A stretch of 64,000 nucleotides of DNA from positions 16,263 through 80,262 of the forward strand of contig CAZJJX010000002.1 of NCBI GenBank assembly GCA_964546555.1. The letters run 5' to 3'. The notes beneath the pieces are model-generated. The model saw only the letters and a program-made list of their open reading frames with translations. It was not told the DNA's origin and did no database searches. The translations under genes and the position numbers were made by a program. Position 1 is the stretch's first letter; each line of letters begins with the position of its first letter. Positions 1 through 64,000 of the stretch are shown here, one piece after another. This DNA comes from an uncultured Candidatus Saccharibacteria bacterium. Its GTDB lineage: Bacteria; Patescibacteriota; Minisyncoccia; Phycocordibacterales; UBA5272.

Positions 1-16
1 GAATAATTTTGATGCG

Positions 17-700
17 ATGAAGCATCCTAATGGGCAAGTTGCATCTGTCTCAGTATCTGGGGATGGTGAAGTAACTGCAAAGCCAGATATTGCAACGGTA
101 ACATTTACTGTTCGTGAAAGTGCAAAGTCTGTACCAGAAGCGCAAAAGCTAGTTGAAACAAAAATTGCTACCGGTATCAAAGAATTAAAGTCGCTTGGTG
201 TTGATGATAAAGATACAAAGACATTATCATACAATGTGTCTCCAAAGTATGAATATCAAAATGGTGCGTGTACTCAGTATGGATGTGGTCCTTCTAAATC
301 AACAATTGTTGGTTATGAGGTTACACAATCTGTTACGGTAAAGGTACGTAAGGTTGAGCAAGCAGGGGATGTATTTGGAATGCTTGGAAAGGCTAACATC
401 ACTGAAATCTCAGGCCCTGATTTTACGGTAGATGATATGGATAAGTTGCAAGCAGAAGCTAAGGCTCTTGCTATCAAGAAGGCCCAAGCAAAAGCAGAAG
501 CAACTGCAAAGTCTCTTGGGGTGTCGCTTGGATCTATCATTCAGTTCTCTGAGGATAATGGTGGGTACTATCCAGTGATGTACAGAGCGACAGCTGGTAT
601 GGCAGCTATGTCAGCAGATGTTAAGACTGAACAAGTGTCACTTCCACAGGGTGAAAATGTTATCAAATCACGAGTAACAATTACCTATACACTTAAATAA
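17..700 (+). CDS. SIMPL-domain (DUF541/YggE/BP26-like) periplasmic protein; N-terminus may lie upstream of window
   Basis: Translation resembles the SIMPL/26-kDa periplasmic immunogenic protein family (alternating beta-rich pattern, '...VTITYTLK' end); no signal peptide visible, so start is probably upstream of base 1. Confidence 0.55.
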   Translation: MKHPNGQVASVSVSGDGEVTAKPDIATVTFTVRESAKSVPEAQKLVETKIATGIKELKSLGVDDKDTKTLSYNVSPKYEYQNGACTQYGCGPSKSTIVGYEVTQSVTVKVRKVEQAGDVFGMLGKANITEISGPDFTVDDMDKLQAEAKALAIKKAQAKAEATAKSLGVSLGSIIQFSEDNGGYYPVMYRATAGMAAMSADVKTEQVSLPQGENVIKSRVTITYTLK

Positions 701-869
701 GTTCTGTACGCACAACGTGTTCTCTTCAAAAAAGCGCTTACATAAGCGCTTTTTTGTATTCTCGAGTATTCTTGCGTAGAGTTTAAAGATATGGTATTAT
801 TACTATATGAAATGCCCACGGGGGCGTTTTTTAGAATAAGAACAGTCCTTCTGTTCACACCTTACCTCT

Positions 870-1055
870 ATGAATAAACTTATACAATATCTAAAAGAAA
901 CAAAAGCGGAACTTAAAGAAGTTGTTTTTCCTACGACATCTCAAACTATTACGTTTACTGTTTTAGTCATTGTTATCTCAACGATCGTCGCTGTGTCACT
1001 TGGGGGTATTGATATTGGACTTCGTGCACTTCTAGAAAAAGTTATTAACCGTTAA
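870..1055 (+). CDS. secE: preprotein translocase subunit SecE
   Basis: 61-aa single-TM protein immediately upstream of nusG; conserved secE-nusG-rplK order. Confidence 0.8.
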   Translation: MNKLIQYLKETKAELKEVVFPTTSQTITFTVLVIVISTIVAVSLGGIDIGLRALLEKVINR

Positions 1056-1069
1056 ACTATCCTATTTCT

Positions 1070-1615
1070 ATGGCTAAACAAGAATTTACAGGGGAGCGTC
1101 ATTGGTATGCAATTCACACCTATAGTGGTTACGAAAATGCTGTTTTGCGTAACTTAAAGCAGCGTATTGAGTCACTTGGTATGCAGGATAAGATTTTTGC
1201 AGTGGTTGTTCCACTTGAAAAAAAGATTAAGGTAAAAGGAACAAAGCGTGTCGAGGTAGAGGAAAAGATCTACCCAGGATATGTTCTTGTGGACATGATT
1301 GTGGATGATAATAGTTGGTATGTTGTTCGTAATACTCCTCGTGTTACAGGGTTCGTAGGAGCAGGGACAACACCAGTACCACTTTCTCAAAAAGAAATTG
1401 ATTTCCTCTTTAGTCGTATGAACACAGGAGAAGTTGAGCACGATATTTCTGTTGATGTTGGGGAACTTGTTGGAATTGTTGATGGTCCGTTTAAGGATTT
1501 TGAAGGAAAGGTTTCTGAAGTTGACAAGGCTCGTGGAAAACTCAAGGTGCTTGTGAATATGTTCGGGCGAGAGACTCCGGTAGAGCTCGACTTCCTCCAG
1601 ATTAAGAAAATTTAA
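1070..1615 (+). CDS. nusG: transcription termination/antitermination factor NusG
   Basis: NGN domain ('HWYAIHTYSGYENAV') plus C-terminal KOW motif; synteny with secE and rplK. Confidence 0.9.
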   Translation: MAKQEFTGERHWYAIHTYSGYENAVLRNLKQRIESLGMQDKIFAVVVPLEKKIKVKGTKRVEVEEKIYPGYVLVDMIVDDNSWYVVRNTPRVTGFVGAGTTPVPLSQKEIDFLFSRMNTGEVEHDISVDVGELVGIVDGPFKDFEGKVSEVDKARGKLKVLVNMFGRETPVELDFLQIKKI

Positions 1616-1630
1616 AAAGTCATAAATTAC

Positions 1631-1732
1631 TTCATCTACTTTGTCGCTAGGAGATTTTTATCAGTCGCCGTACAAATAAGTACGTCTTCTTCCAAAAATC
1701 GCTAGACTCCTCGTAGCTAAAGCAATTTCTAA
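1631..1732 (+). ncRNA. conserved structured intergenic RNA element, copy A (unnamed family; 3 copies in window)
   Basis: Shares 5' 'TTCATCTACT' and 3' 'GTAGCTAAAGCAATTTC' blocks and an internal GTAC hairpin with copies at 2245-2343 and 21973-22072. Confidence 0.45.
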
Positions 1733-1820
1733 CTTTTTAAAGAATATTTAAAGAACAAAGAAATAGTCTTGAAATCAAGACAAAAACGTGTTAGAATAAC
1801 CAAACTTTAAAGAAAATACT

Positions 1821-2234
1821 ATGGCAGCAAAGAAAATTACAAAATATGTGAAAGTTCAAATTGAAGCAGGGAAAGCTACCTCTGCTCCACCACTTGGTCC
1901 AGCGCTTGGTCAGGCGGGTGTTCAGATTGGTGATTTCGTGAACAAGTTCAACGCAGCGACACAAGGAAAGCAGGGAAGAATGTCAGTAAAGATCTATGTA
2001 TACGAAGATCGTACGTATGATTTTGTTATCAAGACTCCTACAGCAACTTCACTTGTTATGAAGGCTGCAAACGTTGCAAAAGGTAACTCAAAAGGAAAGG
2101 CTGGAACAATCTCTAAGGATAAGATTCGTGAAATTGCTGAGCTTAAGCTTGCAGATCTTACTGCGCACACTGTTGAACAGGGGATGAAGATAATCGAGGG
2201 TACTGCACGTTCTGCCGGTATCAAGGTTGTTTAA
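1821..2234 (+). CDS. rplK: 50S ribosomal protein L11
   Basis: 'PPLGPALGQAGVQIGDFVNKFN' L11 signature; follows nusG. Confidence 0.95.
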   Translation: MAAKKITKYVKVQIEAGKATSAPPLGPALGQAGVQIGDFVNKFNAATQGKQGRMSVKIYVYEDRTYDFVIKTPTATSLVMKAANVAKGNSKGKAGTISKDKIREIAELKLADLTAHTVEQGMKIIEGTARSAGIKVV

Positions 2235-2244
2235 GTAAAATCAC

Positions 2245-2343
2245 TTCATCTACTGCGTTGCACGGAATTTTTGCTCCACGCGTCGTACAATAGTACGCCT
2301 TGGTTGCAAAAACTCCGTGCGCCTTGTAGCTAAAGCAATTTTC
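2245..2343 (+). ncRNA. conserved structured intergenic RNA element, copy B
   Basis: 'TTCATCTACTGCGTT...CCACGCGTCGTAC...CTTGG...GCCTTGTAGCTAAAGCAATTTTC'. Long helix GCACGGAATTTTTGC/GCAAAAACTCCGTGC flanks a GTAC hairpin. Confidence 0.45.
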
Positions 2344-2494
2344 CATAAACAAGAATACAAAAGCAACCTCTAACGAGGTTGCTTTTGTATTTGCTAAAGG
2401 CTGCTAGATAAAAGCTAATGGCTGCATATTTGCGGTTTTTTGTTTTGCAATGTAGGATTGGCGCAGGCCCCGAAAGGGAATATGGTCATTATCG

Positions 2495-3118
2495 GTGAGG
2501 TTACAAATGAACAACGAAGAAGGGGTTCCTCTACAGTGGGTAGCAGGAACGAATCGTGTTGTACTGGGAAAGATGTTGAGTCATAAGCTTGAGCCAACCT
2601 TTGAACGCCCGTCTCGATTGGATGTTGAAGCACAACAAGTAATCATCATCTCCAAGCGATCAACGTGCATGTTTTACGAAGTTGGTGCCAGGATTTGGTA
2701 TGTTCACGGGAAGAATCACTACTTCGTATCAGATGGGTACAACGGTGCCTCAGCTGGTGATGTTGATCCTCGCATGGTTGGATGCGCGCGTGTTGTTGAT
2801 GGCCAGCTTCAGGAAGGGAAAGGGTTGTGCCGAGGCTCCCACGCAGAACTAAATGCAGTAGGTAATTGCCAAGTTGATACAAGACTCTATCCTGATGTAC
2901 GTATGATGATCACGCTCCATCCTTGTTTTGGTTGTGCCAAGCAAATCGTGAATGCTGGGATCAAATACGTCTACTACATCTGGGAGTATGGACGTGAAGA
3001 GTTTGTGACACAGTACTTGAGGGATAGAGGTATTGGTATTGAGCGATATACTTCACCATTTCTGGAGAAGTGGATTGCTCATAACAATTATGATCCGAAG
3101 AACCTTAAGCTCGGATAG
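2495..3118 (+). CDS. deoxycytidylate (dCMP) deaminase, zinc-dependent CDA fold; true start probably internal (~2573)
   Basis: 'HAELNA' (H-A-E zinc/catalytic motif) and 'PCFGCAKQI' (PCxxC) motifs; 'KRSTC' N-terminal block typical of ComEB/dCMP deaminases. Confidence 0.8.
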   Translation: MRLQMNNEEGVPLQWVAGTNRVVLGKMLSHKLEPTFERPSRLDVEAQQVIIISKRSTCMFYEVGARIWYVHGKNHYFVSDGYNGASAGDVDPRMVGCARVVDGQLQEGKGLCRGSHAELNAVGNCQVDTRLYPDVRMMITLHPCFGCAKQIVNAGIKYVYYIWEYGREEFVTQYLRDRGIGIERYTSPFLEKWIAHNNYDPKNLKLG

Positions 3119-3175
3119 GGGTTACCTCTTGGCGGTCGCATGGACCGCCTTTTCTTTTTATGTTACTTTTATACT

Positions 3176-3595
3176 ATGAATATACAAGTAAAAAAATTAT
3201 ACAAGGATGCTGTTATGCCCTCTCGTGCACATCATGATGATGCTGGCATAGACCTCTTTGCATACGGTGATTATACTCTACACCCACAGGAAATGGTTAC
3301 AATAAAAACCGGATGCGCCTTTGAAATAGATAAGGGGTATGTTGGCCTTATTTGGGATAAGTCATCGATTGGTGCAAAAGGGATAAAAACACTAGGTGGG
3401 GTAGTTGATGCTGGGTATCGAGGTGAAGTACTTGTCATGCTTCACAATCTTTCAAATGAATTACACACATTTAAACATGGTCATAAAGTCGCCCAGCTCC
3501 TTATTCAAAAAGTTGAGTTTCCTGAAATTGTAGAAGTAGGTGAATTATCTGATTCTATTCGTGGGCAAGGGGGATTTGGGAGTACGGGGAAGTAA
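3176..3595 (+). CDS. dut: dUTP diphosphatase (dUTPase)
   Basis: 'AGIDL', 'GVVDAGYRGEV', 'RGQGGFGSTG' dUTPase motifs; ORF begins at 3140 but the conserved N-terminus starts at M(3176). Confidence 0.85.
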   Translation: MNIQVKKLYKDAVMPSRAHHDDAGIDLFAYGDYTLHPQEMVTIKTGCAFEIDKGYVGLIWDKSSIGAKGIKTLGGVVDAGYRGEVLVMLHNLSNELHTFKHGHKVAQLLIQKVEFPEIVEVGELSDSIRGQGGFGSTGK

Positions 3596-3658
3596 TTTGC
3601 TATTTAGTCTTGGTTCATTTAGTATTGATGTGGGCACTTTTGGTTAATTTTTAGGAGC

Positions 3659-4186
3659 ATGATTATGAGTCAGACAATTAGTGTTATCGGTGCTTTTTCA
3701 ATAAACGGTGTTTATGGTGAAGGTAATGAAATGGTGTGGAAAATTCTTGAAGACTTTAAACACTTTAAGAAATTAACCATTGAGTGGACGGTAATTATGG
3801 GAAGACTTACACGGGAGTCATTGCCACGTAAGCCGCTCCCACATCGTGAAAATATTGTAGTATCATCAAACGCATCCTATAAAGCAGATGGTGCAATTGT
3901 ATGCACTTCTTTTGAACAAGCACTAGCTAAAGCAAGCACCAATAAAATTTTCTGCATTGGTGGCAAAGAGGTTTGGTACAAAGGGATGGATATTGCTGAC
4001 GAGGCATGGATTACTGTTGTGAAAAACGAGTATCCAATAACTCCAGGCGTGACTCGTACTGCACCAGATCTTATTAATCCACCAGCCCGCTGGCCAGGAT
4101 TTTCATTTAACGAAATGGTCGTGAATAGAGATGCTGAAGGGGATACGCCAGGTTTTAGTATTGTTCATTGGGTGAGAAAAAAATAG
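3659..4186 (+). CDS. folA: dihydrofolate reductase
   Basis: 'ISVIGA...NGV.G..N.MVW' and 'VIMGRLTRESLP.KPLP.R.NIVVS' DHFR signature blocks. Confidence 0.8.
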   Translation: MIMSQTISVIGAFSINGVYGEGNEMVWKILEDFKHFKKLTIEWTVIMGRLTRESLPRKPLPHRENIVVSSNASYKADGAIVCTSFEQALAKASTNKIFCIGGKEVWYKGMDIADEAWITVVKNEYPITPGVTRTAPDLINPPARWPGFSFNEMVVNRDAEGDTPGFSIVHWVRKK

Positions 4187-4189
4187 CAA

Positions 4190-4228
4190 GAAAAAAGCCA
4201 AACGCGCGTGCGCGTTTGGCTTTTGTTG
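4190..4228. terminator. bidirectional rho-independent terminator between convergent folA and thyA
   Basis: Perfect hairpin AGCCAAACGCGC-GTG-CGCGTTTGGCT flanked by A-run and T-run. Confidence 0.7.
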
Positions 4229-4241
4229 TACTAGGATTAAC

Positions 4242-5171
4242 CTAGAGAAGAACAGCTGAAATTTTTTCGTGACTTCTGTAACCAATAAGCTTGATATCGT
4301 CCACTGTGAAATCATCAATATTTTTTACAAGTGGGTTCAGCCAAAGCTTTGGACCTTTTAAAGGTTTTCTTGCAAGTTGTTTATTCACTTGCCGAATATG
4401 ACCTTTATTCCACTGCGGTTTTTCTTCCACATCAAGACCTGCCATATAAATATGGCAGTCCTCAAGTGTAATCACGAGTTCACCTGGCACCATATCAACA
4501 CACTGGGCTACCATGTGGCACAGAAGTGCGTAACTTGCGATATTAAAAGGAACCCCCAGGAACATATCGCACGACCTCTGATCCATTGAAATATCAAGGT
4601 ACATTTTTTTATCTCGACGCCTGCTTGGGCGCACGAAGAATTGCATCTTCATGTGACAAGGTGGAAGACACATATCATTAAGTTCTCCCGGATTCCAGGC
4701 AGTGACAATATGATATCTACTGAAAGGATCTTCTTTGATTTGCTTCATTACCTTGGCGATTTGGTCAACAGTCGAGCCATCTGGTGCACGCCAATTTCTC
4801 CATTGTGCACCATAGATGCGTCCGCAGTCTCCTTCAAACTTTGCCTTACCTTGTGAAGCAAAACGAGTTTGATCCATTGTCCAGATATTTTTTGCAGTTG
4901 CAGGCTTTTCAAGAAGTTCATTGAGACGTGCAATGGAAAGTCTCCAATCTGTTGCTTTACCTGCCTCCAGAAACCAAATAAGTTCCGCTACAACGACATT
5001 AAATGCAAGGTACTTTGTGGTTGTTGCAGGGAAACTGTGTTGCAAGTTAAACCTCATTTGTCGTGCAAATACTGCATCTGTAATGCCATTCCTTGTCTTG
5101 CGTCGCGATCCATTCTGTTTCGTGAATCGCAATGCGCGCAGATACGCCTCTTCGTTTGGGTTTAAGTTCAT
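4242..5171 (-). CDS. thyA: thymidylate synthase (ThyA, folate-dependent)
   Basis: 'QMRFNLQ', 'ELIWFL', 'LPPCHMKMQFFV' (catalytic Cys), 'DMFLGVPFNIASYALL' motifs. Confidence 0.9.
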   Translation of the reverse strand: MNLNPNEEAYLRALRFTKQNGSRRKTRNGITDAVFARQMRFNLQHSFPATTTKYLAFNVVVAELIWFLEAGKATDWRLSIARLNELLEKPATAKNIWTMDQTRFASQGKAKFEGDCGRIYGAQWRNWRAPDGSTVDQIAKVMKQIKEDPFSRYHIVTAWNPGELNDMCLPPCHMKMQFFVRPSRRRDKKMYLDISMDQRSCDMFLGVPFNIASYALLCHMVAQCVDMVPGELVITLEDCHIYMAGLDVEEKPQWNKGHIRQVNKQLARKPLKGPKLWLNPLVKNIDDFTVDDIKLIGYRSHEKISAVLL

Positions 5172-5404
5172 CTCTTTCTCCTTTGTTGAGATTAAAAAGA
5201 TTGTTAAAGAGCTGTGTGAACTTTACAGTTTTATTGTGTTTCTTACAAGATTGACAAATTTAAGTATTTCTTTGTTTGTGAGAAGGGTTTAGTTGCTGTA
5301 CTATTGCATCAGATGTGTTGTTTTTTTGTTTCGATACAATACTTTGCAAGAAGTCGAAACGTTTTTATCCGAACAACTTTTTCTTTTTCGAAAGGGGAGA
5401 TGAG

Positions 5405-6103
5405 ATGACCGCACGACTAATTGTGATTGAAGGTTCCGATGGAGCGGGTAAAGAAACCCAAACAGGTTTGCTTTTTAAACATCTAGAAAATACAGGTGTT
5501 AAAGTTGCACGGGTTTCATTTCCTCGTTATAATCAAACGCTCGGTGGATCTCTACTGTTTGAGGTTCTTAAGAGTGAGCGTGCTTTGCGTTATAACTTTT
5601 CAAAAGTCGACCCGAAGATTGCTAGTAGGCTTTATACCATGGATAGAGAAGAGTCATTGCCATACCTCCAGGATTTGCTCTACACCAATGAAGTGGTAAT
5701 CTCTGACAGGTATGTCGAATCGAATCTTCTTCATCAAGGTGGCAAGTTTGCAACAGATGATGAGAAGATTGATTTTGCAAAATGGTTGTACGAAGAAGAG
5801 TACATACGTGCAAAGTTACCAAAGCCAAATGAGGTTATCTATCTATCTCTTCCGTTTTGGCTTTCAAGAAAGCGTGCAGAACAGCGTGCCCAAAAAGGTG
5901 GACCAAAACTAGATGCTGTTGAAAGTGATATAGAGTATGTTAAGCAAGGGCATGAAGCAGGGCTCTTCTACGCAAAACATTTTGAATGGCAAGTGGTTGA
6001 AGGTGTTCGAGATAGTCACGAGCGTACGCCTGAGCAGATTCACAAGGAAGTAGTTGTGGTTGCAGGGTATGCGGGAAAAGAATATTTCGATAGTATTCCG
6101 TGA
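5405..6103 (+). CDS. tmk: thymidylate kinase
   Basis: 'RLIVIEGSDGAGKETQ' P-loop typical of Tmk; AGGGGAG RBS 8 nt upstream of ATG 5405 (ORF track starts at 5315). Confidence 0.85.
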   Translation: MTARLIVIEGSDGAGKETQTGLLFKHLENTGVKVARVSFPRYNQTLGGSLLFEVLKSERALRYNFSKVDPKIASRLYTMDREESLPYLQDLLYTNEVVISDRYVESNLLHQGGKFATDDEKIDFAKWLYEEEYIRAKLPKPNEVIYLSLPFWLSRKRAEQRAQKGGPKLDAVESDIEYVKQGHEAGLFYAKHFEWQVVEGVRDSHERTPEQIHKEVVVVAGYAGKEYFDSIP

Positions 6104-6120
6104 ATATTGCATAAATAATG

Positions 6121-6150
6121 ACTGACCCAAGTTTTGGGTCAGTTTTTTCT
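6121..6150 (+). terminator. rho-independent terminator after tmk
   Basis: TGACCCAA-GTT-TTGGGTCA hairpin followed by TTTTTTCTTTTTTT. Confidence 0.7.
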
Positions 6151-6192
6151 TTTTTTCTTTTTATTATTTCCTAAATAAGGTAGTATAGAGAG

Positions 6193-7893
6193 ATGAATTC
6201 GTACGAGACAATTAAACAGGCGCTCTATACCCTTGCGGGGAGCGGTGTTGCGTTTTCTCTTCTGCAGCCAGAAGATGTGGCGCATGGCGATTATGCGACC
6301 AACATTGCATTTCCACTTTCAAAAGCAAAAGGTGTTTCTCCTAAGGAGTGTGCTTTAGAAATCATTATTCTACTTACTCAGTCACTGTCTGATGTCATAG
6401 AAAAAATAGAAGTCGCAGGTCCTGGTTTTATTAACTTTTACCTTAAAGATGACGTGCGAACTGACGCTGTGGAAGAGATCGCACTACATGGGATCTTAAG
6501 ACCACTCTTAGAAGAGAAAGCACTTGTTGAATACACTGATCCGAACTGTTTTAAGGTTTTTCATATTGGCCACTTGATGGCAAATGCTATAGGGGAATCA
6601 CTTTCTCGAATCTACGAAATGAAAGGCTATGATGTGACTCGAGTGTGCTATCCGTCAGATATCGGTAGGAATGTCGCCATGGGTGTGTGGGGTGTAATGC
6701 AAAAAACTTCTGAGAAACCAGATGAAGAAGCTTCACTTAAGGATAAAGTTGCGTTCCTTGGGATGTGCTATGCGTACGCTCACTCACAGTTTGAAAGCAA
6801 TGAAGCCGCAAAGCATGAGATAGCCGAAGTTAATCGCGCTATTTATGAAGGTACAAATCCTGAAGTTATGGAAGTGTATACTGAAGGACGAGCGCTCTCA
6901 CTCGCGTACTTCGATAGTCTGTATGAAAAGTTAGGCACTACGTTTGATGCTTTTATTTATGAATCTGAAGTTGCAGATCCAGGACTTGCGATTGTGCGTG
7001 AGCATCTTGCAAAAGGTGTCTTTGAAGAGTCAGATGGTGCAATTGTATACAAAGGTGAGCAAGATGGACTCCATACACGAGTGTTTGTTAACGCCCAAGG
7101 GCTTCCAACATACGAAGCAAAGGATCTTGGTAACTATGTTAAGAAAATGGAACTTGTTCCTGATGCGTCATACTATGTTGTTGTAACAGCGAGTGAACAG
7201 AATGAATATTTTAAGGTACTAAATACAGTAACTAAGAAAATTTTCCCACAACTAGAGAACAAACTTGTACACATAAACCACGGCATGATGCGCCTCCCAG
7301 AAGGGAAAATGTCATCTCGTACAGGTAATGTGATAGGGGGTGAAGATATGTTATGTATGATTGAAGAGCGTCTTAAGGAAAAGGTAATTGATATGCGTGT
7401 ACCTGAAGGTGAAATACAAAAGCTTGTGAATGATATTGCAGTTGGTGCAATAAAGTTTTCTATCCTTAAGATCGCACCAGGGAAAGACATTGCATTTGAT
7501 TTTGAGAAGTCACTTTCCTTCGAAGGGGACTCTGGACCGTATCTTCAGTATACGCATGCGAGATTGTGTGCGCTTTTGGATAAAGCAGAAGTAAGTGGTA
7601 TAGATTTTGAACATGGGTATGTTGTAGAAGCACCTGAGGTTGAAGTTGAACGAACTCTCGCGGCATATTCTCAAGTCTTAGAAAAAGCATTTAACGATCT
7701 TGGCCCACATCATATCGTTCAGTACTTACTTGTAGTTACTCGAGTGTTTAATAGTATGTATGCACGCCATCAGATAGTTGATGAGAATAACAAGGATGTA
7801 AGTCGCTACTATGTCATGCTCGCTCAAGCAACAAAAAATATCTTGGCTCACGGACTCAATGTTTTAGGAATTAAGGCACCTGAGAGAATGTAG
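6193..7893 (+). CDS. argS: arginine--tRNA ligase
   Basis: 'HGDYATNIAF', HIGH motif 'FHIGHLMANAIGESLSR', C-terminal DALR anticodon-binding region ending '...ERM'. Confidence 0.9.
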   Translation: MNSYETIKQALYTLAGSGVAFSLLQPEDVAHGDYATNIAFPLSKAKGVSPKECALEIIILLTQSLSDVIEKIEVAGPGFINFYLKDDVRTDAVEEIALHGILRPLLEEKALVEYTDPNCFKVFHIGHLMANAIGESLSRIYEMKGYDVTRVCYPSDIGRNVAMGVWGVMQKTSEKPDEEASLKDKVAFLGMCYAYAHSQFESNEAAKHEIAEVNRAIYEGTNPEVMEVYTEGRALSLAYFDSLYEKLGTTFDAFIYESEVADPGLAIVREHLAKGVFEESDGAIVYKGEQDGLHTRVFVNAQGLPTYEAKDLGNYVKKMELVPDASYYVVVTASEQNEYFKVLNTVTKKIFPQLENKLVHINHGMMRLPEGKMSSRTGNVIGGEDMLCMIEERLKEKVIDMRVPEGEIQKLVNDIAVGAIKFSILKIAPGKDIAFDFEKSLSFEGDSGPYLQYTHARLCALLDKAEVSGIDFEHGYVVEAPEVEVERTLAAYSQVLEKAFNDLGPHHIVQYLLVVTRVFNSMYARHQIVDENNKDVSRYYVMLAQATKNILAHGLNVLGIKAPERM

Positions 7894-7953
7894 ACATTTT
7901 ATAATAAATGTGTTATAATATAAATTGGTTCAACGGTAAATGAGGAGTTCCTT

Positions 7954-8286
7954 ATGAACAAATTGTCTAATGATATGGTCAAGGGTATCATCTTGGGTAT
8001 TCTTGATTCTGGCCCAAAGACTTTGGATGACTTGAATGCTGCTTATGGAGAGATCTTGAGAACTTTTGTGGAGAGGGGTGTCAATATTGATGAACTTAAA
8101 AATGTTGAGTTCCTTCCTCAAAAGAGACTTCTCAACACACTTCAGGTACTGAAACATGAAGGTTTGATTAAGGTAGAAGAAGTGATTGTTGATTCTTCGG
8201 TCACGTTCAAAGATGGTTGCAACGTTTCTGATTTAAATTTTGTAGTTACTTTCTATAGGCCTAGCCTGGGAGTCGATTCTTTCTGA
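7954..8286 (+). CDS. hypothetical protein (110 aa)
   Basis: ORF with upstream GAGG; no recognisable motif. Confidence 0.4.
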   Translation: MNKLSNDMVKGIILGILDSGPKTLDDLNAAYGEILRTFVERGVNIDELKNVEFLPQKRLLNTLQVLKHEGLIKVEEVIVDSSVTFKDGCNVSDLNFVVTFYRPSLGVDSF

Positions 8287-8332
8287 TGTATTAATTCTTT
8301 TATATTCAACTTTCTAATTGGGTATAAAAAGC

Positions 8333-8370
8333 AAAACACCAAGAACAGCTTGTTCTTGGTGTTTTTATAA
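8333..8370. terminator. bidirectional terminator between convergent genes
   Basis: AACACCAAGAACA-GCT-TGTTCTTGGTGTT hairpin with flanking A/T runs. Confidence 0.65.
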
Positions 8371-8390
8371 ATATATGTTTTTTCTGAAAG

Positions 8391-9245
8391 CTAGTATTCT
8401 CGTAAATTATAATCGAATCGATGTTGGTAGAGTGCTGCCCAAAGACGAATATACATAATGCGATACCCTTCACTACTTGGGTGTAATCCATCGTGTGAGA
8501 AAAAATTAGATGGACACGTTTCACCAGGAAGAAAAACAGGGACTGCCTGTATGCCATAAATCTCAGCGGTTCTTAGATAGATTTCGTTAATGATTCTAGT
8601 TCTTCTTGTGATAAGCCATCGAATAAAAAACGGGAACACAGGTGCGGAGATGTCATTATTATAAATAATAAGTACAATGTTTTTACCGCTTAATGTCATA
8701 GTACGAGAAATCACTTCACGAAGATTTTGTTCAACAGAAGCAAGGGGAGTCATTTTCCACGTATCATTTCCACCTGAACTTATAATTGTTAAATTGTAAT
8801 GCTTGCCTTCTGCGCGCTTTAGCTGTGTAAGCATATTTGATGTTGTTGATCCATTAACGGCATAGTTATGAATTGCAACATCAGGGAAGTCGTGTGCAAA
8901 TCTTCCTGCAAGGGTATCCTCTATTGTTCGGGCACCTGTACCGTATCCGGTACTATCTCCTAGGATAAGAACATTACGACTGCTACTAGAGTTTATATCT
9001 CTAGGTCTTTCTCCTTGTTGTTTAGCGATTTTTCTATTTGTGATGCCATTTATGATGATCATTCTCATTTGACTTGCAAACAAAAGCACAAGAATTGCAA
9101 GACCAAAATAAAGATACAATGTATGGGTGTGTGTAGTTTGGTAATATAAAATGCTTTCTACAAGATTATCTTTATCTAAAGAAGATGTAGAGAGAAAAAG
9201 TTGTGAGCCAAGAGAGGTTATGTTGTTTACGTTTGCAGTATCCAT
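8391..9245 (-). CDS. SGNH/GDSL-family hydrolase with N-terminal TM anchor (ORF extends to 9365; start at M 9245 more plausible)
   Basis: 'ILGDSTGYG' (GDS block I), 'SGGNDTW' (GxND block III), 'DGLHPSSEGY' (DxxH block V). Confidence 0.65.
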   Translation of the reverse strand: MDTANVNNITSLGSQLFLSTSSLDKDNLVESILYYQTTHTHTLYLYFGLAILVLLFASQMRMIIINGITNRKIAKQQGERPRDINSSSSRNVLILGDSTGYGTGARTIEDTLAGRFAHDFPDVAIHNYAVNGSTTSNMLTQLKRAEGKHYNLTIISSGGNDTWKMTPLASVEQNLREVISRTMTLSGKNIVLIIYNNDISAPVFPFFIRWLITRRTRIINEIYLRTAEIYGIQAVPVFLPGETCPSNFFSHDGLHPSSEGYRIMYIRLWAALYQHRFDYNLREY

Positions 9246-9379
9246 AGTGGTCTTGTTAGTATAGCGACAAATCTTCTTCTTCCATAGGGAGTATTTACGA
9301 TTGTAAGGGGTGTATGATAGTATAGAAGTGTAAGCGTTGATTGGACTAATCACCCAGGAGCTCAAGGAAGAACGTTGTC

Positions 9380-9512
9380 GAGATATTCTAGATAACTAGT
9401 AGAACCTTAATAATTAAGGGAGTCATTGCACTCTAAAGCAAGGTGGTACCACGGTTTATAAAAATCGTCCTTGAGAAAACAAGCACATTGTTTTCTTAGG
9501 GGCGATTTTTGC
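9380..9512 (+). promoter_or_regulatory. compact T-box riboswitch leader of ileS
   Basis: T-box motif 'AGCAAGGUGGUACCACGG' (9435-9454). Antiterminator: CAAGG / 7-nt bulge UGGUACC / ACGG ... UCGU-CCUUG. Mutually exclusive terminator hairpin AATCGTCCTTGAGAAAACAA...TTGTTTTCTTAGGGGCGATT + TTTTT (9462-9510). Short stem-loop with AUAA in loop (9386-9404). Confidence 0.6.
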
Positions 9513-9553
9513 TTTATATTACTACTAACGCGTTATCAATTACATTTATTACT

Positions 9554-12500
9554 ATGCCTCCAAAATCAATTTCAGAAAAAGAACAAGAAGTGCTCAAATT
9601 CTGGGAAGATAATCACATCTTTGAAAAGTCAGTCAATATGCCTGCAGGCGAACAAGCGCGGGGTAACTTTTCATTTTATGACGGACCACCGTTTGCAACG
9701 GGCCTACCACACTACGGACATATCTTAGCTGGAACTATTAAGGATGCAGTTCCACGTTATCAGACGATGAAAGGAAACTCTGTTCGTCGTGTGTGGGGGT
9801 GGGATTGTCATGGGCTTCCCATTGAAAATTTGATTGAAAAGAAACTTGGGCTTGCAAGTAAAAAGGATATAGAAGATTTTGGAATTGATAAGTTTAATAA
9901 TGATGCGTACCAAAGTGTGCTTCAGTATGAAGAAGAGTGGAAGGGTATTGTTCCGCGTCTTGGAAGATGGATCGATATGGAAAAACCGTATAAGACAATG
10001 GATGCATCATATACGGAAAGTATTTGGTGGGCATGGAAGTCACTCTATGAAAAAAAACTTGCATACGAAGGCAACAAGATGATGCACATTTGTCCTCGTT
10101 GTGAAACAACACTTGCCCAGAGTGAGGTAGGTATGGAGTATCACGATGTTACAGATATTTCCGTCACCGCAAAATTTGAGCTTAAAGATGAGCCGGAAAC
10201 ATTTGTTCTTGCGTGGACAACAACACCATGGACTCTCCCTGGCAATACCGCGCTTGCTATTAATATAGCAATTCCTTATGTAAAAGTGCGAGCTACAAAA
10301 AATGACGGAGTGATAGAATTTTATATTTTAGCAGAAGCAAAGTTTGCAGATTATAAGGTCTATGCAGAAAAAGATTTTAGTAATTTTGAAATAGTGGAGC
10401 AATTACAAGGAAGTGAGCTTGTTGGTAAAACATACAAACCGGTGTTTCCGTATTTTGAAAATGCTGATATAGAAAACAAAGAACATATTTGGAAAGTTTG
10501 GCATGCAGATTTTATTACAGCAGACACTGGAACTGGTATTGCTCACGAAGCTCCAGCATTTGGTGCTGAGGACATGGAACTTGCCAAGGCGCATAAGATT
10601 CCTATTATCAAGCATGTGAAAATGGATGGAACATTTACTTCATCTGTAACAGATTTTGCTGGGATGAAAGTAAAAGTAAAAGACGACACCCAGTCTGCAG
10701 ACATTGAGATTATTAAGTGGCTTGCTCATAATGGTAAGCTCTTTGAGAAGCATAAAATTATTCACTCGTATCCACTTTGTTGGCGATGTAAAACACCGCT
10801 TCTTAACTATGCAACATCGTCGTGGTTTGTGGATGTTCCGAAAATAAAGGAGAAGCTTCTTAGTGAGAACAAGCAGATTGGATGGACGCCATCTCATACC
10901 CGTGACGGACGTTTCGGTAAATGGCTTGAAGGTGCTCGTGAGTGGGCTGTGTCACGTTCAAGATACTGGGGTGCACCACTTCCTGTATGGAAGAATAGTG
11001 ATGGTAGTGAAGTAAAAGTAATTGGCTCACTCAAAGAGCTTGCAGAAGCTAATATGGTAAAGCCAAAGAATACATATTTTGCTATGCGTCATGGGGAATC
11101 TGTTTTTAATACACTTAATAAATTAGATTCACTAGGAAATAAAGATAATGTTCTTACCAAAAAAGGTGTTGGTCAAATAAAGGAAGCAATTAGTAAGCTT
11201 AAGGATCTTAAGGTTGATGTTATTATCTCTTCACCATTACCTCGTACAATAGAGAGTGCGGAGATTCTGTCAGAGGCACTTGGTATCAAGTATGAGGTTG
11301 ATGAAAACTTGCGAGAATTTAATTTTGGGGAGTACGAAAATGTCTCAGCATCAGAGTTTCATGAGATGAAAGATATTCACGAGAATCCATATAAGCGAGT
11401 TCCAGGTGGAGAGTCGTTTAAGGATGGTGCGTACAGATTCATGAAAGTTGTTGGTGCATGCGAAGAGAATTATACAAATAAAAAGATCCTCCTTGTTACT
11501 CATGGATCACATGTCTATATGGGTACTCGTGAAGCAGAATTAGTAACAGATGAGATGATGATACATGGAGGAAAAGACGGACATACAATCAATGTTAAAA
11601 ATGGAGACGTTGTTTCTTTTACTCCACACTGTGTTCCTCGAGATGAGACTGGTGCAGTTAATCTCCATCGTCCATACATTGACCAGATTGAGATGATTGA
11701 CAGTAAAGGAAATCCTATGAAGCGTATAGGGGATGTGTTTGACTGTTGGTTTGAGTCTGGGTCTATGCCGTTTGCGTCTATTCATTATCCATTTGAGAAT
11801 AAAGAAGTTTTTGATAAAAATTATCCAGCGCAGTTTATTGCGGAGGGGATGGATCAGACCAGAGGTTGGTTCTACTCGCTCATTAACCTTGGTGTTGGAT
11901 TATTTGATAAGGCACCCTATGAACATGTGATAGTAAATGGGTTAGTGCTTGCGTCTTCAGGAGTAAAGCTCTCTAAGAGTGAAAAGAATTACACTGACCC
12001 GATGGAGCTTGTAGAGAAGTATGGAGCTGATGCAATGCGTTATGCGCTTCTGTCTTCTCCTGTCGTAAAAGGTGAGAACTTACAATTTGATGATGAGAAT
12101 ATTTCTGATGTGTATAAGAAATGCATTAGTCGACTCGAAAACGTTGTAACACTCTATGAGATGAATAAGGAAGATGAGGTGCAAGCATCAACAAGTTCAA
12201 CAAACATACTCGATAGATGGATGGTTGCACGTATGCACGAGCTTGTAGAAAGCTCTACTCGTGGTTATGATCAATACTTACTCGATGACGCTACTCGAGG
12301 AATAGGAGATATCATAGATGATATATCAGTTTGGTATACACGTAGAAGTCGCGAGCGTCTTAAGGGTGATGAAGGAGAGGACGCAAAGCGCGAAGCATAC
12401 CAAACACTTACTTACACGTTACTTACACTTGCAAAAATCATGGCACCAGTGATGCCATTTATCGCCGAGCGAGTCTATAAAGCAGTTGGCGGAGAAAAGG

Positions 12501-13009
12501 AGTCGGTACATCTTGATAGTTGGCCTACAGAAAGTGCTATCGACACTGATCTCATTACTGATATGAAATTAGTTCGTGAGCTTGTATCACTTGGTCTTAT
12601 GAAGCGCACAGAGTCAAAGATAAACGTGAAGCAACCATTACTTTCAGTAACTTTTAATAGAGCTCTTGATGAAAAGTATTTCGGTCTGATAATCGATGAG
12701 CTCAATGTTAAAGAAGTAAAGATTGACGAAACCTCAATAGTCGACGTGATACTTAATACAACCATTACAGAAGAATTACAAAAAGAAGGAGATATGCGTA
12801 AGCTCATGCGTGCTATTCAGGATGCCCGAAAAGAAAAAGGACTATCTCCAAGTGATAGTGTTACTCTTATCGTTTCCTCTCTTACGCTTCTTTCAGACGA
12901 TACCCAACTTCGTGCAACCTGTAAAATATCTTCAATCAAAGAAGATGTGTCTATTGTGTCTAATCCAACAGATTTTTCTCAACACACTTTGTATTTTGGT
13001 ATTGAATAA
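9554..13009 (+). CDS. ileS: isoleucine--tRNA ligase, type 2 (eukaryote-like) with an inserted histidine-phosphatase domain
   Basis: 'FYDGPPFATGLPHYGHIL' (HIGH), CP1 editing region, 'RVGDVFDCWFESGSMP' and 'NLHRPYID' type-2 blocks, 'KLSKS' (KMSKS). Start taken at MPPKSI (ORF track 9509). Confidence 0.9.
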   Translation: MPPKSISEKEQEVLKFWEDNHIFEKSVNMPAGEQARGNFSFYDGPPFATGLPHYGHILAGTIKDAVPRYQTMKGNSVRRVWGWDCHGLPIENLIEKKLGLASKKDIEDFGIDKFNNDAYQSVLQYEEEWKGIVPRLGRWIDMEKPYKTMDASYTESIWWAWKSLYEKKLAYEGNKMMHICPRCETTLAQSEVGMEYHDVTDISVTAKFELKDEPETFVLAWTTTPWTLPGNTALAINIAIPYVKVRATKNDGVIEFYILAEAKFADYKVYAEKDFSNFEIVEQLQGSELVGKTYKPVFPYFENADIENKEHIWKVWHADFITADTGTGIAHEAPAFGAEDMELAKAHKIPIIKHVKMDGTFTSSVTDFAGMKVKVKDDTQSADIEIIKWLAHNGKLFEKHKIIHSYPLCWRCKTPLLNYATSSWFVDVPKIKEKLLSENKQIGWTPSHTRDGRFGKWLEGAREWAVSRSRYWGAPLPVWKNSDGSEVKVIGSLKELAEANMVKPKNTYFAMRHGESVFNTLNKLDSLGNKDNVLTKKGVGQIKEAISKLKDLKVDVIISSPLPRTIESAEILSEALGIKYEVDENLREFNFGEYENVSASEFHEMKDIHENPYKRVPGGESFKDGAYRFMKVVGACEENYTNKKILLVTHGSHVYMGTREAELVTDEMMIHGGKDGHTINVKNGDVVSFTPHCVPRDETGAVNLHRPYIDQIEMIDSKGNPMKRIGDVFDCWFESGSMPFASIHYPFENKEVFDKNYPAQFIAEGMDQTRGWFYSLINLGVGLFDKAPYEHVIVNGLVLASSGVKLSKSEKNYTDPMELVEKYGADAMRYALLSSPVVKGENLQFDDENISDVYKKCISRLENVVTLYEMNKEDEVQASTSSTNILDRWMVARMHELVESSTRGYDQYLLDDATRGIGDIIDDISVWYTRRSRERLKGDEGEDAKREAYQTLTYTLLTLAKIMAPVMPFIAERVYKAVGGEKESVHLDSWPTESAIDTDLITDMKLVRELVSLGLMKRTESKINVKQPLLSVTFNRALDEKYFGLIIDELNVKEVKIDETSIVDVILNTTITEELQKEGDMRKLMRAIQDARKEKGLSPSDSVTLIVSSLTLLSDDTQLRATCKISSIKEDVSIVSNPTDFSQHTLYFGIE
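11066..11560 (+). other. in-frame inserted histidine phosphatase (PGAM/branch-1) domain within IleRS
   Basis: 'YFAMRHGESVFN' (RHGE catalytic His motif), 'VIISSPLPRTIESAEIL', 'ILLVTHGSHV' (C-terminal HG). Lies between the 'WGAPLPVW...VIGSLKELAEA' and 'NLHRPYID' blocks that are ~40 aa apart in ordinary type-2 IleRS. Confidence 0.7.
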
Positions 13010-13041
13010 TAACTAAAAACTGACAACTACTAACTGTCCTG

Positions 13042-13596
13042 ATGGCCATCGAAAAGTATACAACCAAAGCAATAGTTCTTGAATGGTACGATCAAGGGGA
13101 GCACGATCGTGTCTTTAAAGTTTTTACACGAGAGTTCGGTCTTCTTATGTGTCACGCAAAGAGTGTTCGTAAACTAGAGAGTAAATTACGTGCGCATCTT
13201 CTACCTCGCTCGGTTAGTCTTATTACCCTTGTTCAAGGGAAGGAAGTTTGGCGACTTGTTGGTGCAGAACATGAGCATGTTGCTTCACCTTATATTCATG
13301 ATGTGGTGCAACTCCTTAAACGGTTTGTAAGAGGTGAAGGTGAACATACTTTTCTTTATGACAGGCTGACAGAGTTTCTTACGTGTAATCATGTATATGA
13401 TGAGCAAACAACGAGATTGCTGCTTTATTTTATGATGCTTACTGAGCTCGGGTATGCGGATGCAAAAGTTCTCGGAGTTACTTCTCATAAGGACTACTCT
13501 GAACTTCAAATTGAAGATCTGTATACTCATCTTCTTCTTACAAAACAGCAAGTCAGAAAGCATATTCAAGAAGTTCTGCTAGAAATGCACCTTTAG
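13042..13596 (+). CDS. recO: DNA repair protein RecO (short form)
   Basis: N-terminal OB-fold pattern 'KAIVLEWYDQGEHDRVFKVFTREFG...KSVRK..SK'; length 184 aa is short for RecO. Confidence 0.55.
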   Translation: MAIEKYTTKAIVLEWYDQGEHDRVFKVFTREFGLLMCHAKSVRKLESKLRAHLLPRSVSLITLVQGKEVWRLVGAEHEHVASPYIHDVVQLLKRFVRGEGEHTFLYDRLTEFLTCNHVYDEQTTRLLLYFMMLTELGYADAKVLGVTSHKDYSELQIEDLYTHLLLTKQQVRKHIQEVLLEMHL

Positions 13597-13634
13597 GTAC
13601 ACGAAGAGATTTTTCTTCTGATATACTTGGTGGT

Positions 13635-15515
13635 ATGGATCAACTGCCAAAACCTAGCACCACAGATGACAATCTTCATGCAATAGATTCGATAGAGCAC
13701 GAGCTCTACAATCCAAATGTGCACGCACATCAAGCAGAGACACATCGTGTAAAAACTCACAGATCACTTAACCTCCCTCAGTCGTGGGGAGAAGAGGCTC
13801 CTCTTGTTGTTAAAATAAAAGAAGAAGGCGGGTCAACCTTTGGAACAAAATTGCTTCTTATTGCGACGTTGTTTTTTTTGGTAATGCTTGGATTCTCTGC
13901 GTGGAGAGTAATGTCTGCACGTAATGTTGTATCTGCAAACAATATAGACATGACCGCAGATATGGAAGCCTTTGTTGAAGGAGGGGAACGTGCACCTCTT
14001 ACACTTCGTCTTAGAAATCGTAATCGTGCACCCCTTGAGTCTACAAACATTACACTTTCCTATAAGCAAGGAAGCGGATCGCAGGATGAACAAGAGAAAA
14101 AAATAGAAAAGAAGGACCTCGGGACTCTTGCACCAGATGCAGCACTAGCGCTTGACTACGGGGTTGTGCTTTATGGAAGTGAAGGTGAGACGCGTGACAT
14201 TACACTTAAGCTTGAATATAAGGTTGCGGGGTCTAATTCGTATTTTACAAAAACAGTACAGAAGCAAGTTATTTTGCGCTCCCCACCAATCTCTGTTGGA
14301 ATTGACGGTCCAGAAAAACTATCTCTTGGACAAAGCGGGGTATATGTTTTTACTGTTCGTAATAACTCCGCAACCTCCTCTGTTGCAAGTGTTTTACGTC
14401 TTCAGTTTCCAGAAAATTTTAAGCTAGAAAAGACTGATAGTAAACCAATAGGTCGCAGCACATCATGGAATGTCCCTAGGCTTTCAAAAGGGGATTCGTT
14501 CTCGGTGACTGTTACGGGGTCATTCAGTACAAAAGAAGGTGAGAAGAGTGCGCTCTTGGCACAGGTTGGTTTGGCTGGAGATTCACCTTCTGAAATTGGC
14601 CTTGTGTTTTCTTCTGCAAGTTATGATGTAGCAATGAGAACATCACCACTCCTTGTTGTGCAAGATTTGTCATCAGAAAGTTCTCTTAATGAATTTATAA
14701 AGTACGGTGATCGTGCGCGTGTAAAAATTACCTACACAAATAGTAGCAATGAGCCACTAGAAGATGTTTCTATAGTTCTGAAACTCTCAGGGGATGCACC
14801 TATATATGCTTCTGTTGAACCGGGGGATGGGTATTATAATTCTGTAGATAAAACCATAACATGGAATAAAGCAAATAGTCCTGATCTTGCAATCCTTGCA
14901 CCAAATGCAAATGGAACATTAAATCTTTCAATTCCAATTGTTGCAAAAGGTATAAATTCTCCCGTGCTTACACTTACAACAACGGGAGTTGCTACTGCAA
15001 AATTAACTGACGATGTAGTTACAAATGTTACAAAAACATACGGAGTCTCGGGTAGTGCGACACTTCAAGCAGGCACACAGTATAAGACTTCTTCGTTTAC
15101 AAATACTGGCCCTATTCCTCCTCGTCCGAATCAAGAAACAACCTATACAGCAAATTTAAAAGTTGTTGCACAAAATGCCATTGTTAATACTAAGGTCTCA
15201 TTTACATTACCTATCTATGTTACATGGCGTGGCGTAACTTCAGACCCTGCTGTTACCTATGATGCAAAACGAAGAACAGTCACCTGGAATATTGGTAGTC
15301 TAGATCAAGGAAAAACTGCAAGCGTAGACGTTGGACTTCTTGTGAAACCTTCACAAAGTCACGTCGGTCAATCTCCTCCGATTACTTCTGGTATTGTACT
15401 TGATGCTGACGAGGCGGTATCGAGAACTCATATAAAGAGCACGCTCTCTGCACTCACGACAGCTCTTCGTAATGAGTTGTGGCCAACTAATCCATCTATT
15501 GTTGTTGATAAGTAG
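13635..15515 (+). CDS. membrane-anchored extracellular protein with repeated beta-sandwich (CARDB/DUF11-like) modules
   Basis: Cytoplasmic N-term, TM 'LLLIATLFFLVMLGF', then repeated 'TLRLRNRNRAPLE', 'VFTVRNNSATSS', 'KITYTNSSNEPLEDVSI' modules. Confidence 0.5.
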   Translation: MDQLPKPSTTDDNLHAIDSIEHELYNPNVHAHQAETHRVKTHRSLNLPQSWGEEAPLVVKIKEEGGSTFGTKLLLIATLFFLVMLGFSAWRVMSARNVVSANNIDMTADMEAFVEGGERAPLTLRLRNRNRAPLESTNITLSYKQGSGSQDEQEKKIEKKDLGTLAPDAALALDYGVVLYGSEGETRDITLKLEYKVAGSNSYFTKTVQKQVILRSPPISVGIDGPEKLSLGQSGVYVFTVRNNSATSSVASVLRLQFPENFKLEKTDSKPIGRSTSWNVPRLSKGDSFSVTVTGSFSTKEGEKSALLAQVGLAGDSPSEIGLVFSSASYDVAMRTSPLLVVQDLSSESSLNEFIKYGDRARVKITYTNSSNEPLEDVSIVLKLSGDAPIYASVEPGDGYYNSVDKTITWNKANSPDLAILAPNANGTLNLSIPIVAKGINSPVLTLTTTGVATAKLTDDVVTNVTKTYGVSGSATLQAGTQYKTSSFTNTGPIPPRPNQETTYTANLKVVAQNAIVNTKVSFTLPIYVTWRGVTSDPAVTYDAKRRTVTWNIGSLDQGKTASVDVGLLVKPSQSHVGQSPPITSGIVLDADEAVSRTHIKSTLSALTTALRNELWPTNPSIVVDK

Positions 15516-15615
15516 AGGGTGAAGGGGAGGTGGGTTAAGGGGTTAGTGGTAGGTACATACAAATACAATGAGGTACCAATACCCGCTAGTTTCTAACTTG
15601 TGCTAGAATACGCTC

Positions 15616-16659
15616 ATGAAGGAAAATCTTACTATTTCAATCTCATCGGGCACCATTATTAAGGTTCTAGCTTGGATTACTGTGTTTGCTGCACTTTTAT
15701 ACATAAATGATTTTGTTATTGCACTTTTAGTTGCTGTCGTCCTTGCATCTTCTGTTGAAATGCCTGTACGAAAACTTGTGAAATGGGGAGCCCCACGAGC
15801 CCTTGCGGTGACTGGACTGTTTCTTTTCTTACTCATTCTTGTCGCAGCTATTATGCTTTTGTTTCTTCCGCCGATTGCGGATGACATTGCAAGGTTTATT
15901 AAGACGCTTCCTACGCTCCTTGAATCACTTAGAATTTTCGGTAAAGATCTCGGTCTTAAGGACCTCTCGCTTATGGTTGCGCAGCTGTCTCAAGATATTT
16001 CTAAAGGGCAGATACTCACGATTCTCAAGAATATTTTTATAGGATCCGGTAGTTTCTTTGCAACAACATCAGTTGTTATTGGAAGTCTTCTTAATCTTTT
16101 GCTTACTTTTGTTCTTGCGTTCTATCTTGCGCTTGAAGAAGATGGAGTTCATAAATTTTTACGATTGATTGTTCCAAAGCACCAAGAAGAATACATTGAT
16201 AACCTATGGAGTCGAGCCCAAAGAAAAATTGGTCTATGGATGCAAGGACAATTACTTCTTTCTCTTCTTGTTGCACTGCTTGTATATATACCGATGCTTA
16301 TCCTTGATATGCCGTATGCGTCGCTTCTTGCAATCATTGCATTCTTTGGAGAACTTATTCCAATGGTTGGTTTGACAATTGCAACAGTTCCAGCGCTTTT
16401 TATTGCGTGGGCACACGGTGGACTTTCACTCCTTGGAATTGTTGGACTTATTTATTTTGTAATCGGGCAACTTGAAGGTAATGTTCTTTATCCAAAAGTA
16501 ATGAATAAGATGGTAGGTGTACCGTCTATCATTGTGCTCATTGCTCTTGTTGTTGGTGCTAAGTTTGCGGGAATCTGGGGGATGATACTTGCAGTACCAC
16601 TTGCAGCAATTGTGATGGAACTTATTAATGATATAGATAAACGAAAATCAAATGCCTAA
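15616..16659 (+). CDS. AI-2E family transporter (PerM/YhhT-like, UPF0118)
   Basis: 8-TM topology and conserved 'P..LV.WG.PR.LAV' block of the AI-2E family. Confidence 0.65.
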   Translation: MKENLTISISSGTIIKVLAWITVFAALLYINDFVIALLVAVVLASSVEMPVRKLVKWGAPRALAVTGLFLFLLILVAAIMLLFLPPIADDIARFIKTLPTLLESLRIFGKDLGLKDLSLMVAQLSQDISKGQILTILKNIFIGSGSFFATTSVVIGSLLNLLLTFVLAFYLALEEDGVHKFLRLIVPKHQEEYIDNLWSRAQRKIGLWMQGQLLLSLLVALLVYIPMLILDMPYASLLAIIAFFGELIPMVGLTIATVPALFIAWAHGGLSLLGIVGLIYFVIGQLEGNVLYPKVMNKMVGVPSIIVLIALVVGAKFAGIWGMILAVPLAAIVMELINDIDKRKSNA

Positions 16660-18097
16660 AGAATCAAAACGAACACTGCTCTCAACTGCAATCGCCTATG
16701 CAAATGGTGTCCCACATATTGGACATGCTTTTGAATGTGTTATGGCAGATTCGCTTGCGCGTTATTATAAGACAAAGTACGACACATATTTTATTACAGG
16801 TATGGATGAGCATGGGCAGAAGATAGAAGAGAAAGCGAATGAGAAAAATATCCCTGCGCAAAAGTTTGTTGATAGTTATGCTGAGGCATTTAAGTCGCTT
16901 GATAATGAGTTAAGTGTTGCGTATGATTTTTTTGTTCGTACAAGCGATAAAGAAAAACATTACATAGGTGCGCAGTATCTATGGAATAAACTTCTGGAAA
17001 GAGGTGACCTAGAAAAGCGTACGTATAAGGCTCTCTATTGTGTTGGTTGTGAAGAATTCAAAACAGAGAAGGACTTAAATGAAGAAGGTCTATGTCCGGC
17101 ACATCTTAAGAAGCCAGAAATTGTAGAAGAAGAAAATTATTTCTTTACTCTCCACAAATACACTGCCGCCATAAAGGACGCAATAGAAAAAGGTGAAATG
17201 GAAATTGTTCCACAAACTCGTAAGAATGAAATCCTTGCTTTTCTTGACCGTGGACTTGAAGATGTTTCATTCTCTCGACCTAAGAGTAAAGTGTCGTGGG
17301 GGATACCAGTGCCAGGCGATGATACTCAGGTGATGTATGTGTGGTGTGATGCGCTCTCAAATTACATTACAGCAATCGGATATGGAACTGATGGTTTTGA
17401 TGAAGAAAGATGGAATGATGCAACTCATATTATTGGTAAAGATATTTTGCGTTTTCATGCTGCCATTTGGCCGGGTATGCTTTTGTCTGCAGGACTCCCA
17501 CTACCAAAGAGGATCCTTGTTCATGGTCATATTACAAGTGGTGGACAGAAAATGAGTAAATCACTAGGTAACGTTATTGATCCACGTGAAATAATCGACC
17601 TCTTTCAACCCGTATGTCATGATCTCGCAGGGGAAGCTCTTAGATTTATCGTGCTTCATGAAGTGCCTTCATTTGAAGATGGAGATATCACTCTTGATTC
17701 AATTAAGTCACTCTATACTGCGCATCTTGCAAATGGAATTGGTAATCTTACGAATCGTATAATGAAAATGGCAATTACTCACAGTGTATTATCAAGTGGT
17801 GCAATAGATATTCCTCCTGTGTATCAATCACTTGACGAATTTAATGTAAAAGGTGCGCTTAATAATTTGGTCACGGCCATAACATCACTTGATCGTAAGA
17901 TACAAGAAGAAGAAGCATTTAAGGTGATAAAAGTTGATCAAGAAAAAGGAAAGGAATATATTGCTAAGTATGTATGTGAATTAAGAGGTATAGCAAATGT
18001 GCTTGCATTCTTTATGCCACGAACATCTTCTAAAATTCTTGAATGTATTATCGAAAATAAGATGCCTGAAAAGCCACTATTTGGTCGTCTCTCATAA
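16652..18097 (+). CDS. metG: methionine--tRNA ligase (minimal form, no C-terminal tRNA-binding extension)
   Basis: 'YANGVPHIGHAFECVMAD' (HIGH), zinc knuckle 'CVGCEEF...CPAH', 'KMSKSLGNVIDP' (KMSKS); overlaps upstream gene by 8 nt. Confidence 0.9.
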   Translation: MPKESKRTLLSTAIAYANGVPHIGHAFECVMADSLARYYKTKYDTYFITGMDEHGQKIEEKANEKNIPAQKFVDSYAEAFKSLDNELSVAYDFFVRTSDKEKHYIGAQYLWNKLLERGDLEKRTYKALYCVGCEEFKTEKDLNEEGLCPAHLKKPEIVEEENYFFTLHKYTAAIKDAIEKGEMEIVPQTRKNEILAFLDRGLEDVSFSRPKSKVSWGIPVPGDDTQVMYVWCDALSNYITAIGYGTDGFDEERWNDATHIIGKDILRFHAAIWPGMLLSAGLPLPKRILVHGHITSGGQKMSKSLGNVIDPREIIDLFQPVCHDLAGEALRFIVLHEVPSFEDGDITLDSIKSLYTAHLANGIGNLTNRIMKMAITHSVLSSGAIDIPPVYQSLDEFNVKGALNNLVTAITSLDRKIQEEEAFKVIKVDQEKGKEYIAKYVCELRGIANVLAFFMPRTSSKILECIIENKMPEKPLFGRLS

Positions 18098-18459
18098 TGA
18101 AAAAGATATACAACAAGTTAGTGAGAGATAAGATGGTTGATATCTATCAGCATGATGTTGAGAACAAAATTAGTGCGAGTGGCTATAGTGTGCGATACAT
18201 GGAAAAGACCGAGACACTTGAGAGATTGAAAGATAAACTTCTCGAGGAAGCACAAGAAGTGTTTGAGGCATATAACAATGAGGACAAATCGCATCTCAAA
18301 GAAGAGATTGCGGACGTGATAGAAGTTATCGATGCAATTTTGTATCACAATACTATTACACTTGAAGAAGTGCTTGCAATTCGTGATGCAAAAAAAGAAA
18401 AGAAGGGTGGTTTTGAAAAAGGTATTTATTTAGAAAGTATAGATTATTTTGAAAAGTAA
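18097..18459 (+). CDS. MazG-like all-alpha nucleoside triphosphate pyrophosphohydrolase
   Basis: 'KLVRDK', 'EEAQEVFEA', 'EEIADVIEVIDAIL' EExxE/ExxAD metal-binding helices of MazG/HisE-like NTP-PPases; start overlaps metG stop (ATAATG). Confidence 0.6.
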   Translation: MKKIYNKLVRDKMVDIYQHDVENKISASGYSVRYMEKTETLERLKDKLLEEAQEVFEAYNNEDKSHLKEEIADVIEVIDAILYHNTITLEEVLAIRDAKKEKKGGFEKGIYLESIDYFEK

Positions 18460-18465
18460 ACGTAT

Positions 18466-19077
18466 ATGACCCCACACGCACAAGGCCTTGTTGATATCGG
18501 TAGATTGGTTTTACAATTTGCAAAAGTAAATCGCGTGACACTTCATGAGGATGGCAAACGTCTTGAATCTGACACAGATCACACAGTAATGTTGTCTGTA
18601 GCTTCGCTTGCTCTTGGTGAACGGTTATATCATGGAGAACTTGATCTTGGGATGGTTGCACAATTTGCAATTGTTCATGATTTGGTAGAGGTGTATGCTA
18701 TGGACACGGATAGTTTTGGTATTAGCGATGCAAAGCGTAAAGAAAAAGAAGAGCGAGAACATAAAGCCTATCTTCGCATCGAGGGTGAATTTAAAGATGT
18801 CTACCCATGGATACCTAACACAATCAAAAAATATGAAGCACTCGACACCAAGGAGGCTCGTTTTGTAAAGACGCTTGATAAAGCAATGTCGAAGATAACA
18901 CATATTTTAAATAACGGGCAGTATTTTAAGAATAGAGGATTATCTGAAGAAGTAATGTGGCGCGATTATACTGAAGTGGTGAAGACGGCAGAGAGTAAAT
19001 ATGGCGCTGAATTTCCAGAAATAATAAGCATTATGGAAGAAATGATGGAGGAAGCAAGAAAGAAGACGTATAGCTAA
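18466..19077 (+). CDS. HD-domain hydrolase, YfbR-like 5'-deoxynucleotidase family
   Basis: 'ESDTDHTVMLS' (H...H) and 'AIVHDLVEVYAMDTD' (HD...D) motifs. Confidence 0.65.
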   Translation: MTPHAQGLVDIGRLVLQFAKVNRVTLHEDGKRLESDTDHTVMLSVASLALGERLYHGELDLGMVAQFAIVHDLVEVYAMDTDSFGISDAKRKEKEEREHKAYLRIEGEFKDVYPWIPNTIKKYEALDTKEARFVKTLDKAMSKITHILNNGQYFKNRGLSEEVMWRDYTEVVKTAESKYGAEFPEIISIMEEMMEEARKKTYS

Positions 19078-19136
19078 CAGCACGGTATGTTTCGCATTTT
19101 AGCTCCTCGTATGTAATACTAATTACAATATATTCT

Positions 19137-19979
19137 ATGAATTACGCACTATTTGATGCACATGCACACGTTCACGATGTTGCCTACAAAGATGATATGA
19201 AGGAAATCTTAGACGAGATGAAGGCATATGGGGTTGGGGCGATTACTGTTGGGACAGATCTTACACGTAGTAAGGAGGCTGTTACTGTTGCAGATGCTTA
19301 CGATCACATTTATGCGACAATCGGACTCCACCCAGCAGATAACGTGACCGAAGAATTTGATGAAGATGCTTTTGAGAAATTATTACAGAGTTCACAAAAA
19401 ATTGTAGCAATTGGGGAATGTGGACTAGACTACCACTATATAGAAAATTTTTTTGAAAGAGACAAAAAAGAGAAGGGGGTATCGCACAATAAAGATGCTG
19501 AAGCAGATAGACAGCAAGCAATTTTTGAAAAACAAGTGCACTTTGCAGCAAAGCATAATCTCCCACTTATGCTTCATGGTAGACCAAGTAAAGGCAGTAT
19601 GGATGCATATGAAGATATGCTTTACATTCTTGAGAATGCAAAAAAGAAGTACGGCACGCTTCTTCGTGGGAACGCTCACTTCTTTGTTGGCACTATTGAT
19701 ATTGCAGAGAGATTTGTGCAACTTGGTTTTACGATGAGTTTTTCTGGTGTTATCACTTTTGCGAAAGAGTACGATGACGTTGTGCGATATCTTCCGTCTA
19801 CTATGATTCTTGCAGAGACAGATAGTCCTTATGCAACACCTCATCCGTTCCGCGGTAAGCGTAATAGCCCAATGTATGTACAAGAAGTTGCTGCACGTAT
19901 TGCAGTACTCCGTAACGAACCATTTGAAGAGACTCGGGTACAGTTGCTTGAAAATGTGCGAAGAATTTTTGGAATCTAA
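19137..19979 (+). CDS. tatD: TatD-family metal-dependent DNase/hydrolase
   Basis: 'FDAHAHV', 'IGLHP', 'AIGECGLDYHY', 'HGR' TatD motifs; classic metG-tatD linkage. Confidence 0.85.
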   Translation: MNYALFDAHAHVHDVAYKDDMKEILDEMKAYGVGAITVGTDLTRSKEAVTVADAYDHIYATIGLHPADNVTEEFDEDAFEKLLQSSQKIVAIGECGLDYHYIENFFERDKKEKGVSHNKDAEADRQQAIFEKQVHFAAKHNLPLMLHGRPSKGSMDAYEDMLYILENAKKKYGTLLRGNAHFFVGTIDIAERFVQLGFTMSFSGVITFAKEYDDVVRYLPSTMILAETDSPYATPHPFRGKRNSPMYVQEVAARIAVLRNEPFEETRVQLLENVRRIFGI

Positions 19980-20052
19980 TTTGCAATCTTTCTTAAAGTA
20001 AAGTAGAGTCTGATAGTTGTTCTTTATTAATGTCCTTAAAAAAGGTGGTTTT

Positions 20053-20430
20053 ATGATATTTGGGGTCTCTTTATTGTGTGCATTAGTGGGATGGGTTATT
20101 AACATGGTTGCATCGTCATGTGTATTTGTATTTCTAGATAAGAACATTGCAGGCGGTGCAGTGCTTAACAACATCAAGGTGATTACAAGTAATGATCTGT
20201 CTGCAATTAGTATGGGTTATTTTCTTAAAGGTGTTGCCAACATCTCTCAACGAACCGTACTCTTTTGTCTTCTTTTTAATCTCACTGTAAATACAGACAA
20301 CTTGTTTGTGCTTCTTTTTGTGCCAGTTTTTGTGAGTTTGGTAAGTATCGTGAGTCTACTTATTCTTGCAAAATTTTCAAAAACATTTTTTGGAAATCTT
20401 CTAGAACGTGGTAAAAAACAGCCACAATGA
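20053..20430 (+). CDS. hypothetical membrane protein
   Basis: AAGGTGG RBS before ATG 20053; 3-4 predicted TM helices. Confidence 0.4.
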   Translation: MIFGVSLLCALVGWVINMVASSCVFVFLDKNIAGGAVLNNIKVITSNDLSAISMGYFLKGVANISQRTVLFCLLFNLTVNTDNLFVLLFVPVFVSLVSIVSLLILAKFSKTFFGNLLERGKKQPQ

Positions 20431-20510
20431 CAGTATTGACTTTTCTTCCTAAAAAGCGCAGGATGTCAGGAGGTGCCCTCAGTTAACCCATACCAAAGAA
20501 GGAGGAACGT

Positions 20511-20852
20511 ATGGAATCAAGCCAAGAGTATTCCTCCTACTGGGGGAAACTAAAAGATAGGAAACGGATTAGCGATGACATAGTCATGATCGTTATCGCT
20601 AGCCATTCATTGTATCTTTTTGCAGATGATCCGCTGCTTCCTGTGCTACGACCACGAAACATAAAAAGAAAAGTATTTGTGGCCATTTGTAACAACAGTG
20701 TAGTACATGTAGAGTTATCCAAAGGTAGCGGTAAGGATGTTCAGGTGTCGCTCTTGCTTGATGTCCAAGTGACTGATAGCTACTCCCATGTTTCTCGTTT
20801 GCGAGACTTTTGGGATTCTGAGTCCAAAAATATGCTTCCTATTGGTGCCTAG
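20511..20852 (+). CDS. hypothetical protein
   Basis: Strong AAGGAGG RBS 7 nt upstream; followed by terminator. Confidence 0.45.
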   Translation: MESSQEYSSYWGKLKDRKRISDDIVMIVIASHSLYLFADDPLLPVLRPRNIKRKVFVAICNNSVVHVELSKGSGKDVQVSLLLDVQVTDSYSHVSRLRDFWDSESKNMLPIGA

Positions 20853-20857
20853 AGTGT

Positions 20858-20890
20858 CAAGGCCTTGCAGTTTGCAAGGCCTTTTCTTTT
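20858..20890 (+). terminator. rho-independent terminator
   Basis: AAGGCCTTGCA-GTT-TGCAAGGCCTT then TTCTTTT. Confidence 0.7.
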
Positions 20891-20918
20891 GCATAAAATT
20901 ATGGTATAATGCGCTCCT

Positions 20919-21431
20919 ATGACTAATGAAAATGAAACCACAGTAGATAGTCGCGTGTATGAAATTTCTTTCATCTTTGATAACAAACTAGATGAAAGCG
21001 CGGCGCTTGAAAAGAGTAACGCACTCAAGCAATCTATTGCTACCTTAGGTGGTAGCTTCATTTCAGAAGAAGCTCCGTATATGCGTGAGCTCGCTTATGA
21101 AATGATTCGCGTTGTTAATAATGTGAACGTTCGTTTTAATGAAGGATACTTCGGATGGATCAAGTTCAATCTTACTCCTCTAAAAGTTGTTGAGTTTGAA
21201 AAGGCTCTCAAGCTTGATGAGCAAATTGTCCGTTACCTTGTGGTGTCTACTGTTGCTGAGAACACTGTATACACAAAGCGTGCACCAGTTATCAAGGCTG
21301 AAACACTCGTTGACAATGAGACAGATGAGGTAGAAGTGATTGCTGATACTGTAAATATCGACACAACAAAAGATGCTGATATAGTCGAGCCAACAATCGA
21401 AACAGTTGCTGTTTCTGAGGAGACAAAGTAA
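20919..21431 (+). CDS. rpsF: 30S ribosomal protein S6 with acidic C-terminal extension
   Basis: 'YEISFIFD...GG.F...........RELAYEM......GYFGWIKF' S6 fold; rpsF-ssb-rpsR synteny. Confidence 0.85.
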   Translation: MTNENETTVDSRVYEISFIFDNKLDESAALEKSNALKQSIATLGGSFISEEAPYMRELAYEMIRVVNNVNVRFNEGYFGWIKFNLTPLKVVEFEKALKLDEQIVRYLVVSTVAENTVYTKRAPVIKAETLVDNETDEVEVIADTVNIDTTKDADIVEPTIETVAVSEETK

Positions 21432-21496
21432 AAGAGGAGATTTTGCTACTAGTGTTATACTATTAACTATCCACTAATAACTAATCACTATTTACT

Positions 21497-21958
21497 ATGT
21501 ATCTTAACAAAGTATTTCTATTCGGTAACTTAACTCGTGACCCAGAGCAAAAGTCACTTCCAAACGGAACTGCAGTCACGAACTTCTCGCTTGCAACTAA
21601 TCGTACCTATAAAGATGCAAATGGCGCACGTCAAGAGCAGGTAGAGTATCACAACATTGTTGTCTTTGGTCGCCAAGCAGAAACAAGTGCCCAGTATCTA
21701 AAGAAGGGTCAGGGTGTTATGATCGAAGGAAGAATATCAACTCGTTCATGGGATGACAAAACAACTGGAGAAAAAAAGTACCGAACAGAGATTATTGCTG
21801 ATGCTGTACAGTTCGGGCCAAAGTCAGGAGGGGCTCCTTCTGCTGAAGGGTTCACAGGTAATCCTGGGCCAACAAGTCAAAAGGCAACACCAGCAACTGA
21901 TCTCGATACGATTGATTATGGAGATGCTAATGTTAACCTCGACGACATCCCATTTTAA
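21497..21958 (+). CDS. ssb: single-stranded DNA-binding protein
   Basis: OB fold 'NKVFLFGNLTRDPE', C-terminal acidic tail ending 'DDIPF'. Confidence 0.9.
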   Translation: MYLNKVFLFGNLTRDPEQKSLPNGTAVTNFSLATNRTYKDANGARQEQVEYHNIVVFGRQAETSAQYLKKGQGVMIEGRISTRSWDDKTTGEKKYRTEIIADAVQFGPKSGGAPSAEGFTGNPGPTSQKATPATDLDTIDYGDANVNLDDIPF

Positions 21959-21972
21959 ACAGACAAAATTAT

Positions 21973-22072
21973 TTCATTTACTGCGTTACTTGAAATTTTT
22001 CTTCCACGCGTCGTACTAGGTGTACGACTTGGTCAGAAAAATTTCAAGTGCCTTGTATCTAAAACAATTTTC
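21973..22072 (+). ncRNA. conserved structured intergenic RNA element, copy C
   Basis: 'TTCATTTACTGCGTT...CCACGCGTCGTAC...CTTGG...GCCTTGTATCTAAAACAATTTTC'. Helix ACTTGAAATTTTT/AAAAATTTCAAGT covaries with copy B. Confidence 0.45.
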
Positions 22073-22186
22073 TCAGTTTAAAACCGTTTCACTTGCTTAA
22101 GAAATAAAATTATTAAATTATTAATATGAAGATAAAGAAAAAAGAATTCTAACTACATTCTATTCTCTACCTTCCACACTCCACAT

Positions 22187-22390
22187 ATGAAAAAACAAGA
22201 TCACTTTAATGCTAACAACATAAAGTTCATTGACTACAAGGACACAGAAATCCTCGTTAAGTTTTTGAACCCACACGCTCGTATTCTTAATCGCCGTAAG
22301 ACCGGTCTTACAGCAAAGAATCAGCGAGCACTTGCTAACGCTGTAAAGCGTGCACGTTTTATGGGGCTTCTTCCCTATGTTGCACATTAG
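22187..22390 (+). CDS. rpsR: 30S ribosomal protein S18
   Basis: '[10 protein letters not shown].....[26 protein letters not shown]'. Confidence 0.9.
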
Positions 22391-22469
22391 TGCAACCGGG
22401 CGAACTTTGTAAACTAAGTTTTAGCCATACGTAGCGCACTAAGATACTTCTGATTATTCAGAAAAGACT

Positions 22470-22500
22470 AAAAACAATCTACACCTAGATTGTTTTTTGC
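22470..22500 (+). terminator. rho-independent terminator after rpsR
   Basis: AACAATCTA-CACC-TAGATTGTT + TTTTGC. Confidence 0.7.
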
Positions 22501-22546
22501 TTTTGAAGGGGATACACTTAATTTATTATTTAACTAGCTAAATTAT

Positions 22547-22959
22547 ATGAAAACGTTATTTTCATTTGAGGGGAGGATTACTGCACATGATTATAGGAAA
22601 AGTTGTTCTATTGCTACTAGAGTAGGCATAGCTGCCATCCTTGTTCCTCTAGTGGTTTTGGCTCTTGCGTTTCCAGGTGTATCTATTTTTAGAGATATTG
22701 GAAATTTATTCCCTAAAGGTCAGTCAGTATTGATTTTTTTATAATTATCTTTTTTGTACTATTGTCCATATCTTTTTTGATTTTTTTAACAGGAACAGCG
22801 AGAAGGTTCCATGATCTAGATAAGAGTGGGTGGTGGACTTTGGTGACATTCATTCCAGTTGTTGGTTGGTATTGGGTTAATGCAGAACTTTCTTTTACGA
22901 GAGGAACTACCGGTCAAAATCGTTTTGGGGATGATCCGCTTTCTGGTTCTACGGTATAG
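22547..22959 (+). pseudogene. DUF805 (YhaH-like) membrane protein split in two ORFs (frameshift or sequencing error at a T-homopolymer)
   Basis: ORF1 'FSFEGRITAHDY' = DUF805 N-terminal block; ORF2 'RRFHDLDKSGWWTL...GQNRFGDDP' = DUF805 core; they are separated by a stop plus a T8 run at ~22733-22745. Confidence 0.55.
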
Positions 22960-23080
22960 TTGCAGGTAACTAATAGTAACTAACGATCTTCTTTTTTGAC
23001 ATCTTTGTGAAGATGGTGCACTCTATGCTCGTAGTTTAAAAGGTCTTTTATTTGTGTAATCTTTATGAGATACTTCTAGT

Positions 23081-23572
23081 ATGGAAAATTTCAATAATCA
23101 AAATAGTATTATTTCTCCACAACAGCGATTAAAAAATGCTGAAGACGAGATGCTGTTAGCAAAGAAAGAAATGACAAACACTGTTGCAGGTGGAGGTCAT
23201 GCGATAACAGAAGATGGAAATACTTACACAAAATTAGCAGGCATTAATTTACCTGAAGTGTATGTTGTGCTTCGAGAAGATCTAGCAAACACAATAGATC
23301 TTGCTATGCAAGACCGCGATGTTGCGGCATTAAATATACAAGATTCTGAAAAGTCGCTCCTTATTGATGCGTGTGTGAAGTCTTTACATGAGGGAGAAAA
23401 TAGTGACTACCAGCTAGCATATAAGCCACTTCTAGAGAGTGGGTACTTCGACGACGATAAAATGTCAAAACGTTACGTACGGTATTATCAAGAAAATTAT
23501 CATGGTACGTTTAGAGATTACTTTAAAGCAATGGTGCAAGGTGAGTTGGAAAAGATTCGGATGAAAAAATAA
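23081..23572 (+). CDS. hypothetical protein (163 aa)
   Basis: ORF only. Confidence 0.35.
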   Translation: MENFNNQNSIISPQQRLKNAEDEMLLAKKEMTNTVAGGGHAITEDGNTYTKLAGINLPEVYVVLREDLANTIDLAMQDRDVAALNIQDSEKSLLIDACVKSLHEGENSDYQLAYKPLLESGYFDDDKMSKRYVRYYQENYHGTFRDYFKAMVQGELEKIRMKK

Positions 23573-23640
23573 AAAACAGAGGAGTGTGCTGTGTGACTGT
23601 TTTGTTTTAAATAGTGTAAAAAATTATTGTACAGGTGGAG

Positions 23641-23715
23641 TACGTTGACCTTTGGCAAAATCAAATTTTTTGGTGGTATGGATATATTATACGTGAAAGT
23701 AATTACTCGTTAAGC
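23641..23715 (+). promoter_or_regulatory. ~75-bp conserved upstream element, copy 1 (candidate promoter/operator)
   Basis: 'TTGACCTTTGGCAAAATCAAATTTTTTGGTGGTATGGATATATTATACG...AGTAATTACTCGTTA' ~90% identical to 24588-24665. Confidence 0.4.
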
Positions 23716-23818
23716 GCACTAGTTTTTATAAACAAAAAAAGACCTCTTAAGGGGTTTTTGTTGATATAAATTAGGTACAAATTGCTTTTTTTAAAATTTT
23801 GTATGATACACTGTTGCT

Positions 23819-24574
23819 ATGAGTATCCAATTTTCTTGGAGCGGTAATCTTACAAAGACTGAATATATTGAGTCCATTCTCAAACTCAGAAAGTATCTTA
23901 AGTATTTATTTTTAGTGTTCGTTATAAGTATATTTTGCATACCTTCGTTCTATCACCCGACTCTAGGTTCTGTAGTAACCCCCGACGAGCAGAGTGATAT
24001 GATGACGAGAAACATGGTTCTTATCATGTTAGTTCCGGCAAGTTTATATACATTATTGCGTATTTCTTTGCTTGTTAGGCGTTTAAATAATCTTGGGAAA
24101 AATGGAACAATGTATGGTGTTGTTCAAATAATTACAATCTCAGTACTCCTTTTCCTTTCCTTAAAGTATTTTTATGTAATCTTAGACGATAATACATTAA
24201 TTGTTTTTACGCTTATTGTTATAGGTATAGTTAGTTATTTTCAGTCTCATCTTGAAAAATTATGCGAACAGGGTGCCACTGTTGATACTATTACTATGCA
24301 AAATTCTGAAGGTATCCAGATGACTGATCAAGAAAAAGAGGCAGAGAATACAGCTATTGAAAAGTTAGATCAATACAACAGAAGAAATAGATTAATAGGC
24401 GCGATCTTATTATTTATTATGGTTGAGGGTTTTATTGGCTTACTTGGTTTAATTGCCGGAGCCACTAGTGGTAAGTGGCACCTTTCCATTACAGTTTTAT
24501 TACTTACCCCGATCATTTTATTTGCACTCTATTTAAAAAGATTTATTGGAAATAAAAGTATCAAGAATTCTTAA
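23819..24574 (+). CDS. hypothetical polytopic membrane protein
   Basis: 6+ hydrophobic helices, no motif recognised. Confidence 0.4.
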   Translation: MSIQFSWSGNLTKTEYIESILKLRKYLKYLFLVFVISIFCIPSFYHPTLGSVVTPDEQSDMMTRNMVLIMLVPASLYTLLRISLLVRRLNNLGKNGTMYGVVQIITISVLLFLSLKYFYVILDDNTLIVFTLIVIGIVSYFQSHLEKLCEQGATVDTITMQNSEGIQMTDQEKEAENTAIEKLDQYNRRNRLIGAILLFIMVEGFIGLLGLIAGATSGKWHLSITVLLLTPIILFALYLKRFIGNKSIKNS

Positions 24575-24587
24575 TAGATTTGAAAGA

Positions 24588-24665
24588 AGTTTGCCTTTGG
24601 CAAAATCAAAGTTTTTTGGTAGTATGGATATATTATACGTAAACAGTAATTACTCGTTAGTTGTC
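24588..24665 (+). promoter_or_regulatory. ~75-bp conserved upstream element, copy 2 (immediately upstream of ndk)
   Basis: 'TTTGCCTTTGGCAAAATCAAAGTTTTTTGGTAGTATGGATATATTATACG...AGTAATTACTCGTTA'. Confidence 0.4.
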
Positions 24666-24674
24666 AACAAAACC

Positions 24675-25298
24675 ATGTCAAAACCACATCATCCAAAAAA
24701 AGAAAGAACATTTGTAATCCTTAAGCCAGACGCTGTACAGCGTGGTCTAGTCGGGGAAATCATTAAGCGTTTCGAGCGTATAGGTCTTAAGATTGTTGGT
24801 ATGAAGATGCACATGGTTAACGAAGAAACGCTCTGGGCGCACTACAACAAGGATGATGCTTGGTATATCAAGAAAGGGACAAATATTGTTGCTAACAAGA
24901 AGTCCCTAGGTATGACCATCGACAAAGAGCCAATTGAATATGGAAAAGACATTATTAGGGCAATGGTTCACTATATGTGTGCTGGTCCTGTGGTGTCACT
25001 TGTGATTGAAGGTAATAACGCACAAGCAGTTGTTAAACGTCTTGTTGGAGGTACTGAGCCTGCAACTGCAGATACGGGTACAATCCGAGGTGATTATGCA
25101 ATCGACTCCTATCTTCTTTGTGATACTGATGGTTCACGCGGTATGCGTAATCTTATTCATTGTACAGATCCTGCAGACGGTGAAGGCGCATATGATCGTG
25201 AAGTTAATCTGTGGTTTACACAAGAGGAGCTTATGAAGTACAAGCTCGTTACTGAAGTCATGCTCTATGATATTAATCTAGACGGAATTACAGAGTAA
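24675..25298 (+). CDS. ndk: nucleoside diphosphate kinase with two insertions (207 aa)
   Basis: 'ERTFVILKPDAVQRGLVGEIIKRFE..GLKIVGMKM', 'AGPVVSLVIEGNNA', 'TIRGDYA', 'NLIHCTD' (active-site His). The ORF-track start at 24546 would read through the repeated upstream element, so start is taken at MSKPHH. Confidence 0.8.
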   Translation: MSKPHHPKKERTFVILKPDAVQRGLVGEIIKRFERIGLKIVGMKMHMVNEETLWAHYNKDDAWYIKKGTNIVANKKSLGMTIDKEPIEYGKDIIRAMVHYMCAGPVVSLVIEGNNAQAVVKRLVGGTEPATADTGTIRGDYAIDSYLLCDTDGSRGMRNLIHCTDPADGEGAYDREVNLWFTQEELMKYKLVTEVMLYDINLDGITE

Positions 25299-25446
25299 TT
25301 CTAGAGGCGCAACATAAAAACACAGCACCGTAGTGCTGTGTTTTTATGTTGAAGGGGATAGTGCTGTAGACTAATGAGGTATTAGCGCATATACTTGACG
25401 TACATATACGTTTATATTTTTATTTACCTTTGTATAACTTTTTTGT

Positions 25447-27510
25447 ATGGACCCACAATCAGATATCGCACAACCTAATGGCAAGCAGACACCAAGTACA
25501 GGTGTGCCACAAGTCCCGCAAACTTCTCCATTACCACAAGAGGGGCAAGTCTATACACAATCTCCAATGGGTGCAGCTTCTGAGGTTACACCTATACAAC
25601 AACAAGCTAATATGCCTGTGTACCCTCAGTCGGCGACTCATCAATATCCTCCGATGAACCCAGGTGTACCAGCACAAGTGTTCGCAAATGTTCCACCGAT
25701 GCAAGGAAGTGGGTACCCTAATCAAATGCCACCATATCAGCCGATGAGTATGCCTGGCCAAGGAATTCCGCAAGCACAACCTATGACGCAAGGAATGCCT
25801 CCATACGGAGGTGTGCAGCAAGGTGTGCCAATAAATGGACAACCGTTTCCTGTGCAAGGTCAAATGATGCCACCACAAGTACAGGTGCCACCTAGATCTT
25901 CTAAGAAAGTACTCGTTACAATTCTTGTGCTTTTGCTTACTTCTGGTGCCGCATACGGTATGTATGTTTATAAAGATACAATCAAGGCGCGTCTTCCATA
26001 TTTTGGAAGTGCAGTGGTCTTTACAGAAGACAATTTTACAACATCAATGATTGATAAGTTTAAAACGGTAAATTCAGCAGAGTATACCGTAAGTGGAAAT
26101 ATCTATGTTCGTGACCGTGAAAGTGGTGTCGTGAGCATGGATTCAAAAGCAGCGCCAACGCCGGAAAGAGTTGCTGCATATGCTCTTGATTATCAGAAGC
26201 TTCAAGTTATGAATGGTCTTATGTCTATTTTGCGCTACTCTTCTAAATCGACATACGTTAATGGTAAATACGTAACCACAAAAACATATCCTAAAAATCT
26301 TCTCGAGTTAAAGCAAGCTCAAACAAGTAGATATTCAGGCTCAGGATACTATGGTTCAAAAAGCAGTAGTGTCACAATGACTGACGACCAGATCATAGAT
26401 GCATATATTACGTACCTACCAAGTATAGATGGACAAGGATATACACTTTCTGTTCTTCTTGAAAACCAAGATGCAATTGCTGTTGCAAAAGAAGCTGCAG
26501 AAAAAAACATCTCTTACTATGTTCGTACAGATGAACAGAAATATAAAAATTCTGTTTCAGTTGATGGGGGACGTATTACCGTAAATCAGGATTATCCGAG
26601 TTCTATCTTTATCACAAGTGAGATACCAAAACCACTCTTAGCACAACTTGGTTTCTATCTCAAGGAGCTTCCTCAAGACTTTAAGCTTGCTGCTACCACA
26701 ACAATACTTTCCAAACTAGAAGAAGGTAAAAAGCCAGAACTTTCATCAAGTGTGACTGCAGAAGGGGATTTTTCTGATCTCTCATATAAGCTTGGACTTG
26801 ATGTGATCCTCAAAGAAGATATGCTTTATTATCATATTGCGAATTTCCCAGCACTCGGACTCTTTAGTGGACTTACTTCGCTTAAAGGTAAGTGGATAAA
26901 AGTTGATATGTCTCCACAAGCATCGTCAACAAAAGATATGTTTGGGTCTATGTCATTTGAAGTCCAAAAAGATCTTGAAAAAAATAAAGAGCTATCCAAA
27001 AAAACTTTAGGTATCCTTGCTCGTAGTGCTGATGCGTCCAAGCTTATATCGTTTGTGACTCCTCCTATTCATGAAAAGTTAGAAGGAAAAAATGTTACCA
27101 AGTATCAGCTTACGGTTAAAAAAGAATCACTCCGGTCGTTCCTTGATGCTCTGGAAAAAGAAGCAAGTGCTGACCCAGAGCTTGCAAAAAGTAGTAAAGG
27201 TATAGCTGAGTACAAAAAGGAGATCGAGAAGATGCTCGACTCGCCAGATTTTAATGAAGTTTACGATTATACAAAATCAAATATCTTCTTAACGGTATGG
27301 ACACGTGAAGACGGAGTACCTGTACGTATGGAGGTGCGGTTCCGTGTTGTTCCATCGTTAGAGTCAAAGAACCTTGCTGACAAGCAGATTGAAATAGTTC
27401 TTACTATGATGCTCAATAAAATTAATGAGACCATTATGATAGAAGAACCAAAAGACGCAAAGACATATAGAGAGGTTGTGGGCACAAGTACACGTGGATT
27501 CCTTTGGTAA
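25447..27510 (+). CDS. hypothetical bitopic membrane protein with Pro/Gln/Met-rich low-complexity cytoplasmic N-terminus
   Basis: ~150 aa of PQ-rich repeats (QPMxxGxP) then TM 'VLVTILVLLLTSGAAYGMYVY' then ~500-aa extracellular region. Confidence 0.5.
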   Translation: MDPQSDIAQPNGKQTPSTGVPQVPQTSPLPQEGQVYTQSPMGAASEVTPIQQQANMPVYPQSATHQYPPMNPGVPAQVFANVPPMQGSGYPNQMPPYQPMSMPGQGIPQAQPMTQGMPPYGGVQQGVPINGQPFPVQGQMMPPQVQVPPRSSKKVLVTILVLLLTSGAAYGMYVYKDTIKARLPYFGSAVVFTEDNFTTSMIDKFKTVNSAEYTVSGNIYVRDRESGVVSMDSKAAPTPERVAAYALDYQKLQVMNGLMSILRYSSKSTYVNGKYVTTKTYPKNLLELKQAQTSRYSGSGYYGSKSSSVTMTDDQIIDAYITYLPSIDGQGYTLSVLLENQDAIAVAKEAAEKNISYYVRTDEQKYKNSVSVDGGRITVNQDYPSSIFITSEIPKPLLAQLGFYLKELPQDFKLAATTTILSKLEEGKKPELSSSVTAEGDFSDLSYKLGLDVILKEDMLYYHIANFPALGLFSGLTSLKGKWIKVDMSPQASSTKDMFGSMSFEVQKDLEKNKELSKKTLGILARSADASKLISFVTPPIHEKLEGKNVTKYQLTVKKESLRSFLDALEKEASADPELAKSSKGIAEYKKEIEKMLDSPDFNEVYDYTKSNIFLTVWTREDGVPVRMEVRFRVVPSLESKNLADKQIEIVLTMMLNKINETIMIEEPKDAKTYREVVGTSTRGFLW

Positions 27511-27561
27511 AACGTTTCTTGTATGTTTGGAAATAAATTATTGATGCTACACTAACTGAGT

Positions 27562-30500
27562 ATGAAATCCAATAAAATCCTTCTAGTTCTACCATTATTC
27601 TTTGCGATATATGGTGCAGCTTTTGCAACAATTCCTCCATTTAATCTTGTTTCATCACAAACCTCCACCTCAACCTTAGGTACATCTTCATCAACCTCTT
27701 TGTCAAAAGTAGGGGCAGTTTGTACAGATATTACTCGAACGCTTGTACTTTTTTCTGCGGATACAAAAAAGAACCGTGATGTTAGCGCTCTGCAAACGTA
27801 CCTTCGCTCTATTGGTTTGTATACAGGTAAAATAAGTGGAAGCTATAACCTTGAAACCGAAAAAGCGGTCAAAGTTTTTCAAAAGCAAAATAATATCACA
27901 TCATCTGGGATGGTGATGAAGCAAACACGAGGGGCCATAAAAAATAAAACATGTACTACAAAGACAGCGGAAAATCTTCTGCCTCCTGTTTTTGATTTAG
28001 AAAAAGGCAGACCATTACCGGGTGCTACAACTTCTTTAACATATCATCAAGACATTCAACTAGATGAGCCGCTTCCTCCTGCTGGTTTCCTTGTGCCTAC
28101 TAAAGAATCTATTCCTAAAGGGTATAGTAGAAACAAAAAAACCGGAGGTACATTTTTGGTTGCCACAGGTACGGTAGGTTATGATTGGGAATACGAAAGA
28201 TTAGATTACGTAAATGGAGAATATAATAAAAATACAATTACGTTTAGTCAGTTCCACTATGCTGAGAATAATGCTGCCAACCAAGAAGCGATACGTAAAA
28301 CAATAGAACTAAATGTTGAAAAAGGAAACTGGAAAGGTAGATATTTTATGTATAACAATTCCAAAGGCTATCTCAAGAATAGTATTGGAAATAACTTCGA
28401 AACTTTTGAACTCTACTGGGACGATAGGGGTACTTTCCTACAAATAAAACTTAACGTGCCAGTGAACAAGTTTACCGATCAACAAGTTGTTAATATTTTA
28501 AGAACAATGAGATATACCGACGGGAAAGGTCTTATTGATACAGAGGTTGGTGATTCTCAGCCAACTTTTTATGGCACCTCAACGATAGAGGTTGAAAGAA
28601 AGCTTAAGATGGCTTCTTCCTTAAAGAACGAGTACACCATGAAGCAGGTACATGTACCGGACGGGTTACTTGGGCCTACGAGTAAATCGTTACCAGCTAT
28701 GTCTCCTTACGTCGGAGAGTCAATAAGTGGAAGTGAAGATTATTTCTACAATATTTCGCCAAAAGAAAAAGGTTACCGGATAACCTTCATGGGAATTTTG
28801 ATACCAGAAGATCCACAAGGGTCGACGTCGTATTTTTCTTATGTGCGGTTCTCAGAAACTTTAGCTACAAGCACAGAGAGCTCGTATGAGGCACGAAGTC
28901 AAAACGATCTCAAAGAAATTAAACGTCTTGCGTCAATAGATGGGGCAACAGTTAAAGATATACAAGTAAAAAAGTTTACGTATCAAGGTCGTGAAGGTGT
29001 TCTTTATTCATACAAGGATATGTATCAAGTTTACAATCTTCATTATAATGATAACGGAAACGACCTCCAGATTATTATTAATAATCCACCAAAAAATGTA
29101 TACACCGAAGAAAAAGTTATTGATATTTTAAGTACGCTTGTTCGTGCTCCATCTGATCTTATATATGACTCTCCAGAGATATCAGTTGTTGTACCTCCAA
29201 AAGGACTTCTTGGTATCAGTCAAAAATCTTTACTAAAGGGTTTTAGTCTGACACCGGAGAGTAAAGCGATGTCTGATAAAAACTCTACTCTTACTAAGTG
29301 GTATTCAGTAAGTTATGGTTTTGAAGATGTAGATAGACGGGATAATCGTTCATTTCCAGCAAGACAAGGACCAAGAATTGCACAGATTGTATTTAGTGAG
29401 CATGAGGTCGCTCCTTACCTAGATGGGAATGATACACAAGGTTTGACAATGTCATATCAATATATTGTGAGCGCCTTTCTCGACAACATTGCACAGGGGT
29501 ATGGTTCAGCTAGGTTCTTCACCTATAACGGTCGTCAGGGATTCCTTTGGTACTCAACAACGAGTCCTGACGTAGAAAATGTGCAGTATAGTATGGTATG
29601 GGATGATTCGGGTAAAGTATTCCAGATTAACGTATCCGCGCCGTTTTCTATGTACACACAACAAGATGTAATAAATATTCTTACTACATTAAGACGGTCA
29701 GACGGAAAAAAACTTGATGAAGTTGGGTTATCTTCTGCAAAACCAGTTTTCTTTGGAAAAGAAATTAAGATCGATCAAGACTTATCTAGATTACGCGCTA
29801 TTGAGCTTAAGTGGCCAATCTTACCTTCTGTTATTCCTGATGTTGGAAGAAAAGGATTGCTTATTCCTACTAATAGCACCGTACGGTTTGCCACCTCGTC
29901 ATACCTTTACGTATATCTAAATAATAAAGAAAATAGTAGTAATTTTCACCAGTACTACTTCTATATGAATGAAGATGCTCCTTACTGGCTCTATGTTAGA
30001 GAAAGTGATCAAAAATCTTATCAGAGTATTACATCAGCTAAAAATAATCTAGCATTAGCTGGTAATTCTGGATCATGGTTTAATCTTAAGAAGTTTACAT
30101 ATCAAGGCAATGAGGGCGTGCTATATACTCACAAAAGGCAAGGTAGGGTTACGTATGATCTGCACTACAATGATGAAGGGAGAGATTTAACTATTAATCT
30201 TTCTGAGATTCCAGAAGACGATGCTCCGTCAAAAGATACTGTGATCGGTCTTTTAAAAACACTTAAACGATCTGATGGACACTTCGCTGAGATGATAGCT
30301 AACGCATCCTCGTCAGACAGAGGTGAGATTGTTCTTCGGTTAGGACATGTTCAAAATATGGACGATGTTGCAAAAAAGGTACAAAAAGGGTTACTTATTC
30401 CAACACAAAGTTCTATTTGTAAACATTGTGTGAGTACATCGTTTGGATCATCTCAAGACCCAGATGGTGGAGGGAGTTATGAGGGGGTATTTGTGCCACT

Positions 30501-30825
30501 TACCCCAAATTGGAGCAAAGATGCATTCAGTGTTACTTTTAAAGAGGATAAAAGTAACTATAAAAAAGGTACATATGCTTCATTGAGTAAAGAAGATTAT
30601 CAAAATATTCTTAAAACTACAAAAGAAGTATCACAAAAAACTTTTACTCATAACGGAAGCGAGGGTGTTATTTATAGTTACGGAGATGGTGATACTAGGA
30701 ATTTTAGTTTGCACTATAATGATGGGGGAGATGATCTGCAGATTGTGATTAAGAACGCACCAAAGGATATGTATTCAGAAGATTCGGTAATAGCATTACT
30801 AAAAACTTTCAAGCGTAAAACCTAA
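27562..30825 (+). CDS. secreted 1087-aa protein: signal peptide, peptidoglycan-binding (PGBD1-like) domain, five copies of a novel ~90-aa repeat
   Basis: SP 'ILLVLPLFFAIYGAAFA'; 'ALQTYLRSIGLYTGKISGSYNLETEKAVKVFQKQNNITSSGMV' PG_binding_1-like; repeats 'FTYQG.EGVLY...Y.LHYND.G.DLQI.I.N.P...Y.E..VI..L.TL.R' at ~28340, 28969, 29515, 30092, 30640. Confidence 0.6.
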   Translation: MKSNKILLVLPLFFAIYGAAFATIPPFNLVSSQTSTSTLGTSSSTSLSKVGAVCTDITRTLVLFSADTKKNRDVSALQTYLRSIGLYTGKISGSYNLETEKAVKVFQKQNNITSSGMVMKQTRGAIKNKTCTTKTAENLLPPVFDLEKGRPLPGATTSLTYHQDIQLDEPLPPAGFLVPTKESIPKGYSRNKKTGGTFLVATGTVGYDWEYERLDYVNGEYNKNTITFSQFHYAENNAANQEAIRKTIELNVEKGNWKGRYFMYNNSKGYLKNSIGNNFETFELYWDDRGTFLQIKLNVPVNKFTDQQVVNILRTMRYTDGKGLIDTEVGDSQPTFYGTSTIEVERKLKMASSLKNEYTMKQVHVPDGLLGPTSKSLPAMSPYVGESISGSEDYFYNISPKEKGYRITFMGILIPEDPQGSTSYFSYVRFSETLATSTESSYEARSQNDLKEIKRLASIDGATVKDIQVKKFTYQGREGVLYSYKDMYQVYNLHYNDNGNDLQIIINNPPKNVYTEEKVIDILSTLVRAPSDLIYDSPEISVVVPPKGLLGISQKSLLKGFSLTPESKAMSDKNSTLTKWYSVSYGFEDVDRRDNRSFPARQGPRIAQIVFSEHEVAPYLDGNDTQGLTMSYQYIVSAFLDNIAQGYGSARFFTYNGRQGFLWYSTTSPDVENVQYSMVWDDSGKVFQINVSAPFSMYTQQDVINILTTLRRSDGKKLDEVGLSSAKPVFFGKEIKIDQDLSRLRAIELKWPILPSVIPDVGRKGLLIPTNSTVRFATSSYLYVYLNNKENSSNFHQYYFYMNEDAPYWLYVRESDQKSYQSITSAKNNLALAGNSGSWFNLKKFTYQGNEGVLYTHKRQGRVTYDLHYNDEGRDLTINLSEIPEDDAPSKDTVIGLLKTLKRSDGHFAEMIANASSSDRGEIVLRLGHVQNMDDVAKKVQKGLLIPTQSSICKHCVSTSFGSSQDPDGGGSYEGVFVPLTPNWSKDAFSVTFKEDKSNYKKGTYASLSKEDYQNILKTTKEVSQKTFTHNGSEGVIYSYGDGDTRNFSLHYNDGGDDLQIVIKNAPKDMYSEDSVIALLKTFKRKT

Positions 30826-31103
30826 GAACTATAAGCTTGATTTTATAAAATTTGCTTTTTAAAAACAGGAGCTTATACTACAGGAAGGTGCTTAGGTATT
30901 TTTCTGGATAAAACATCTTTGGGTTATAGAATATTGCGAAAAGGCCGAGGCCTCTCCGTTTTCTTACCCACCTGAATTAAAACATCAGGAAGATGTCCTA
31001 GGCACCTTATACTACAATCCCCGTAAGGGGATTTTAGTATTTCAATAGCTCAGGTCATTTTTTTGGTGTCTGTGATACACTAAAATTAGATAATATATAA
31101 AAC

Positions 31104-31682
31104 ATGGACCAAAATACAGTTACAGAGTTAGAACAAGCATCGGAGATACAAAAAGCGTACAATAAAAAAATACAGTACGGTTACGGTGTTGGAATACGTT
31201 GGTTTTTTATGTCTGTTGTACCTTGTGTTTTCATCGCGTCATTTCTATACGGTGTAACATTATGGTTTTTTGTTATAGTTCTTCTTCCTGTTATACCAAT
31301 TATTTTTGCTGTAATTGATGGTTCTCGATTGAGAAAGAAAGCAAAACAAGATCAGGATCTTGTGATAACTGATCACGCTAATTCAGGAATTATTATACAT
31401 GACGCAAAAAGTTCAGGTTTTTCAAAGTATAATTTAGCTGTGCTATGGGTTATTGCAGTTGTGGTTTCTGCAGCAGGTATTATTGGGATGTTCTTTGGTA
31501 TTAATCTTTATATTTCTTTTAAGACTGCGCTTGGGTTTAAGGATACGCATGACATTTTTGATACTCTTTTTTTGATTTTTATTGGACTGTGGCCAATTTT
31601 CTTAGTAATTCAAGTTACAATTGAAAAGATACAAAGAAAAAAATTGTTAGACTCCCAAAATTCCTCCACAGGACCTGAATAG
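31104..31682 (+). CDS. hypothetical membrane protein (4 TM)
   Basis: ORF, hydrophobic helices. Confidence 0.4.
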   Translation: MDQNTVTELEQASEIQKAYNKKIQYGYGVGIRWFFMSVVPCVFIASFLYGVTLWFFVIVLLPVIPIIFAVIDGSRLRKKAKQDQDLVITDHANSGIIIHDAKSSGFSKYNLAVLWVIAVVVSAAGIIGMFFGINLYISFKTALGFKDTHDIFDTLFLIFIGLWPIFLVIQVTIEKIQRKKLLDSQNSSTGPE

Positions 31683-31799
31683 ATTAGTTGCTTACTTTAG
31701 AGCTTAGTATCTTATACTACAATACCCTAAAAAAGGTTGGATGTAGTAATCTTTTCTAGATACCTAGAAGTGTTTACTTCATACTGCTATACTAGAACA

Positions 31800-32156
31800 A
31801 TGAAACGAATTATAGTAACAGGACTTCTCTTGCTGGGTGTCTACTTAGTGTCAACATTTATTTTTGACCCAGCAAATTTATATTATGAATTACCATGGCT
31901 TGATATACCGATGCATTTTATTGGAGGCTTTTGTGTAACACTATTTGTTCTTGCTGTAGCATCTCACGGGCATCAAAAACTTTCTTTGACACAGGTCTTT
32001 ATGGTATACCTCATGGTTGCAATCACGTGGGAGCTTTATGAAGTGTTCAGAGATCTACTTGTTCGACATACAGAGTGGAATGGTTGGCAAGATACACTTG
32101 CGGATGTTTTTAATGGTGCTGTAGGAACATGGGTAGCATTTTCTCTACGAAAGTGA
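31800..32156 (+). CDS. hypothetical small membrane protein
   Basis: Start at MKRIIV (ORF track begins at a TTG at 31737). Confidence 0.4.
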   Translation: MKRIIVTGLLLLGVYLVSTFIFDPANLYYELPWLDIPMHFIGGFCVTLFVLAVASHGHQKLSLTQVFMVYLMVAITWELYEVFRDLLVRHTEWNGWQDTLADVFNGAVGTWVAFSLRK

Positions 32157-32198
32157 CAGTGCTTAGTGTTATGTGCGCTCTTTCGTGTATACTGTTTT

Positions 32199-32228
32199 CT
32201 AAAGTCTAAAGTCTAAAGTCTAAAGTCT
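32199..32228. repeat. heptanucleotide tandem repeat (CTAAAGT)x4.3 in 5' region of beta-CASP RNase gene
   Basis: 'TCTAAAGTCTAAAGTCTAAAGTCTAAAGTCTG' directly read; 12 nt upstream of ATG 32240. Confidence 0.85.
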
Positions 32229-32239
32229 GTCTCATTACT

Positions 32240-33613
32240 ATGTCTACATTTAAAGTTACGTTTGCAGGAGGGGCTCAGATGCCAACAGGATCTAACTTCT
32301 TGGTGGAGTTTGGTGGTAAAAAAATCTTAATTGATTGCGGTCTTGTTCAGGGTGAAAAATACTCACTTCCAATTAACAGTGAGCCATTTTCATATGACCC
32401 TACAGCAATTGAGTATCTATTTGTGACTCATGCTCACCTCGACCATGTCGGGCGCATCCCACAACTAGTTCGTGCAGGTTTTAGGGGGTCTATTATAAGT
32501 ACAGCTCCTACCCGAGAGATGGGGGAGCTAATTATGCTCGACTCACTTGGTATTCTAGGAAAGGAAGCAGCACAAGCGGGGGTGCCAGTACTCTATGAAG
32601 AAAAAGATGTTTTTGAAAGTATGCATCTATGGAAGGATACGCTCTCTTATGAAGAGGTTTTTACTATTAAAACTGATGACGGGGATGCTACGGTTACTCT
32701 TCATGACGCGGGACATATATTAGGTAGTTCAATTGTAGAGATTACGTATAAGGGTAAGAAAATTGCTTTTACCGGGGATCTAGGTAACACGCCGTCACCG
32801 CTTATGAAAGATACAACGCTTCTTAAAGATATTGATTATCTCGTTATAGAAAGTGTGTACGGCGATAGAAATCATAAAGATAAAGATCAGCGTATTGAAA
32901 TATTTAAAGAAGCCGTTACCTCAACAATTATAAAAGGGGGGACTGTACTTATTCCTGCATTTTCTATTGAGCGTACGCAGGAGCTCTTAATGGCTTTTAA
33001 TGAACTTGTAGAATCACATCAAATTCCAGAAATTCCTGTATACCTTAATTCACCGCTTGGTATCAATATTACAAAGGTGTACAAAAAATATGAAAGTTGG
33101 TTCAATGAAAATGCTGAATCAATCATAAAAAGTGGAGACGACATTTTTGCTTTTAAAGGTCTTATTCAGACACCGACACCAGAAGAGAGTAAAGCAATCA
33201 ACGGAGACCACAGACCAAAAGTTATTATTGCAGGAAGTGGCATGAGTAACGGTGGAAGAATTCTTCATCATGAAGCGCAATACTTACCTGACCCAAACAG
33301 CACAATTATTATTGTCGGATATCAATCAGTGGGCACTGTCGGACGTCACATTGTCGATGAAGAAAAAGAAATTTTTATTCATGGTAATCGTGTGCCACTG
33401 CGTGCACGTGTGGTTAATATTCATGGATTTTCTGCACATAAAGATTCTGAGCATCTTGTGGAGTTTGTTGCATCAACTGCAGAGACACTTAAAAAAGTTA
33501 TTGTAGTACTTGGAGAACCAAAGAGTACCTATTTCTTAGGACAACGCATCCACGAAACATATGATGTGCCTGTTGTGGTACCAGAGAAAGGGGATGTATT
33601 GGAGCTTGAGTAA
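32240..33613 (+). CDS. MBL-fold beta-CASP family ribonuclease (RNase J/CPSF73-like)
   Basis: 'FVTHAHLDHVGRIP' (HxHxDH), 'DAGHILGSS', beta-CASP 'ESVYGDR', C-terminal His 'HGFSAHKD'. Confidence 0.75.
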   Translation: MSTFKVTFAGGAQMPTGSNFLVEFGGKKILIDCGLVQGEKYSLPINSEPFSYDPTAIEYLFVTHAHLDHVGRIPQLVRAGFRGSIISTAPTREMGELIMLDSLGILGKEAAQAGVPVLYEEKDVFESMHLWKDTLSYEEVFTIKTDDGDATVTLHDAGHILGSSIVEITYKGKKIAFTGDLGNTPSPLMKDTTLLKDIDYLVIESVYGDRNHKDKDQRIEIFKEAVTSTIIKGGTVLIPAFSIERTQELLMAFNELVESHQIPEIPVYLNSPLGINITKVYKKYESWFNENAESIIKSGDDIFAFKGLIQTPTPEESKAINGDHRPKVIIAGSGMSNGGRILHHEAQYLPDPNSTIIIVGYQSVGTVGRHIVDEEKEIFIHGNRVPLRARVVNIHGFSAHKDSEHLVEFVASTAETLKKVIVVLGEPKSTYFLGQRIHETYDVPVVVPEKGDVLELE

Positions 33614-33640
33614 ACGTTGATAGCTAATAGCAGATAGCTT

Positions 33641-33991
33641 ATGGCAGATTACAAAACACTCAGAGTTTGGCAAAGATCAACAAGTTTTTGTATTTCAATT
33701 TATAAAATCACTAAAAAATTTCCTTCTGAGGAACAGTTTGGAATAATTTCTCAATTACGTCGAGCTTCTTTGTCAATTCCTTCAAACATTGCAGAGGGAA
33801 GTAAAAGGTCAACTGATAAAAGTTACGCATCTTTTTTAAGAATTTCCTTAGGATCTGGAGCAGAGATCGAAACACAATTATACATTGCAAAAGAATTGGA
33901 ATATATTTCGAACGAAGAATATAAAGAATTAATTTTTGAGCTTAGTGAAATAATGAAAATGCTAATGATGTTTATTAAAAAAGTTGTGTAA
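33641..33991 (+). CDS. four-helix-bundle protein (TIGR02436 / '23S rRNA intervening-sequence protein', Avd-like)
   Basis: 'SQLRRASLSIPSNIAEGSKR', 'SLGSGAEIETQLYIAKEL' signatures. Confidence 0.8.
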   Translation: MADYKTLRVWQRSTSFCISIYKITKKFPSEEQFGIISQLRRASLSIPSNIAEGSKRSTDKSYASFLRISLGSGAEIETQLYIAKELEYISNEEYKELIFELSEIMKMLMMFIKKVV

Positions 33992-34092
33992 GTGCAGTAT
34001 TGAATTGAGTTACTATAAGCTACTGTCTATTAGCCATAAGCAACTTACACTATACACTACCAACTATTAACCATTAACTATATACTGTTTAC

Positions 34093-34668
34093 ATGAAATC
34101 AGAACGAATTACAATCAGTGTGTCAGGTGCAGCAGAGATAGCACATTGCGGCCCATCAGTTATTCCAATTGCTAAAGAATTAGGGCGAGAGATTGCACGA
34201 CAAGGTGCACAGATTGCAACAGGGGCAACAAGTGGTTTCCCTCTTTATGCTGCAGAGGGCGCAAAAGAAGTTGGGGGATTTTCTTTCGGGCTTTCGCCAG
34301 CCGCTAGTAAAAAAGAGCATCTAGAAGTCTATCGTTTACCTACAAAGGCAATGGACGCAATTATTTATACTGGGTTTGGTTTCCCGGGCCGAGATTTGAT
34401 GCTTATCCGGTCATCAGATGCGGTTGTTATAGGTTGTGGGCGTATTGGTACCATTCATGAGTTTACCGTTGCCTGGGAGGCAAATATGCCTCTTGGGGTG
34501 CTTGAGGGTGAGTGGGCAACAGACGAGGTTATTAAAAATATTATTGCCAACAGCAATCGCTCAAACCCAAACGTAGTCTTTGAAAAAGATCCAAAAATCA
34601 TGATTGAAAAATTGATCAAGATGGTGCGTGACAAGGAGGGGAACGGTGAGCGAGAGATGAGATTGTAG
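34093..34668 (+). CDS. LOG/TIGR00725-family Rossmann-fold protein (SLOG-like)
   Basis: 'TGATSGFPLYAAEGA', 'VIGCGRIGTIHEFTVAWE' (PGGxGTxxE-like motif). Confidence 0.55.
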   Translation: MKSERITISVSGAAEIAHCGPSVIPIAKELGREIARQGAQIATGATSGFPLYAAEGAKEVGGFSFGLSPAASKKEHLEVYRLPTKAMDAIIYTGFGFPGRDLMLIRSSDAVVIGCGRIGTIHEFTVAWEANMPLGVLEGEWATDEVIKNIIANSNRSNPNVVFEKDPKIMIEKLIKMVRDKEGNGEREMRL

Positions 34669-34669
34669 C

Positions 34670-34790
34670 AGAGATAACAGATAACAGACTTTAAGACCAT
34701 TACGCATTCAGAAAATACAGAGTTGTAACCGAAGGTCACAACTCTGTATTTTTGTAGTCTGATGTCTGAAAGCGTAGCGGTCTGATTGTC
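34670..34790. repeat. MITE-like repeat element copy a (terminal 'CAGATAACAGAC'/'AGCGTAGCGGTCTGAT' ends, central CGAAGG hairpin terminator 34712-34754)
   Basis: 'AATACAGAGTTGT-AACCGAAGGTC-ACAACTCTGTATT' + TTTTT, followed by 'TCTGAAAGCGTAGCGGTCTGAT' motif shared with 35583, 35669 and 52035. Confidence 0.5.
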
Positions 34791-34827
34791 TACAGGTCGC
34801 ACCAAGTTCTCCTGCTATACTATTTCC

Positions 34828-35556
34828 ATGTCCAAAAAACTTCAATTCTCACTTCTTGGCCTAGGTATTATTTTCTTTTTCTATAACGGATTTTTTGATT
34901 TCTCGGAGTATGGTCTTGATAAAGTATATTTAACCGTAAGTACATTTCTTTTTTCTGTTTTTAACGGGTTCTTTATATCGCGTCAATCGACCCGCTATAG
35001 CGATATTCGAAATGGTCTAAGCCGCTTTGATGCTGATATGACGATTGTCTTTCGTGAGAGTACTCATTTACGTAAAGAAGAGCATGAACATATTGCACAT
35101 CTCATACGAGAGCACTATGCGATCTTACTTAAGAAAAAAGACTGGGCTTATTATTTTACGCACAAGTCTCATCTCATTAGTGATATTCATGCGTCACTCC
35201 AAAAGTATGGTGATATTGATATGGATAAAGTTCGAGGCGAGTGTATTCGTAAGATGATGGGGACTCTTGATGATGCACAGATTGTTCGTAAGATGCTTGT
35301 ATCCCTTAAGGAAGAAACAATTCCAAAGCTTCAGCAGGTTTTTATTTATGTTCTTGCGGTTATTTTATTCTTGGCTGTGCTTACACTTCCTTCTAAAGAT
35401 CTTGTTTTTGCGTCACTTCTTAAGAGTGTGTATATGATGACAATTGTGATCGTCGTTATCTTGCTTAAGCGTTTCGATAATCTCACACTTTTTGAAAGTA
35501 CTATCGGTGAACATAGTGCAAAGGATGTGATTAGTATTATTGATGGAGAAAAATAG
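34828..35556 (+). CDS. hypothetical membrane protein
   Basis: Start at MSKKLQF; TM helices at both ends. Confidence 0.4.
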   Translation: MSKKLQFSLLGLGIIFFFYNGFFDFSEYGLDKVYLTVSTFLFSVFNGFFISRQSTRYSDIRNGLSRFDADMTIVFRESTHLRKEEHEHIAHLIREHYAILLKKKDWAYYFTHKSHLISDIHASLQKYGDIDMDKVRGECIRKMMGTLDDAQIVRKMLVSLKEETIPKLQQVFIYVLAVILFLAVLTLPSKDLVFASLLKSVYMMTIVIVVILLKRFDNLTLFESTIGEHSAKDVISIIDGEK

Positions 35557-35580
35557 GGGTAGATGTCATACTTTATGACA

Positions 35581-35695
35581 ACAGACCGCTACGCTAACAG
35601 ATAGTAGACTAATTTAAAGCGCGACCTTCGGTCGCGCTTTAAATGTGTAGTAAGTTGTATTGTCCGACTATCTGTTAGCGTAGCGGTCTGATAGT
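35581..35695. repeat. MITE-like repeat element copy b/c: 25-bp inverted repeats around a UUCG-tetraloop GC hairpin, between convergent genes
   Basis: 'ACAGACCGCTACGCTAACAGATAGT' ... 'TTAAAGCGCGACC-TTCG-GGTCGCGCTTTAA' ... 'ACTATCTGTTAGCGTAGCGGTCTGAT'. Confidence 0.55.
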
Positions 35696-35708
35696 CAGGT
35701 GTCTGTAT

Positions 35709-36056
35709 CTACCCTTTAACGTGTGTCACGATACGTGAAAATGTCTCAGGGTTATCTTGTGCAATTTCTGCGAGCATCTTACGGTTAATGATAATGTTAT
35801 TTTTCGTAAGTTTGTCGATGAATACTGAGTAGGTGATACCTAGAGCACGAAGTCCTGCGTTAAGACGTACAGTAAAGAGACGGCGCATGTCAGTCTTCTT
35901 GTCCTTACGGTGTGCAAATGCATGTGCACCTGCATGGCGAAGTGCAACTTTTGCTTCAACTTCTTTCTTACTGCGACCGAAGCGATAACCTTTTGCTCGT
36001 TTAAGAACATTGCGGCGGTGCTTCATTGCGATGATACTGCGTTTTACTCGTGACAT
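35709..36056 (-). CDS. rplT: 50S ribosomal protein L20
   Basis: 'MSRVKRSIIAMKHRRNVLKRAKGYRFGRSK' canonical L20 N-terminus. Confidence 0.9.
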   Translation of the reverse strand: MSRVKRSIIAMKHRRNVLKRAKGYRFGRSKKEVEAKVALRHAGAHAFAHRKDKKTDMRRLFTVRLNAGLRALGITYSVFIDKLTKNNIIINRKMLAEIAQDNPETFSRIVTHVKG

Positions 36057-36093
36057 AGTAGTTAAATTAGATAATTAAAAGACGGGTAGGTAA

Positions 36094-36282
36094 TTATAGA
36101 AGACCTGGAAGAAAACGAGACTTTTCTTTACTTGTCATCGCGAAATCCTGTCCACGCTTACCAGCAAGCTGCTTTCGGCGAGATGTTTTTGCATTGAAGT
36201 GGTTAAGACCTGGCTTACGAGCAATGATCTTACCATTTTTGGTGACCTTAAGTCGCTTAAGAAATGATTTGTTTGTTTTCAT
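36094..36282 (-). CDS. rpmI: 50S ribosomal protein L35
   Basis: 'MKTNKSFLKRLKVTKNGKIIARKPG..H' L35 pattern; ORF track extends to 36366 but the conserved start is MKTNKS. Confidence 0.75.
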   Translation of the reverse strand: MKTNKSFLKRLKVTKNGKIIARKPGLNHFNAKTSRRKQLAGKRGQDFAMTSKEKSRFLPGLL

Positions 36283-36476
36283 AAAGGTTTCCCAGTAGGG
36301 CTTATAACTATATACTGTCTTTTTGGATAGTTGGGGTATTATATCACGTTTATTCAATAATATCAAGTATTTTTTTCGGAAGACTACTTGCTGTTTTTCC
36401 CATTATTTTTGCTATTTTGAGCAAGTTTCTGCTTTTTACACAACAGAAGCATTTTACCAATTACGATATAGGTACG

Positions 36477-36752
36477 TCACTTTGTTTTTTTAAAATTTTC
36501 TTTAATTGTGCTTGCTGTGTCTATTAGCATGGATATAAACAAAATTATACAACCAACAGGAAATGCAATAGACCCAAAAACAATAGTTACAAGGACATAC
36601 TCACCACGTACATTAAACAGTAAAATACATATTCCGATTATAACTGGCGCCAACATAAGGATGGAGCCGATAATAGCTAAATAACCAGCAAGAGTTGTCT
36701 TTTTAACAGGGGCTGGATTATTTTGAAAAGTATCATTATTGTCACTATTCAT
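36477..36752 (-). CDS. hypothetical small membrane protein inserted between infC and rpmI
   Basis: Two TM helices; no homolog recognised. Confidence 0.4.
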   Translation of the reverse strand: MNSDNNDTFQNNPAPVKKTTLAGYLAIIGSILMLAPVIIGICILLFNVRGEYVLVTIVFGSIAFPVGCIILFISMLIDTASTIKENFKKTK

Positions 36753-36767
36753 ACAAGGCTTATGTTA

Positions 36768-37349
36768 TTATTTCGCCTTCTCAATAACAATCATCATAGA
36801 CTTCGGTATTTTCTTGAAAGGTTCTGCAACTTTGTAGTCAGCAGGGATGATAGCAAGAATTCTGTCCATGCGATCTTTGAGGAACTTCTCGTCCATGTAC
36901 TTTGTACGGCCTTTAAGTTGGAGTTCGATCTTGACTCGGTGACCTTCATTGATCCATTCTGCGGCCTTCTTGGCTTTGATCATGATGTCGTTTTCACTAA
37001 TTGCCACACTTATCTGAACAGTTTTTGTTTCTGTGATGTGAGCTTTTGCCTTAACTTCTTTGAGTTTCTTGGATGTTTCGTAGGTGTATTTTCCATAATC
37101 AGCGATACGGGCAACAGGTGGGTCTGCTTGAGGGGAAACTTCGATAAGGTCTAAGCCTACAGCTTTTGCTTTTTGGAGCGCTTCTTCTTTTGTGAGGACA
37201 CCTAAATTCTCTCCTGTGCTGCCGATAACGCGAAGTTTGAGTGAGCGAATATTATTATTGATGTTTACTTTTTCTGCCAAGGGATTAATTGTAAGGGTAA
37301 TAATACCATATTTTTTTCGATTGCGCCACCAAGAGGATGTGTGGCACAC
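36768..37349 (-). CDS. infC: translation initiation factor IF-3 (N-terminus uncertain; IF-3 genes often use non-ATG starts)
   Basis: 'IR..KLRVIGSTGENLGVLTKEEALQKAKAVGLDLIEVSPQADPPVARIADYGKY' N-domain and C-domain 'KGRTKYMDE'. Confidence 0.8.
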   Translation of the reverse strand: MCHTSSWWRNRKKYGIITLTINPLAEKVNINNNIRSLKLRVIGSTGENLGVLTKEEALQKAKAVGLDLIEVSPQADPPVARIADYGKYTYETSKKLKEVKAKAHITETKTVQISVAISENDIMIKAKKAAEWINEGHRVKIELQLKGRTKYMDEKFLKDRMDRILAIIPADYKVAEPFKKIPKSMMIVIEKAK

Positions 37350-37381
37350 TGAATGTGGTTCTTTACACTAAGGAGAGATTT

Positions 37382-38209
37382 ATGGGATTTAGTTGTGCGC
37401 TGGCAATTGTGCTCCCGACACCTACAACAGAGTTGAAAGATTTTCATCCTACAGAAAGTGAAGCTTCGGTATCTGATGATATTTTTTTTAGTAATCACAC
37501 TGTAAAAAATATTCCAGGTCGTGCATGGGAGGTTATGCGGTTCATTGATTTTGGACGAGTAAGGACTCTCATTAAACCAAGCAGTAGCCTCTCTGTTTCG
37601 CAAAGAGCGGGGGATGATTTCATTTCTCGTGCGGCAATTTGTGCGGCATCATTTCTTTTGGACCATCTCTATGAGCTTGAGAGGAAGGTCCAGTTGGGTT
37701 CCGTTGAGTACTCTGTTCCATTTATTGCTGACCATCTTCTTTTTTGTAGTTACTCACACAGTCATGATGATTTTTTGACTAAGAATCATTATGAGGATGT
37801 GTTTGCATATCTTGGCACATCAGATGTCGTGACAGGGTTGTGGAGTTATCAAGAGAATCTCTACTCTCGTTATCCAGATGGAGAACAACTAGCAGTTGTA
37901 AATAGTGTTTTCTGGAACTATAACCAAGCACTACTAAATACTGGATCGATGGCAGCATTTTTCCAAGAGCATTACTCGTTACTGTGGGACTCTGCTTATT
38001 CGCTAAGTGGTGTCCTTACAGAGCTGCTTGAAGATGGTGCGATTTCTGGGGAAGAACTTAGAAAGGATGCTCGATCAGTTGCAATCGTGACAACGTGGAG
38101 AGACACCTTACAGGTTCTTTCAAAAGAAGGTGCACGATGTATCTTTTTGACTGATGCGTATCATTCAGAAGCAACTACAAGCATAAGGTCAATGCGGAGA
38201 TATCTGTAA
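37382..38209 (+). CDS. hypothetical protein (275 aa)
   Basis: AGGAGAG RBS before ATG 37382. Confidence 0.4.
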   Translation: MGFSCALAIVLPTPTTELKDFHPTESEASVSDDIFFSNHTVKNIPGRAWEVMRFIDFGRVRTLIKPSSSLSVSQRAGDDFISRAAICAASFLLDHLYELERKVQLGSVEYSVPFIADHLLFCSYSHSHDDFLTKNHYEDVFAYLGTSDVVTGLWSYQENLYSRYPDGEQLAVVNSVFWNYNQALLNTGSMAAFFQEHYSLLWDSAYSLSGVLTELLEDGAISGEELRKDARSVAIVTTWRDTLQVLSKEGARCIFLTDAYHSEATTSIRSMRRYL

Positions 38210-38300
38210 GTATTGATATGTGGTCTAAAAGACGATTATCGTATATGGTGATCGTCTTTATTTTTATATACCAAGCTGTACTCGTATGTAGAGTAGTGAA

Positions 38301-39323
38301 TTAATTATTTATAAGGGGTAGAATGAATTTACTAAAGGCGCTGATCGCTAATACGATCAGGACAATGATGAGGCTGATTCCATTTTTGCTAAATATAAAC
38401 GCAAACACCTTGGCATCATCATTAAAAAAACTATACCCGTCTTTTTTAAGGAGGGTGGATACGTCACCAATATGAGCAAAACTAAATGTAGACATTTTTT
38501 GTGTAAGTGATGGAGAAAGTGCGTCGTAGATCTCAAATAGTTTCTTTGTTTCACCAACCTCATCGTACCCGCCGTATTCATTTTGTTTTCGTTCTCCGTA
38601 GATGAACATCGTCGTATTAAAAAATTCTACATCGTATGTGTTTACGGTTTTTGATAGTAGATCGACAAAGGTGCTATCAAGGATTTGGAGTGCTTCAATC
38701 TCATACTCCTTGGGCGCATAGGTGACGTGGTTCTTTTCGTAGTCGCTGTTTACGTTAAGAGCAAGGCGTTGCTCTTCAGTAAAGGGTTCGCGTATGTAGT
38801 CATTTTTTATATTATGAATATAGATATTCGGTATTTCTTTGCGTAATTCAAAAGCTGCAATAATAAAAGGGTGCCACGTGATTTTAGTTTTATTATCTCC
38901 AGTTTTGTAAGTTTCACCATATTCAAATCTAAAAAAAGAAAATGGTACAGTGTAATTTTGCGCCTCGATACAGTATGAAAATTTTCTCTTGTCTCCGTAG
39001 TGCAAAAAGTGAGCGTGACGTAGGGTGTCTCTTGGCTTTTCATAAAAAGTGAATCCGTTATCAAGAGCAAATTGTTGGTATTCTTTTTTCTTAATAGTTT
39101 CTCCAAGAAAGTGATACACAATTGCAAAAGGTAGAGAAAAAAGGAAAATCCATAAAAGGAAGTACCCAAATAGTTGATCTACAATATCAGTGGAACCGTG
39201 CGTGGTCGTAAAAAGCGCAACACTCAAAAGCACGATAGATATAACAATACTGATAATAAGACTCCGTTTCAAGATCTTGTTGGCGTTTTTGTCTATCTCC
39301 TCAAGTGCTGTAAAATTAATCAT
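38301..39323 (-). CDS. hypothetical membrane-anchored protein
   Basis: N-terminal TM pair, ~250-aa extracytoplasmic domain. Confidence 0.4.
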   Translation of the reverse strand: MINFTALEEIDKNANKILKRSLIISIVISIVLLSVALFTTTHGSTDIVDQLFGYFLLWIFLFSLPFAIVYHFLGETIKKKEYQQFALDNGFTFYEKPRDTLRHAHFLHYGDKRKFSYCIEAQNYTVPFSFFRFEYGETYKTGDNKTKITWHPFIIAAFELRKEIPNIYIHNIKNDYIREPFTEEQRLALNVNSDYEKNHVTYAPKEYEIEALQILDSTFVDLLSKTVNTYDVEFFNTTMFIYGERKQNEYGGYDEVGETKKLFEIYDALSPSLTQKMSTFSFAHIGDVSTLLKKDGYSFFNDDAKVFAFIFSKNGISLIIVLIVLAISAFSKFILPLINN

Positions 39324-39335
39324 AGATAGAACAAT

Positions 39336-40130
39336 TTACTTTTTTGGGAACCAGGGAATAAATGCACTTGTTTTTGCTTTGTAGACTTCCCATTCAGGAA
39401 TTCCTTCCCATTTTTTCTCAAGCATCGGTATGCCTGATACTTTAAGAAGAAGGAACGTGATGAGAATAGGAGATGCAAAGACTATGCTAAATGATGTTAC
39501 AGAATACGAGATACATGCTATTCCAAACCACATCATCGACTCACCAAAATAGTTTGGGTGGCGTGTATATTTCCAGAGACCTGTCTTCATGATCTGGCCT
39601 TTATGTATAGACTTACTTTTAATAAATCGATCAAGCTGTCTATCTCCAAGTACTTCAAAGAAGAATCCGAGCCCCCAAAGGCTAAGCCCAAAAAGAAGTG
39701 GCAAACTAGGGGTCGATACACGGACAAGGGAGAGTGTAAAAGGAAGAAGGACGATACTTATGACAACTCCTTGAAGTACAAAAATCTGAAGGTACGCACG
39801 TGCAAGATAGTATCGCGCTCCATGACGTAGCCACGTCTTACGCCACGAGAGGTATCTGAAATCTTCTCCCTTGCCACGGTTTTTCATATATATTCTGTAT
39901 GATAGTCGCAGTCCCCATAGTGTAATGAGTGTGAGTATAATGATACTTGCAGGGTTAAGAGCTTCTGATTGCATGGACATAAGTTCGTACGCAACAGCAA
40001 TAAATGTAAGACCATATGCGATATCAATGATGCTGTTATCTTTTTTAAACTGAGCGACAAAAAAGAGAACGCTTGTAATGCCTAATGTGATAATGAGTGA
40101 GGTGATGTAGAGCGCAATTGCTTGTTCCAT
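39336..40130 (-). CDS. DUF1295 / steroid-5alpha-reductase-like (ICMT-fold) membrane protein
   Basis: 'TGLWKYTRHPNYFGESMMWFG' hallmark motif. Confidence 0.65.
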   Translation of the reverse strand: MEQAIALYITSLIITLGITSVLFFVAQFKKDNSIIDIAYGLTFIAVAYELMSMQSEALNPASIIILTLITLWGLRLSYRIYMKNRGKGEDFRYLSWRKTWLRHGARYYLARAYLQIFVLQGVVISIVLLPFTLSLVRVSTPSLPLLFGLSLWGLGFFFEVLGDRQLDRFIKSKSIHKGQIMKTGLWKYTRHPNYFGESMMWFGIACISYSVTSFSIVFASPILITFLLLKVSGIPMLEKKWEGIPEWEVYKAKTSAFIPWFPKK

Positions 40131-40256
40131 AATGTGATTAAGTATAGCAAGTAATATTGAATAGGGTGGGGATGTTGTCAGGTGGTATATAAGGAAGAAA
40201 GAATTCAAGAAATGAAAAGGGCCACGCAAAGCGTAGCCCTTAGAAAGACAACCAGA

Positions 40257-41030
40257 TTACTTTGTAGTAATTGTTATTGTACTTGTAACAAGATTACCTC
40301 TTGAGTTCAATGTCTGAACGGTGATAACTTTTTCACCTGTAGTCCAGCCTTCTGTCAGTGCGTCAAGATGTTTTATCAGTGATTTTGCATGTTCGTCTGT
40401 CGTGGCAACTTCAGGCAAAGTTGCTTGATGAGGCGTTTCTGCTTCAACTGCATGTTGATTGTCCGCTGCAGTACTGACACTAACACTTTCGATGTTAGGG
40501 ATAAGTTCCTTAGCAAGAATGAGTGCATCATCATAAACAGGTCCGATGCCACGAGTAAGTTCATTGATGCGACTGAAGGTTGCTTTTGTGTTGTTCCTGT
40601 CCTTCCTCTTTTTGTACAATTCAAGAAGTTTAAGAAGGTACTTCCCTTGACGAATAGGGTCAGTTTCTTCTGCAAGACCTTCATTGAGTATCGCTTCTGC
40701 TTGGACATCTCTTCCGTAGGCCAGATAGACGTCGGCTTCTGCAATAGGGTCAACTTCGTGATACGTACCATGTTGCATCGTCTTGTCTGTGGTGTCAGGT
40801 GTTCCAAAGAAACTATCCGGTGACAAACGTGACTCCAGAAAAACAGATTCTGTGTTCATGTTCCGCCGGGTAGGCCGCCTGTAAATAGAGAGACCCATTA
40901 CCATCGCTGCCAGAACAAGAAATGCAACTACTATTGCTTCCACATTTGCACTACCATCCGCTTCTACTTGAGCATAGACAGGGGAACAAGCAATTAAAGT
41001 CGCTAGCAAAAAGAAGAGTGAACGAACCAT
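40257..41030 (-). CDS. membrane protein with FimV/HubP C-terminal-type motif
   Basis: SP/TM N-terminus; 'DPIAEADVYLAYGRDVQAEAILNEGL' matches the FimV C-terminal TPR-like peptide motif. Confidence 0.5.
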   Translation of the reverse strand: MVRSLFFLLATLIACSPVYAQVEADGSANVEAIVVAFLVLAAMVMGLSIYRRPTRRNMNTESVFLESRLSPDSFFGTPDTTDKTMQHGTYHEVDPIAEADVYLAYGRDVQAEAILNEGLAEETDPIRQGKYLLKLLELYKKRKDRNNTKATFSRINELTRGIGPVYDDALILAKELIPNIESVSVSTAADNQHAVEAETPHQATLPEVATTDEHAKSLIKHLDALTEGWTTGEKVITVQTLNSRGNLVTSTITITTK

Positions 41031-41205
41031 TTCGATATCCTTTCAGGATTAGGTTTCTAGGAATATCCGTAAACATCATACAATATAATTTACAAAAAGC
41101 AAGAAATCGTACCTGAATTCGCATTCTAATCGCACAAAGGTTTCAGACTAATTGCACAGGTGTTTTCGGTATATAGCTCATGTATATATCTCATACACAA
41201 ATTGG

Positions 41206-41250
41206 AAAAGAAAAAAGCCCCGAAACGATTAAACGTTTGACGGGGCTACT
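41206..41250 (-). terminator. rho-independent terminator of SPFH operon (minus strand)
   Basis: GCCCCG-tcaaacgtttaatcgttt-CGGGGC then TTTTTTCTTTTCC on minus strand. Confidence 0.65.
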
Positions 41251-41271
41251 TCATCGGCATTGCGCCGATGG

Positions 41272-42480
41272 TTACTTCTTGGTGCCTTGCATGCTCATGT
41301 CGAGCGAAAGGTCCTTTGCCGTCCTCACGGAGAGCATGTCGAGGAGGCCTTGCACACTACTGTGCTGACCGGTGCCCGACTGGCCCATGACGACGCCCGG
41401 AACGAGCGGCTGCTTGGAGTTGGCGAGTGCGTCGGCGTAGAACTTCTGCGCTGCCGTCCATGCTTCCAGCTTCTTTTCGAGCGCGCCGTCGGCTTGCATG
41501 ACCAGACGCTTGCGTTCGGCTTCGCCTTCACCTAGGAGCACTTGCTCGCGCTTGCGCTGCTCGGCGGTCTTGGCTGCCAGCGAAGCGACTTCGAACTCTT
41601 GTTGAGCCTTGGTCACTTCCTTGGCCTTGACCGTCTCTTGCTCCCACTTCGCTTTCGCTGCGGTCGCTTGACCTTCCTTCTCGGCGGTGATCGCCGCTTG
41701 GATGGCCTTCTGAGCATTGGCTTGCGAAACCTGGACTTGCGTCATGGCTGCTTGCCGTTGCTTGATCTGCTCTTGCACGATCGTCGAGTAGTCGAGCTTC
41801 TCGATCGACATGGGTTGCAGCGTGATGCCGAACTGGTCGAGGATCGACCCGTGTTGACGTGAGGCCTTGCCGGTCTTCGGGTCGCGCACGATCTCGGCGG
41901 CCAACACCTTCTCGGGTTGGTTCGTGATCGGGTTCGTGCGTTCGACCTGGTGTGTCACCATCTGGAAGGCGCCATTCTGCGCTTGGTCGTTGATGATGTC
42001 GATCAGCTCGGCCTTGCGTTCGGCAAACGATTCGATTGACGTCATGGTGTTGCCCGACAACTGAATGGCGGTGTTCACCATGCGTGCGACGCCTCGTTCT
42101 TCGATTCCGGACGGCGAACCGAACTGCTTGTGGATCATGACGATCTGCTTGCAGTCGGTTGGCATTTGCCAGTTGACGCTGCCGTACAGCCTTGCTGTGC
42201 CGCCATCGTTGAACTGGAGCGCCTTGCCGGTGTCCATCTTCTCGGTGTGCACGTCGAACAGGTACGAGCCTTGCCGCGGGTACGTCGTCACGGTACCGAG
42301 CCATTGCATCTTGGGGCCAGGTTCGGTGTAGCAGTCGAGGGTGCCGTCGAGCTTCTGGATCACCATCAACTGCTTGGCATCCAGGTTTTCGACAAGCTGT
42401 GGCGTGAGGATCAGGGTGACGAGTGCTGTGATGGCAGCGCAAGCCATCATGACGAGGTTGCGCATCGTGAGTTTTTCCAT
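41272..42480 (-). CDS. SPFH/band-7 (flotillin/YqiK-like) protein, encoded in a GC-rich island
   Basis: N-terminal TM, SPFH core, long Ala/Gln/Glu-rich coiled coil 'QAAMTQVQVSQANAQKAIQAAITAEKEGQ'; local GC ~60-65% vs ~40% background. Confidence 0.75.
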   Translation of the reverse strand: MEKLTMRNLVMMACAAITALVTLILTPQLVENLDAKQLMVIQKLDGTLDCYTEPGPKMQWLGTVTTYPRQGSYLFDVHTEKMDTGKALQFNDGGTARLYGSVNWQMPTDCKQIVMIHKQFGSPSGIEERGVARMVNTAIQLSGNTMTSIESFAERKAELIDIINDQAQNGAFQMVTHQVERTNPITNQPEKVLAAEIVRDPKTGKASRQHGSILDQFGITLQPMSIEKLDYSTIVQEQIKQRQAAMTQVQVSQANAQKAIQAAITAEKEGQATAAKAKWEQETVKAKEVTKAQQEFEVASLAAKTAEQRKREQVLLGEGEAERKRLVMQADGALEKKLEAWTAAQKFYADALANSKQPLVPGVVMGQSGTGQHSSVQGLLDMLSVRTAKDLSLDMSMQGTKK

Positions 42481-42492
42481 TGCGGGATCTCC

Positions 42493-42720
42493 TTAGTTGT
42501 TGCCGTCGTTGCGGCGAGGTTGGTGCTTCTTCACTTGCTTTTCCAGGCCGGCTTCAAGGCTGGCTTGGTTGGCATCGGCGAGTTCCTTCTCCAGCTTCCG
42601 TTGTTTGCGGAAGAAGGGGAAAGTGGGACGCCCCTTGTAGAGCGGCCAGGCGACCTGGGTGATGAACACCAGCAGGACGATGGCCACAAACAGGTACTCC
42701 ATGAGACGATAGAACAGCAT
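42493..42720 (-). CDS. small membrane protein upstream of SPFH gene (NfeD/YqiJ-like position)
   Basis: Single TM 'LFVAIVLLVFITQVAWPLY' + charged tail; same GC-rich island. Confidence 0.45.
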   Translation of the reverse strand: MLFYRLMEYLFVAIVLLVFITQVAWPLYKGRPTFPFFRKQRKLEKELADANQASLEAGLEKQVKKHQPRRNDGNN

Positions 42721-43015
42721 GTCTGGCTCCTCTTAAAAAGGTTGAGTTTGGAAAGGGCTTCTGCTCTTATTGGTTACCCAATTTTGAGACAATTATTATT
42801 ATATAATATAATATATTTGTTTGTCAATAGTGACAAAATAGAAATTTATTGCCTAAAATTAGTAACATTCTTATAAACAACAAGATGTAGTTCTAAAGGA
42901 TTTCTCTAAAATATTATTTGTAAGTCTTTAGCTAGTAACATGGTTTTTGACTTATCAATTTATAAACGATAGGATGATTTTAGGTAGTTTTTTAAAATCG
43001 TAAGGAAAGGTAATT

Positions 43016-43705
43016 ATGAACACAAAAAGGTTTTTTCCAGTAATTCACTGTATTGACCCATTTGAAGAGCAGGGTATTGGTCATGCAATTCATAATACTA
43101 AGATTGCAATGACACATGGTGCTGACGGAGTGTTCCTTATTGGTCATGCGATGAAGTATGGGCCACTATGTGAAATCTATGAACATGTAAGAAAACAGTT
43201 TCCTGAAATATGGATTGGTATCAACTTTCTCGATATTACAGGTTATGATACATGGCACCTGCTAGGCAGTGTTGTTAGACATCAGCGAGGGATCAACGGT
43301 CTCTGGGTAGACATGTTGCCTGATGAGCGAATTGATGTCCCGTCATCAGTTGAGGTGTTTGGCGGTGTTGCCTTCAAATACATAGATCCAAATATTCGAG
43401 GACAAGAACTCAAGGAAGCATGCAACAAGGCTCTAAAGGTGGTTGATGTCGTTACAACAAGTGGAATAAAAACTGGCTCAGCTCCTGATACAGAGAAACT
43501 AGAAGAGATACGAAGAAACATTGGTAACGAAACACAGCTAGCACTTGCAAGTGGGGTTACCGAAGAAAATGTCTCCTTGTTCTTGCCGACTGTGGATACA
43601 TTTTTGGTTGCTTCAAGTATCATTGAACGAAAAAAGAGCCTAGGTAATCATGAGTATCTTATTCCAGAAAAAGTAGCATCACTCGCGCAAAAAATTCATG
43701 CATGA
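43016..43705 (+). CDS. TIM-barrel protein, BtpA/SgcQ-like (tentative)
   Basis: Alternating beta/alpha pattern, 'PVIHCIDP' N-terminal strand; weak. Confidence 0.35.
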   Translation: MNTKRFFPVIHCIDPFEEQGIGHAIHNTKIAMTHGADGVFLIGHAMKYGPLCEIYEHVRKQFPEIWIGINFLDITGYDTWHLLGSVVRHQRGINGLWVDMLPDERIDVPSSVEVFGGVAFKYIDPNIRGQELKEACNKALKVVDVVTTSGIKTGSAPDTEKLEEIRRNIGNETQLALASGVTEENVSLFLPTVDTFLVASSIIERKKSLGNHEYLIPEKVASLAQKIHA

Positions 43706-43716
43706 GTAAGACTTAA

Positions 43717-43760
43717 CTTCACGTAACTATAGAGCATATGGTTACGTGATTTTATTTTTG
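43717..43760 (+). terminator. rho-independent terminator
   Basis: TCACGTAAC-13nt-GTTACGTGA + TTTTATTTTT. Confidence 0.65.
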
Positions 43761-43868
43761 TGACGCCACGGGGTACCGCGGCATCCTACAAAAACATAGT
43801 CGTGAGTACACTTTTTTTATGTAAGGAGTGATACGTCACAAAATGATTACATTTAGAGTATTTTTACT

Positions 43869-44105
43869 TCATAGTAAGTGTTTATATGAAAAAGGATATC
43901 CAGAACTTGACTTAAGATATTTTTCAAATTCGTATGCACGATCTTTGTTAGTAAAAGAGCAGTACCAGACTATTTTATAAACACCATTATTTCTTGTTGT
44001 TTTTGTTTCGCCGTTATTATGTTCTTGTAATCTCTTTTTAAGATCAAATGTGCACCCTATATACTTTTCTTGCCTTTCATTTTTTAAAATGTAGACATAG
44101 TGCAT
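43869..44105 (-). CDS. GIY-YIG nuclease-family small protein (YhbQ/UPF0213-like)
   Basis: 'YVYILKNERQEKYIGCTFDLKKRLQEHNNG' GIY-(x10)-YIG + R...E..N. Confidence 0.65.
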   Translation of the reverse strand: MHYVYILKNERQEKYIGCTFDLKKRLQEHNNGETKTTRNNGVYKIVWYCSFTNKDRAYEFEKYLKSSSGYPFSYKHLL

Positions 44106-44267
44106 ATGATTTAAGTATATTCCACGACGCAAGATTACTTGCTATGAGGGGCACGACCCCACTTCGCGATTACGTTACACGGGGTCCTACCACTTCTTTT
44201 CAATTTTTTATTCATATCTTAAGATATCTAATGAGATTTTCTATACTATGGTGCGCGCACCGCGAAG

Positions 44268-44308
44268 CTCCAAAAAACCACCAAGCATTTCTTGGTGGTT
44301 TTTTTGGA
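44268..44308. terminator. bidirectional terminator downstream of ssrA
   Basis: CCAAAAAA-CCACCAAG-cattt-CTTGGTGG-TTTTTTGG. Confidence 0.6.
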
Positions 44309-44314
44309 GCGAAG

Positions 44315-44711
44315 TGGTGGAGATGGCGAGAATCGAACTCGCGTGTACTAAGGTATGAGGTATGGGTCTACTGTACGTAGTTTGCTTCATGTGTTCGCAT
44401 TCATTATTAAAAGCAAACTAAAGCAATGAATGTATAGCATGAATTATTTCAAGTATAGTGTTATGCAACACTGTGCTCTACATCTACTGTTATATTGCCA
44501 GCAGTCATCCCGTAGATGCGAACGAAAGTGACACCAGATCGGCCAGTAATTTAGGCGAATGCTGGAACTAGTCCGTTTGCCATGTATGGTGAACGGATAG
44601 CCTTACCAGTTGAGTTTGCAACATGGTCTCTCCGGTCTTTTACGAGTTGCGGAGAATTCTCGGTACAGCACATACAACATATTCTTAGTATCGATGCCAA
44701 AGATCATCCCC
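44315..44711 (-). ncRNA. ssrA: tmRNA (SsrA), ~397 nt; predicted tag (A)ANGLVPAFA
   Basis: 3' tRNA-like end 'GCGAG-TTCGATT-CTCGC-CATCTCC-A-CCA' (44315-44343); 5' 'GGGGGATGATCTTTGGCATCGATAC' pairs to give a G3:U70 acceptor stem; internal 'GCA AAC GGA CTA GTT CCA GCA TTC GCC TAA' (44551-44580); smpB 400 bp away. Confidence 0.75.
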
Positions 44712-44842
44712 CTAAAACATCGGTAAACTGATGTTTGGGCGTCCGTTTGCCATGGGCCCTGCAAACGGATTAGCCATAAAACACCAGTAACCAAATGTTC
44801 GGGCGAATTAACCGCCCAAATAATTTTTCAATTTATAAAAAA

Positions 44843-45109
44843 TTATTTGGATTGTTTATTCTTTAGATATTCTTTTTTAATTTTATTTTTGAAATTAGCA
44901 GACCAAAGAGTTTTTAGAAATCTTTCCCTATTAAACACATCTTCTTTTGAAGTAAATTCCTCAGTGTGTATACAAACAAGCGGCTGTCTATTTTTTGTTG
45001 CTGGAACGTGTCCAGAGTTATGCCTCCTTAATCGCTCTACTACATTAGATGTGCATCCTACATATAGCTTTGTATCTTTTTCACTATATAAAATATAAAT
45101 GAAATACAT
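44843..45109 (-). CDS. GIY-YIG nuclease-family small protein (second copy)
   Basis: 'MYFIYILYSEKDTKLYVGCTSNVVERLRRHNSG'. Confidence 0.65.
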   Translation of the reverse strand: MYFIYILYSEKDTKLYVGCTSNVVERLRRHNSGHVPATKNRQPLVCIHTEEFTSKEDVFNRERFLKTLWSANFKNKIKKEYLKNKQSK

Positions 45110-45113
45110 ACCT

Positions 45114-45548
45114 TTAATTACTTTCTCGCAGTTCTCTGCGAGTGATATTTTTTTTGATATCTTCTCGCTTGTCGCGTGCATCTTTCTTTTTACACACCGC
45201 GACCTCAACTTTAATGAGGTTATTTTTACTATACAACGAGTTAGGATGAAGTGTCAATACTTTTGTTTGTTCGAGTCCGTAGAGCTCAGCAATCTCTTTT
45301 TTTTGTAACAATAGTTTGCGGGTGCGGTAGGGGTCATAGTCTTTTGGGGTATTTGCAGCTTGATATGGTGCAATATAGACACCAACAAGAAACGCTTCAC
45401 CTCCACGGATGAGAATTTTCCCACCTTCAAGGTTTGCAAGCTTAGCTCGCACAGCTTTTACTTCAAAACCAAAAAGCTCGATTCCTGCATCATAGGTGTC
45501 GTTTATCACGTAGGTGAGATGGAGTTTTTTGTGTTCAGCTTGTCTCAT
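45114..45548 (-). CDS. smpB: SsrA-binding protein SmpB
   Basis: 'NDTYDAGIELFGFEVKAVRA', 'DPYRTRKLLLQKKEI', C-terminal basic tail. Confidence 0.85.
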   Translation of the reverse strand: MRQAEHKKLHLTYVINDTYDAGIELFGFEVKAVRAKLANLEGGKILIRGGEAFLVGVYIAPYQAANTPKDYDPYRTRKLLLQKKEIAELYGLEQTKVLTLHPNSLYSKNNLIKVEVAVCKKKDARDKREDIKKNITRRELRESN

Positions 45549-45662
45549 AGATATCTAGATGGTTATAGATAAACGTATTCTATCTATTCTAACATACCCA
45601 TTTCCTATGGTCGGTCATTTTTGGTATACTACATATCTTGCGGTTCTTTATGGAGGTTTACC

Positions 45663-45902
45663 ATGTCTTCTGATAATGCTTCCCCAAAAAACAGGGAACA
45701 TGTCGTTCCTTTGACTTCAGAAGAAAAATTGTGGTATTCAGCTTTGTTTGTTGGGAAGTACACGTGTCCAACATGTCGTGTGCTTATTCCGGTTATGAAT
45801 AATCATGGGATAGAAGGTGACACAAAAAGTGATTATTTTACTCGCCACAAAAAGATAGGTACATCACTTCTGTGTGATTACTCCTTACAGCCTATTGCGT
45901 AA
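45663..45902 (+). CDS. hypothetical small protein with CPTC motif
   Basis: GGAGG RBS before ATG 45663. Confidence 0.35.
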   Translation: MSSDNASPKNREHVVPLTSEEKLWYSALFVGKYTCPTCRVLIPVMNNHGIEGDTKSDYFTRHKKIGTSLLCDYSLQPIA

Positions 45903-46027
45903 CCTCATCTGTGCTAGGAGACTCCACCAAAAAGGTTTTTGTGTACGGACCAATCACGCTTATCTGTGATTGGTTTTTTTTTATGCTTTGCTGTAATCTG
46001 CTATAATGTCTTCACTATAATCTAATT

Positions 46028-47923
46028 ATGCAAAAGATGAAATTCCCAAAACTTACTAAGCAGTCCAAACAACAAAAGGAAGATCAGTCTTCCCAGGCAA
46101 AACCAACAAGCTTTGCTCAACAACTTTTTGGAGTTTTTATTATCTTCATGTTTTTGTCATGGGGGTACTCAATTATTAGCGAAAAGAAGGCGACACCAGT
46201 TGTGCCTATTTCAGAGTTCGCACAAAAGGTTGCAACACGAGAAATCGTGGCTATTGATGTAGAAGGGAGCTCTCTTACTGGGAAAAAAGCAGACGATACA
46301 AAAATAGTGACTAAGAAAGAAGATGGAGCGTCTGTATTTTCAACACTCTCTGCATATGGGGTTAGTACAAGCACCCTTGCAACAACGACAATAACTATTT
46401 CTTCTGATAGGGGTGCATCTTTTTGGGTTTCACTTATTCCAATTATCCTCCCGATCCTTTTCCTTGCGTTTATGATTTGGTGGTTAGCTCGTGGCATCAA
46501 AGGTGCGAATGTACAAGCGCTTTCATTTGGTCAGTCTCGTGCAAAAGTTATTTATCCAGATGACACAAAAGAAAAAATTCTTTTCAAGGACGTGGCTGGT
46601 GCAAAAGAAGCAAAAGAAGAACTGGAAGAAATCGTAGAGTTTTTGCGTGCGCCAAAGAAGTTTACTGATATTGGTGCAGAGATTCCAAAAGGTGTCCTTC
46701 TTATGGGTGCACCAGGAACAGGTAAGACTATGCTTGCTCGTGCTGTGGCTGGGGAGGCAGGAGTGCCGTTCTTCCATTTATCTGGATCGGAGTTCGAAGA
46801 GATGTTTGTTGGTGTCGGGGCATCACGCGTGCGTGATCTTTTCGATATGGCAAAGAAAGCCGCACCTGCAATCATCTTCATTGATGAAATAGATGCGGTT
46901 GGACGAAGTAGATCTACAACAATAGGTGGGCAAGGAGAAGCTCGCGAACAGACACTCAATCAGATACTTGTAGAGATGGATGGATTCGAGCCAACAATGA
47001 ATCTCATTGTTATGGCGGCAACGAACCGTCCTGACGTGCTCGATAAAGCACTACTTCGTCCTGGACGTTTTGATCGTCGAGTGACACTTGATCTTCCTGA
47101 TCGTAATGATCGTGAAGAGATTCTTTCTGTTCATATAAAGTCTAAGCCACTTGCAGAAGACGTGAATCTTAAGGTAATCGCAGAAAGAACACCAGGGTTT
47201 TCTGGTGCAGATCTGTATTCTCTTATGAACGAAAGTGCGATCTTAGCTGCGCGAGAAGGTCGCAAGTCTGTTGCGCAGTATGATCTTATTCGCTCTATCG
47301 AAAAGGTGATGCTTGGTCCAGAGCGAAAGAGTCATGTTCTTTCTGATAAAGAAAAGAAGTTAACGGCATATCACGAAGCAGGACATGCTCTTGTCGCATC
47401 AGTATTGCCTGATGCTGATCCTGTGCATAAGATATCTATTATTGCTCGCGGTAATGCCGGAGGATACACACTTAAGCTCCCACTTGATGACAGGCGACTC
47501 ATGAGTCGTGCGACGTTTTTGGATGATATTGCAATGTCACTTGGTGGATATGTAGCAGAAAAAGAAATCTTTGGAGACATTACTACGGGACCATCAAATG
47601 ATCTAGAGGTTGCGTCCAAGATGGCTCGTCAGATGGTGATGCGATACGGTATGAGTACACTTGGGCCGATTGCTTTTGATGCGCGCAATGAGACACTTTT
47701 AGGAACTAAGGAATACAGCGAAGAATATGCACAGAAGATTGACGATGAAGTAAAGCGCATCATGGATGAGGCGTGGAATAGAGCACGGCTTATCATTACC
47801 GACAAACGGCATGTGCTCACAGCGATAGCAGAGGAGCTTATGCGTGTTGAGAATATCGAGCGTGAAGAGTTTGAGAAGCTTCTTGTTTTACACGGTATCG
47901 CACCAAAGAAGAAAGAGATGTAA
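46028..47923 (+). CDS. ftsH: ATP-dependent zinc metalloprotease FtsH
   Basis: Walker A 'GAPGTGKT', SRH region, 'HEAGHAL' zinc-binding motif, two N-terminal TMs. Confidence 0.9.
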
Positions 47924-48055
47924 GAAAGGGGGGTGATGGGGAAGAAATAAGGGTGGAGGCGAAGCCTCCACCCTTATTTCTTCCCCATAGAAACATTTGC
48001 TATTTTTTGCTATAGTACAGTAACAAAATAGTAAGTAACGTCGTATCAGCAAAGT

Positions 48056-48128
48056 GCATCCATAGCTCAGTTGGTAGAGCCGTCGTCTTATACACGACTG
48101 GTCCCTGGTTCGAGTCCAGGTGGATGCA
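48056..48128 (+). tRNA. tRNA-Ile, anticodon UAU (reads AUA); CCA not encoded
   Basis: Cloverleaf by hand: acceptor GCATCCA/TGGATGC, D GCTC/GAGC, anticodon stem GTCGT/ACGAC with loop CTTATAC (U33, anticodon TAT, A37), T arm CCTGG-TTCGAGT-CCAGG, discriminator A. Confidence 0.75.
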
Positions 48129-48173
48129 CTTTGGGGATAAGGTGCGAATGAAATCAAAATACGATGTAGTATA
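48117..48173 (+). repeat. 57-bp direct repeat, copy 1 (includes tRNA 3' end)
   Basis: 'CAGGTGGATGCACTTTGGGGATAAGGTGCGAATGAAATCAAAATACGATGTAGTATA'. Confidence 0.8.
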
Positions 48174-48226
48174 CACGACTGATTCTTTGTTCTCGTTTTT
48201 ATGGCCAAGCCATGAATCTGCTGATT

Positions 48227-48283
48227 CAGGTGGATGCACTTTGGGGATAAGGTACGAATGAAATCAATTTACGATGAAGTATA
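48227..48283 (+). repeat. 57-bp direct repeat, copy 2 (degenerate copy of tRNA 3' half + flank)
   Basis: 'CAGGTGGATGCACTTTGGGGATAAGGTACGAATGAAATCAATTTACGATGAAGTATA'; preceded by 'TATACACGACTG' echoing the tRNA anticodon arm. Confidence 0.8.
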
Positions 48284-48446
48284 AATGACCAACTTGAGTC
48301 ATCTGTTGATTTTGTAATACGTAATGGTATTTGTGTTGTAATTTTTTATATCCGCTTTACAAGCATGCTTTCAAGGAGTAGCATAGAGAGAGTGCTTCTT
48401 AAAAAGAGAAGTGCTGATCTCTAATCTACAACTAAGGAGATTCAGG

Positions 48447-48809
48447 ATGGCAGATACAACACAAGGCAACTCTCACATCATTGAGAGCTGCTGGCAAACT
48501 GGCAAAGGAGAACAAGATCTTGGCTCACAACAAGACAAAACTTCTACAACACAGAATCCATGCAGGCGAGTGCTTCCTGGAAGTACTGACTGCCGTGGAC
48601 AAATTGAAAAGAGTAAATGTGTTTTTCAACAAGTAGGTGAACATGCTTCGTGTGCAGGTCTGATTCATTCAGCGGGGGCCAACACTGAACAAGCAAAACA
48701 TTTTTTTCGTGTGAAGCGTCTCGAAGACTATCGTTCTACAGAGCAAGGTCTTGGACATCTTTCAAACAAAAGAGCATTACATTCTTCGCCGGTCCCGCTT
48801 AGGGAGTAG
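48447..48809 (+). CDS. hypothetical Cys-rich small protein
   Basis: AAGGAGA RBS before ATG 48447; followed by terminator 48828-48853. Confidence 0.35.
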   Translation: MADTTQGNSHIIESCWQTGKGEQDLGSQQDKTSTTQNPCRRVLPGSTDCRGQIEKSKCVFQQVGEHASCAGLIHSAGANTEQAKHFFRVKRLEDYRSTEQGLGHLSNKRALHSSPVPLRE

Positions 48810-48827
48810 GTGCATATCTGGTGCCAC

Positions 48828-48853
48828 AAAGTCGCGCAAAGCGCGACTTTTTG
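48828..48853. terminator. rho-independent terminator
   Basis: GTCGCGC-AAA-GCGCGAC + TTTTTG. Confidence 0.6.
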
Positions 48854-48889
48854 TATGCATCTACATGTACAGTTTAATGAACTATGGAT

Positions 48890-51112
48890 CTACTCCATAT
48901 GTACTTTTTCCTTTGCATCGATTGTGTTCTTTAGAAGTTCGTGATGTTCCAAAGTAGGATCTTGCTCGACGAGTTTTTTTGCTTCTTGTTGAGCAATATC
49001 TACGAGCTTCGGATTTTTGATTGCTTCCATTGCCAGATCACTTACGCCCCATTGTTTACCATCAAAGAGAGTCCCTATACCGCGTGTGAGCATATCTTGT
49101 TCAGCAAGCTCAAAGCCATTCTTTGCATGTACAAGCGCTTTGAGTCGTGTGTACGTGGTCTCTCCGGTGCTTTCGGTAAAGAGATAACAATATGACTGGT
49201 GCTCTGCTCTTCCTACTCGTCCACGAAGCTGATGGAGTTGCGCAAGTCCGAACCTGTCAGCATGTTCAATAATAATAACTGTTGCGTTTGGGACATTAAC
49301 ACCAACCTCAACAACAGATGTCGCAACCAAGATGTCAGATTTTTTGTCCAAGAAATCTTGCATCACTTCTTCTTTTTCTTCTTTCTTCATTTTGCTATGT
49401 AAAATATCGACAACGAATTCAGGAAAGATCTGGTGTGCGAGTCTGTCTGCTTCTTCTTTGACGCTCTTGAGAATTCTCTTTTGACGCTCTTCCTCATCTT
49501 GCTCATCGATGCGTGGGCAAATAACGTACACTTGTCTCCCAGATTGAAGTTCTTTGCGTACATGCTCATACATCTCACTTCGCTTACTGCTTTTGATTAT
49601 CTCTGTAATAATTTTTTTACGATTCTTCGGCATCGCATCAATAACAGTAAGGTCAAGATCTCCAAACATGGTAAGTGCAAGTGTACGAGGGATAGGGGTT
49701 GCTGTCATTGATAGGAGGTGAGGGATCGTGGAAGCATCGTTTCCGCTTGCAAGTGCTTTTCTTTGCTTTACCCCAAATCTATGTTGTTCATCAATAATGA
49801 CAAGGGCTAATTGTTCGAACTTAACACTCTTTTGAATAAGAGCATGAGTTCCAATGACAATTGATATCTTCCCATCTTTTATCCATGTAAGAAGCTGAGC
49901 GCGTGAGATTGAGGTTGAGTCATCATTTGTTTTGCTCGGGAACTTCTTACACCCATTTCCAGTAAGTAACCCGATCTCAATCCCTGTTCCTTTGAAATAA
50001 CTAACAAAGCTTTCAAAATGTTGTTTGGCAAGAATTTCAGTTGGAGCCATGTATGCAACTTGTAAGCGTTTACCATGTGTGGTTGCTCTATGACGTAGCA
50101 CAGCATGAGCAACAACCGCTGCAACAAACGTCTTACCACTACCAACATCACCCTCAAGTAGGCGTCCCATAGGCGTGCCGCTTCCCATATCTTCAAGAAT
50201 TGTCTTAATTGCCTGATTTTGAGCATCTGTTGGGGTGAAAGGGAATGTTCCAATAAACTTTTTCATTTCTTTAGTGTCTGTGGTGATAGTATAAGCATGT
50301 TCATTTTTAGCGGCTGCCTTTTCTTTGTGTTGTTTAACCTGAAGATGAAAAATTTCTTCGAATGCAAATCGTTTTCGTGCTGCAATTGTAAGATCTTCAG
50401 ATTTTGGAAAATGAATATAGAGTAGCGCCTCACGAAGTGTGGGCAAGTGTAGACGCTTACAGAGTTCTTGAGGAAGTGTGTCTTCTACAAAATCAAGAAT
50501 ATTTGTAGCGAGGGCTTTCTTAAGAAGGCTCTGGATGTAGAGCGATGTAACACCTTTTGTTTCTGGATAAATAGGGGTTAGCAGGGACATGTCTTTTTTA
50601 TTCAGTGATTTCCCTGCATCTGTTTCTCTTTGTTCTGCCATTGTTGTAAAGAGGGATTCTCCGCTTTCGGGAATGATAGATACTTTTTCAATGCTTGGGT
50701 TTGAAAGAAATATTCCTTTACTGTCTTCTTGGACGATTCCTGACACGCGAACCTTTGTGCCATCAGGGTACATCTTGCCAATATATGCTTGGTTAAACCA
50801 GATGCATCTGATGTGACCTGTGTTATCTACAACACGTGCTTCAGTCATTGGAATATGCCCTCGGAAACTTCTTCGGACTGCAACTTTTTCCATGATACCG
50901 TAGAGTACGATTGACTGACCTTTTGTAAGGTTTGTAGCACCTGTCATACCTTCCATGTTTACATAGCGTAATGGAAAATGTCTAAGAAGTTCCTCGATTG
51001 TTGTAATGTGCAGTCGAAGTAATCCAGCTTTATGATCAGAGGATAGACGGGTGAGAGACTCAAGAGATGATCTAAGGTTATAGGTATTAGGTTGTAGGTT
51101 TAAAGGGTTCAT
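48890..51112 (-). CDS. recG: ATP-dependent DNA helicase RecG
   Basis: Wedge/OB N-domain, 'GDVGSGKTFVAAV' Walker A, 'DEQHRFGV' DEQH box, helicase C motifs 'LHSKMKKEEKE', 'TSVVEVGVNVPNA', 'QLRGRVGR'. Confidence 0.85.
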   Translation of the reverse strand: MNPLNLQPNTYNLRSSLESLTRLSSDHKAGLLRLHITTIEELLRHFPLRYVNMEGMTGATNLTKGQSIVLYGIMEKVAVRRSFRGHIPMTEARVVDNTGHIRCIWFNQAYIGKMYPDGTKVRVSGIVQEDSKGIFLSNPSIEKVSIIPESGESLFTTMAEQRETDAGKSLNKKDMSLLTPIYPETKGVTSLYIQSLLKKALATNILDFVEDTLPQELCKRLHLPTLREALLYIHFPKSEDLTIAARKRFAFEEIFHLQVKQHKEKAAAKNEHAYTITTDTKEMKKFIGTFPFTPTDAQNQAIKTILEDMGSGTPMGRLLEGDVGSGKTFVAAVVAHAVLRHRATTHGKRLQVAYMAPTEILAKQHFESFVSYFKGTGIEIGLLTGNGCKKFPSKTNDDSTSISRAQLLTWIKDGKISIVIGTHALIQKSVKFEQLALVIIDEQHRFGVKQRKALASGNDASTIPHLLSMTATPIPRTLALTMFGDLDLTVIDAMPKNRKKIITEIIKSSKRSEMYEHVRKELQSGRQVYVICPRIDEQDEEERQKRILKSVKEEADRLAHQIFPEFVVDILHSKMKKEEKEEVMQDFLDKKSDILVATSVVEVGVNVPNATVIIIEHADRFGLAQLHQLRGRVGRAEHQSYCYLFTESTGETTYTRLKALVHAKNGFELAEQDMLTRGIGTLFDGKQWGVSDLAMEAIKNPKLVDIAQQEAKKLVEQDPTLEHHELLKNTIDAKEKVHME
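51073..51098. repeat. 26-bp inverted repeat, left arm (overlaps first codons of recG)
   Basis: 'AGGTTATAGGTATTAGGTTGTAGGTT' = reverse complement of 51481-51506 with 1 mismatch (G.U in plus-strand RNA). Confidence 0.8.
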
Positions 51113-51468
51113 TTTATTATGTTAATTTATGAATCATTGAATTTAGCATTTTCATTATTTCGATGAGTTTATTATTTAGTTCATCGTACTTATCTTTCCC
51201 CAGGTATCCCTAGATCTTTAGAAAAAAGTAATTGGGTTTCAATCTCTGCGCTTGAACCATATGCCATAATAATAAAAGACCGGTAATCTTTTCTCGTTCC
51301 CCGTTTACTTCCTTCCGCAATATTTGAAGGTATTGAAAGTGATGCCCTTCGTAGTTGTGATACTAGTCCATATTTTTCATCAGCTGGAAAATTTTTTGTT
51401 ACTGAATATACCTCAAGACCAAATTTGTATGATTGTTGCCAGACAGTAAGTTCTTTGTACGATGTCAT
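51112..51468 (-). pseudogene. four-helix-bundle (Avd-like/TIGR02436) gene, second copy, interrupted by +1 frameshift near 51205
   Basis: 'SQLRRASLSIPSNIAEGSKRGT...GSSAEIETQLLFSKDLG' in one frame, conserved C-terminal helix 'YLGKDKYDELNNKLIEIMKMLNSMIHKLT' in the next frame; an extra A after GGG restores it. Confidence 0.65.
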
Positions 51469-51480
51469 TTTGTATTTTAT

Positions 51481-51507
51481 AACCTACAACTTAATACCTA
51501 TAACCTT
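51481..51507. repeat. 26-bp inverted repeat, right arm
   Basis: 'AACCTACAACTTAATACCTATAACCT' followed by GCTTTTTTG. Confidence 0.8.
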
Positions 51508-51516
51508 GCTTTTTTG

Positions 51517-51888
51517 TTACCTAAACTGTGCTGCACGTCGTGTATAGATGATAAGCGCAAGGGTGACCAAGATAAGCACAAAGAGAAGCATGTTTGCGCT
51601 TGTATAGCTATGCATTGAAAAGTTAATATAGAGTTCCGTTGAGAGGATAAGGAGGACAATGATAAGTGGGAATATCGGTCGAGGCCAAATAAGAATAAGA
51701 AGACCAAGCGCGATGAAGAATGAGTGCCAAAGGGTAAAGGTGATACTTTCTGATATTTGTATAGACTGATTAATGCACTCAAAAAGAGCCATTTTAGCTT
51801 TTTTTACACCAGCGGTAAGTGCTTGTGCATGAGGGTAAATGAAGTAGAGCGCTACTGCAAGTCTAAGAAGATATGGCCAGATAAACAT
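51517..51888 (-). CDS. hypothetical 4-TM membrane protein (DoxX-like, tentative)
   Basis: Four hydrophobic helices; weak family resemblance only. Confidence 0.35.
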   Translation of the reverse strand: MFIWPYLLRLAVALYFIYPHAQALTAGVKKAKMALFECINQSIQISESITFTLWHSFFIALGLLILIWPRPIFPLIIVLLILSTELYINFSMHSYTSANMLLFVLILVTLALIIYTRRAAQFR

Positions 51889-51948
51889 AGGGTTATTATA
51901 TCATGGGTAATAAGGAAGACTACAGATCAGGGGGTATACAGATATTAA

Positions 51949-52064
51949 ATCGCTACCTGTTAGTTGTCAGTTAAATACAATACACGCTACGCGAAGGCTT
52001 TGCCTTCGCGTAATATCCTCTAGTATTTGTCTGTTATCTGTTAGCGTAGCGGTCTGTTTGTCTG
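51949..52064. repeat. MITE-like repeat element copy d (GC hairpin CGCGAAGG-CTTTG-CCTTCGCG + 'TATCTGTTAGCGTAGCGGTCTG')
   Basis: Shares 20-nt motif with copies at 34764, 35583(rc), 35669. Confidence 0.45.
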
Positions 52065-52073
52065 AAATCTTTC

Positions 52074-54248
52074 CTACTGTTCCTCGCTCTTGACTACCTG
52101 TACCCGTTTTGTTTCCTTATTGCCATTACCGCAGTCATAGACGAAGTCTGTCGTGTAATTAATCTTCAGTGTCTTTTTACCAAGCGCTCTCCAGTCTGTG
52201 CCTAGATGTCCAGGTGCTACTGTTTTTATTGCGGTTGTGAGTACACGTGATGTAGCAGGGTCATTCACGTCAGTTGTTGTTGCATTTAAGATAGCATTAA
52301 GTGAGCTTGATGCTGCAAGTTGGAGCGCACTACATGCATTGTTTGCACACACAACACGTGCGTAGAGCATACAACTAGAAGTTGGGTAGACGGTGTCCCA
52401 TGTAAGAGTCGCAGGTTCACCGATAACGATAGAAGGCGGAGTAACATTGAGTGTCACATCAGGTGTTCCTGGCGTTGCGTCGTAATATCGAGTGACTTGG
52501 TCGTAGATGTTGCCGTGCGCACATCGTATAACATAGTTCCCTTCACTTGTTATACCGCCTATCACAACTGGTCCACTATATGATGTTGTAGCAACAAAAA
52601 TTGAATCATTATAGTACACAGCGTAGCTGTCCGTATCTGTGTTGTCACATGTAAGTGTGATCGTTCCAGGAGGGTAGAGCTCACCGTCAACTACAGCACT
52701 GATTACCTGAGGATCTGCACATGCTGAGTTCATACTATCCCATCTATCTGACCCGGTACACGCAACAGTAACATCAGTCCATGGTGTTCCACAATTATTT
52801 GTTTCGTCAGATTCAGTGATTACGCCACCACCTGCTGATGAAGTTTTATCAGTACATAGCCTCACAGAGTACGTACCTGGTCCACCAGGGAACGTGTATG
52901 TTTTATTAATTACTCTACTTCCTCCCGCAGCTAATGTTGATGTGCTGGATGAAGGTAAGTCAGTAATAGTTCCTCCTCCATTTGATTGATCGGCTACCTG
53001 GAAGAAGTTGCTAAATGATCCACCAGTTGAAAATGTTCCACCATTTGTAATGGTTCCAGAGAGTATTGTATCTGTTCCAGGTACAGCAGAAGAAGGTGAT
53101 GCAACTGAAGCGGTAAGGTCTATATATCCTGTACCACATGTTACACCATCCCAAGGTGTAGAAGGGTCACAAACAACAAGTGAACGTGTTGGTGGAGGGG
53201 TTGGGCCGTAGCGTAGACCTAGTGCTGCGTTATCGTATGCGGCAGCTTGGATTGTGTAAGTGCCTGTACCGGCAGGTGTAAACACAAAGTCTAGGGTTTT
53301 ACTTGTTGTTGCAGTAAATGGGGCACGGTTCGCAACCCATCCCCCGTTACTTTGAGTTCCTCCTGTACTTGTTGCAGTGTATCCAGGTATTGCGTATGTG
53401 TTCCATGTCCAGTTACTTATAGGGGCAGGTGCTAGCCAGTCCATGACGAGATTTGTCATGTCACCGTTTGCATCGTACGCTTCCATATGAACATCAACAT
53501 TACCTCCAAGAGTTATACCTGTTTGCGAAACTGTAAAGACTGGAATGGTTGGTAAAGGGTTAACAAGGATAGAAACTGTTGAATATCCATGTCCTAATGT
53601 GTTGTAACATGAAAACATGTAGTCTGTTGATGATGAAAAAGGACTGCTCGGGTTCCAGTCAACACCGTGGGTTGCAAGATAAGTGTCTGTAGCATTAAGG
53701 AGAGTCCATGCAGATGTAAGGTCAGGGTAACGGTAGTACATCCCACACGTATCTGCCCCAACTTCAGTAAACGTTATATGCGATGTCCCTCCAGGTAAAA
53801 CAACGGTCGGCGTTGCAGTAGCTGTAACAACTGGTGGGCCAGCAACACATGTAGTGCCGTTCCAAGAAGAAGACCCAGCAAGATCCCACTTTCCGCAGCA
53901 TCGTGACTGATCAGGGTTTACATTAATTGTATCGCTTGCAGACATACCGTCACAGACAAGTGTTACGGTGCATGTTGCGGCAGGGTAAATAGTAGATGAA
54001 CTTGAAGTATTAGGGGTGATGGTAAAGTTACAAGAAGAGATGGATCCACCGCCTGGAGTTGTGTCATCTGGCGTACATGCACCCGAGGTATTACTTGATG
54101 ACCAGTAAAGTGTTTGAGGTTCTCCTGGGCAAACATCAGAAATAGCAAAAACAGGGACATATGCTAGAAGGGTGAGTGATACTAATGCGAAAGCAAGTAA
54201 CGTTTGACGAAGTGGGTTTCTGTGAGATCTGTGAGAATAGTGCAACAT
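52074..54248 (-). CDS. large secreted/surface Cys-, Thr-, Gly-rich protein (724 aa)
   Basis: N-terminal signal/anchor 'LLAFALVSLTLLAYVPVFA'; low-complexity T/S/G stretches and many Cys. Confidence 0.5.
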   Translation of the reverse strand: MLHYSHRSHRNPLRQTLLAFALVSLTLLAYVPVFAISDVCPGEPQTLYWSSSNTSGACTPDDTTPGGGSISSCNFTITPNTSSSSTIYPAATCTVTLVCDGMSASDTINVNPDQSRCCGKWDLAGSSSWNGTTCVAGPPVVTATATPTVVLPGGTSHITFTEVGADTCGMYYRYPDLTSAWTLLNATDTYLATHGVDWNPSSPFSSSTDYMFSCYNTLGHGYSTVSILVNPLPTIPVFTVSQTGITLGGNVDVHMEAYDANGDMTNLVMDWLAPAPISNWTWNTYAIPGYTATSTGGTQSNGGWVANRAPFTATTSKTLDFVFTPAGTGTYTIQAAAYDNAALGLRYGPTPPPTRSLVVCDPSTPWDGVTCGTGYIDLTASVASPSSAVPGTDTILSGTITNGGTFSTGGSFSNFFQVADQSNGGGTITDLPSSSTSTLAAGGSRVINKTYTFPGGPGTYSVRLCTDKTSSAGGGVITESDETNNCGTPWTDVTVACTGSDRWDSMNSACADPQVISAVVDGELYPPGTITLTCDNTDTDSYAVYYNDSIFVATTSYSGPVVIGGITSEGNYVIRCAHGNIYDQVTRYYDATPGTPDVTLNVTPPSIVIGEPATLTWDTVYPTSSCMLYARVVCANNACSALQLAASSSLNAILNATTTDVNDPATSRVLTTAIKTVAPGHLGTDWRALGKKTLKINYTTDFVYDCGNGNKETKRVQVVKSEEQ

Positions 54249-54567
54249 ATATTTGTAGAGCTGTTACCATTGACTACATTATTTTAGTGTAGCACTAGTT
54301 TTGTATTTGTAAGGTTTTTTTATATAAAAAATGGGGAAAACTCAAAGATTGTTAAATGTAAATGCACTCACCACCTATTGTTTTTCTTTGTGTGAGTACT
54401 TGCAGGAGATAAATAAACCAATATGTGCTTAATGCTTTAAACATAGACAAAACAGTTATATTAAAAGGGTTTTAACAAGTATTGACAAAATAATAATAAA
54501 ATGTAATAATATATAGTGGATTCTTTGTACGTTTCAATCCTCATTTCAAATTTCAGGAGATTTCACC

Positions 54568-55194
54568 ATGAAGAAAATTCTTTCGGTATTCGTTGCTGCA
54601 GTTGTTGTTGCGTTCTCGGTTTCCGTTTTCGCGCAGCAGGCAGTGGCACAAGCCCCGCAAGTTGCAGTGTCAGCAGCAGCTACATCCGACGATGGTAAGA
54701 TTGTCGGTAATGAGAAGATCGCAGCCTTCCTCAAGGAGGAGTTCAAGATTGACTACACTCCGGTGGATGATGGGATGGATTGTGATTCCAAAGCAAAAAC
54801 CCCGACCGTTGGTGCTAAAGTCCCGGAGAATATTTTCTATGTGGTTAATTGTCAGACAGGAGTAAAATCCTCAAATGGTCAGTTGCAGGTCTCGATCGGA
54901 TGGGTTCCGAAAAGTAAAAACAAACTTCATTCACAAATCTTTTTTTCCGTTAACAACGCGATAAGTAATAATGTTTCTTATCGAGTGGATGACAAAGTGG
55001 TTTGCAAGAAAGAAGAGAAAGGTATCACTGGATGTCTCTCAGAGTTTGCAACAAACAAAAATGTTCTTCATACGTACTTTTTTTATATCGGAGATAATGT
55101 ATTTCTGGCTGTTAGTGACCTTTTTTCGAATCAAAAAGAAGAGGCCTACAAAGTCGCTGTAGAGTACTCATCTCGGATTAAATCATTCAAGTGA
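54568..55194 (+). CDS. secreted protein (208 aa) with compositionally distinct 5' third
   Basis: Signal peptide 'ILSVFVAAVVVAFSVSVFAQQAVAQA'; first ~280 nt ~50% GC, remainder AT-rich. Confidence 0.45.
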   Translation: MKKILSVFVAAVVVAFSVSVFAQQAVAQAPQVAVSAAATSDDGKIVGNEKIAAFLKEEFKIDYTPVDDGMDCDSKAKTPTVGAKVPENIFYVVNCQTGVKSSNGQLQVSIGWVPKSKNKLHSQIFFSVNNAISNNVSYRVDDKVVCKKEEKGITGCLSEFATNKNVLHTYFFYIGDNVFLAVSDLFSNQKEEAYKVAVEYSSRIKSFK

Positions 55195-55206
55195 ATTGTT
55201 TTTGTT

Positions 55207-55241
55207 TCAAACCCCCTAGATACAGTCTAGGGGGTTTTGTG
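55207..55241 (+). terminator. rho-independent terminator
   Basis: AACCCCCTAG-ATACAGT-CTAGGGGGTT + TTG. Confidence 0.7.
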
Positions 55242-55269
55242 TATAACTGGTAACTATATTTGTGCATAA

Positions 55270-57234
55270 ATGGTATACACTATAAAGTATATGCAATCTT
55301 TTAATAATTTTTTAAATAACCTTAGACAAGAGCCTACTACTTTTAAGAGAGCGCTTTATCTTGGAGTTTTTATAGCTTTATGTATTGTCGTAGGTAGTAT
55401 CATCATTTTCCGTGTTTACACTATCAAGCAAAAGCCAATCACTACAATCCCACGTTCAGATATTGTGACATTTATTAAAGAAAAGTATGGAACCACTATT
55501 TCTCTTGCGTCATTTGGAAATTTTGATTTTGTTATTTGTCCTGAAGTGGAAGAGTTAACAAAGTATACAAAAATAGGTCAAAACATAGATTGTGTTGCCA
55601 GAAAAGATGGCTATGTGATGGTTGTGGGCTCAACAATGGTGTCTTCAATGACACAAGATGCAAAAGATTTTTTGAGTAACTATTTAGTTAAAAATTATCA
55701 TTTAAGTGTAGGACGAGATTATACTATTACGTGTACACTTGAGAAAGCTTTTAAGCGTCCAAATCAAAGTCTTGAACAATGTGAAATATATGCTGTGTTA
55801 AATAATGATATTGCAAAGCAAAAATCTCTTCTTGTTATGAATTTTTCGGCATATTTCTTTAACACCGATAGAGAGACTAAGAATTTTATTATTATAAGTC
55901 CATGGCTTGACCCATTTGTTTTTGAGTCAATTATTATTAATCAAGATATAAAGAAAGTATCGAGCACTAAGTATAAAATGCAAAGCGGCATACTTTTTGA
56001 AAAGGTGTACGCTACCGAAGGTCCTACCGGAGGAGAAACTTCCTCTGGCGGAGGAAAAGGAAGTGGAGAGACTACTGGTACGGGTAACTTAGGTGTAACT
56101 TTAGGTGTGCATGCTGCTTCACTCGGAGTAGCAAATCTTAGTGGCGTTAATATTGTTGGGTCTCCTGGTACTGTTGCAAATGCTGTCGCTGCAGGAATGT
56201 CAATCACAGGTCCAGGTGTTGCATGTTGCAATTCAGCAGGTGATAGTGTTTCTGACTCAGATTCGCCAGGAGTAGATGCTGGGAATGGTTCAATAACATA
56301 TGCTCAAGATGGAACACCGATTTACGTTACAACAACACCAACATCTACAAGTACAATCACATGCCCATCTGGGTACGAGGTGGATAGTTATATGCAGTAC
56401 GCATGTTATACAGCACCGAGAGCTGCAGGGTGTGTGAGCCAAGGGGATTCAGATCAATGTTGGAATGCTACAGCAGGTTCTGTAACTCCTTACCAGACAT
56501 CCATACCTAATTGTGCATATTATGGGGCTATTCAGGTGTCTCGACAAGTGATTTATTGTGCAGCAGATACGCCATCTTCTGATGTTGGTCTCTCTGTTGG
56601 ATCAGCGATTCCTCCTGCACCTGCCGTCACCTTTAAAGTTAATAATACAAAAGAAACTGCTGCTACAACAACATACGGGGGATCCGCTTCACTCACGTGG
56701 TCATCACTTGGTGCGCGTGACTGTGTTGCTTCTGGTGATTGGAGTGGCACAAAGGGAACTTCATCAGGGTCGCTCTCGGTTACTAATACAAATATTGCAT
56801 CTGGGGTAACAGCAAAAACCTATAAGCTCTCTTGTACAACAGGTAAACGTACCATTACAAAAACAATTAGAATTAATGAGGATGCGCAGCCTGCACCTAC
56901 AGTGTCATTCTATGCTACATACGATCAAGGGTCTGCTCTCGTAGGCTCAACCCTCCATCAAGGACAGTCACTTCATTTGACATGGAGTACTACTAACGCA
57001 AGTACATGTACTGCGTCAAATGCATGGTCTGGACCAAAGGCTACGTCCGGAACTCTTGAAGTATTAAGTAGTAATGCAACAGTTTCAAATTATGATGTAA
57101 CTTATACACTTACCTGTGCTAATCTAAGCGGAAGAACAACTGCCCAGTCTGTTACAGTTACTATTAGTACTGCAGTACCAGTTTGTCCTGATAATGGAAC
57201 ATGGCCAAATTGTTGGGCTTCAGGAGGAAACTAA
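55270..57234 (+). CDS. membrane-anchored surface protein with Gly/Ser/Thr-rich linker and two C-terminal ~90-aa repeats
   Basis: TM 'LYLGVFIALCIVVGSIIIF'; repeats 'LTWSS.GARDCVASGDWSGTKGTSSGSLSV...YKLSCT' and 'LTWSTTNASTCTASNAWSGPKATSGTLEV...YTLTCA'. Confidence 0.5.
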   Translation: MVYTIKYMQSFNNFLNNLRQEPTTFKRALYLGVFIALCIVVGSIIIFRVYTIKQKPITTIPRSDIVTFIKEKYGTTISLASFGNFDFVICPEVEELTKYTKIGQNIDCVARKDGYVMVVGSTMVSSMTQDAKDFLSNYLVKNYHLSVGRDYTITCTLEKAFKRPNQSLEQCEIYAVLNNDIAKQKSLLVMNFSAYFFNTDRETKNFIIISPWLDPFVFESIIINQDIKKVSSTKYKMQSGILFEKVYATEGPTGGETSSGGGKGSGETTGTGNLGVTLGVHAASLGVANLSGVNIVGSPGTVANAVAAGMSITGPGVACCNSAGDSVSDSDSPGVDAGNGSITYAQDGTPIYVTTTPTSTSTITCPSGYEVDSYMQYACYTAPRAAGCVSQGDSDQCWNATAGSVTPYQTSIPNCAYYGAIQVSRQVIYCAADTPSSDVGLSVGSAIPPAPAVTFKVNNTKETAATTTYGGSASLTWSSLGARDCVASGDWSGTKGTSSGSLSVTNTNIASGVTAKTYKLSCTTGKRTITKTIRINEDAQPAPTVSFYATYDQGSALVGSTLHQGQSLHLTWSTTNASTCTASNAWSGPKATSGTLEVLSSNATVSNYDVTYTLTCANLSGRTTAQSVTVTISTAVPVCPDNGTWPNCWASGGN

Positions 57235-57275
57235 CTGAGAAAGAGTATTCATGCTAAATAAAGACATGATACACT

Positions 57276-58646
57276 TTGCGTATCATGTCTTTATTTGTTT
57301 ATTTATACGCTTTGTGTGTAAGTGCCGCACTACTTTTTTCATTCTATGTTGTTTTAAATAACGTAGCAAAAGGTTTTTCTAAAAAAACATGCTTACACAT
57401 TATTGGTGTAGGTGTTATTTTCTATTCGATAGTATTTTCTTGGATATTGACAACATACCCTCTTGAGTATTCTGGTTTTACGGGGCTTACAAGTTTTCTA
57501 TTACTCCTTGTTTATTATAGTGCTACAGTAGTGGTCGCAGCAGTTTCTTTCGTATGGTTCTTTTTACTTGTTCTTGTAAAAAGGTTGCTTCAAAAATGTA
57601 AAGACATAGCATATGGTGCATATGGTCGCGTTATATACACCCTTTTTTGTGGGGTTCTTATGATGACATATGGTTACGTATCTTCTTTTCTACTCTATTT
57701 GCTCTACTATTCTCCTCATATTGATTTTGGTTGGTATTGGATTTTTGCAGATCCGTCAGTACTCCTTGTTTTTACTCCCGTTGGACTTTTAATTCCTTTC
57801 ATCGGTGCCTTAGGAGTGAACTTTTTATTTGGCGTCAGTGTGGAATTTCTTTCTAGGTTCTCATTTAGAAAGACTATCGTCGTGTATTTGTTTTTTGGTG
57901 TACTTTCTTGTATGTATATAGGGTATTCTTCTAAAATTATGTCTGCTACAACAAGCATAAGTGTTCCACTTGCTGGAACCAATATTTTAGACATGGATGG
58001 AAATAGAATTATTTCTACATCCATGTATGATACCAAGAAACCACAAGAAACAGTTATGCGTGTTATTGAGAAAACACAACCAAGTACAACTTTTTTTGCT
58101 CCTGAGGCAGTTGGCACAAGATATGAGCTTCTTGAGAGTGTAAGAAGGGCTAAGTCACATATTATTTACGGAGGTCCGTATTATAAGAATGGGTTGTCCT
58201 ATAATGGTCTTATGGAATATTCATTTGATGGTTCGTCATATCCGCAAAGTATTACAGAAAAGAAGTTCCTCATTCCTTTTGGTGAATATATCCCACTTGT
58301 TTTTACGTATTCTGGTGCGCTTTTTTTATCCGATGAAAACTTTACTAAGGTGATTACAAGGAAGCAAAGAGATTCTGGTCGAGGCTTGCAGGAAAAATGG
58401 ATTAATGGGGAGTTGTATGTGGTTGGGCTTTGTTCTGATTTTTGGTCACGAGAAGGTATTGCAGTTGCAAAAAAATCACAAGCAAGAAAAGCATTAGCAT
58501 TTGAGTCAAATTCTTTTTTTAGAAATAATAGATGGTTCTTGGTTAATCTTTATGCATGGCATACATATTTTGCAAAATCAACAGGGAAGACGCTCGTCTC
58601 TGTTCCAAACGATAGTCCGATATGGGTAATTAATGGAAGCTGGTGA
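57276..58646 (+). CDS. apolipoprotein N-acyltransferase (Lnt)-like: polytopic N-domain + CN-hydrolase-like C-domain
   Basis: 6-7 N-terminal TMs; 'FFAPEAVG' (catalytic Glu context), 'KKFLIPFGEYIPLVF' closely matches Lnt 'KxHLVPFGEYVP', 'VVGLCSDFWS' (Cys block). Confidence 0.5.
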   Translation: MRIMSLFVYLYALCVSAALLFSFYVVLNNVAKGFSKKTCLHIIGVGVIFYSIVFSWILTTYPLEYSGFTGLTSFLLLLVYYSATVVVAAVSFVWFFLLVLVKRLLQKCKDIAYGAYGRVIYTLFCGVLMMTYGYVSSFLLYLLYYSPHIDFGWYWIFADPSVLLVFTPVGLLIPFIGALGVNFLFGVSVEFLSRFSFRKTIVVYLFFGVLSCMYIGYSSKIMSATTSISVPLAGTNILDMDGNRIISTSMYDTKKPQETVMRVIEKTQPSTTFFAPEAVGTRYELLESVRRAKSHIIYGGPYYKNGLSYNGLMEYSFDGSSYPQSITEKKFLIPFGEYIPLVFTYSGALFLSDENFTKVITRKQRDSGRGLQEKWINGELYVVGLCSDFWSREGIAVAKKSQARKALAFESNSFFRNNRWFLVNLYAWHTYFAKSTGKTLVSVPNDSPIWVINGSW

Positions 58647-58674
58647 GGTATACTTATCAAATACTTAACACTTA

Positions 58675-59472
58675 ATGAGTTATTCAAATGTGGCAACAAT
58701 TTATTATGATTCAGATTGTGGATTTTGCTATAATGCTGCAAAGTTAGTTCTTGGTGTACTAAGATTAACTAATGTTAATCTTGTTCCAGCGCGTAATAAC
58801 AATGAGATTCATAGAATGCTGCTGAAGGAAAATTCTTGGGTTGTTGTGGACCTTGTGACTAATAAAAAATATTTACGTTTTGAAGCTCTTCTTTTTCTAA
58901 TCAGAAAATCAAGGTTTGATTTTCTTTATTATTTCAAATATTTACCAGGGATAGTGTTTGTCGGAAATACAGTCTATAACATTATTGGGTTTTTTAGATC
59001 TAATACATGCACGGATGAGGTTGAATCAAAAAAATTAAACATTATCTTGCGGAACGTTGCATCAATTTTTTTAGGGTTATTGGCTTGTTTAGTAGTTTTT
59101 GGATATGTTACCAAATCGTCAACTTTATTTAGTTTTGGTAGGTCAATTGGTTTTGCACCTCTCCCGCTCCCTTTTAGGGATATGGGTGGGGCAGAAACGA
59201 TGCAGAGGCCGAAGCTTACTCTTATCGTTGATGGTAATACTCGTGCTTCAGCAATGGATGATTTTAGAATACTACTGCACGAAGGTGAGAGGTCGCATCA
59301 TGCAATTGTTCCGTATTATGCTCTGATTAATTACGGGCCAGCTGTCCCTTCTCGGTTAAGAGAAAGCATATTGACTTACTTTTGTCGATCTTTTTTAGAT
59401 GCTCATCATATTTATTATAGTGCAAGATATTCAGCATCTTTGGCTATTACTCATGACATTGTATGCAAGTAA
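58675..59472 (+). CDS. DCC1-like thiol-disulfide oxidoreductase (DUF393) with C-terminal extension
   Basis: 'TIYYDSDCGFCYNAAKLV' N-terminal DxxCxxC block typical of DUF393. Confidence 0.6.
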   Translation: MSYSNVATIYYDSDCGFCYNAAKLVLGVLRLTNVNLVPARNNNEIHRMLLKENSWVVVDLVTNKKYLRFEALLFLIRKSRFDFLYYFKYLPGIVFVGNTVYNIIGFFRSNTCTDEVESKKLNIILRNVASIFLGLLACLVVFGYVTKSSTLFSFGRSIGFAPLPLPFRDMGGAETMQRPKLTLIVDGNTRASAMDDFRILLHEGERSHHAIVPYYALINYGPAVPSRLRESILTYFCRSFLDAHHIYYSARYSASLAITHDIVCK

Positions 59473-60380
59473 ATAAAATTTTAAAAAATATAAAAATTAC
59501 TGAAACCACTCCCTATCCGCTATATATTTTTGTTATTTTTAGGTTTTTACTAGGTATATTTTTATTATATTATTATATTACAGAGATTCCTTATATAGAT
59601 GAAATATATAGCAACCAAGGACTTATTCCATCTGCAGACCTTAATTCAACGTTTGGATATTTCCCAAGCATTTTGTATGTATTTGATTCCCCGTTTTTTG
59701 TGAAAATTATTTTTATTATAGGGGCGGTTATCTCATGTTTGTTTGCATTCGGAATCTGTCCTAGGATCGGATCATTTCTTTTGTGGTACATTCAAACATC
59801 TCTATATAATCGAAATAATTTAGTCGGCGAACCAGCAATGGCGTTTGTGGGTTTGCTTCTAGTTATGTTTGTGTTGGTGCCAAAAACTAAGCAATTAATA
59901 CAAGTAATACTTGGTAATAAAAGGGATAGCATGAGAGATACTGTTTTTGTTCCCGTGTATTTATTTTATATGCCGATATTTATTTTCTGCTTAACATTTA
60001 CACTAAGTGCAATAGATAAATTATATGCAGAGTCATGGGTAAACGGACAAGCATTAAATTTAATTCTTTCGCTTAATATCGGTAGGGATACATTTTTGGT
60101 CTCGTTCTTAAAAAACTCAGAGTACTTCGTGGTTATTTTGTCTTACCTGGCTCTTTTTGCTCAACTGATCTGTCTCCCTCTGTTTATTGTTGGGTGGTAC
60201 CGGTACGCACTAATAATTAATTTTTTTGCTTTTGCATTTGTACTTATCACTCTAGATATTAACCAGGTTTCCCTCGGAATGTTGCTCTTCTTCCTATTCT
60301 TTTTAGGTAAAGATATTCCTGAATTTTTTACAAAACTTTCTAAAGTCTTTATTTTCTTGAGGTTAAAATATTTTAGCTAA
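59463..60380 (+). CDS. HTTM-domain (vitamin-K-dependent gamma-carboxylase-like) membrane protein
   Basis: Polytopic membrane protein overlapping the DUF393 gene stop; DUF393+HTTM is a recurrent gene pair. Confidence 0.5.
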   Translation: MQVNKILKNIKITETTPYPLYIFVIFRFLLGIFLLYYYITEIPYIDEIYSNQGLIPSADLNSTFGYFPSILYVFDSPFFVKIIFIIGAVISCLFAFGICPRIGSFLLWYIQTSLYNRNNLVGEPAMAFVGLLLVMFVLVPKTKQLIQVILGNKRDSMRDTVFVPVYLFYMPIFIFCLTFTLSAIDKLYAESWVNGQALNLILSLNIGRDTFLVSFLKNSEYFVVILSYLALFAQLICLPLFIVGWYRYALIINFFAFAFVLITLDINQVSLGMLLFFLFFLGKDIPEFFTKLSKVFIFLRLKYFS

Positions 60381-60539
60381 AAGTTTTTCTCTGATTCGTG
60401 GATGGTGAAATGTAGTAATAGGTGGAAGAGAAACACAATTGAAAAATTAAGATGAATGCTGTACCACAAAAAGAAGCCCCTCCTACGGAGGCGCTTCTTT
60501 TGCACCTAAAAATATGGTAGAATCGGGCTACTTATATAT

Positions 60540-61856
60540 ATGAAAGCAAAGATTAAAGCATTTTGGTTGGTTATGGCTGTTACTGTACTTTCCTTGTGGT
60601 TATGGAAAGGAGGGGCAGTATTAAACGGTAATTTTAGAAAGGATTTCGTACTTGGGCTTGATCTTGCTGGTGGGTCAGCGCTTACCTATACGATCGACAC
60701 AAATGCACTTCCAAAAGATGTGAATGTAAACGATAGTGTCGATGCGCTTCGTGATGTTATCGAGCGACGTGTCAACCTCTTTGGTGTCCGTGAACCAACA
60801 GTGACCACATCATTTTCTCGTCTTGCTAATGAATGGAGACTCGTTGTAGAGCTTCCTGGTGTTGCAGATGTTGATCAGGCAGCGAAGCTTATCGGGGAGA
60901 CACCTGTGCTTGAGTTTAAGACACAGAAAAAAGATGCAAAGGAGCTCAATGCATCATCTACGGTATATGACATGATCGGTAATTATGAAAGTACCGGTCT
61001 TACAGGAACATACCTTAAGAAGTCATCGCTTGTCTTTGACCAGACAACGAACCGTCCAATGGTAGAGCTTACTTTTGATGAAACAGGGGCAAAGCTCTTT
61101 GCGGACATCACAAAAGCAAACATTGGTAAGCAAGTCGCGATCTTTCTAGATGGTGTACCAATTTCTTCACCTACCGTTAACGAAGAAATCACACTCGGTA
61201 AGGCGGTTATCTCAGGTAATTTCACAACACAAGAAGCAAAAACTATGGTTGGACGCTTGAACTCAGGAGCGCTTCCCGTGCCTATCTCACTTGCAGGAAA
61301 AAGTGTTGTTGAGCCTTCTCTTGGAGTAAAAGCAATCGATGCTGGTAAGAAGTCAGCGATTGCAGGGTTCTTGTTTATTGTCATCTTCATGATCCTTTGG
61401 TATCGTCTCCCTGGTGTTATGGCATCTCTTGCGCTTGTATCATATCTTGCTTTTATGCTTGCGCTCTTTAAGCTTATTCCTGTTACGCTTACATCTGCAG
61501 GTATCGCAGGTCTCATTATCTCGCTTGGTCTTGCAGTGGATGCAAACGTGCTTACCTTTGAACGCATGAAAGAAGAAATTGCAAAAGGAAAGGGAATCAA
61601 AGAAGCGATGGAAACTGGATTTTTGCGTGCATGGACTTCTATCCGTGACTCACACATCGCAGCGATTATTGTATCTATTATTCTCTTTTGGCTTGGTACA
61701 TCGGTTGTAAAAGGCTTTGCGTTTACGTTTTTCTTAGGAGCTGTCGTGTCACTCTTCTCAGCGCAGATTGTTACACGATCACTCCTTCGTGCAATCGTGC
61801 TTGATAAAAATAGTAAATTCGCAAAGTTCTTATTCGGTAGTGGTTTTATTGGGTAG
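60540..61856 (+). CDS. secD: protein translocase subunit SecD
   Basis: 'LGLDLAGGSALTY', periplasmic domain, C-terminal 6-TM bundle. Confidence 0.85.
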   Translation: MKAKIKAFWLVMAVTVLSLWLWKGGAVLNGNFRKDFVLGLDLAGGSALTYTIDTNALPKDVNVNDSVDALRDVIERRVNLFGVREPTVTTSFSRLANEWRLVVELPGVADVDQAAKLIGETPVLEFKTQKKDAKELNASSTVYDMIGNYESTGLTGTYLKKSSLVFDQTTNRPMVELTFDETGAKLFADITKANIGKQVAIFLDGVPISSPTVNEEITLGKAVISGNFTTQEAKTMVGRLNSGALPVPISLAGKSVVEPSLGVKAIDAGKKSAIAGFLFIVIFMILWYRLPGVMASLALVSYLAFMLALFKLIPVTLTSAGIAGLIISLGLAVDANVLTFERMKEEIAKGKGIKEAMETGFLRAWTSIRDSHIAAIIVSIILFWLGTSVVKGFAFTFFLGAVVSLFSAQIVTRSLLRAIVLDKNSKFAKFLFGSGFIG

Positions 61857-61907
61857 TATGTATTGTATTAACTAATAACTAATTACTAACAACTAATAAC
61901 TAACCAT

Positions 61908-62783
61908 ATGTTTATCATCAAATACAAAACCATATTCATTGCAATTGCTATATTCATGGTGGCAGCAAGTTTCATGCTCGTGTCAAAGTTCGGCATCAAA
62001 AAAGGAATTGACTTTACTGGAGGAACTGTTATTGAGGTGAGTTATGCGACATCTTCTGTTCCTGCTATTGATGTGGCCCTTTTTGAAGAGAAGGGGGTGA
62101 AGGCTTTCAAAACAAGTGCGACATCATACAAGTTCATTTCTTCTGCATCATTTGAAGAAACTGACAAAGCTCTTCGTGGGACATTAGATACTGTGAAGAA
62201 TCCTTTTACTGTTACACAGGTCAACACTGTAGGTCCTACAATGGGTAAAGAAATGACTAAGAAGGCGATTATCGCAATTATTGTCGTGGTTATAGCGATA
62301 CTTTCATTTATTGCGTTTGCATTCCGTGAGGTGTCACGTCCGGTTGCTTCGTGGAAGTATGGAATCGTTGCGATGGTAACAATCGTACACGATATTATTA
62401 TCCCAACTGGAGTGTATGCGTATCTCTCACATTTCTATGGTGCAGAAGTAGATACACTCTTTGTGGTAGCGCTTCTTACGGTTATGGCTGTTACTATTTC
62501 TGATAAGATTGTGGTATTTGATAGAATTCGTGAGAACTTGAAAAATGAGGGCACCAAAAAGAAGTCATTTGATGAGATTGTCGGTAATTCTCTTGCGCAG
62601 ACGTTTACTCGATCTGTTAACACATCTCTTACAACAATACTCTCACTTATTGCGCTCTATTTCTTCGGGCCTGAGACGACAAAGTTCTTCGCGCTCACGC
62701 TTATGGTTGGTATCGCGGTAGGAACATATTCATCTATCTTTGTTGCGTCACCTATTCTTACGGTGTGGAACAAGGAGAAGTAG
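61908..62783 (+). CDS. secF: protein translocase subunit SecF
   Basis: 'GIDFTGGTVIEV', C-terminal TM bundle; follows secD. Confidence 0.85.
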   Translation: MFIIKYKTIFIAIAIFMVAASFMLVSKFGIKKGIDFTGGTVIEVSYATSSVPAIDVALFEEKGVKAFKTSATSYKFISSASFEETDKALRGTLDTVKNPFTVTQVNTVGPTMGKEMTKKAIIAIIVVVIAILSFIAFAFREVSRPVASWKYGIVAMVTIVHDIIIPTGVYAYLSHFYGAEVDTLFVVALLTVMAVTISDKIVVFDRIRENLKNEGTKKKSFDEIVGNSLAQTFTRSVNTSLTTILSLIALYFFGPETTKFFALTLMVGIAVGTYSSIFVASPILTVWNKEK

Positions 62784-62946
62784 GTAAGACAGAGCACAGA
62801 CTTGAAAGCCTCTCAACAGGACTGCGACTTTAACAAACTAGTTACAGTTTAAAAAGTCTGGAGCACTTCGCTAACACACTGTTAGATGAAAAGATTGCGT
62901 GAGCACAGATGGTGGATATTAGACAATAAGACTGATACATGTTAGT

Positions 62947-62981
62947 AAAACAAGCAAAGGCGAAGCCTCTGCTTGTTTTTC
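62947..62981 (+). terminator. rho-independent terminator after secF
   Basis: ACAAGCAAAGG-CGAAG-CCTCTGCTTGT + TTTTCTTTC. Confidence 0.65.
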
Positions 62982-63058
62982 TTTCTTGCTCCTATCTTGC
63001 TGCTCCCGTTCTATTGTTTTTGATAGTGTAGTTTGTCATACTGACATTATCACTATAA

Positions 63059-64000
63059 TGAAAAAAGTAATTAAAAAAGCAACAAGAAAAGAAAGTTCTG
63101 TGAAAAATGATAAGCCAATTATCTATCAGACTCCGGATGGTGCTGTGGAATTACGTGCTGATTTTAGAAATGAAACAGTATGGGCGACGCAAGCACAGAT
63201 GGCTACAGTGTTTGGTGTAAACACGCAAGCGATTACAAAACACATTAAGAATATTTATAAAGAGAAAGAGCTTGTGCAAAAAGCAACTTGTTCCAAATTG
63301 GAACAAGTTCGAATTGAAGGAAACAGAAAAGTAACAAGAACTCTCGAAACATATAACCTTGACGTGCTTATTGCAGTCGGGTACCGCACAAACTCAGTTA
63401 CAGGAACAAAATTTAGACAGTGGGCAACAAAAACACTTAAAGCTCACATTACACAAGGTTATACCATTAATAAAAAAGTTATTGGTAACAACTGGGAAGA
63501 GTTCAGTAAGGCAATAGAATCTGCCAAAAAATTGTTACCAAAACAATACCAAGCATTATCCAGTACACAGGCACTTGACCTTGCTAGTCTCTTTGCACGT
63601 ACATGGTTGTCTCTTGATTCGTACGATAAGCAAGCGCTTAAACTTATAAAACCAACCAAGAAAAATGTGAAGCTCACTGCAGATGAACTTTCACTTGCTC
63701 TTTTGGATCTTAAACAAATGTTGCTCATGAAAAGTGAAGCTACAGAGCTCTTTGCAACTGATAGACAAAGAGGAAGTCTTGAAGGAATCGTAGGGAATGT
63801 TATGCAGATTTTTGGAGATATTCATGCTTATGAAAGCGTTGAGGCAAAAGCGGCACATCTTATGTATTTCATTATCAAGAACCATCCTTTCGTTGACGGT
63901 AATAAGCGAAGCGGTGCTTTTGCTTTTCTGTGGTTCCTTGAAAAGTGTAAGAGGCTTGATGTAGATCGTATGACCCCAGAAGCGCTTACTGCGCTCACGC
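63059..64000 (+). CDS. RhuM-family virulence protein fused to Fic/DOC domain; 3' end beyond window
   Basis: 'IIYQTPDGAVELRADFRNETVWATQAQMATVFGVNTQAITKHIKNIY' RhuM N-domain; 'HPFVDGNKRSGAFAFLWFL' Fic motif HPFx[DE]GN[GK]R. No stop before window end, so it is absent from the ORF track. Confidence 0.7.

Follow-up and report, generated by a model that had tools for sequence, protein, structure and literature searches.

Sense-oriented palindromic repeats at gene 3' ends and within 23S rRNA in a clade of Paceibacteria

Introduction

Three intergenic segments in a 64,000-nucleotide stretch of Patescibacteriota DNA (hereafter, the window) share conserved blocks at both ends and in the middle, and carry between these blocks a helix whose sequence changes from copy to copy. 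An initial annotation, made from the letters of the window, read them as a functional RNA structure of about 100 nt rather than a recently copied repeat and, given their position in ribosomal-protein operons, as a possible autoregulatory leader. The locus raises the question of what such an element is: an RNA selected by its host, a DNA repeat that has spread by copying, or something of both. CPR/Patescibacteria have tiny, streamlined genomes, for which almost no non-coding or repeat biology has been described.

Results

Three copies in the window, each trailing a gene

The three copies, A, B and C, are present where they had been annotated (Table 1). Their common 3' block, the 16-nt sequence GTAKCTAAARCAATTT, occurs exactly three times in the 64 kb, for 0.39 expected, and none of 100 shuffles reached three. 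The 5' and central blocks first quoted for all three describe B and C correctly; copy A reads TTCATCTACTTTGTC and CAGTCGCCGTAC instead. The length had been underestimated: on both sides, pairing extends through AAAATYAY/RCAATTTT and then 10-12 bp more, the stop codon of the upstream gene among them, so that the unit measures about 130 nt. In copy A these flanks pair as TTTAAAAAGTCA / TAACTTTTTAAA. Each copy folds as one rod on both strands, and the helices of B and C, different in sequence, do both pair as proposed, with RNA z-scores of -5.0 and -6.4, respectively, on the strand read in the annotation (copy A is weaker, -1.7). A covariance-model search of the window with filters off found no fourth copy.

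Table 1. Coordinates of the three hairpin units and of neighbouring features, in nucleotides of the window.
Feature	Position	Strand	Details	Basis
Copy A, full hairpin unit	1611-1741	+ (flanking-gene sense)	left arm 1611-1622, core 1623-1729, right arm 1730-1741	covariance model R1, 120.5 bits
nusG stop codon TAA, within copy A left arm	1613-1615	+	ORF 1070-1615	Pfam NusG+KOW
Sigma-70-like promoter, between copy A and rplK	1769-1797	+	TTGAAA-17-TAGAAT; consensus match only	promoter scan, 10/12 matches
Copy B, full hairpin unit	2225-2354	+	left arm 2225-2236, core 2237-2342, right arm 2343-2354	covariance model R1, 109.8 bits
rplK stop codon TAA, within copy B left arm	2232-2234	+	rplK = ORF 1821-2234	Pfam L11
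Canonical intrinsic terminator hairpin, directly 3' of copy B	2354-2391	+		terminator scan
Copy C, full hairpin unit	21953-22083	+	left arm 21953-21964, core 21965-22071, right arm 22072-22083	covariance model R1, 119.3 bits
ssb stop codon TAA, within copy C left arm	21956-21958	+	ssb = ORF 21497-21958	
rpsR, 3' of copy C	22187-22390	+		ORF list/Pfam

Pfam assignments bear out the gene neighbourhoods that had been claimed: secE-nusG-A-rplK-B, followed by a dCMP-deaminase-like gene and a dUTPase, with rplA missing, and rpsF-ssb-C-rpsR. An exact look-up of the L11 protein returned a single 2-kb Logan contig (SRR12487045), identical to the window. Because copy A is separated from rplK by a promoter-like site, we assigned A to the 3' end of nusG and not to an rplK leader. 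Copy B is abutted by a terminator, which a second terminator scan placed 5 nt past the unit (AAAGCAACCTCTAACGAGGTTGCTTTTGTATTT); B is therefore rplK 3' UTR, and an antisense promoter would have no space there.

A family so far found in one clade

An exact-pattern scan of one genome per species gave 72 loci, of which 68, in 41 MAGs, were true copies; four longer matches in Clostridiaceae and Flavobacterium were attributed to chance and dropped. Metagenome contigs contributed 55 further loci. Covariance model R1, run on the fetched loci, recovered 88 + 58 copies, which reduce to 130 distinct sequences from 41 species-representative Paceibacteria/Parcubacteria MAGs and 55 metagenome contigs. The carrier MAGs are labelled Paceibacterota, Nomura-, Kaiser- or Yonathbacteria, and the few carriers labelled Saccharibacteria or Gracilibacteria are probably mislabelled. 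Extra copies turned up about once per 32 kb within loci fetched for another copy, and once per 21 kb in the window; at such densities, a genome of ~0.8 Mb would hold ~25-40 copies, an estimated ~0.5% of its sequence.

The family was absent from viral contigs and from phage and plasmid collections. None of the 4227 Rfam families, r-protein leaders included, matched the element at the gathering threshold, where the window gave a tmRNA and tRNA only, and a permissive scan of positions 1560-2420 (E ≤ 10) returned sub-threshold chance matches only. Literature searches on Parcubacteria and Patescibacteria retrieved no description of the element. We consider the family previously uncatalogued and, so far, found in one Paceibacteria (Parcubacteria) clade only. 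No transposase or other mobilising enzyme was identified in the readable 8-14-kb loci and the one 64-kb window, in which the ORFs checked are housekeeping genes; nor was any RAYT, reverse transcriptase or integrase found in the visible parts of the genomes.

A conserved rod with covarying helices

The unit is a single rod of ~130 nt. On the sense strand its base is a closing helix of 10-12 bp, specific to each locus and lying outside the core, which measures ~106-108 nt and is bounded by AAAAT and ATTTT. Above this helix, AAAATYAYTTCATCTAC pairs with GTAKCTAAARCAATTTT with mismatches at fixed positions, the two forming an imperfect terminal inverted repeat of 17 nt that is conserved in all copies. 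Next upward come a conserved internal loop (TTTGTC / TCCTC and variants), at the foot of which CTAC/GTAG (GTAK) is conserved, a hypervariable helix of ~15 bp whose sequence is free, a small internal loop and, at the apex, a 5-bp stem CGTAC/GTACG closed by a variable loop. The lower stem, measured from the base up to where the conserved mismatches first cluster, counts ~21-22 bp. Throughout the 41 species, every copy keeps the sequence blocks and the positions of the mismatches.

On a plain MAFFT alignment, RNAalifold recovered the apical 5-bp stem only, because the variable helix cannot be aligned by sequence; the structure was obtained instead by a vote over single-sequence folds, followed by covariance-model re-alignment. 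In this alignment of 80 copies, which is fitted to the model and so inflates the pairing figures somewhat, standard pairs occupy 89.3% of cells, versus 67.6% in column shuffles (0/500 reached as much), both partners have changed in 43 of 52 pairs, and sliding the partners by 1-3 columns lowers pairing to 39-45%. Covariation in the terminal helix, with C-G, U-A, G-C and A-U all occurring at one pair, was already seen in the plain MAFFT alignment. The many homologues in genomes and metagenomes, the covariation supported against column shuffles and the failure of any Rfam family to match, at gathering or permissive thresholds, therefore leave the initial annotation of a structured family in place. 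Compensatory change alone is nevertheless no proof of selection on RNA, since intrastrand templated correction can also yield it in DNA palindromes.

Most copies sit on stop codons, in the sense orientation

In 112 of the 130 distinct copies (86%), a long same-strand ORF lies upstream and its stop codon ends between model positions -4 and +20, that is, within the closing helix or on the A's that open the core. Among the first 71 copies, the TTCAT block begins 5-21 nt past the stop of a same-strand ORF in about 60, and a much wider gap, as a rule 50-130 nt, separates the copies from the next gene. The genes upstream, named by eye from sequence (by Pfam for those of the window), are diverse: nusG, rplK, ssb, rpsR, ychF, a KH-domain protein gene, ribonucleotide reductase beta, rpsO, rpsG, rplE, rpsJ, rpsI, secY, secF, efp, groEL, dnaJ, dnaN, mreB, atpC, pheS, lysS and sodA. 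The family thereby marks the 3' ends of core genes of translation, replication, chaperone function and cell shape. TGA is never the adjacent stop codon (0/112, versus 9.5% of other long ORFs, in a sample whose size is inflated by orthology). Within the helix the stop codon has no fixed register, falling anywhere from position 1 to 16, which rules out a coding role or a read-through peptide.

Between co-directional genes lie 43 of 70 copies. A canonical sense terminator follows within 110 nt in at least 17 of 85 copies, versus 0 of 88 coding controls, so that these copies are 3'-UTR sequence. A handful of copies depart from the rule: one is upstream of a divergent rpsU (L016), one follows a terminator (L033), two follow an ncRNA-like region (L022, L105), and in two others a GAPDH ORF continues 15 codons into the core (L002, L021). 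Orientation tracks the local gene, even in a convergent gene pair (L061), and not the direction of replication. Being always co-oriented with the transcript, the copies should form a long hairpin in the RNA, be it a 3' UTR or rRNA.

Copies inside 23S rRNA

Five loci (L005, L042, L064, L067 and L070) were verified to lie in a 23S rRNA gene, in the rRNA sense orientation. In L005 the element is part of a 276-nt insertion at the tip of a helix at model ~1750-1775 (~1763), just upstream of GACUGUUUACCAAAAACACAG; going by E. coli numbering, we take this helix to be helix 63 (H63). The same rRNA flank borders 4-5 further metagenomic copies, making 9-10 in all, and the 23S copies are among the best-scoring of the family. 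With the 23S intervening sequences (IVSs) that RNase III excises these insertions share the form of an ORF-less stem-loop at the tip of a 23S helix, in sense orientation in the five verified copies, and a patchy distribution. They differ in site, the classical IVS sites being helices 25 and 45, and the family as a whole differs in residing mostly in mRNA 3' UTRs. A survey of rRNA insertions in CPR reported many short insertions without intron or ORF, some of which were suggested to be RNase III-type IVSs, and does not describe the element itself (PMC11270868).

Cores copied between sites, and sites with and without the element

Within the family, some cores at non-orthologous sites are nearly identical: 92% between the mreB, dnaJ and ychF sites, 93% between the KH-protein and pheS sites of one MAG, and 95% between the rpsR and ssb sites. 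The similarity breaks off precisely at AAAAT on one side and ATTTT on the other; beyond them, the 12-nt arms and the outer flanks are at background (33-75%). Between relatives, neighbouring proteins are 82-97% identical, yet the presence of the element differs. The rpsR site is filled in L047, L048 and L056 and empty in the window, L040, L065, L052, L017 and L023; the mreB site is filled in L004 and empty in L013. Empty sites were also seen at rplK (L035), rpsI (L014) and ssb (L047, L056). At empty orthologous sites a terminator directly follows the stop codon, and there is no palindrome. By these patterns the family is, or was, mobile, its core having been copied to new sites. The original opposition of a functional RNA to a copied repeat is accordingly not supported: a homologous family with a conserved hairpin and much compensatory change is there, but near-identical cores at unrelated sites, sharp edges and presence/absence among relatives mark it as a copied repeat.

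An inverted copy of the target at the base of the hairpin

In every copy, the 10-12 nt on either side of the core are reverse complements of each other, the helix length having its mode at 10-11 bp. Flank complementarity has a mean score of 7.6, versus 2.0 (maximum 2.4) after flanks were re-paired between loci. The repeats are inverted, not direct, as can be read from non-palindromic examples (L002, L004, L007, L037, L053). The upstream arm is native coding sequence, for the C-termini of mreB, rpsR and dnaJ are unchanged in empty orthologues; the downstream arm is therefore the derived one, an inverted copy of upstream DNA, usually of the last codons and stop codon of a housekeeping gene. For paralogues with a core difference of 5-8%, some nine substitutions would be needed to make the arms complementary, which suggests that the arm was templated rather than built by point mutation.

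In the orthologous series at RNR, the KH-protein gene and ychF, compensatory changes preserve the pairing of the flanks. The arm might alternatively stem from ongoing quasi-palindrome correction, which would also mimic 'compensatory' change. The sole clean filled/empty pair at the nucleotide level (L014/L044), with an AT-rich flank identical at ~84%, fits one or both arms being new. Flanks that were pre-existing terminator stems, with the core dropped into their loop, were ruled out: the arms are AT-rich, no T-run comes after, and empty sites have no palindrome. To our knowledge, no transposition mechanism yields an inverted target duplication.

Pairing favours the antisense strand

The antisense RNA fold is the more stable one in 71 of 71 copies, with a mean of -35.9 versus -22.0 kcal/mol for the sense fold; as DNA, the antisense strands of the three window copies are more stable by 5.6-7.9 kcal/mol. 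Consensus pairs comprise 250 A·C cells (G·U on the antisense strand) versus 41 G·T, and the covariance-model alignment has 315 antisense and 65 sense wobble cells. A first strand-neutral, arm-against-arm alignment was noisy, and counting was restricted to isolated 1x1 mismatches with Watson-Crick neighbours; these again lean to antisense wobble, 24 vs 9 in the flank and 14 vs 5 in the variable helix. Variable columns interchange antisense G·U, G-C and A-U (e.g. 32/28/9), sense G·U being nearly absent: over four columns, antisense G·U was counted 123 times and sense G·U twice. The conserved loops read as purine-rich tandem G·A/A·G and G·A/A·A on the antisense strand, and as pyrimidine-pyrimidine on the sense strand.

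A mutational origin of the A·C excess was ruled out by reasoning: the sense strand is G-rich, and C-to-T bias acting on it would push the other way. At 67 of 71 loci the sense strand has a positive GC skew, which makes the antisense strand the leading-strand template, rarely single-stranded. A search for an antisense promoter at a fixed downstream distance returned only the complement of the stop-codon signal. Antisense transcription of the copies is implausible, given the terminator directly against B, the lack of a promoter for it at the rRNA copies and the absence of any conserved upstream signal. The asymmetry might arise from a strand-specific single-stranded DNA step in mobilisation, from survival only of those insertions whose transcript carries the weaker strand, or from an unrecognised RNA feature.

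Discussion

On balance, we favour reading A, B and C as non-autonomous mobile palindromic repeats of the MITE/REPIN/ERIC/Correia/Rickettsia palindromic element class, members of an uncatalogued family that is co-transcribed in the sense orientation. Copies persist almost exclusively where an ORF or transcription unit ends, and in 23S rRNA at the variable helix 63. Cores copied with sharp edges, filled and empty sites among close relatives, and an arm that appears to be templated from the target all fit this reading. Other observations weigh on the other side, the absence of a mobilising enzyme from the loci and window read among them. Conservation of the blocks over 41 species, together with the upkeep of flank pairing, is explained by host-level selection no less well than by selfish turnover; and the antisense-biased mismatches, which a role in the sense transcript does not predict, count against our explanation.

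If the repeats do move, insertion could end in a snap-back, that is, a self-primed extension of a sense-strand 3' end that freshly carries the hairpin core. We purely infer this step from the new arm, which is always the sense-strand 3' arm and spans about one helical turn. Where A-runs follow stop codons or precede terminators, they may provide the AAAAT end of the core with microhomology. Once in the transcript, the hairpin is most likely passive or co-opted, as a barrier to 3' exonucleases or as an RNase III (IVS-like) processing site.

The alternative that survives best, possible although in our view unlikely, makes the element a host-selected cis-acting RNA hairpin, placed at the stops of ~25-40 housekeeping mRNAs per genome and in 23S helix 63, its duplication being incidental. 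The hairpin would be recognised by a single trans-acting factor, be it RNase III (as in 23S IVSs) or a dedicated RNA-binding protein, and would set the stability or processing of mRNA 3' ends. This might be coupled to the ribosome at termination, which has to open the base of the helix. Blocks and mismatch positions kept in every copy, compensatory upkeep of the flank at RNR, KH-protein and ychF orthologues, a stop codon in the helix base of most copies and the lack of TGA at the adjacent stops are what such a module would be expected to leave. RNase III substrates have stems of ~21-22 bp, the size of the lower stem. The 23S helix-tip site likewise resembles that of IVSs excised by RNase III, and short CPR insertions have been proposed to be IVS-like (PMC11270868). 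Against a module of this kind, the register of the stop codon varies, the copies L016 and L033 and those after ncRNA have no ORF end, the GAPDH ORFs of L002 and L021 enter the core, many close relatives lack the element at the same gene, and wobble and G·A patterns favour the strand that is not transcribed.

That last pattern also speaks for a further reading, which we hold to be improbable, in which the antisense strand is the functional molecule: either a small antisense RNA gene, or an ssDNA or cDNA hairpin that a strand-specific enzyme recognises. The enzyme could be a RAYT/HUH-type transposase, on the model of REP/REPIN, or a recombinase like the one that acts on the bottom strands of integron attC. 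The greater antisense stability in all 71 copies compared as RNA, and in the three window copies as DNA, the G·U, G-C and A-U exchanges at variable positions, the antisense-leaning isolated mismatches of flank and variable helix, and tandem G·A/A·G and G·A/A·A loops, typical of folded nucleic acids, would all be accounted for. The surroundings of the copies speak otherwise. The terminator against copy B leaves an antisense promoter no space, no promoter-like signal was found downstream at a fixed distance, and the best-scoring copies lie within 23S rRNA. Orientation follows the local gene and not replication, the antisense strand is rarely single-stranded if it is the leading-strand template, and none of the candidate enzymes was seen in the visible parts of the genomes.

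Unusual intrinsic terminators are a very improbable explanation. A long hairpin with an ATTTT end at gene ends invites it, but an intrinsic terminator ends the transcript with a GC-rich stem and a U-tract, whereas the stem beside the T-run of the element is AT-rich and mismatched on the sense strand, more than half of the copies scored are flanked by co-directional genes, a separate canonical terminator follows at least 17 of 85 copies, and some lie within 23S rRNA. To the ribosomal-protein autoregulatory leaders put first in the initial annotation we give next to no credence: the three window copies do lie in r-protein gene clusters, but the elements come after genes and not before, a promoter-like site separates copy A from rplK, the genes upstream are mostly not r-protein genes (ychF, mreB, groEL, RNR, dnaN and secY among them), no Rfam leader matched, and some copies are inside 23S rRNA.

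It is doubtful, though worth stating, that the family points to either (a) a new insertion mechanism, by a hairpin on the sense 3' end and snap-back, or (b) a clade-wide post-transcriptional system of CPR. Under (a), the hairpin would be joined to the 3' end of the sense strand, in nascent DNA or possibly in the abundant transcript, and snap-back would write an inverted target copy of about one turn; sense-only orientation, the preference for ORF or transcription-unit ends and an exposed rRNA loop, and the inverted flank would then have one cause. Under (b), the same protein-binding hairpin would stand on the ribosome, at 23S helix 63, and on ~30 housekeeping mRNA 3' ends, and translation termination would be coupled to mRNA fate. 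Selfish DNA of this sort, with its inverted target copy, would hint at an undescribed route of DNA insertion; a host-selected family would represent a 3'-end RNA module that is new and global, in a lineage that cannot be cultured. Covariation in a genomic palindrome should not by itself be equated with a functional RNA on the annotated strand.

Several known systems share part of these features. Stop-codon embedding, the copy in 23S helix 63, the inverted target copy and the antisense-biased pairing are four traits unusual for transcribed palindromic repeats. ERIC of enterobacteria, Correia elements of Neisseria and Rickettsia palindromic elements are likewise imperfect palindromes, 100-150 bp in length and with inverted repeats at their ends, that are co-transcribed, exert orientation-dependent effects on RNA, can touch ORF ends or RNA genes and are present or absent among relatives; theirs are direct target duplications (e.g. 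TA), unlike the inverted flanks of 10-12 bp described here, and they show neither the near-absolute sense orientation nor the placement on stop codons. Of the features by which MITEs are recognised, the family has the terminal inverted repeats, near-identical copies at non-homologous sites and presence/absence, and it lacks a direct target-site duplication of fixed length.

Integron attC sites also form an imperfect palindrome that starts from the upstream ORF stop, co-oriented with the ORF, and it is the complement of the mRNA that folds into their active form. The ends of the element are AAAAT.../...ATTTT, however, without RYYYAAC/GTTRRRY core sites, and its neighbours are syntenic housekeeping genes and rRNA rather than cassettes, with no arrays and no intI nearby.

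In E. coli, REP elements reportedly lie within 15 nt of stop codons, as Liang, Rudd and Deutscher are said to have found in 2015, and arfA mRNA carries an RNase III hairpin. The sequences of these are unrelated to ours, and their effects were established by experiment; they resemble the element as stable hairpins that start from, or extend over, an ORF end and meet terminating ribosomes or RNase III.

REPINs and REP-RAYT systems of Pseudomonas and E. coli differ in copy number, hundreds per genome for REPINs versus ~25-40 here. They differ also in the central helix, which is wholly different between paralogues of our family within one genome, and in the traits that set the element apart: its base overlapping the stop codon, the inverted flank copy, the copies in 23S rRNA and, in the visible parts of the genomes, the lack of a RAYT. 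Otherwise, both are extragenic, non-coding, multi-copy hairpin repeats of ~100 nt, better conserved at their ends than in the middle and often found where genes end, with compensatory upkeep of the hairpin, possibly strand-specific folding and long vertical persistence. The strand asymmetry of the element and the CTAC/GTAG (GTAK) at the foot of its internal loop resemble the single-strand folding of REP and the GTAG conserved beside its stem.

Stop codons at the hairpin base

In 112 of the 130 distinct copies of the hairpin element, the stop codon of a long sense ORF ends at model position -4 to +20. Across all loci, these stop codons, set within the base of the hairpin, are TAA (84) or TAG (28) and never TGA (0/112), against 9.5% TGA in the remaining long ORFs from those loci. 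High expression or an A-rich target may explain the absence of TGA, as may a link to release-factor choice.

Some copies depart from this placement. In two loci, L002 and L021, a GAPDH-like ORF has no stop before the element and extends 15 codons into the conserved core (...EHVIKVGQKITSSTLSQ*), so that part of the repeat is translated. In two others, L022 and L105, the element comes after a non-coding stretch (...CCTGTTAAGTTCAGCGCCGRCCATTTTT) that both loci share and that is possibly a small RNA gene; in L022, a TATAAT-like box lies before the stretch.

A divergent subfamily, found in four loci, retains the architecture and the stop-codon position, and differs in its terminal helix (...GGCGAACTTC / GAAYTTCATCC...). 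The search pattern used therefore covers only part of the superfamily.

Coordinates of features associated with the element or found in the window
Feature	Location	Remarks
GAPDH-like ORF running into element	L002 about 1126-1180; L021 about 4100-4166	sense strand of element
Non-coding stretch upstream of element	L022 about 4205-4400; L105 about 8022-8100	sense strand
Divergent element subfamily	L004 5484-5611; L042 3488-3617; L016 1718-1843 and 7826-7950; L062 2912-3040	
Second short repeat family	window 34757-34791, 35663-35697, 52029-52063	GTCTGNTNTCTGNNAGCGTAGCGGTCTGNTNGTCT; three copies
tRNA	window 48056-48128	
63-nt direct repeat	window 48117-48179 and 48227-48289	90% identical
53-nt direct repeat	window 23645-23697 and 24591-24643	79% identical; TTGACCTTTGGCAAAATCAAA...TATGGATATATTATACGT

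Other repeats and gene order in the window

Stretches rich in GCAGAC/GTCTG, similar to the second short repeat family, are present 3' of rpsR and ssb in two fetched loci (L047 and L065), and also beside the insertion site of the filled/empty pair L014/L044.

Two direct repeats were also found. The first copy of the 63-nt repeat starts within the 3' end of a tRNA gene, and the pair could be an attachment-site duplication remaining from an integrated element; the ORFs checked nearby encode RecG, a CARDB-domain protein, and others without assignment. The copies of the 53-nt repeat lie 5' of two consecutive ORFs, and look like a duplicated promoter region.

Downstream of rplK (window 2235-3600), the next gene is not rplA, encoding L1; a terminator, a dCMP-deaminase-like gene and a dUTPase gene are found there. 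Loss of L1 has been reported for some Parcubacteria, and the gene order in the window is consistent with such a loss.

Follow-up and report, generated by a model that had tools for sequence, protein, structure and literature searches.

The leader of the isoleucyl-tRNA synthetase gene ileS in the analysed stretch of Candidatus Saccharibacteria DNA (64,000 nucleotides, called the window throughout) is very probably a tRNA-Ile-sensing T-box that acts by transcription attenuation and decodes its tRNA with an ultrashort stem I module of the Class III type, a mechanism that we infer from sequence, folding and comparison. Effectively, a decoding module of actinobacterial type appears here together with a transcription terminator, a combination that the field treats as not occurring. 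The host belongs to the CPR/Patescibacteria, and our literature search found no earlier report of T-boxes in CPR. A first-pass annotation of this DNA, made from the letters alone, had remarked that T-boxes are not generally expected in such a genome, and in this it was right.

The T-box spans positions ~9333 to ~9516, corresponding to an RNA of ~185 nt, of which roughly 140 nt run from stem I through the antiterminator. The first-pass annotation had confined the leader to 9380-9512 (~130 nt), an interval that leaves out stem I (9333-9362) and the 5' half of stem II. The features of the locus, with the evidence on which each one is placed, are as follows.

9294 to 9323, + strand: putative promoter, proposed from its sequence and from the same arrangement in most of 35 leaders
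9333 to 9362, + strand: stem I, ultrashort, 30 nt (RF00230 alignment, 35 leaders, covariation, collinearity with actinobacterial T-boxes)
9349 to 9352, + strand: specifier AUC (9349-9351) and 3' purine A9352; the predicted partner is the tRNA-Ile anticodon GAU
9364 to 9408, + strand: stem II (conserved S-turn strands, covarying helices)
9409 to 9418, + strand: A-rich single-stranded linker AAUAAUUAAG between stem II and stem III
9419 to 9438, + strand: stem III hairpin (9419-9433), then UAAAG (9434-9438) leading into helix A1 (RF00230 alignment, leaders)
9439 to 9473, + strand: antiterminator (RF00230 alignment, covariation, folding)
9462 to 9516, + strand: intrinsic terminator, a 21-bp hairpin (9462-9508) with a U-rich tail to 9516 (folding, 35 leaders)
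9554 to 13009, + strand: ileS, the gene predicted to be regulated, with start ATG at 9554 (Pfam, PDB sequence search)

The Rfam T-box model RF00230 matches positions 9328-9475 over its full length with 39.2 bits (E = 2.1e-7 locally and 3.4e-5 against both strands of the whole 64-kb window). This score misses the gathering score of 93 bits, as do those of eight relatives' leaders (29.8-48.3 bits). In the alignment the base of stem I is matched, 75 distal stem I positions of the model are deleted and 6 nt stand in their place; the low score results from this replacement and not from the absence of a T-box. Consequently, ileS leaders of this kind, at about 29-48 bits, have been overlooked by standard annotation. 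The first-pass annotation had offered an RF00230 hit above threshold as its check and the lack of one as its refutation; the hit obtained lies below threshold (39.2 versus 93 bits), and because a real T-box scores below this threshold, such a refutation test would wrongly reject it. Neither Rfam, run in E-value mode, nor an nhmmer profile built from the family detected a further T-box in the window; argS (6193-7893) is without one, and a ValRS gene is absent from the window.

Of 39 informative CPR relatives, with IleS proteins 60-84% identical to that of the window, 37 carry the element upstream of their ileS. Leader statistics were calculated from 35 homologous leaders and pair counts from an aligned subset of them. 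Whole leaders aligned with MAFFT are shifted by one base at the stem I-II linker; this alignment was therefore excluded from the pair counts, which are based on anchor-based segmentation and gapless alignment of the core segments.

The 3' half of the element had been recognized correctly at the outset. The T-box sequence AGCAAGGUGGUACCACGG is located at 9437-9454, in the leader that precedes ileS, and the antiterminator folds around it as then drawn. Helix A1 joins CAAGG (9439-9443) to CCUUG (9469-9473), and helix A2 joins ACG (9451-9453) to CGU (9466-9468) and can be extended to 7 bp, including the drawn ACG(G) 9451-9454 / (U)CGU 9465-9468; between A1 and A2 lies the 7-nt T-box bulge UGGUACC (9444-9450), invariant in the 35 leaders. 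Both helices are paired in all 34 aligned sequences, and A1 shows one double change, from CG to UA. At the foot of A2, A9451 pairs with U9468; this pair is A-U in 34 of 34 aligned leaders, the canonical G.U wobble being absent.

The mutually exclusive terminator was likewise confirmed. Folded alone, the antiterminator reaches -7.5 kcal/mol, compared to -27.4 kcal/mol (z = -9.0) for the terminator hairpin at 9462-9508. The segment UCGUCCUUG is common to both structures, the 5' strand of the terminator containing the 3' strands of A2 and A1. Equivalent terminators of 16-25 bp, each followed by a U-tail, are present in all 35 leaders; they fold at -15 to -34 kcal/mol versus only -2 to -4 kcal/mol for the minimal antiterminator helices, always include CGUCCUUG, and keep their pairing in upper stems whose sequences differ among leaders. 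The terminator ends 29-101 nt before the start codon (216 nt in one leader, 45 nt in the window), and neither a Shine-Dalgarno sequence nor a start codon was found inside the hairpin in these leaders. Between the window terminator and the ileS ATG there is no obvious Shine-Dalgarno motif. The product of the downstream gene is a type-2 isoleucyl-tRNA synthetase (1151 aa) into which a histidine-phosphatase domain is inserted.

We considered whether the element could be a genuine AUC-reading T-box that works at the level of translation, like its actinobacterial counterparts, or through mRNA stability, and not on termination. All previously described ultrashort-stem-I T-boxes are translational, the class is held to be restricted to ileS, the field argues that a co-transcriptional decision needs fast tRNA capture by a long stem I, and one relative of the element on an aspS-type gene (see below) looks translational. 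The hairpins of the ileS leaders nevertheless have the anatomy of an intrinsic terminator and not of a sequestrator, given the U-tract, the distance to the start codon and the lack of a Shine-Dalgarno sequence inside. On this evidence we regard a translational or stability-based mode of action as improbable, and continue with a T-box that controls termination.

Upstream of the element, the putative promoter consists of a -35 element TTTACG (9294-9299), an 18-nt spacer, an extended -10 TG (9315-9316) and TAGTAT (9318-9323), from which transcription is predicted to start at ~9330-9332. A simple consensus scanner missed it. In most of the 35 leaders the same arrangement, TTTAC or TTGC followed by TGnTAGTAT or TGTAATAT, lies equally far from stem I.

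Stem I is built from a C-stem (AGC/GCU, 9333-35 / 9360-62), a K-turn with a 3-nt bulge GUU (9336-38) and tandem G.A/A.G pairs (9339-40 / 9358-59), an NC stem of five pairs (UUGGA/CCCAG, 9341-45 / 9353-57) and the apical loop CUAAUCA (9346-52). This module occurs in 35/35 leaders at a fixed size of 29-31 nt. Its pairs show compensatory changes (AU22/UA8, GC23/AU12 and others), the C-stem covaries, and the tandem GA of the K-turn is seen in 31 of the 35 leaders, a test made at the level of sequence only. The distal interdigitated T-loops that stack on the tRNA elbow are absent, and in thermodynamic terms the window stem I is weak when folded alone.

In stem II, a lower helix AAGG/CCUU (9364-67 / 9405-08), which covaries (GC29/AU6 and GC33/AU2), is followed by an S-turn internal loop with strands AAGAA (9368-72) and AGUAGAA (9398-9404). 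The first strand is AAGAA in 35/35 leaders, and the second reads xGUAGAR in nearly all of them. Above the S-turn stands a variable distal hairpin (9373-9397), whose helix GUUGUC/GAUAAC (9374-79 / 9391-96) folds at -6.7 kcal/mol (z = -3.0). Sequence, length and loop of this distal part differ in every homolog; despite these unrelated sequences it is a simple hairpin in nearly all leaders (31/35 as '.(((...))).'), and all 4 of its base pairs show double changes.

The identity of the tRNA depends on the specifier. The stem I loop carries AUC at 9349-9351, which is invariant (35/35 leaders) and is followed by A in 34 leaders and by G in 1. In position and context it matches the AUC to which the anticodon GAU is paired in the Nocardia farcinica crystal structure. 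We therefore predict tRNA-Ile(GAU) as the cognate ligand, and not tRNA-Ile(UAU), whose gene lies at 48056. The window ileS contains 77 Ile codons, 57 of them AUU/AUC versus 20 AUA; thus an AUC specifier would monitor the major isoacceptor. No tRNA-Ile(GAU) gene was found in the window, and the 45 loci scanned contained no tRNA genes.

Conceivably, the AUC specifier is read by both Ile isoacceptors, tRNA-Ile(UAU) pairing through a tolerated U34-C mismatch, so that the switch would integrate both charging states. The regulated enzyme charges both tRNAs, and A73 would be present in each; moreover, a glyS T-box with specifier GGC is reported to respond to both GCC and UCC tRNA-Gly (PMC4574755). 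However, two stem II adenosines of the N. farcinica structure directly read C18-G34, the third pair between specifier and anticodon; substitution of either adenosine lowers tRNA binding more than 1000-fold, and these residues are conserved here. We therefore consider dual recognition very unlikely and retain tRNA-Ile(GAU) as the predicted ligand.

The first-pass annotation had instead proposed an AUA specifier, displayed in the loop of a hairpin at 9386-9404 and sensing tRNA-Ile(UAU). That tRNA gene does exist (48056-48128) and has discriminator A, which would fit the UGGU bulge; AUA is indeed used among the ileS Ile codons (20/77), and a CUAG/CUAG hairpin with AUAA in its loop can be drawn. 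The hairpin is nonetheless no better than chance (-1.7 kcal/mol, z = -0.41, with 48 of 200 shuffles folding at least as well), and it competes with a stronger helix that is supported by covariation: AUAA (9393-9396) belongs to the distal helix of stem II, on its 3' side, and the 3' arm of the hairpin takes 9398-9401, the start of the conserved S-turn strand. The region is hypervariable and AUA is conserved in no homolog, whereas the canonical AUC plus purine above the K-turn, upstream of the interval first annotated, is invariant and occupies the structure-matched position. Folding, homolog variability and the invariant AUC effectively refute the AUA specifier, which we now find scarcely credible, and with it goes the role of tRNA-Ile(UAU) as the ligand.

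Stems II and III are connected by an A-rich linker and a purine string, 8-12 nt long in 35/35 leaders. To look for a stem IIA/B pseudoknot, we compared the linker that follows stem II with five segments, namely the loops of stem I, stem III and A2, the K-turn bulge and the 3' spacer; no helix of at least 4 bp recurred consistently across the 35 leaders. The most frequent partner, the A2 loop (14/35 leaders), was judged to reflect chance pairing between AU-rich segments. Nearly every one of the 35 leaders has a stem III hairpin 3-5 nt ahead of A1; its sequence is unrelated from leader to leader, and its loop is often of the GNRA type. That of the window is weak (-1.4 kcal/mol). In the ileS leaders the 5' flank of the hairpin reads A(U/C)(G/A)AG and the 3' flank is AA-rich, a loose fit to the pattern 5'-RRRxG-stem III-AA-3' (UUAAG in the window).

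The helices of the element covary as a set. When the alignment is in true register, 87% of cells pair, compared to 29-47% in slid controls; changes on both sides are seen in 15 of 26 pairs, and the covariation score of 0.298 (0.123 in shuffles) was reached by none of 500 shuffles. The idea of a decaying relic, or of chance T-box-like sequence beside an ordinary terminator with no regulatory role, could draw on the sub-threshold Rfam score, the several missing canonical modules and the loss of the element in two relatives (L020 and L023), but is effectively refuted by this covariation, with compensatory substitutions across 35 leaders whose IleS are just 60-84% identical to the window's, by the invariant specifier, S-turn and UGGUACC, and by a divergent upstream gene that the hairpin therefore cannot terminate, leaving it a negligible probability.

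Taken together, these features suggest the following mechanism for a terminating T-box that reads AUC. Transcription would start at ~9331, and stem I would fold so that its basal K-turn presents the apical loop CUA-AUC-A. Stem II would fold next, and the K-turn would dock the S-turn purines (AAGAA/AGUAGAA) against the specifier, forming a groove that may clamp the anticodon stem-loop of tRNA-Ile(GAU) through AUC:GAU pairing. If this tRNA is uncharged, its 3' ACCA is expected to pair with UGGU of the bulge (9444-9447) and to stack on helix A1; the weak antiterminator, stabilized by the tRNA, would then allow RNA polymerase to read through into ileS. If the tRNA is charged or absent, the far more stable terminator (9462-9508) would capture the 3' strands of A2 and A1, and transcription would end in the U-tract.

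Related elements were also found on other genes. A metagenome scan identified the same architecture on valS, with specifier GUC, bulge UGGU and two loci showing compensatory changes, and on a class II synthetase of Asp/Lys/Asn type (aspS-type), with specifier GAC and bulge UGGC. In both, specifier, bulge and gene are mutually consistent. The valS relatives are entirely without stem III, and it is the aspS-type relative L043 that looks translational. In the more distant ValRS loci (L047-L051) a T-box was not found. A deeper ileS relative, L044 (IleS 43% identical), keeps a stem IIA-like hairpin and CCGUUA, which suggests that the pseudoknot was lost in the lineage of the window.

We tentatively propose, with confidence that falls a little short of even, that short-stem-I T-boxes are not an actinobacterial, ileS-only and translational class but a broader family of minimal tRNA sensors that has so far escaped annotation, used in CPR/Patescibacteria (on ileS of Paceibacteria type and valS of Microgenomatia type) and also outside them (the GC-rich aspS-type gene). 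Should this be true, the family would contain the smallest natural T-box, about 140 nt, and CPR bacteria, which take amino acids from their hosts, would be able to read tRNA charging directly through an RNA. In the TBDB preprint the short-stem-I Ile model was used on Actinobacteria only, and since the members also lie far below the Rfam threshold, the family is missed by current pipelines; it would be recovered by a covariance model made for it.

Gene regulation is still very poorly understood in the reduced, host-dependent CPR bacteria, for which an ileS T-box would be a direct sensor of isoleucine supply. As a conserved family in which an ultrashort stem I is combined with a terminator, these leaders would constitute a natural counterexample both to the rule that transcriptional control needs a long stem I and to the rule that ultrashort forms are translational and ileS-only. 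Natural sequences free of the pseudoknot further make the roles of the platform and pseudoknot modules testable, and the ~140 nt from stem I to the antiterminator offer a compact natural scaffold for tRNA-responsive switches.

The first-pass annotation had suspected kinship with the short-stem-I ileS T-boxes of Actinobacteria (the class described by Sherwood, Grundy and Henkin, 2015), and comparison with the crystallized members supports this. The ultrashort T-boxes of N. farcinica (PDB 6UFM) and Mycobacterium tuberculosis (PDB 6UFG) control the same gene, a type-2 ileS. Stems I and II are collinear with their counterparts in T99 of N. farcinica and T87 of M. tuberculosis, with identity at 31 of 43 fixed positions (72%). 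The S-turn strands AAGAA/AGUAGAA are identical, and a clamping function is predicted here as well. The element shares with the actinobacterial Class III the specifier AUC + A in the apical loop, a short stem I that sits directly on the K-turn, the lack of a distal T-loop platform, the order of modules and the bulge UGGUACC. It differs in having a terminator in place of a Shine-Dalgarno sequestrator, an 8-12 nt A-rich linker in place of the 21-nt stem IIA/B pseudoknot of N. farcinica, a 7-nt stem I loop CUAAUCA closed by an A.C mismatch versus a 6-nt loop CCAUCA or CGAUCA, an A-U pair at the base of A2, and a CPR/Patescibacteria host.

Three features that the literature calls important are thus missing or changed: the stem I distal platform, described as essential for transcriptional T-boxes; the stem IIA/B pseudoknot, without which the N. 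farcinica T-box binds tRNA about 1200-fold less well; and the G.U wobble at the foot of A2, described in a review as the primary steric sensor of the 3'-aminoacyl group. Judging from the sequences, the element would function without the first two.

With canonical Class I T-boxes (RF00230, for example Bacillus subtilis tyrS), the element has in common the antiterminator versus terminator logic, the T-box sequence, the basal K-turn of stem I, a specifier followed by a purine, the S-turn of stem II and a position ahead of an aminoacyl-tRNA synthetase gene, and it has a stem III whose flanking purines fit the canonical motif loosely. In contrast to them, it dispenses with ~75 nt of stem I, among them both the specifier internal loop and the interdigitated T-loops that bind the tRNA elbow, carries its specifier in a terminal loop, has no stem IIA/B pseudoknot and replaces the G.U of A2 with A-U. 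Glycine (Class II) T-boxes, for example B. subtilis glyQS, which are transcriptional, resemble it in being compact and free of the stem IIA/B pseudoknot, with decoding and discriminator domains joined by a single-stranded linker. The designs are nevertheless opposite: glyQS has a long stem I with an elbow platform and no stem II, whereas the window element has a short stem I and a stem II.

The leader of ileS, the gene for isoleucyl-tRNA synthetase (IleS), is a terminator-coupled, pseudoknot-less T-box that runs from about 9333 to 9516 and resembles Class III, the ultrashort-stem-I ileS T-boxes of Actinobacteria. We are highly confident that the element is a T-box whose specifier is AUC and consider it likely, from its anatomy, covariation and homology, that it acts by transcription termination. 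The first-pass annotation had proposed a short-stem-I ileS T-box in this CPR-like genome, and such an element is real; its AUA reading was wrong, as was its extent, since the interval 9380-9512 holds just the 3' half of the leader. The features are as follows (window positions; A1 and A2 are the antiterminator helices flanking the T-box bulge):

9294-9299 and 9315-9323: putative promoter, -35 and extended -10, from sequence and conserved position
9333-9362: stem I, AGC-GUU-GA-UUGGA-[CUAAUCA]-CCCAG-GA-GCU
9349-9351, followed by A9352: specifier AUC, in the 7-nt loop of stem I
9374-9379 / 9391-9396: distal stem II helix, GUUGUC / GAUAAC, -6.7 kcal/mol, z = -3.0
9437-9454: T-box sequence, AGCAAGGUGGUACCACGG
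9439-9443 / 9469-9473: antiterminator helix A1, from folding
9444-9450: T-box bulge UGGUACC, from folding
9451-9453 / 9466-9468: helix A2, from folding, extendable to 7 bp
9462-9508, then a U-tract: terminator, -27.4 kcal/mol, z = -9.0 against shuffles
9554: start of ileS, downstream of the leader
44315-44711, minus strand: tmRNA gene, 86.5 bits
48056-48128, plus strand: tRNA-Ile(UAU) gene, 68.5 bits, discriminator A, no encoded CCA

The comparison set comprised 42 ileS loci from one-per-species genomes, all CPR/Patescibacteria MAGs (labeled Paceibacterota, Nomurabacteria or Parcubacteria, and some Saccharibacteria), whose IleS proteins are 60-84% identical to that of the window. The element is present in 37 of the 39 informative loci, and GGUGGUACC lies about 100-290 nt upstream of ileS in 34 loci. 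Contig ends cut through the terminator in two (L006, L007). At another locus (L014, 772-897 and 1501), the T-box stands about 600 nt upstream with a same-strand ORF between, and a gene may have been inserted into the regulated unit. Only L020 and L023 are without the element; in its place (~1170-1500 in each) they share a different upstream motif, CATCGTGCCGTTTCGCCC, together with a GC-rich stretch and a hairpin resembling a terminator, possibly an alternative leader.

When the 35 complete leaders were segmented by anchors, a common order emerged: stem I, stem II, an A-rich linker, the stem III hairpin, an A-rich 3-5 nt, A1, UGGUACC, A2 and the terminator. The linker between stems I and II measures 0-1 nt, except in one leader where it has 4 nt. 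Stem II consists of a lower helix, an invariant 5' AAGAA, a variable distal hairpin, a 3' xGUAGAR and the closing strand of the lower helix, and is followed in all leaders by an A-rich linker of 8-12 nt ending in A(U/C)(G/A)AG. Pair statistics were taken from a gapless alignment of a 94-column core from 34 leaders (alignment A2, distinct from helix A2), in which the proposed structure pairs 87% of cells; sliding the 3' partners by 1-3 columns lowers this to 29-47%. Both-sided changes occur in 15 of 26 pairs, and the covariation score of 0.298 (0.123 +/- 0.009 in shuffles) was reached by none of 500 shuffles. Examples are the stem I foot (AU 21, UA 8), a pair in its upper stem (GC 23, AU 11) and a stem II pair (GC 28, AU 6); each of the four anchored pairs in distal stem II occurs as three to six pair types.

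The 3' half of the leader is built as first annotated. Both the T-box sequence and the antiterminator are present, the latter folding as drawn (-7.5 kcal/mol for the window copy), the 3' strands of A2 and A1 are contained in the 5' strand of the terminator, and the downstream gene is indeed ileS. Every one of the 35 leaders has a terminator hairpin of 16-25 bp (-15 to -34 kcal/mol) that takes in CGUCCUUG and is followed by a U-rich tail; the upper stem of the hairpin varies in sequence while pairing is kept. The minimal antiterminator helices reach just -2 to -4 kcal/mol across leaders. The start codon follows the terminator by 29-101 nt (216 nt in L021).

At the gathering threshold, an Rfam scan of the window returned the tmRNA and one tRNA only, with no match to the T-box family RF00230. 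The RF00230 search suggested by the first-pass annotation thus missed the gathering score (93), but gave a full-model match at 9328-9475 with 39.2 bits (E = 2.1e-7 for the leader alone, 3.4e-5 for the whole window on both strands), placing the start of the element about 50 nt upstream of the interval first proposed. The score is low because 6 nt stand where the model has 75 positions of distal stem I. Against the same model, eight family members reach 29.8-48.3 bits. In most leaders, promoter-like elements (-35 TTTAC/TTGC, extended -10 TGnTAGTAT) precede stem I by a constant distance, and their positions in the window put the predicted transcription start 1-3 nt ahead of it.

The stem I module is fixed across the 35 complete leaders. 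In the window it is a K-turn (C-stem, 3-nt bulge, tandem G.A) that supports a stem of 5 positions with a 7-nt loop. In all 35 leaders the stem I loop contains AUC, followed by A in 34 and G in one. Because the window ileS uses 57 AUU/AUC codons against 20 AUA, AUC monitors the major isoacceptor. The AUA specifier first proposed in the AUAA loop of a hairpin at 9386-9404 is rejected on four grounds: the hairpin is at chance level (-1.7 kcal/mol, z = -0.41; 48 of 200 shuffles fold as well or better); AUAA (9393-9396) is part of the distal stem II helix, on its 3' side, and folding the full leader gives this helix too, in both the minimum-free-energy and the centroid structure; the 3' arm of the hairpin would occupy 9398-9401, the start of the conserved AGUAGAA strand (9398-9404); and no conserved AUA is found in distal stem II of the homologous leaders, where this segment spans 12-55 nt of unrelated sequence with loops such as GAAA, GCAA and GUAA.

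The tRNA-Ile(UAU) gene exists with the discriminator described, but its link to the T-box falls with the AUA reading, and this tRNA is not the predicted ligand. It implies that a UAU tRNA, and not a lysidine-modified CAU tRNA, decodes AUA. Just upstream of it, a perfect palindrome (47939-47985) is matched by miRNA models at chance level on each strand; it is probably a terminator or hairpin.

Two inserts recur in the variable hairpins. A palindromic insert of 30-39 nt, CCAGUUUUG...CAAAACUGG, lies, in either orientation, at the apex of distal stem II or stem III in six loci (L001 1303-1341, L002 1305-1340, L013 1218-1254, L019 1334-1372, L025 1304-1333, L041 1169-1207) and was not found elsewhere in the window or fetched-locus DNA; it may be a very small mobile hairpin that apical loops can accommodate. 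A second distal stem II insert, containing ACCUUCGGUCGGGCA (a UUCG-type hairpin), is found in L005, L012, L019 and L034 and suggests that some leaders share a conserved branch.

The window IleS is of type 2 (IleRS2/eukaryote-like). Residues ~507-656 (11072-11521) form a histidine-phosphatase domain (PhoE-like, Pfam His_Phos_1) inserted inside the catalytic core, with an intact RHG motif (MRHGES). Judged by full-length coverage, the insert is also present in IleS of the 42 CPR relatives. To our knowledge, no IleRS with such an insert has been described.

Metagenome contigs were also scanned for the same K-turn, 7-nt loop and S-turn framework with a specifier not starting with A, yielding three loci, all with a downstream T-box bulge. 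L045 (39% GC; 1079-1249, minus strand) has the specifier GUC in the apical loop UUA-GUC-A, the bulge UGGUACC, a terminator of -26.4 kcal/mol and an RF00230 score of 28.7 bits; its downstream gene encodes a class I synthetase whose closest relatives are annotated as valine-tRNA ligases of Collierbacteria, Levybacteria and Woesebacteria (all CPR). L046 (535-678, plus strand), fetched via this protein, encodes a ValRS 67% identical to it behind the same leader, with GUC kept and compensatory changes in stem I (UCGAAG/CUUCGG against AAGAG/CUCUG) and A1 (CGAGG/CCUCG against AGAGG/CCUCU). Both valS T-boxes lie on Collierbacteria-like CPR contigs, have strong terminators and are smaller still than the ileS element, having neither stem IIA/B nor stem III; at five more distant ValRS loci there is no T-box. 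In L046 (701-2751), L049 (701-2624), L050 (701-2681) and L051 (701-3221), gene calling divides ValRS between two consecutive or overlapping ORFs, which may be a split gene or recurrent frameshifts. L043 (71% GC; 11431-11614, minus strand) precedes a class II Asp/Lys/Asn-type synthetase and has the specifier GAC in the loop AUA-GAC-G, a IIA/B-like segment, a bulge UGGC fitting a G73 tRNA and a Shine-Dalgarno sequestrator formed by the exact complement of GGUGGCACC. L044 (45% GC) carries an ileS leader in which AUC is displaced by one position within the loop, CCGUUA comes after a stem IIA-like hairpin, and a hairpin with a U-tract is also present. The IleS of L044 shares 43% identity with that of the window and has the histidine-phosphatase insert at the same site. 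In each locus the specifier is consistent with both the bulge and the downstream gene, so chance matches are unlikely. The non-Ile short-stem-I T-boxes, each kind known from one or two examples, are a lead, not an established family.

Four classes of T-boxes are distinguished in the literature. In the TBDB preprint, transcriptional T-boxes derive from RF00230 and a custom short-stem-I Ile model was applied only to Actinobacteria. A full-text search, outside which most subscription papers lie, found no paper mentioning T-boxes together with Patescibacteria/CPR, Saccharibacteria or Parcubacteria, an absence that is suggestive rather than conclusive. The decoding domains of Nocardia farcinica (T99) and Mycobacterium tuberculosis (T87) (PMC10651847, Supplementary Table 2) follow the same parse as the CPR leaders, GGC-GAC-GA-UCCGG-[CCAUCA]-CCGGG-GA-GCC, then CGG-AAGAA ... 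AGUAGAA-CCG; 31 of 43 fixed positions agree with the CPR consensus, and there is no difference in the S-turn strands. In N. farcinica the specifier AUC is A16-U17-C18, with C18 pairing with tG34, and the purine string is A38/A39 plus A69-G70-A71 (PMC7583486); these residues have one-to-one counterparts in the CPR leaders. From these correspondences in sequence, the CPR decoding module is treated as a Class III homologue.

Three differences set the CPR leaders apart. Their expression platform is an intrinsic terminator. Where the actinobacterial elements carry a 21-nt stem IIA/B pseudoknot after stem II (CGGG-UGAGC-CCCG-UCACA-GCUC), the CPR leaders have 8-12 unpaired nt, and no consistent partner for this linker was found among the other segments of 35 leaders. 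Many of their stem III loops are GNRA-type tetraloops. In N. farcinica, loss of the pseudoknot costs about 1200-fold in tRNA binding, of which a plain hairpin in its place reportedly recovers 200-fold (PMC7583486). By this precedent stem III, just 8-12 nt away, might stack under stem II and compensate for the missing pseudoknot. Finally, the base of helix A2, beside the tA76 stacking site, is A-U in 34/34 aligned leaders (9451 and 9468; alignment A2 columns 78/89), G-C in the valS leaders and L044, and G.U in L043, whereas canonical T-boxes conserve a G.U wobble at this position, which has been called the primary steric sensor for the 3'-aminoacyl group.

Follow-up and report, generated by a model that had tools for sequence, protein, structure and literature searches.

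A histidine phosphatase domain nested in CP3 of a putative type-2 isoleucyl-tRNA synthetase that recurs across Patescibacteria

The window analyzed here is a 64,000-nucleotide stretch of contig CAZJJX010000002.1 (assembly GCA_964546555.1) from an uncultured Candidatus Saccharibacteria bacterium. On its forward strand lies an unbroken reading frame that begins at position 9509 (TTG) or 9554 (ATG) and runs to 13009 with no internal stop codon or frameshift; the ATG at 9554 is the likely start of the gene, here called ileS-HP. The encoded protein has the body of an isoleucyl-tRNA synthetase (IleRS) within which a histidine phosphatase (HP) domain resides. The features of the locus are listed below, with the CP domain boundaries drawn after PMC7955072 and PMC7191050 and residue conservation given for a close and a deep sample of homologues (n = 120 each).

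9330..9508 (+): tentative candidate for a T-box-like leader with terminator hairpin, upstream of ileS
9554..13009 (+): complete ileS-HP gene, putative type-2 IleRS with nested histidine phosphatase (1151 aa plus stop)
9554..11059 (+): IleRS N-terminal part, aa 1-502 (query 7-502 aligned to fungal IleRS 11-494), comprising the first Rossmann half, CP core, CP1 editing domain, CP2 and the first half of CP3 (beta-beta-alpha)
9710..9721 (+): HIGH motif HYGH, aa 53-56
11060..11656 (+): inserted branch-1 histidine phosphatase domain with its linkers, aa 503-701 (~199 aa)
11087..11095 (+): RHG motif, with R512, nucleophile H513 and G514 (R and H in 120/120 of both samples)
11243..11245 (+): R564, second phosphate-pocket arginine, SPxxR motif (120/120 in both samples)
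11315..11317 (+): E588, presumed proton donor (close sample 120/120; deep sample 119/120, with one Asp)
11501..11503 (+): H650, second catalytic histidine, THG motif (120/120 in both samples)
11657..13006 (+): IleRS C-terminal part, aa 702-1151 (query 702-1069 aligned to fungal IleRS 498-885), comprising the second half of CP3 (NLHRPYID), the second Rossmann half, the anticodon-binding domain and the type-2 C-terminal domains (DUF5915)
11966..11980 (+): KLSKS (KMSKS motif), aa 805-809

The synthetase portion appears complete. Pfam models matched to the full protein include tRNA-synt_1, in two stretches (1.2e-129), Anticodon_1 and DUF5915, and the NCBIfam model TIGR00392 (ileS) scores 834.3 bits against an equivalog cut-off of 621.4, the insertion notwithstanding. 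The class I signatures are kept, with H53, G55, K805, S807, K808 and S809 invariant among 120 homologues, and the CP1 editing motifs WTTTPWTLP (221-229) and GTGIAHEAPAFGAED, the latter of the GTGxVHxxPxxGxxD type, are likewise present and invariant or nearly so. The best matches in the PDB are the fungal cytoplasmic IleRS and P. megaterium IleRS2 (E ~1e-204 to 1e-205), while S. aureus IleRS1 matches at 2.7e-82. By these matches and by its DUF5915-type C-terminus, the protein belongs to type 2 (eukaryote-like) rather than type 1. It is not a member of the mupirocin-resistance families MupA and MupB (NF000257 and NF000258), against which it scores 657 and 687 bits (cut-off 1900).

Upstream of the gene, the Rfam T-box model matches positions 9330-9475 below threshold, with 32.9 bits (gathering score 93) and E = 6.3e-6 for 271 nt searched. 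This segment includes GGUGGUACCACGG, and a 20-bp hairpin with a U-run occupies 9462-9508; the fold z-score is -4.9. If it is real, such a leader would be consistent with regulation of the gene as a genuine IleRS. The synteny of ileS with ArgRS and MetRS indicates a housekeeping locus, and the neighbourhoods of 43 such loci display housekeeping synteny only, with no conserved kinase, toxin or phospho-metabolic partner. The gene product is most likely the housekeeping type-2 IleRS of this organism.

The HP domain is located within CP3, between its first and second helices. Query residues 502 and 702 correspond to residues 494 and 498 of the fungal structures 8wnd and 7d5c; the flanks of the insertion point are thus just 3 residues apart in fungal IleRS, which corrects a first-pass annotation that had put the spacing of the surrounding blocks in type-2 enzymes at ~40 aa. 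The extent proposed in that annotation (11066-11560) covers only the Pfam core; the full insert spans aa 503-701 (nt 11060-11656, ~199 aa). The motifs that it quoted were all located, namely WGAPLPVW (472-479), RHGES (512-516), LLVTHG (646-651), NLHRPYID (703-710) and KLSKS; SSPLPRTIESAE lies at 559-570, and a sequence quoted as beginning RVGD in fact reads RIGDVFDCWFESGSMP. In S. cerevisiae IleRS, CP3 spans residues 459-526 (PMC7955072), and the topology of this subdomain varies between Candida, Thermus and S. aureus IleRS (PMC7191050). The linker joining CP2 to CP3, just upstream of the insertion site, helps to form the pocket for reveromycin A, which the abstract of the same study places in the tRNA-Ile binding site (PMC7955072).

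The insert is a complete, compact HP fold of the PhoE, GpgP and PspA type. His_Phos_1 (PF00300) matches aa 510-656 with E = 1.4e-30, scoring 106.9 bits within the full protein and 111.3 for the insert on its own (cut-off 21.7); with the unbroken frame and a KMSKS motif that follows normally, this bears out the original claim of an in-frame PGAM-like phosphatase inside a type-2 IleRS. The domain shows the alpha/beta fold of branch-1 HPs and a full catalytic core, consisting of the nucleophile His, two Arg, a second His and an acidic proton donor, in which the only substitution across the close and deep samples is the single Asp at E588. Its structural neighbours are phosphatases of 200 aa, whereas mutases of 230-250 aa align over more columns at higher rmsd. 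A cofactor-dependent phosphoglycerate mutase (dPGM) can be rejected on domain size and on model scores (TIGR01258, 30.3 bits against 81.7; NF038349, 79.8 against 225). The models for CobC (TIGR03162, 81.5 against a cut-off of 162.9), PspA (NF045917, 55.3 against 350) and SixA (TIGR00249, 20.9 against 74.5) also fall short, so that no equivalog model assigns the insert to a substrate-specific family, and the substrates of its fold neighbours are diverse. In an AF2 model of the full-length protein built with 64 homologues, the HP insert is predicted confidently, with the synthetase core at pLDDT <50 and an overall pTM of 0.51.

The same architecture is common to hundreds of Patescibacteria IleRS and is not confined to this genome. 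PF00300 is present in 120/120 of the best matches listed for the query (63-73% identity) and in 120/120 of those listed for P0144, a very divergent member (40-69% identity), whose matches carry source names that include Nealsonbacteria, Campbellbacteria, Sungiibacteriota and Minisyncoccia. All 240 listed homologues, with host identity down to ~40%, hold exactly one HP copy at the CP3 site and none shows fission or loss of the domain, although each list comprises the best 120 matches of its query, in which HP-bearing proteins score higher, a bias against HP-less relatives. An exhaustive search returned 49 matches of at least 500 aa; in 46 of these the HP lies between the N- and C-terminal halves of an IleRS, and these halves are 32-70% identical to those of the query. 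HP-bearing IleRS occur in 59 GTDB species genomes, all Patescibacteria, and in the sampled sequences the insert is restricted to this group. The domain was probably inserted once, early, in a lineage of the Parcubacteria/Paceibacteria type and inherited vertically thereafter.

This recurrence bears directly on whether the insert could be an assembly chimera, a separate gene joined by a frameshift, or a selfish element of the intein-like or homing kind. CP3 is a variable, permissive site (PMC7191050), a few ValRS relatives hold other extra domains, such as the endonuclease-like PF04480, and the GC content of the insert is a little lower than that of its host (0.35-0.39 versus 0.38-0.44), all of which such an origin would accommodate; the GC comparison does not, however, amount to a compositional anomaly. 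Against it, the in-frame architecture is repeated across hundreds of independent assemblies, from NCBI, JGI, ENA and Logan, with intact reading frames in 43/43 long loci. The insert is nearly constant in length (195-203 aa), its catalytic residues are strongly constrained and it co-diverges with its host (Spearman 0.68), changing ~1.3 times faster (p-distance ratio 1.28). An intein or homing insertion is further disfavoured by the junctions, K-P-K-N-T-Y and V-P-R-D-E-T-G-A-V-N-L-H, which carry no splicing residues, that is, no conserved Cys, Ser or Thr at the N-junction and no His-Asn followed by Cys, Ser or Thr at the C-junction. An artefactual or selfish origin is thus highly improbable and effectively refuted, in agreement with the first-pass view of a genuine insertion.

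The reading that we consider somewhat better than even is that of a bifunctional protein, a housekeeping IleRS with a complete, independently folding and presumably active branch-1 HP nested in CP3. The synthetase would charge and edit tRNA-Ile as normal, and the HP module would act as a phosphomonoesterase through the usual HP mechanism: His513 would attack the phosphorus to give a phospho-histidine intermediate, the phosphate being held by Arg512, Arg564 and His650, and Glu588 would protonate the leaving group. The class Ia synthetase may serve mainly as an essential, permanently expressed scaffold, with the HP at its most plastic surface subdomain. The insert is acidic (net charge -8.9, pI 5.5, as against pI 7.1 for its short, mostly free-standing relatives), is a compact phosphatase of generalist type, and its substrate-lid region is poorly conserved. 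For these reasons, a small phosphorylated metabolite or nucleotide is favoured as the probable substrate over RNA, and the acidic charge likewise weakens the notion that the insert is an RNA-binding module. HP enzymes hydrolyze phosphomonoesters, which makes Ap4A and PPi, two substrates floated at the outset, chemically unlikely; a mupirocin-like inhibitor and mischarged substrates, also raised there, are speculative targets.

A comparable arrangement exists in the ValRS of other CPR lineages, source-labelled Gracilibacteria and Peregrinibacteria, in which one to three (possibly four) HP domains occupy the homologous CP3 site. The HP domains of the two synthetases are only distantly related, with a median best score of 73 bits across the groups and of 216 and 301 bits within them; that domains so far apart sit at equivalent CP3 tips suggests that each synthetase captured its own independently. 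No donor lineage is drawn from the HP nearest-neighbour analysis, because short contigs contribute IleRS-HP fragments to its "free-standing" class. Some IleRS also possess two HP copies, the extra one lying in tandem with the first or at another site adjoining the KMSKS region.

These parallels raise the alternative that the HP is functionally coupled to the synthetase, dephosphorylating something that blocks aminoacylation as a built-in repair or antitoxin activity, which on balance seems unlikely. Toxins of the toxSAS class, such as CapRel and FaRel2, pyrophosphorylate the tRNA 3′ end, and HipA-type kinases phosphorylate other aaRS; as targets of a coupled HP, a tRNA 3′-terminal phosphate or pyrophosphate (from toxSAS or RNA damage) and a phosphorylated synthetase residue are each doubtful. 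The apparent independent capture at the CP3 tip of both enzymes favours such coupling, as do the restriction of the multi-domain hosts of this HP subfamily, all of them IleRS or ValRS among the top 150 representatives, and the retention of additional copies within the synthetase. The single copy seen throughout the 240 listed IleRS, with no case of fission or loss among them, and the conserved linkers, in which N506 and P695 are invariant or nearly so, point the same way, and the insert lies just downstream of the CP2-CP3 linker that lines part of the reveromycin A pocket (PMC7955072).

Several features weigh against coupling all the same. A domain with a net charge of about -9 is poorly suited to binding RNA, and we know of no HP enzyme that acts on RNA 3′ ends. 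In ValRS the domain is patchily distributed, with 46/121 close ValRS lacking it, and some copies have lost the equivalents of Glu588 or His650; arrays of 3-4 tandem copies are moreover hard to reconcile with action in cis on one bound tRNA. The housekeeping-only neighbourhoods, too, provide no toxin, kinase or other partner. It is quite improbable that the nested HP represents a dedicated quality-control or repair activity of CPR class Ia synthetases that clears a blocking phosphate or pyrophosphate from the tRNA 3′ end, or the phosphate of a modified synthetase residue, for instance following the action of toxins that pyrophosphorylate tRNA or phosphorylate aaRS. There is similarly slim likelihood that it constitutes a second "editing-like" hydrolytic site, which IleRS and ValRS would each have gained at this CP3 position in two or more separate events.

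Conceivably, the HP could instead of turning over a substrate serve as a ligand sensor or regulator, adjusting aminoacylation to the metabolic state of the cell on binding a phospho-metabolite, or it could be purely structural; neither is likely, nor is the variant in which sensing involves a long-lived phospho-His state, as in dPGM. In favour of this view, the CP3 insertion directly follows the linker of the reveromycin A pocket, assigned to the tRNA-Ile site in PMC7955072, and the conservation of the insert's own linkers suggests a fixed orientation. Yet the nucleophile His, the two Arg, the second His and the Glu are conserved over very deep divergence, as catalysis predicts, whereas the Glu is unneeded for binding alone and a structural role would preserve none of the catalytic set.

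The aaRS are among the most studied enzymes, and domain additions to those of eukaryotes are well known; to our knowledge, a second catalytic domain nested in the catalytic body of a bacterial synthetase is rare. In the literature that could be searched, no IleRS or other aaRS is described as linked to an HP or PGAM domain, in keeping with the first-pass remark that none was known, and HP-bearing IleRS go unmentioned in a survey of 96,219 IleRS sequences, in the AARS Online paper and in a paper on domain insertions. In public databases such proteins go by no names other than "isoleucine--tRNA ligase" and "class I tRNA ligase family protein", leaving the presumed second activity invisible in present annotation. 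An apparently active HP has been kept within IleRS over a very large part of Patescibacteria, whose genomes are minimal, so that retained sequence likely matters, and the ValRS of other CPR lineages provide a parallel, more dynamic version. Should its substrate prove to be tRNA or the synthetase itself, the HP would amount to a new tier of quality control in translation or of resistance to toxins; a metabolic enzyme carried on an essential gene would instead exemplify genome-economy domain nesting and point to a strongly selected phosphatase function in CPR physiology. The insert may in addition serve as a lineage marker for Patescibacteria, and the tolerance of CP3 for a 200-aa enzyme may help engineering.

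IleRS2 enzymes (the S. cerevisiae and Candida cytoplasmic IleRS, 7d5c and 8wnd, and that of Priestia megaterium, 8c8u) align with the query end to end and share with it the HIGH, KMSKS and CP1 editing motifs, the anticodon-binding domain and the type-2 C-terminal domains, but have a 3-residue linker inside CP3 where the query holds ~199 aa; a catalytic domain at this site is known from no solved or described IleRS. The compact branch-1 HPs PhoE (1h2e, 1ebb), Rv2419c (4pz9, 6s2q), PspA (4ij5) and HFP (9mmh) are 21-27% identical to the insert and are free-standing, whereas the query's domain is nested within another enzyme. Rv2419c is a glucosyl-3-phosphoglycerate phosphatase, PspA a phosphoserine phosphatase and HFP an enzyme of the riboflavin pathway; their specificities are not transferable to the insert because no equivalog model reaches its cut-off.

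The top NCBIfam model for the insert, NF005567 (bifunctional RNase H / acid phosphatase, Rv2228c type), matches at 85.7 bits; the aligned stretch, positions 178-337 of its 378, makes up the HP half of the profile. It offers another case of a similar HP domain joined to a nucleic-acid enzyme. That union is nonetheless a terminal fusion rather than a nested one, and the insert falls far under the cut-off of 326 and lacks the RNase H half. With the family NF040702 (ileS_w_GNAT) there is already a precedent for an additional enzyme domain in IleRS, although its extra domain is of another type, GNAT, and the query is not a member (282 bits against a cut-off of 1999); judging from the profile coordinates, the extra length of NF040702 probably lies in the CP1 region rather than in CP3. 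Finally, the CP1 editing domain, CP2, CP3 and the leucine-specific domain of LeuRS share with the insert a design in which a hydrolytic or accessory module enters the Rossmann fold via two adjacent linkers. Those class Ia modules are synthetase-specific and act on aminoacyl-adenylate or aminoacyl-tRNA, whereas the insert described here has a generic phosphomonoesterase fold with free-standing relatives.

The open reading frame encoding IleRS-HP, the isoleucyl-tRNA synthetase with a nested histidine phosphatase (HP) domain, is uninterrupted and specifies 1151 amino acids when read from its ATG codon.

9509 (TTG) or 9554 (ATG) to 13009, plus strand: ileS-HP open reading frame
11060-11656, plus strand: HP insert with linkers (aa 503-701), delimited by alignment to fungal IleRS

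Class I tRNA-synt_1 is matched in two separate stretches (1.2e-129), accompanied by Anticodon_1 and DUF5915, and the score for the NCBIfam ileS equivalog model TIGR00392 is 834 bits (cut-off 621). Both HxGH and KLSKS are preserved among 120 close homologues, and both motifs of the CP1 editing subdomain, WTTTPWTLP and GTGIAHEAPAFGAED, are likewise conserved. In sequence, the protein is far nearer to solved type-2 enzymes (fungal cytoplasmic IleRS and P. megaterium IleRS2, E of ~1e-204 to 1e-205) than to S. aureus IleRS1 (2.7e-82). The host synthetase thus looks fully functional.

In the alignment to solved fungal IleRS (8wnd/7d5c), residues 7-502 correspond to 11-494 and residues 702-1069 to 498-885, such that ~199 amino acids stand in place of a 3-residue linker. 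GC content displays no sharp break across the insert. Because CP3 of ScIleRS spans residues 459-526 (PMC7955072), the insertion point, between 494 and 498, lies in the middle of this connective subdomain, past its beta-beta-alpha part. The CP2-3 linker (453-465) contributes to the reveromycin A pocket of ScIleRS (PMC7955072), and the abstract of that study places the compound in the tRNA-Ile binding site. CP3 is the IleRS subdomain with the greatest plasticity, adopting a beta-beta-alpha-alpha fold in Candida, a Zn-binding beta-alpha-alpha-beta-beta fold in Thermus and three helices in S. aureus (PMC7191050).

The first-pass annotation, which proposed an in-frame PGAM-like phosphatase within a type-2 IleRS, is borne out by a His_Phos_1 (PF00300) match at aa 510-656 (E=1.4e-30; 106.9 bits versus a cut-off of 21.7). 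The motifs it quoted are all present apart from one letter, as its 'RVGD' was a misreading of RIGD. R512, H513, S560, R564, E588, G592, G619, E620, H650 and G651 are invariant among the 120 close homologues. Across 120 sequences sampled more deeply (host p-distance <=0.7), R512, H513, S560, R564, G619, R628 and H650 are retained in every member, and E588 and E620 in 119 each. Mean column conservation is 0.63 in the HP domain versus 0.84-0.86 in the synthetase core, and the predicted catalytic machinery is under strong purifying selection. Modeled alone with AF2, the insert yields a pLDDT of 92.2 and a pTM of 0.89; in the full-length model it retains a pLDDT of 88-95, with an unreliable core and a whole-model pTM of 0.51. 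The nearest solved protein by sequence is PhoE (E=1.4e-10). None of the substrate-specific NCBIfam models (dPGM, CobC, PspA, SixA, RNase H/acid phosphatase) reaches its cut-off. The insert can be placed among branch 1 phosphatases of the compact type, with no assigned substrate. It is apparently a complete and competent histidine phosphatase, and the module would hydrolyse a phosphomonoester by way of phospho-His513.

The same arrangement is found far beyond this genome. PF00300 and IleRS domains occur together in all 120 best matches of the query (63-73% identical; NCBI, JGI, ENA and Logan assemblies), with inserts of 195-203 amino acids throughout. Scanning a single genome for each GTDB species with a sequence pattern recovered 59 loci, every one from Patescibacteria by record title (Paceibacterota, Parcubacteria, Nomurabacteria, Yanofskybacteria and TPA MAGs labelled Saccharibacteria). 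In an exhaustive phmmer run over 1.84 billion cluster representatives, queried with just the insert, 49 of the top 150 matches were proteins of at least 500 amino acids. Forty-six are complete or fragmentary IleRS ordered N-half, HP, C-half, with host halves just 32-70% identical to the query. When the most divergent of these, P0144, was used as a new query, PF00300 was present in all 120 best matches, down to 40% identity, with source names that include Nealsonbacteria, Campbellbacteria, Sungiibacteriota and Minisyncoccia. Exactly one HP copy was counted in each of the 240 IleRS among the matches listed, these being the best 120 per search, in which HP-bearing proteins score higher and room is left for occasional loss.

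Identical architecture in listed IleRS from independent assemblies, together with the uninterrupted reading frame, establishes that the insert is genuine, and no intein motifs were found at its junctions; that it is an artefact or a selfish element is effectively excluded. Pairwise distances of insert and host are correlated (Spearman 0.68, Pearson 0.74), the insert evolving 1.28x faster, and this correlation fits a single old insertion passed on vertically. These comparisons mark it as an ancient insertion that is fixed across a large clade of Patescibacteria.

The remaining three large phmmer matches are ValRS, with one (P0246), two (P0235) and three to four (P0121) HP copies. A search with P0235 returned many more ValRS-HP proteins, with Gracilibacteria and Peregrinibacteria as source names; among 121 ValRS, HP copies number zero in 46, one in 63, two in 10 and three in 2. 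Taken together, the ValRS-HP proteins reach lengths of up to 1626 amino acids. Forms with and without the domain are interleaved among close relatives, as exemplified by P0283, which lacks it (76% identical, best local alignment). Residues 477 to 664 of the ValRS relative P0272 match 421 to 439 of T. thermophilus ValRS, between WGHxIPxW and DTWFSS, a site that is by alignment homologous to the CP3 site of IleRS. HP domains of ValRS and IleRS score a median best of 73 bits against each other and ~70 bits against other HP proteins (within-group medians, 216 and 301 bits). The two groups are no closer to each other than to other HP proteins, which suggests independent captures or a very ancient divergence. 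A few ValRS relatives also contain other Pfam domains (P0305, P0336, P0316), namely PF04480 (DUF559, endonuclease-like) and PF00216 (HU DNA-binding). Additional copies exist in IleRS, either in tandem at CP3 (P0125, P0127, P0131, P0140) or between the KMSKS region and the anticodon-binding domain (P0128, P0147, P0234, P0142). Complete two-HP IleRS keep the catalytic residues in both copies, and in some ValRS copies the equivalent of the Glu or of the second His has been lost.

The protein is a functional-looking type-2 IleRS with a complete HP domain nested within it, and would be bifunctional, synthetase plus phosphatase. A small metabolite or nucleotide seems the likelier substrate, given that the domain has an acidic surface, a fold of generalist type and a variable lid region, that ValRS can carry copies in tandem and that many ValRS lack an insert. 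Mean net charge is -8.9 and pI 5.5 (mean pI 7.1 for short, mostly free-standing relatives), which argues against a general RNA-binding surface. Real weight must also be given to a function coupled to the synthetase: HP domains, though only distantly related, sit at one shared site in the paralogous IleRS and ValRS, these are the sole large hosts found (at least 500 amino acids, top 150 phmmer matches), the linkers are conserved, and no insert loss was seen among the 240 listed IleRS. A non-catalytic role as a sensor is a lesser rival.

The locus is a housekeeping one, with the gene order ThyA, Tmk, ArgRS, GDSL hydrolase (opposite strand), IleRS-HP, RecO-like, 626-aa protein, AI-2E transporter, MetRS, HD protein and TatD.

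8391-9365, minus strand: GDSL/SGNH hydrolase gene, between ArgRS and IleRS
9330-9508, plus strand: candidate divergent T-box-type leader, upstream of ileS
13042-13596, plus strand: RecO-like protein (184 aa; RecO_N domain match only), directly downstream of ileS
13635-15515, plus strand: 626-aa protein without a significant Pfam family, downstream of the RecO-like gene
44315-44711, minus strand: tmRNA gene (RF00023, 86.5 bits, full length)
48056-48129, plus strand: tRNA-Ile, anticodon UAU, the sole tRNA gene of the window

The order ArgRS, IleRS-HP, RecO-like, 620-aa, AI-2E, MetRS is retained in 35-41 of 43 related loci, with the RecO-like and 626-aa genes each in position in 41; hydrolase relatives are absent from the gene families shared among these loci. 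The UAU anticodon is unusual, as AUA is read in most bacteria by a lysidine-modified CAU tRNA. The leader, which contains GGUGGUACCACGG, is likely a divergent T-box. Its Rfam match is sub-threshold (32.9 bits, gathering score 93; E=6.3e-6 for 271 nt searched). It has a fold z-score of -4.9, and the match is followed by a 20-bp terminator-like hairpin and U-run 46 nt ahead of the ATG at 9554, a placement that favours this start over the TTG. If it is a true T-box, the gene would be regulated as a genuine IleRS.

Full-text literature searches found no report of a histidine phosphatase or PGAM domain combined with IleRS or another aminoacyl-tRNA synthetase, and the combination goes unmentioned in a 2026 survey of 96,219 IleRS sequences and in the paper on the AARS Online domain catalogue. 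Databases name these proteins only 'isoleucine--tRNA ligase' or 'class I tRNA ligase family protein' (e.g., UniRef100_A0A7T5RIT7). The novelty lies in the combination of two well-known families, with a precedent in the NCBIfam family ileS_w_GNAT, in which a different enzyme is nested in IleRS.
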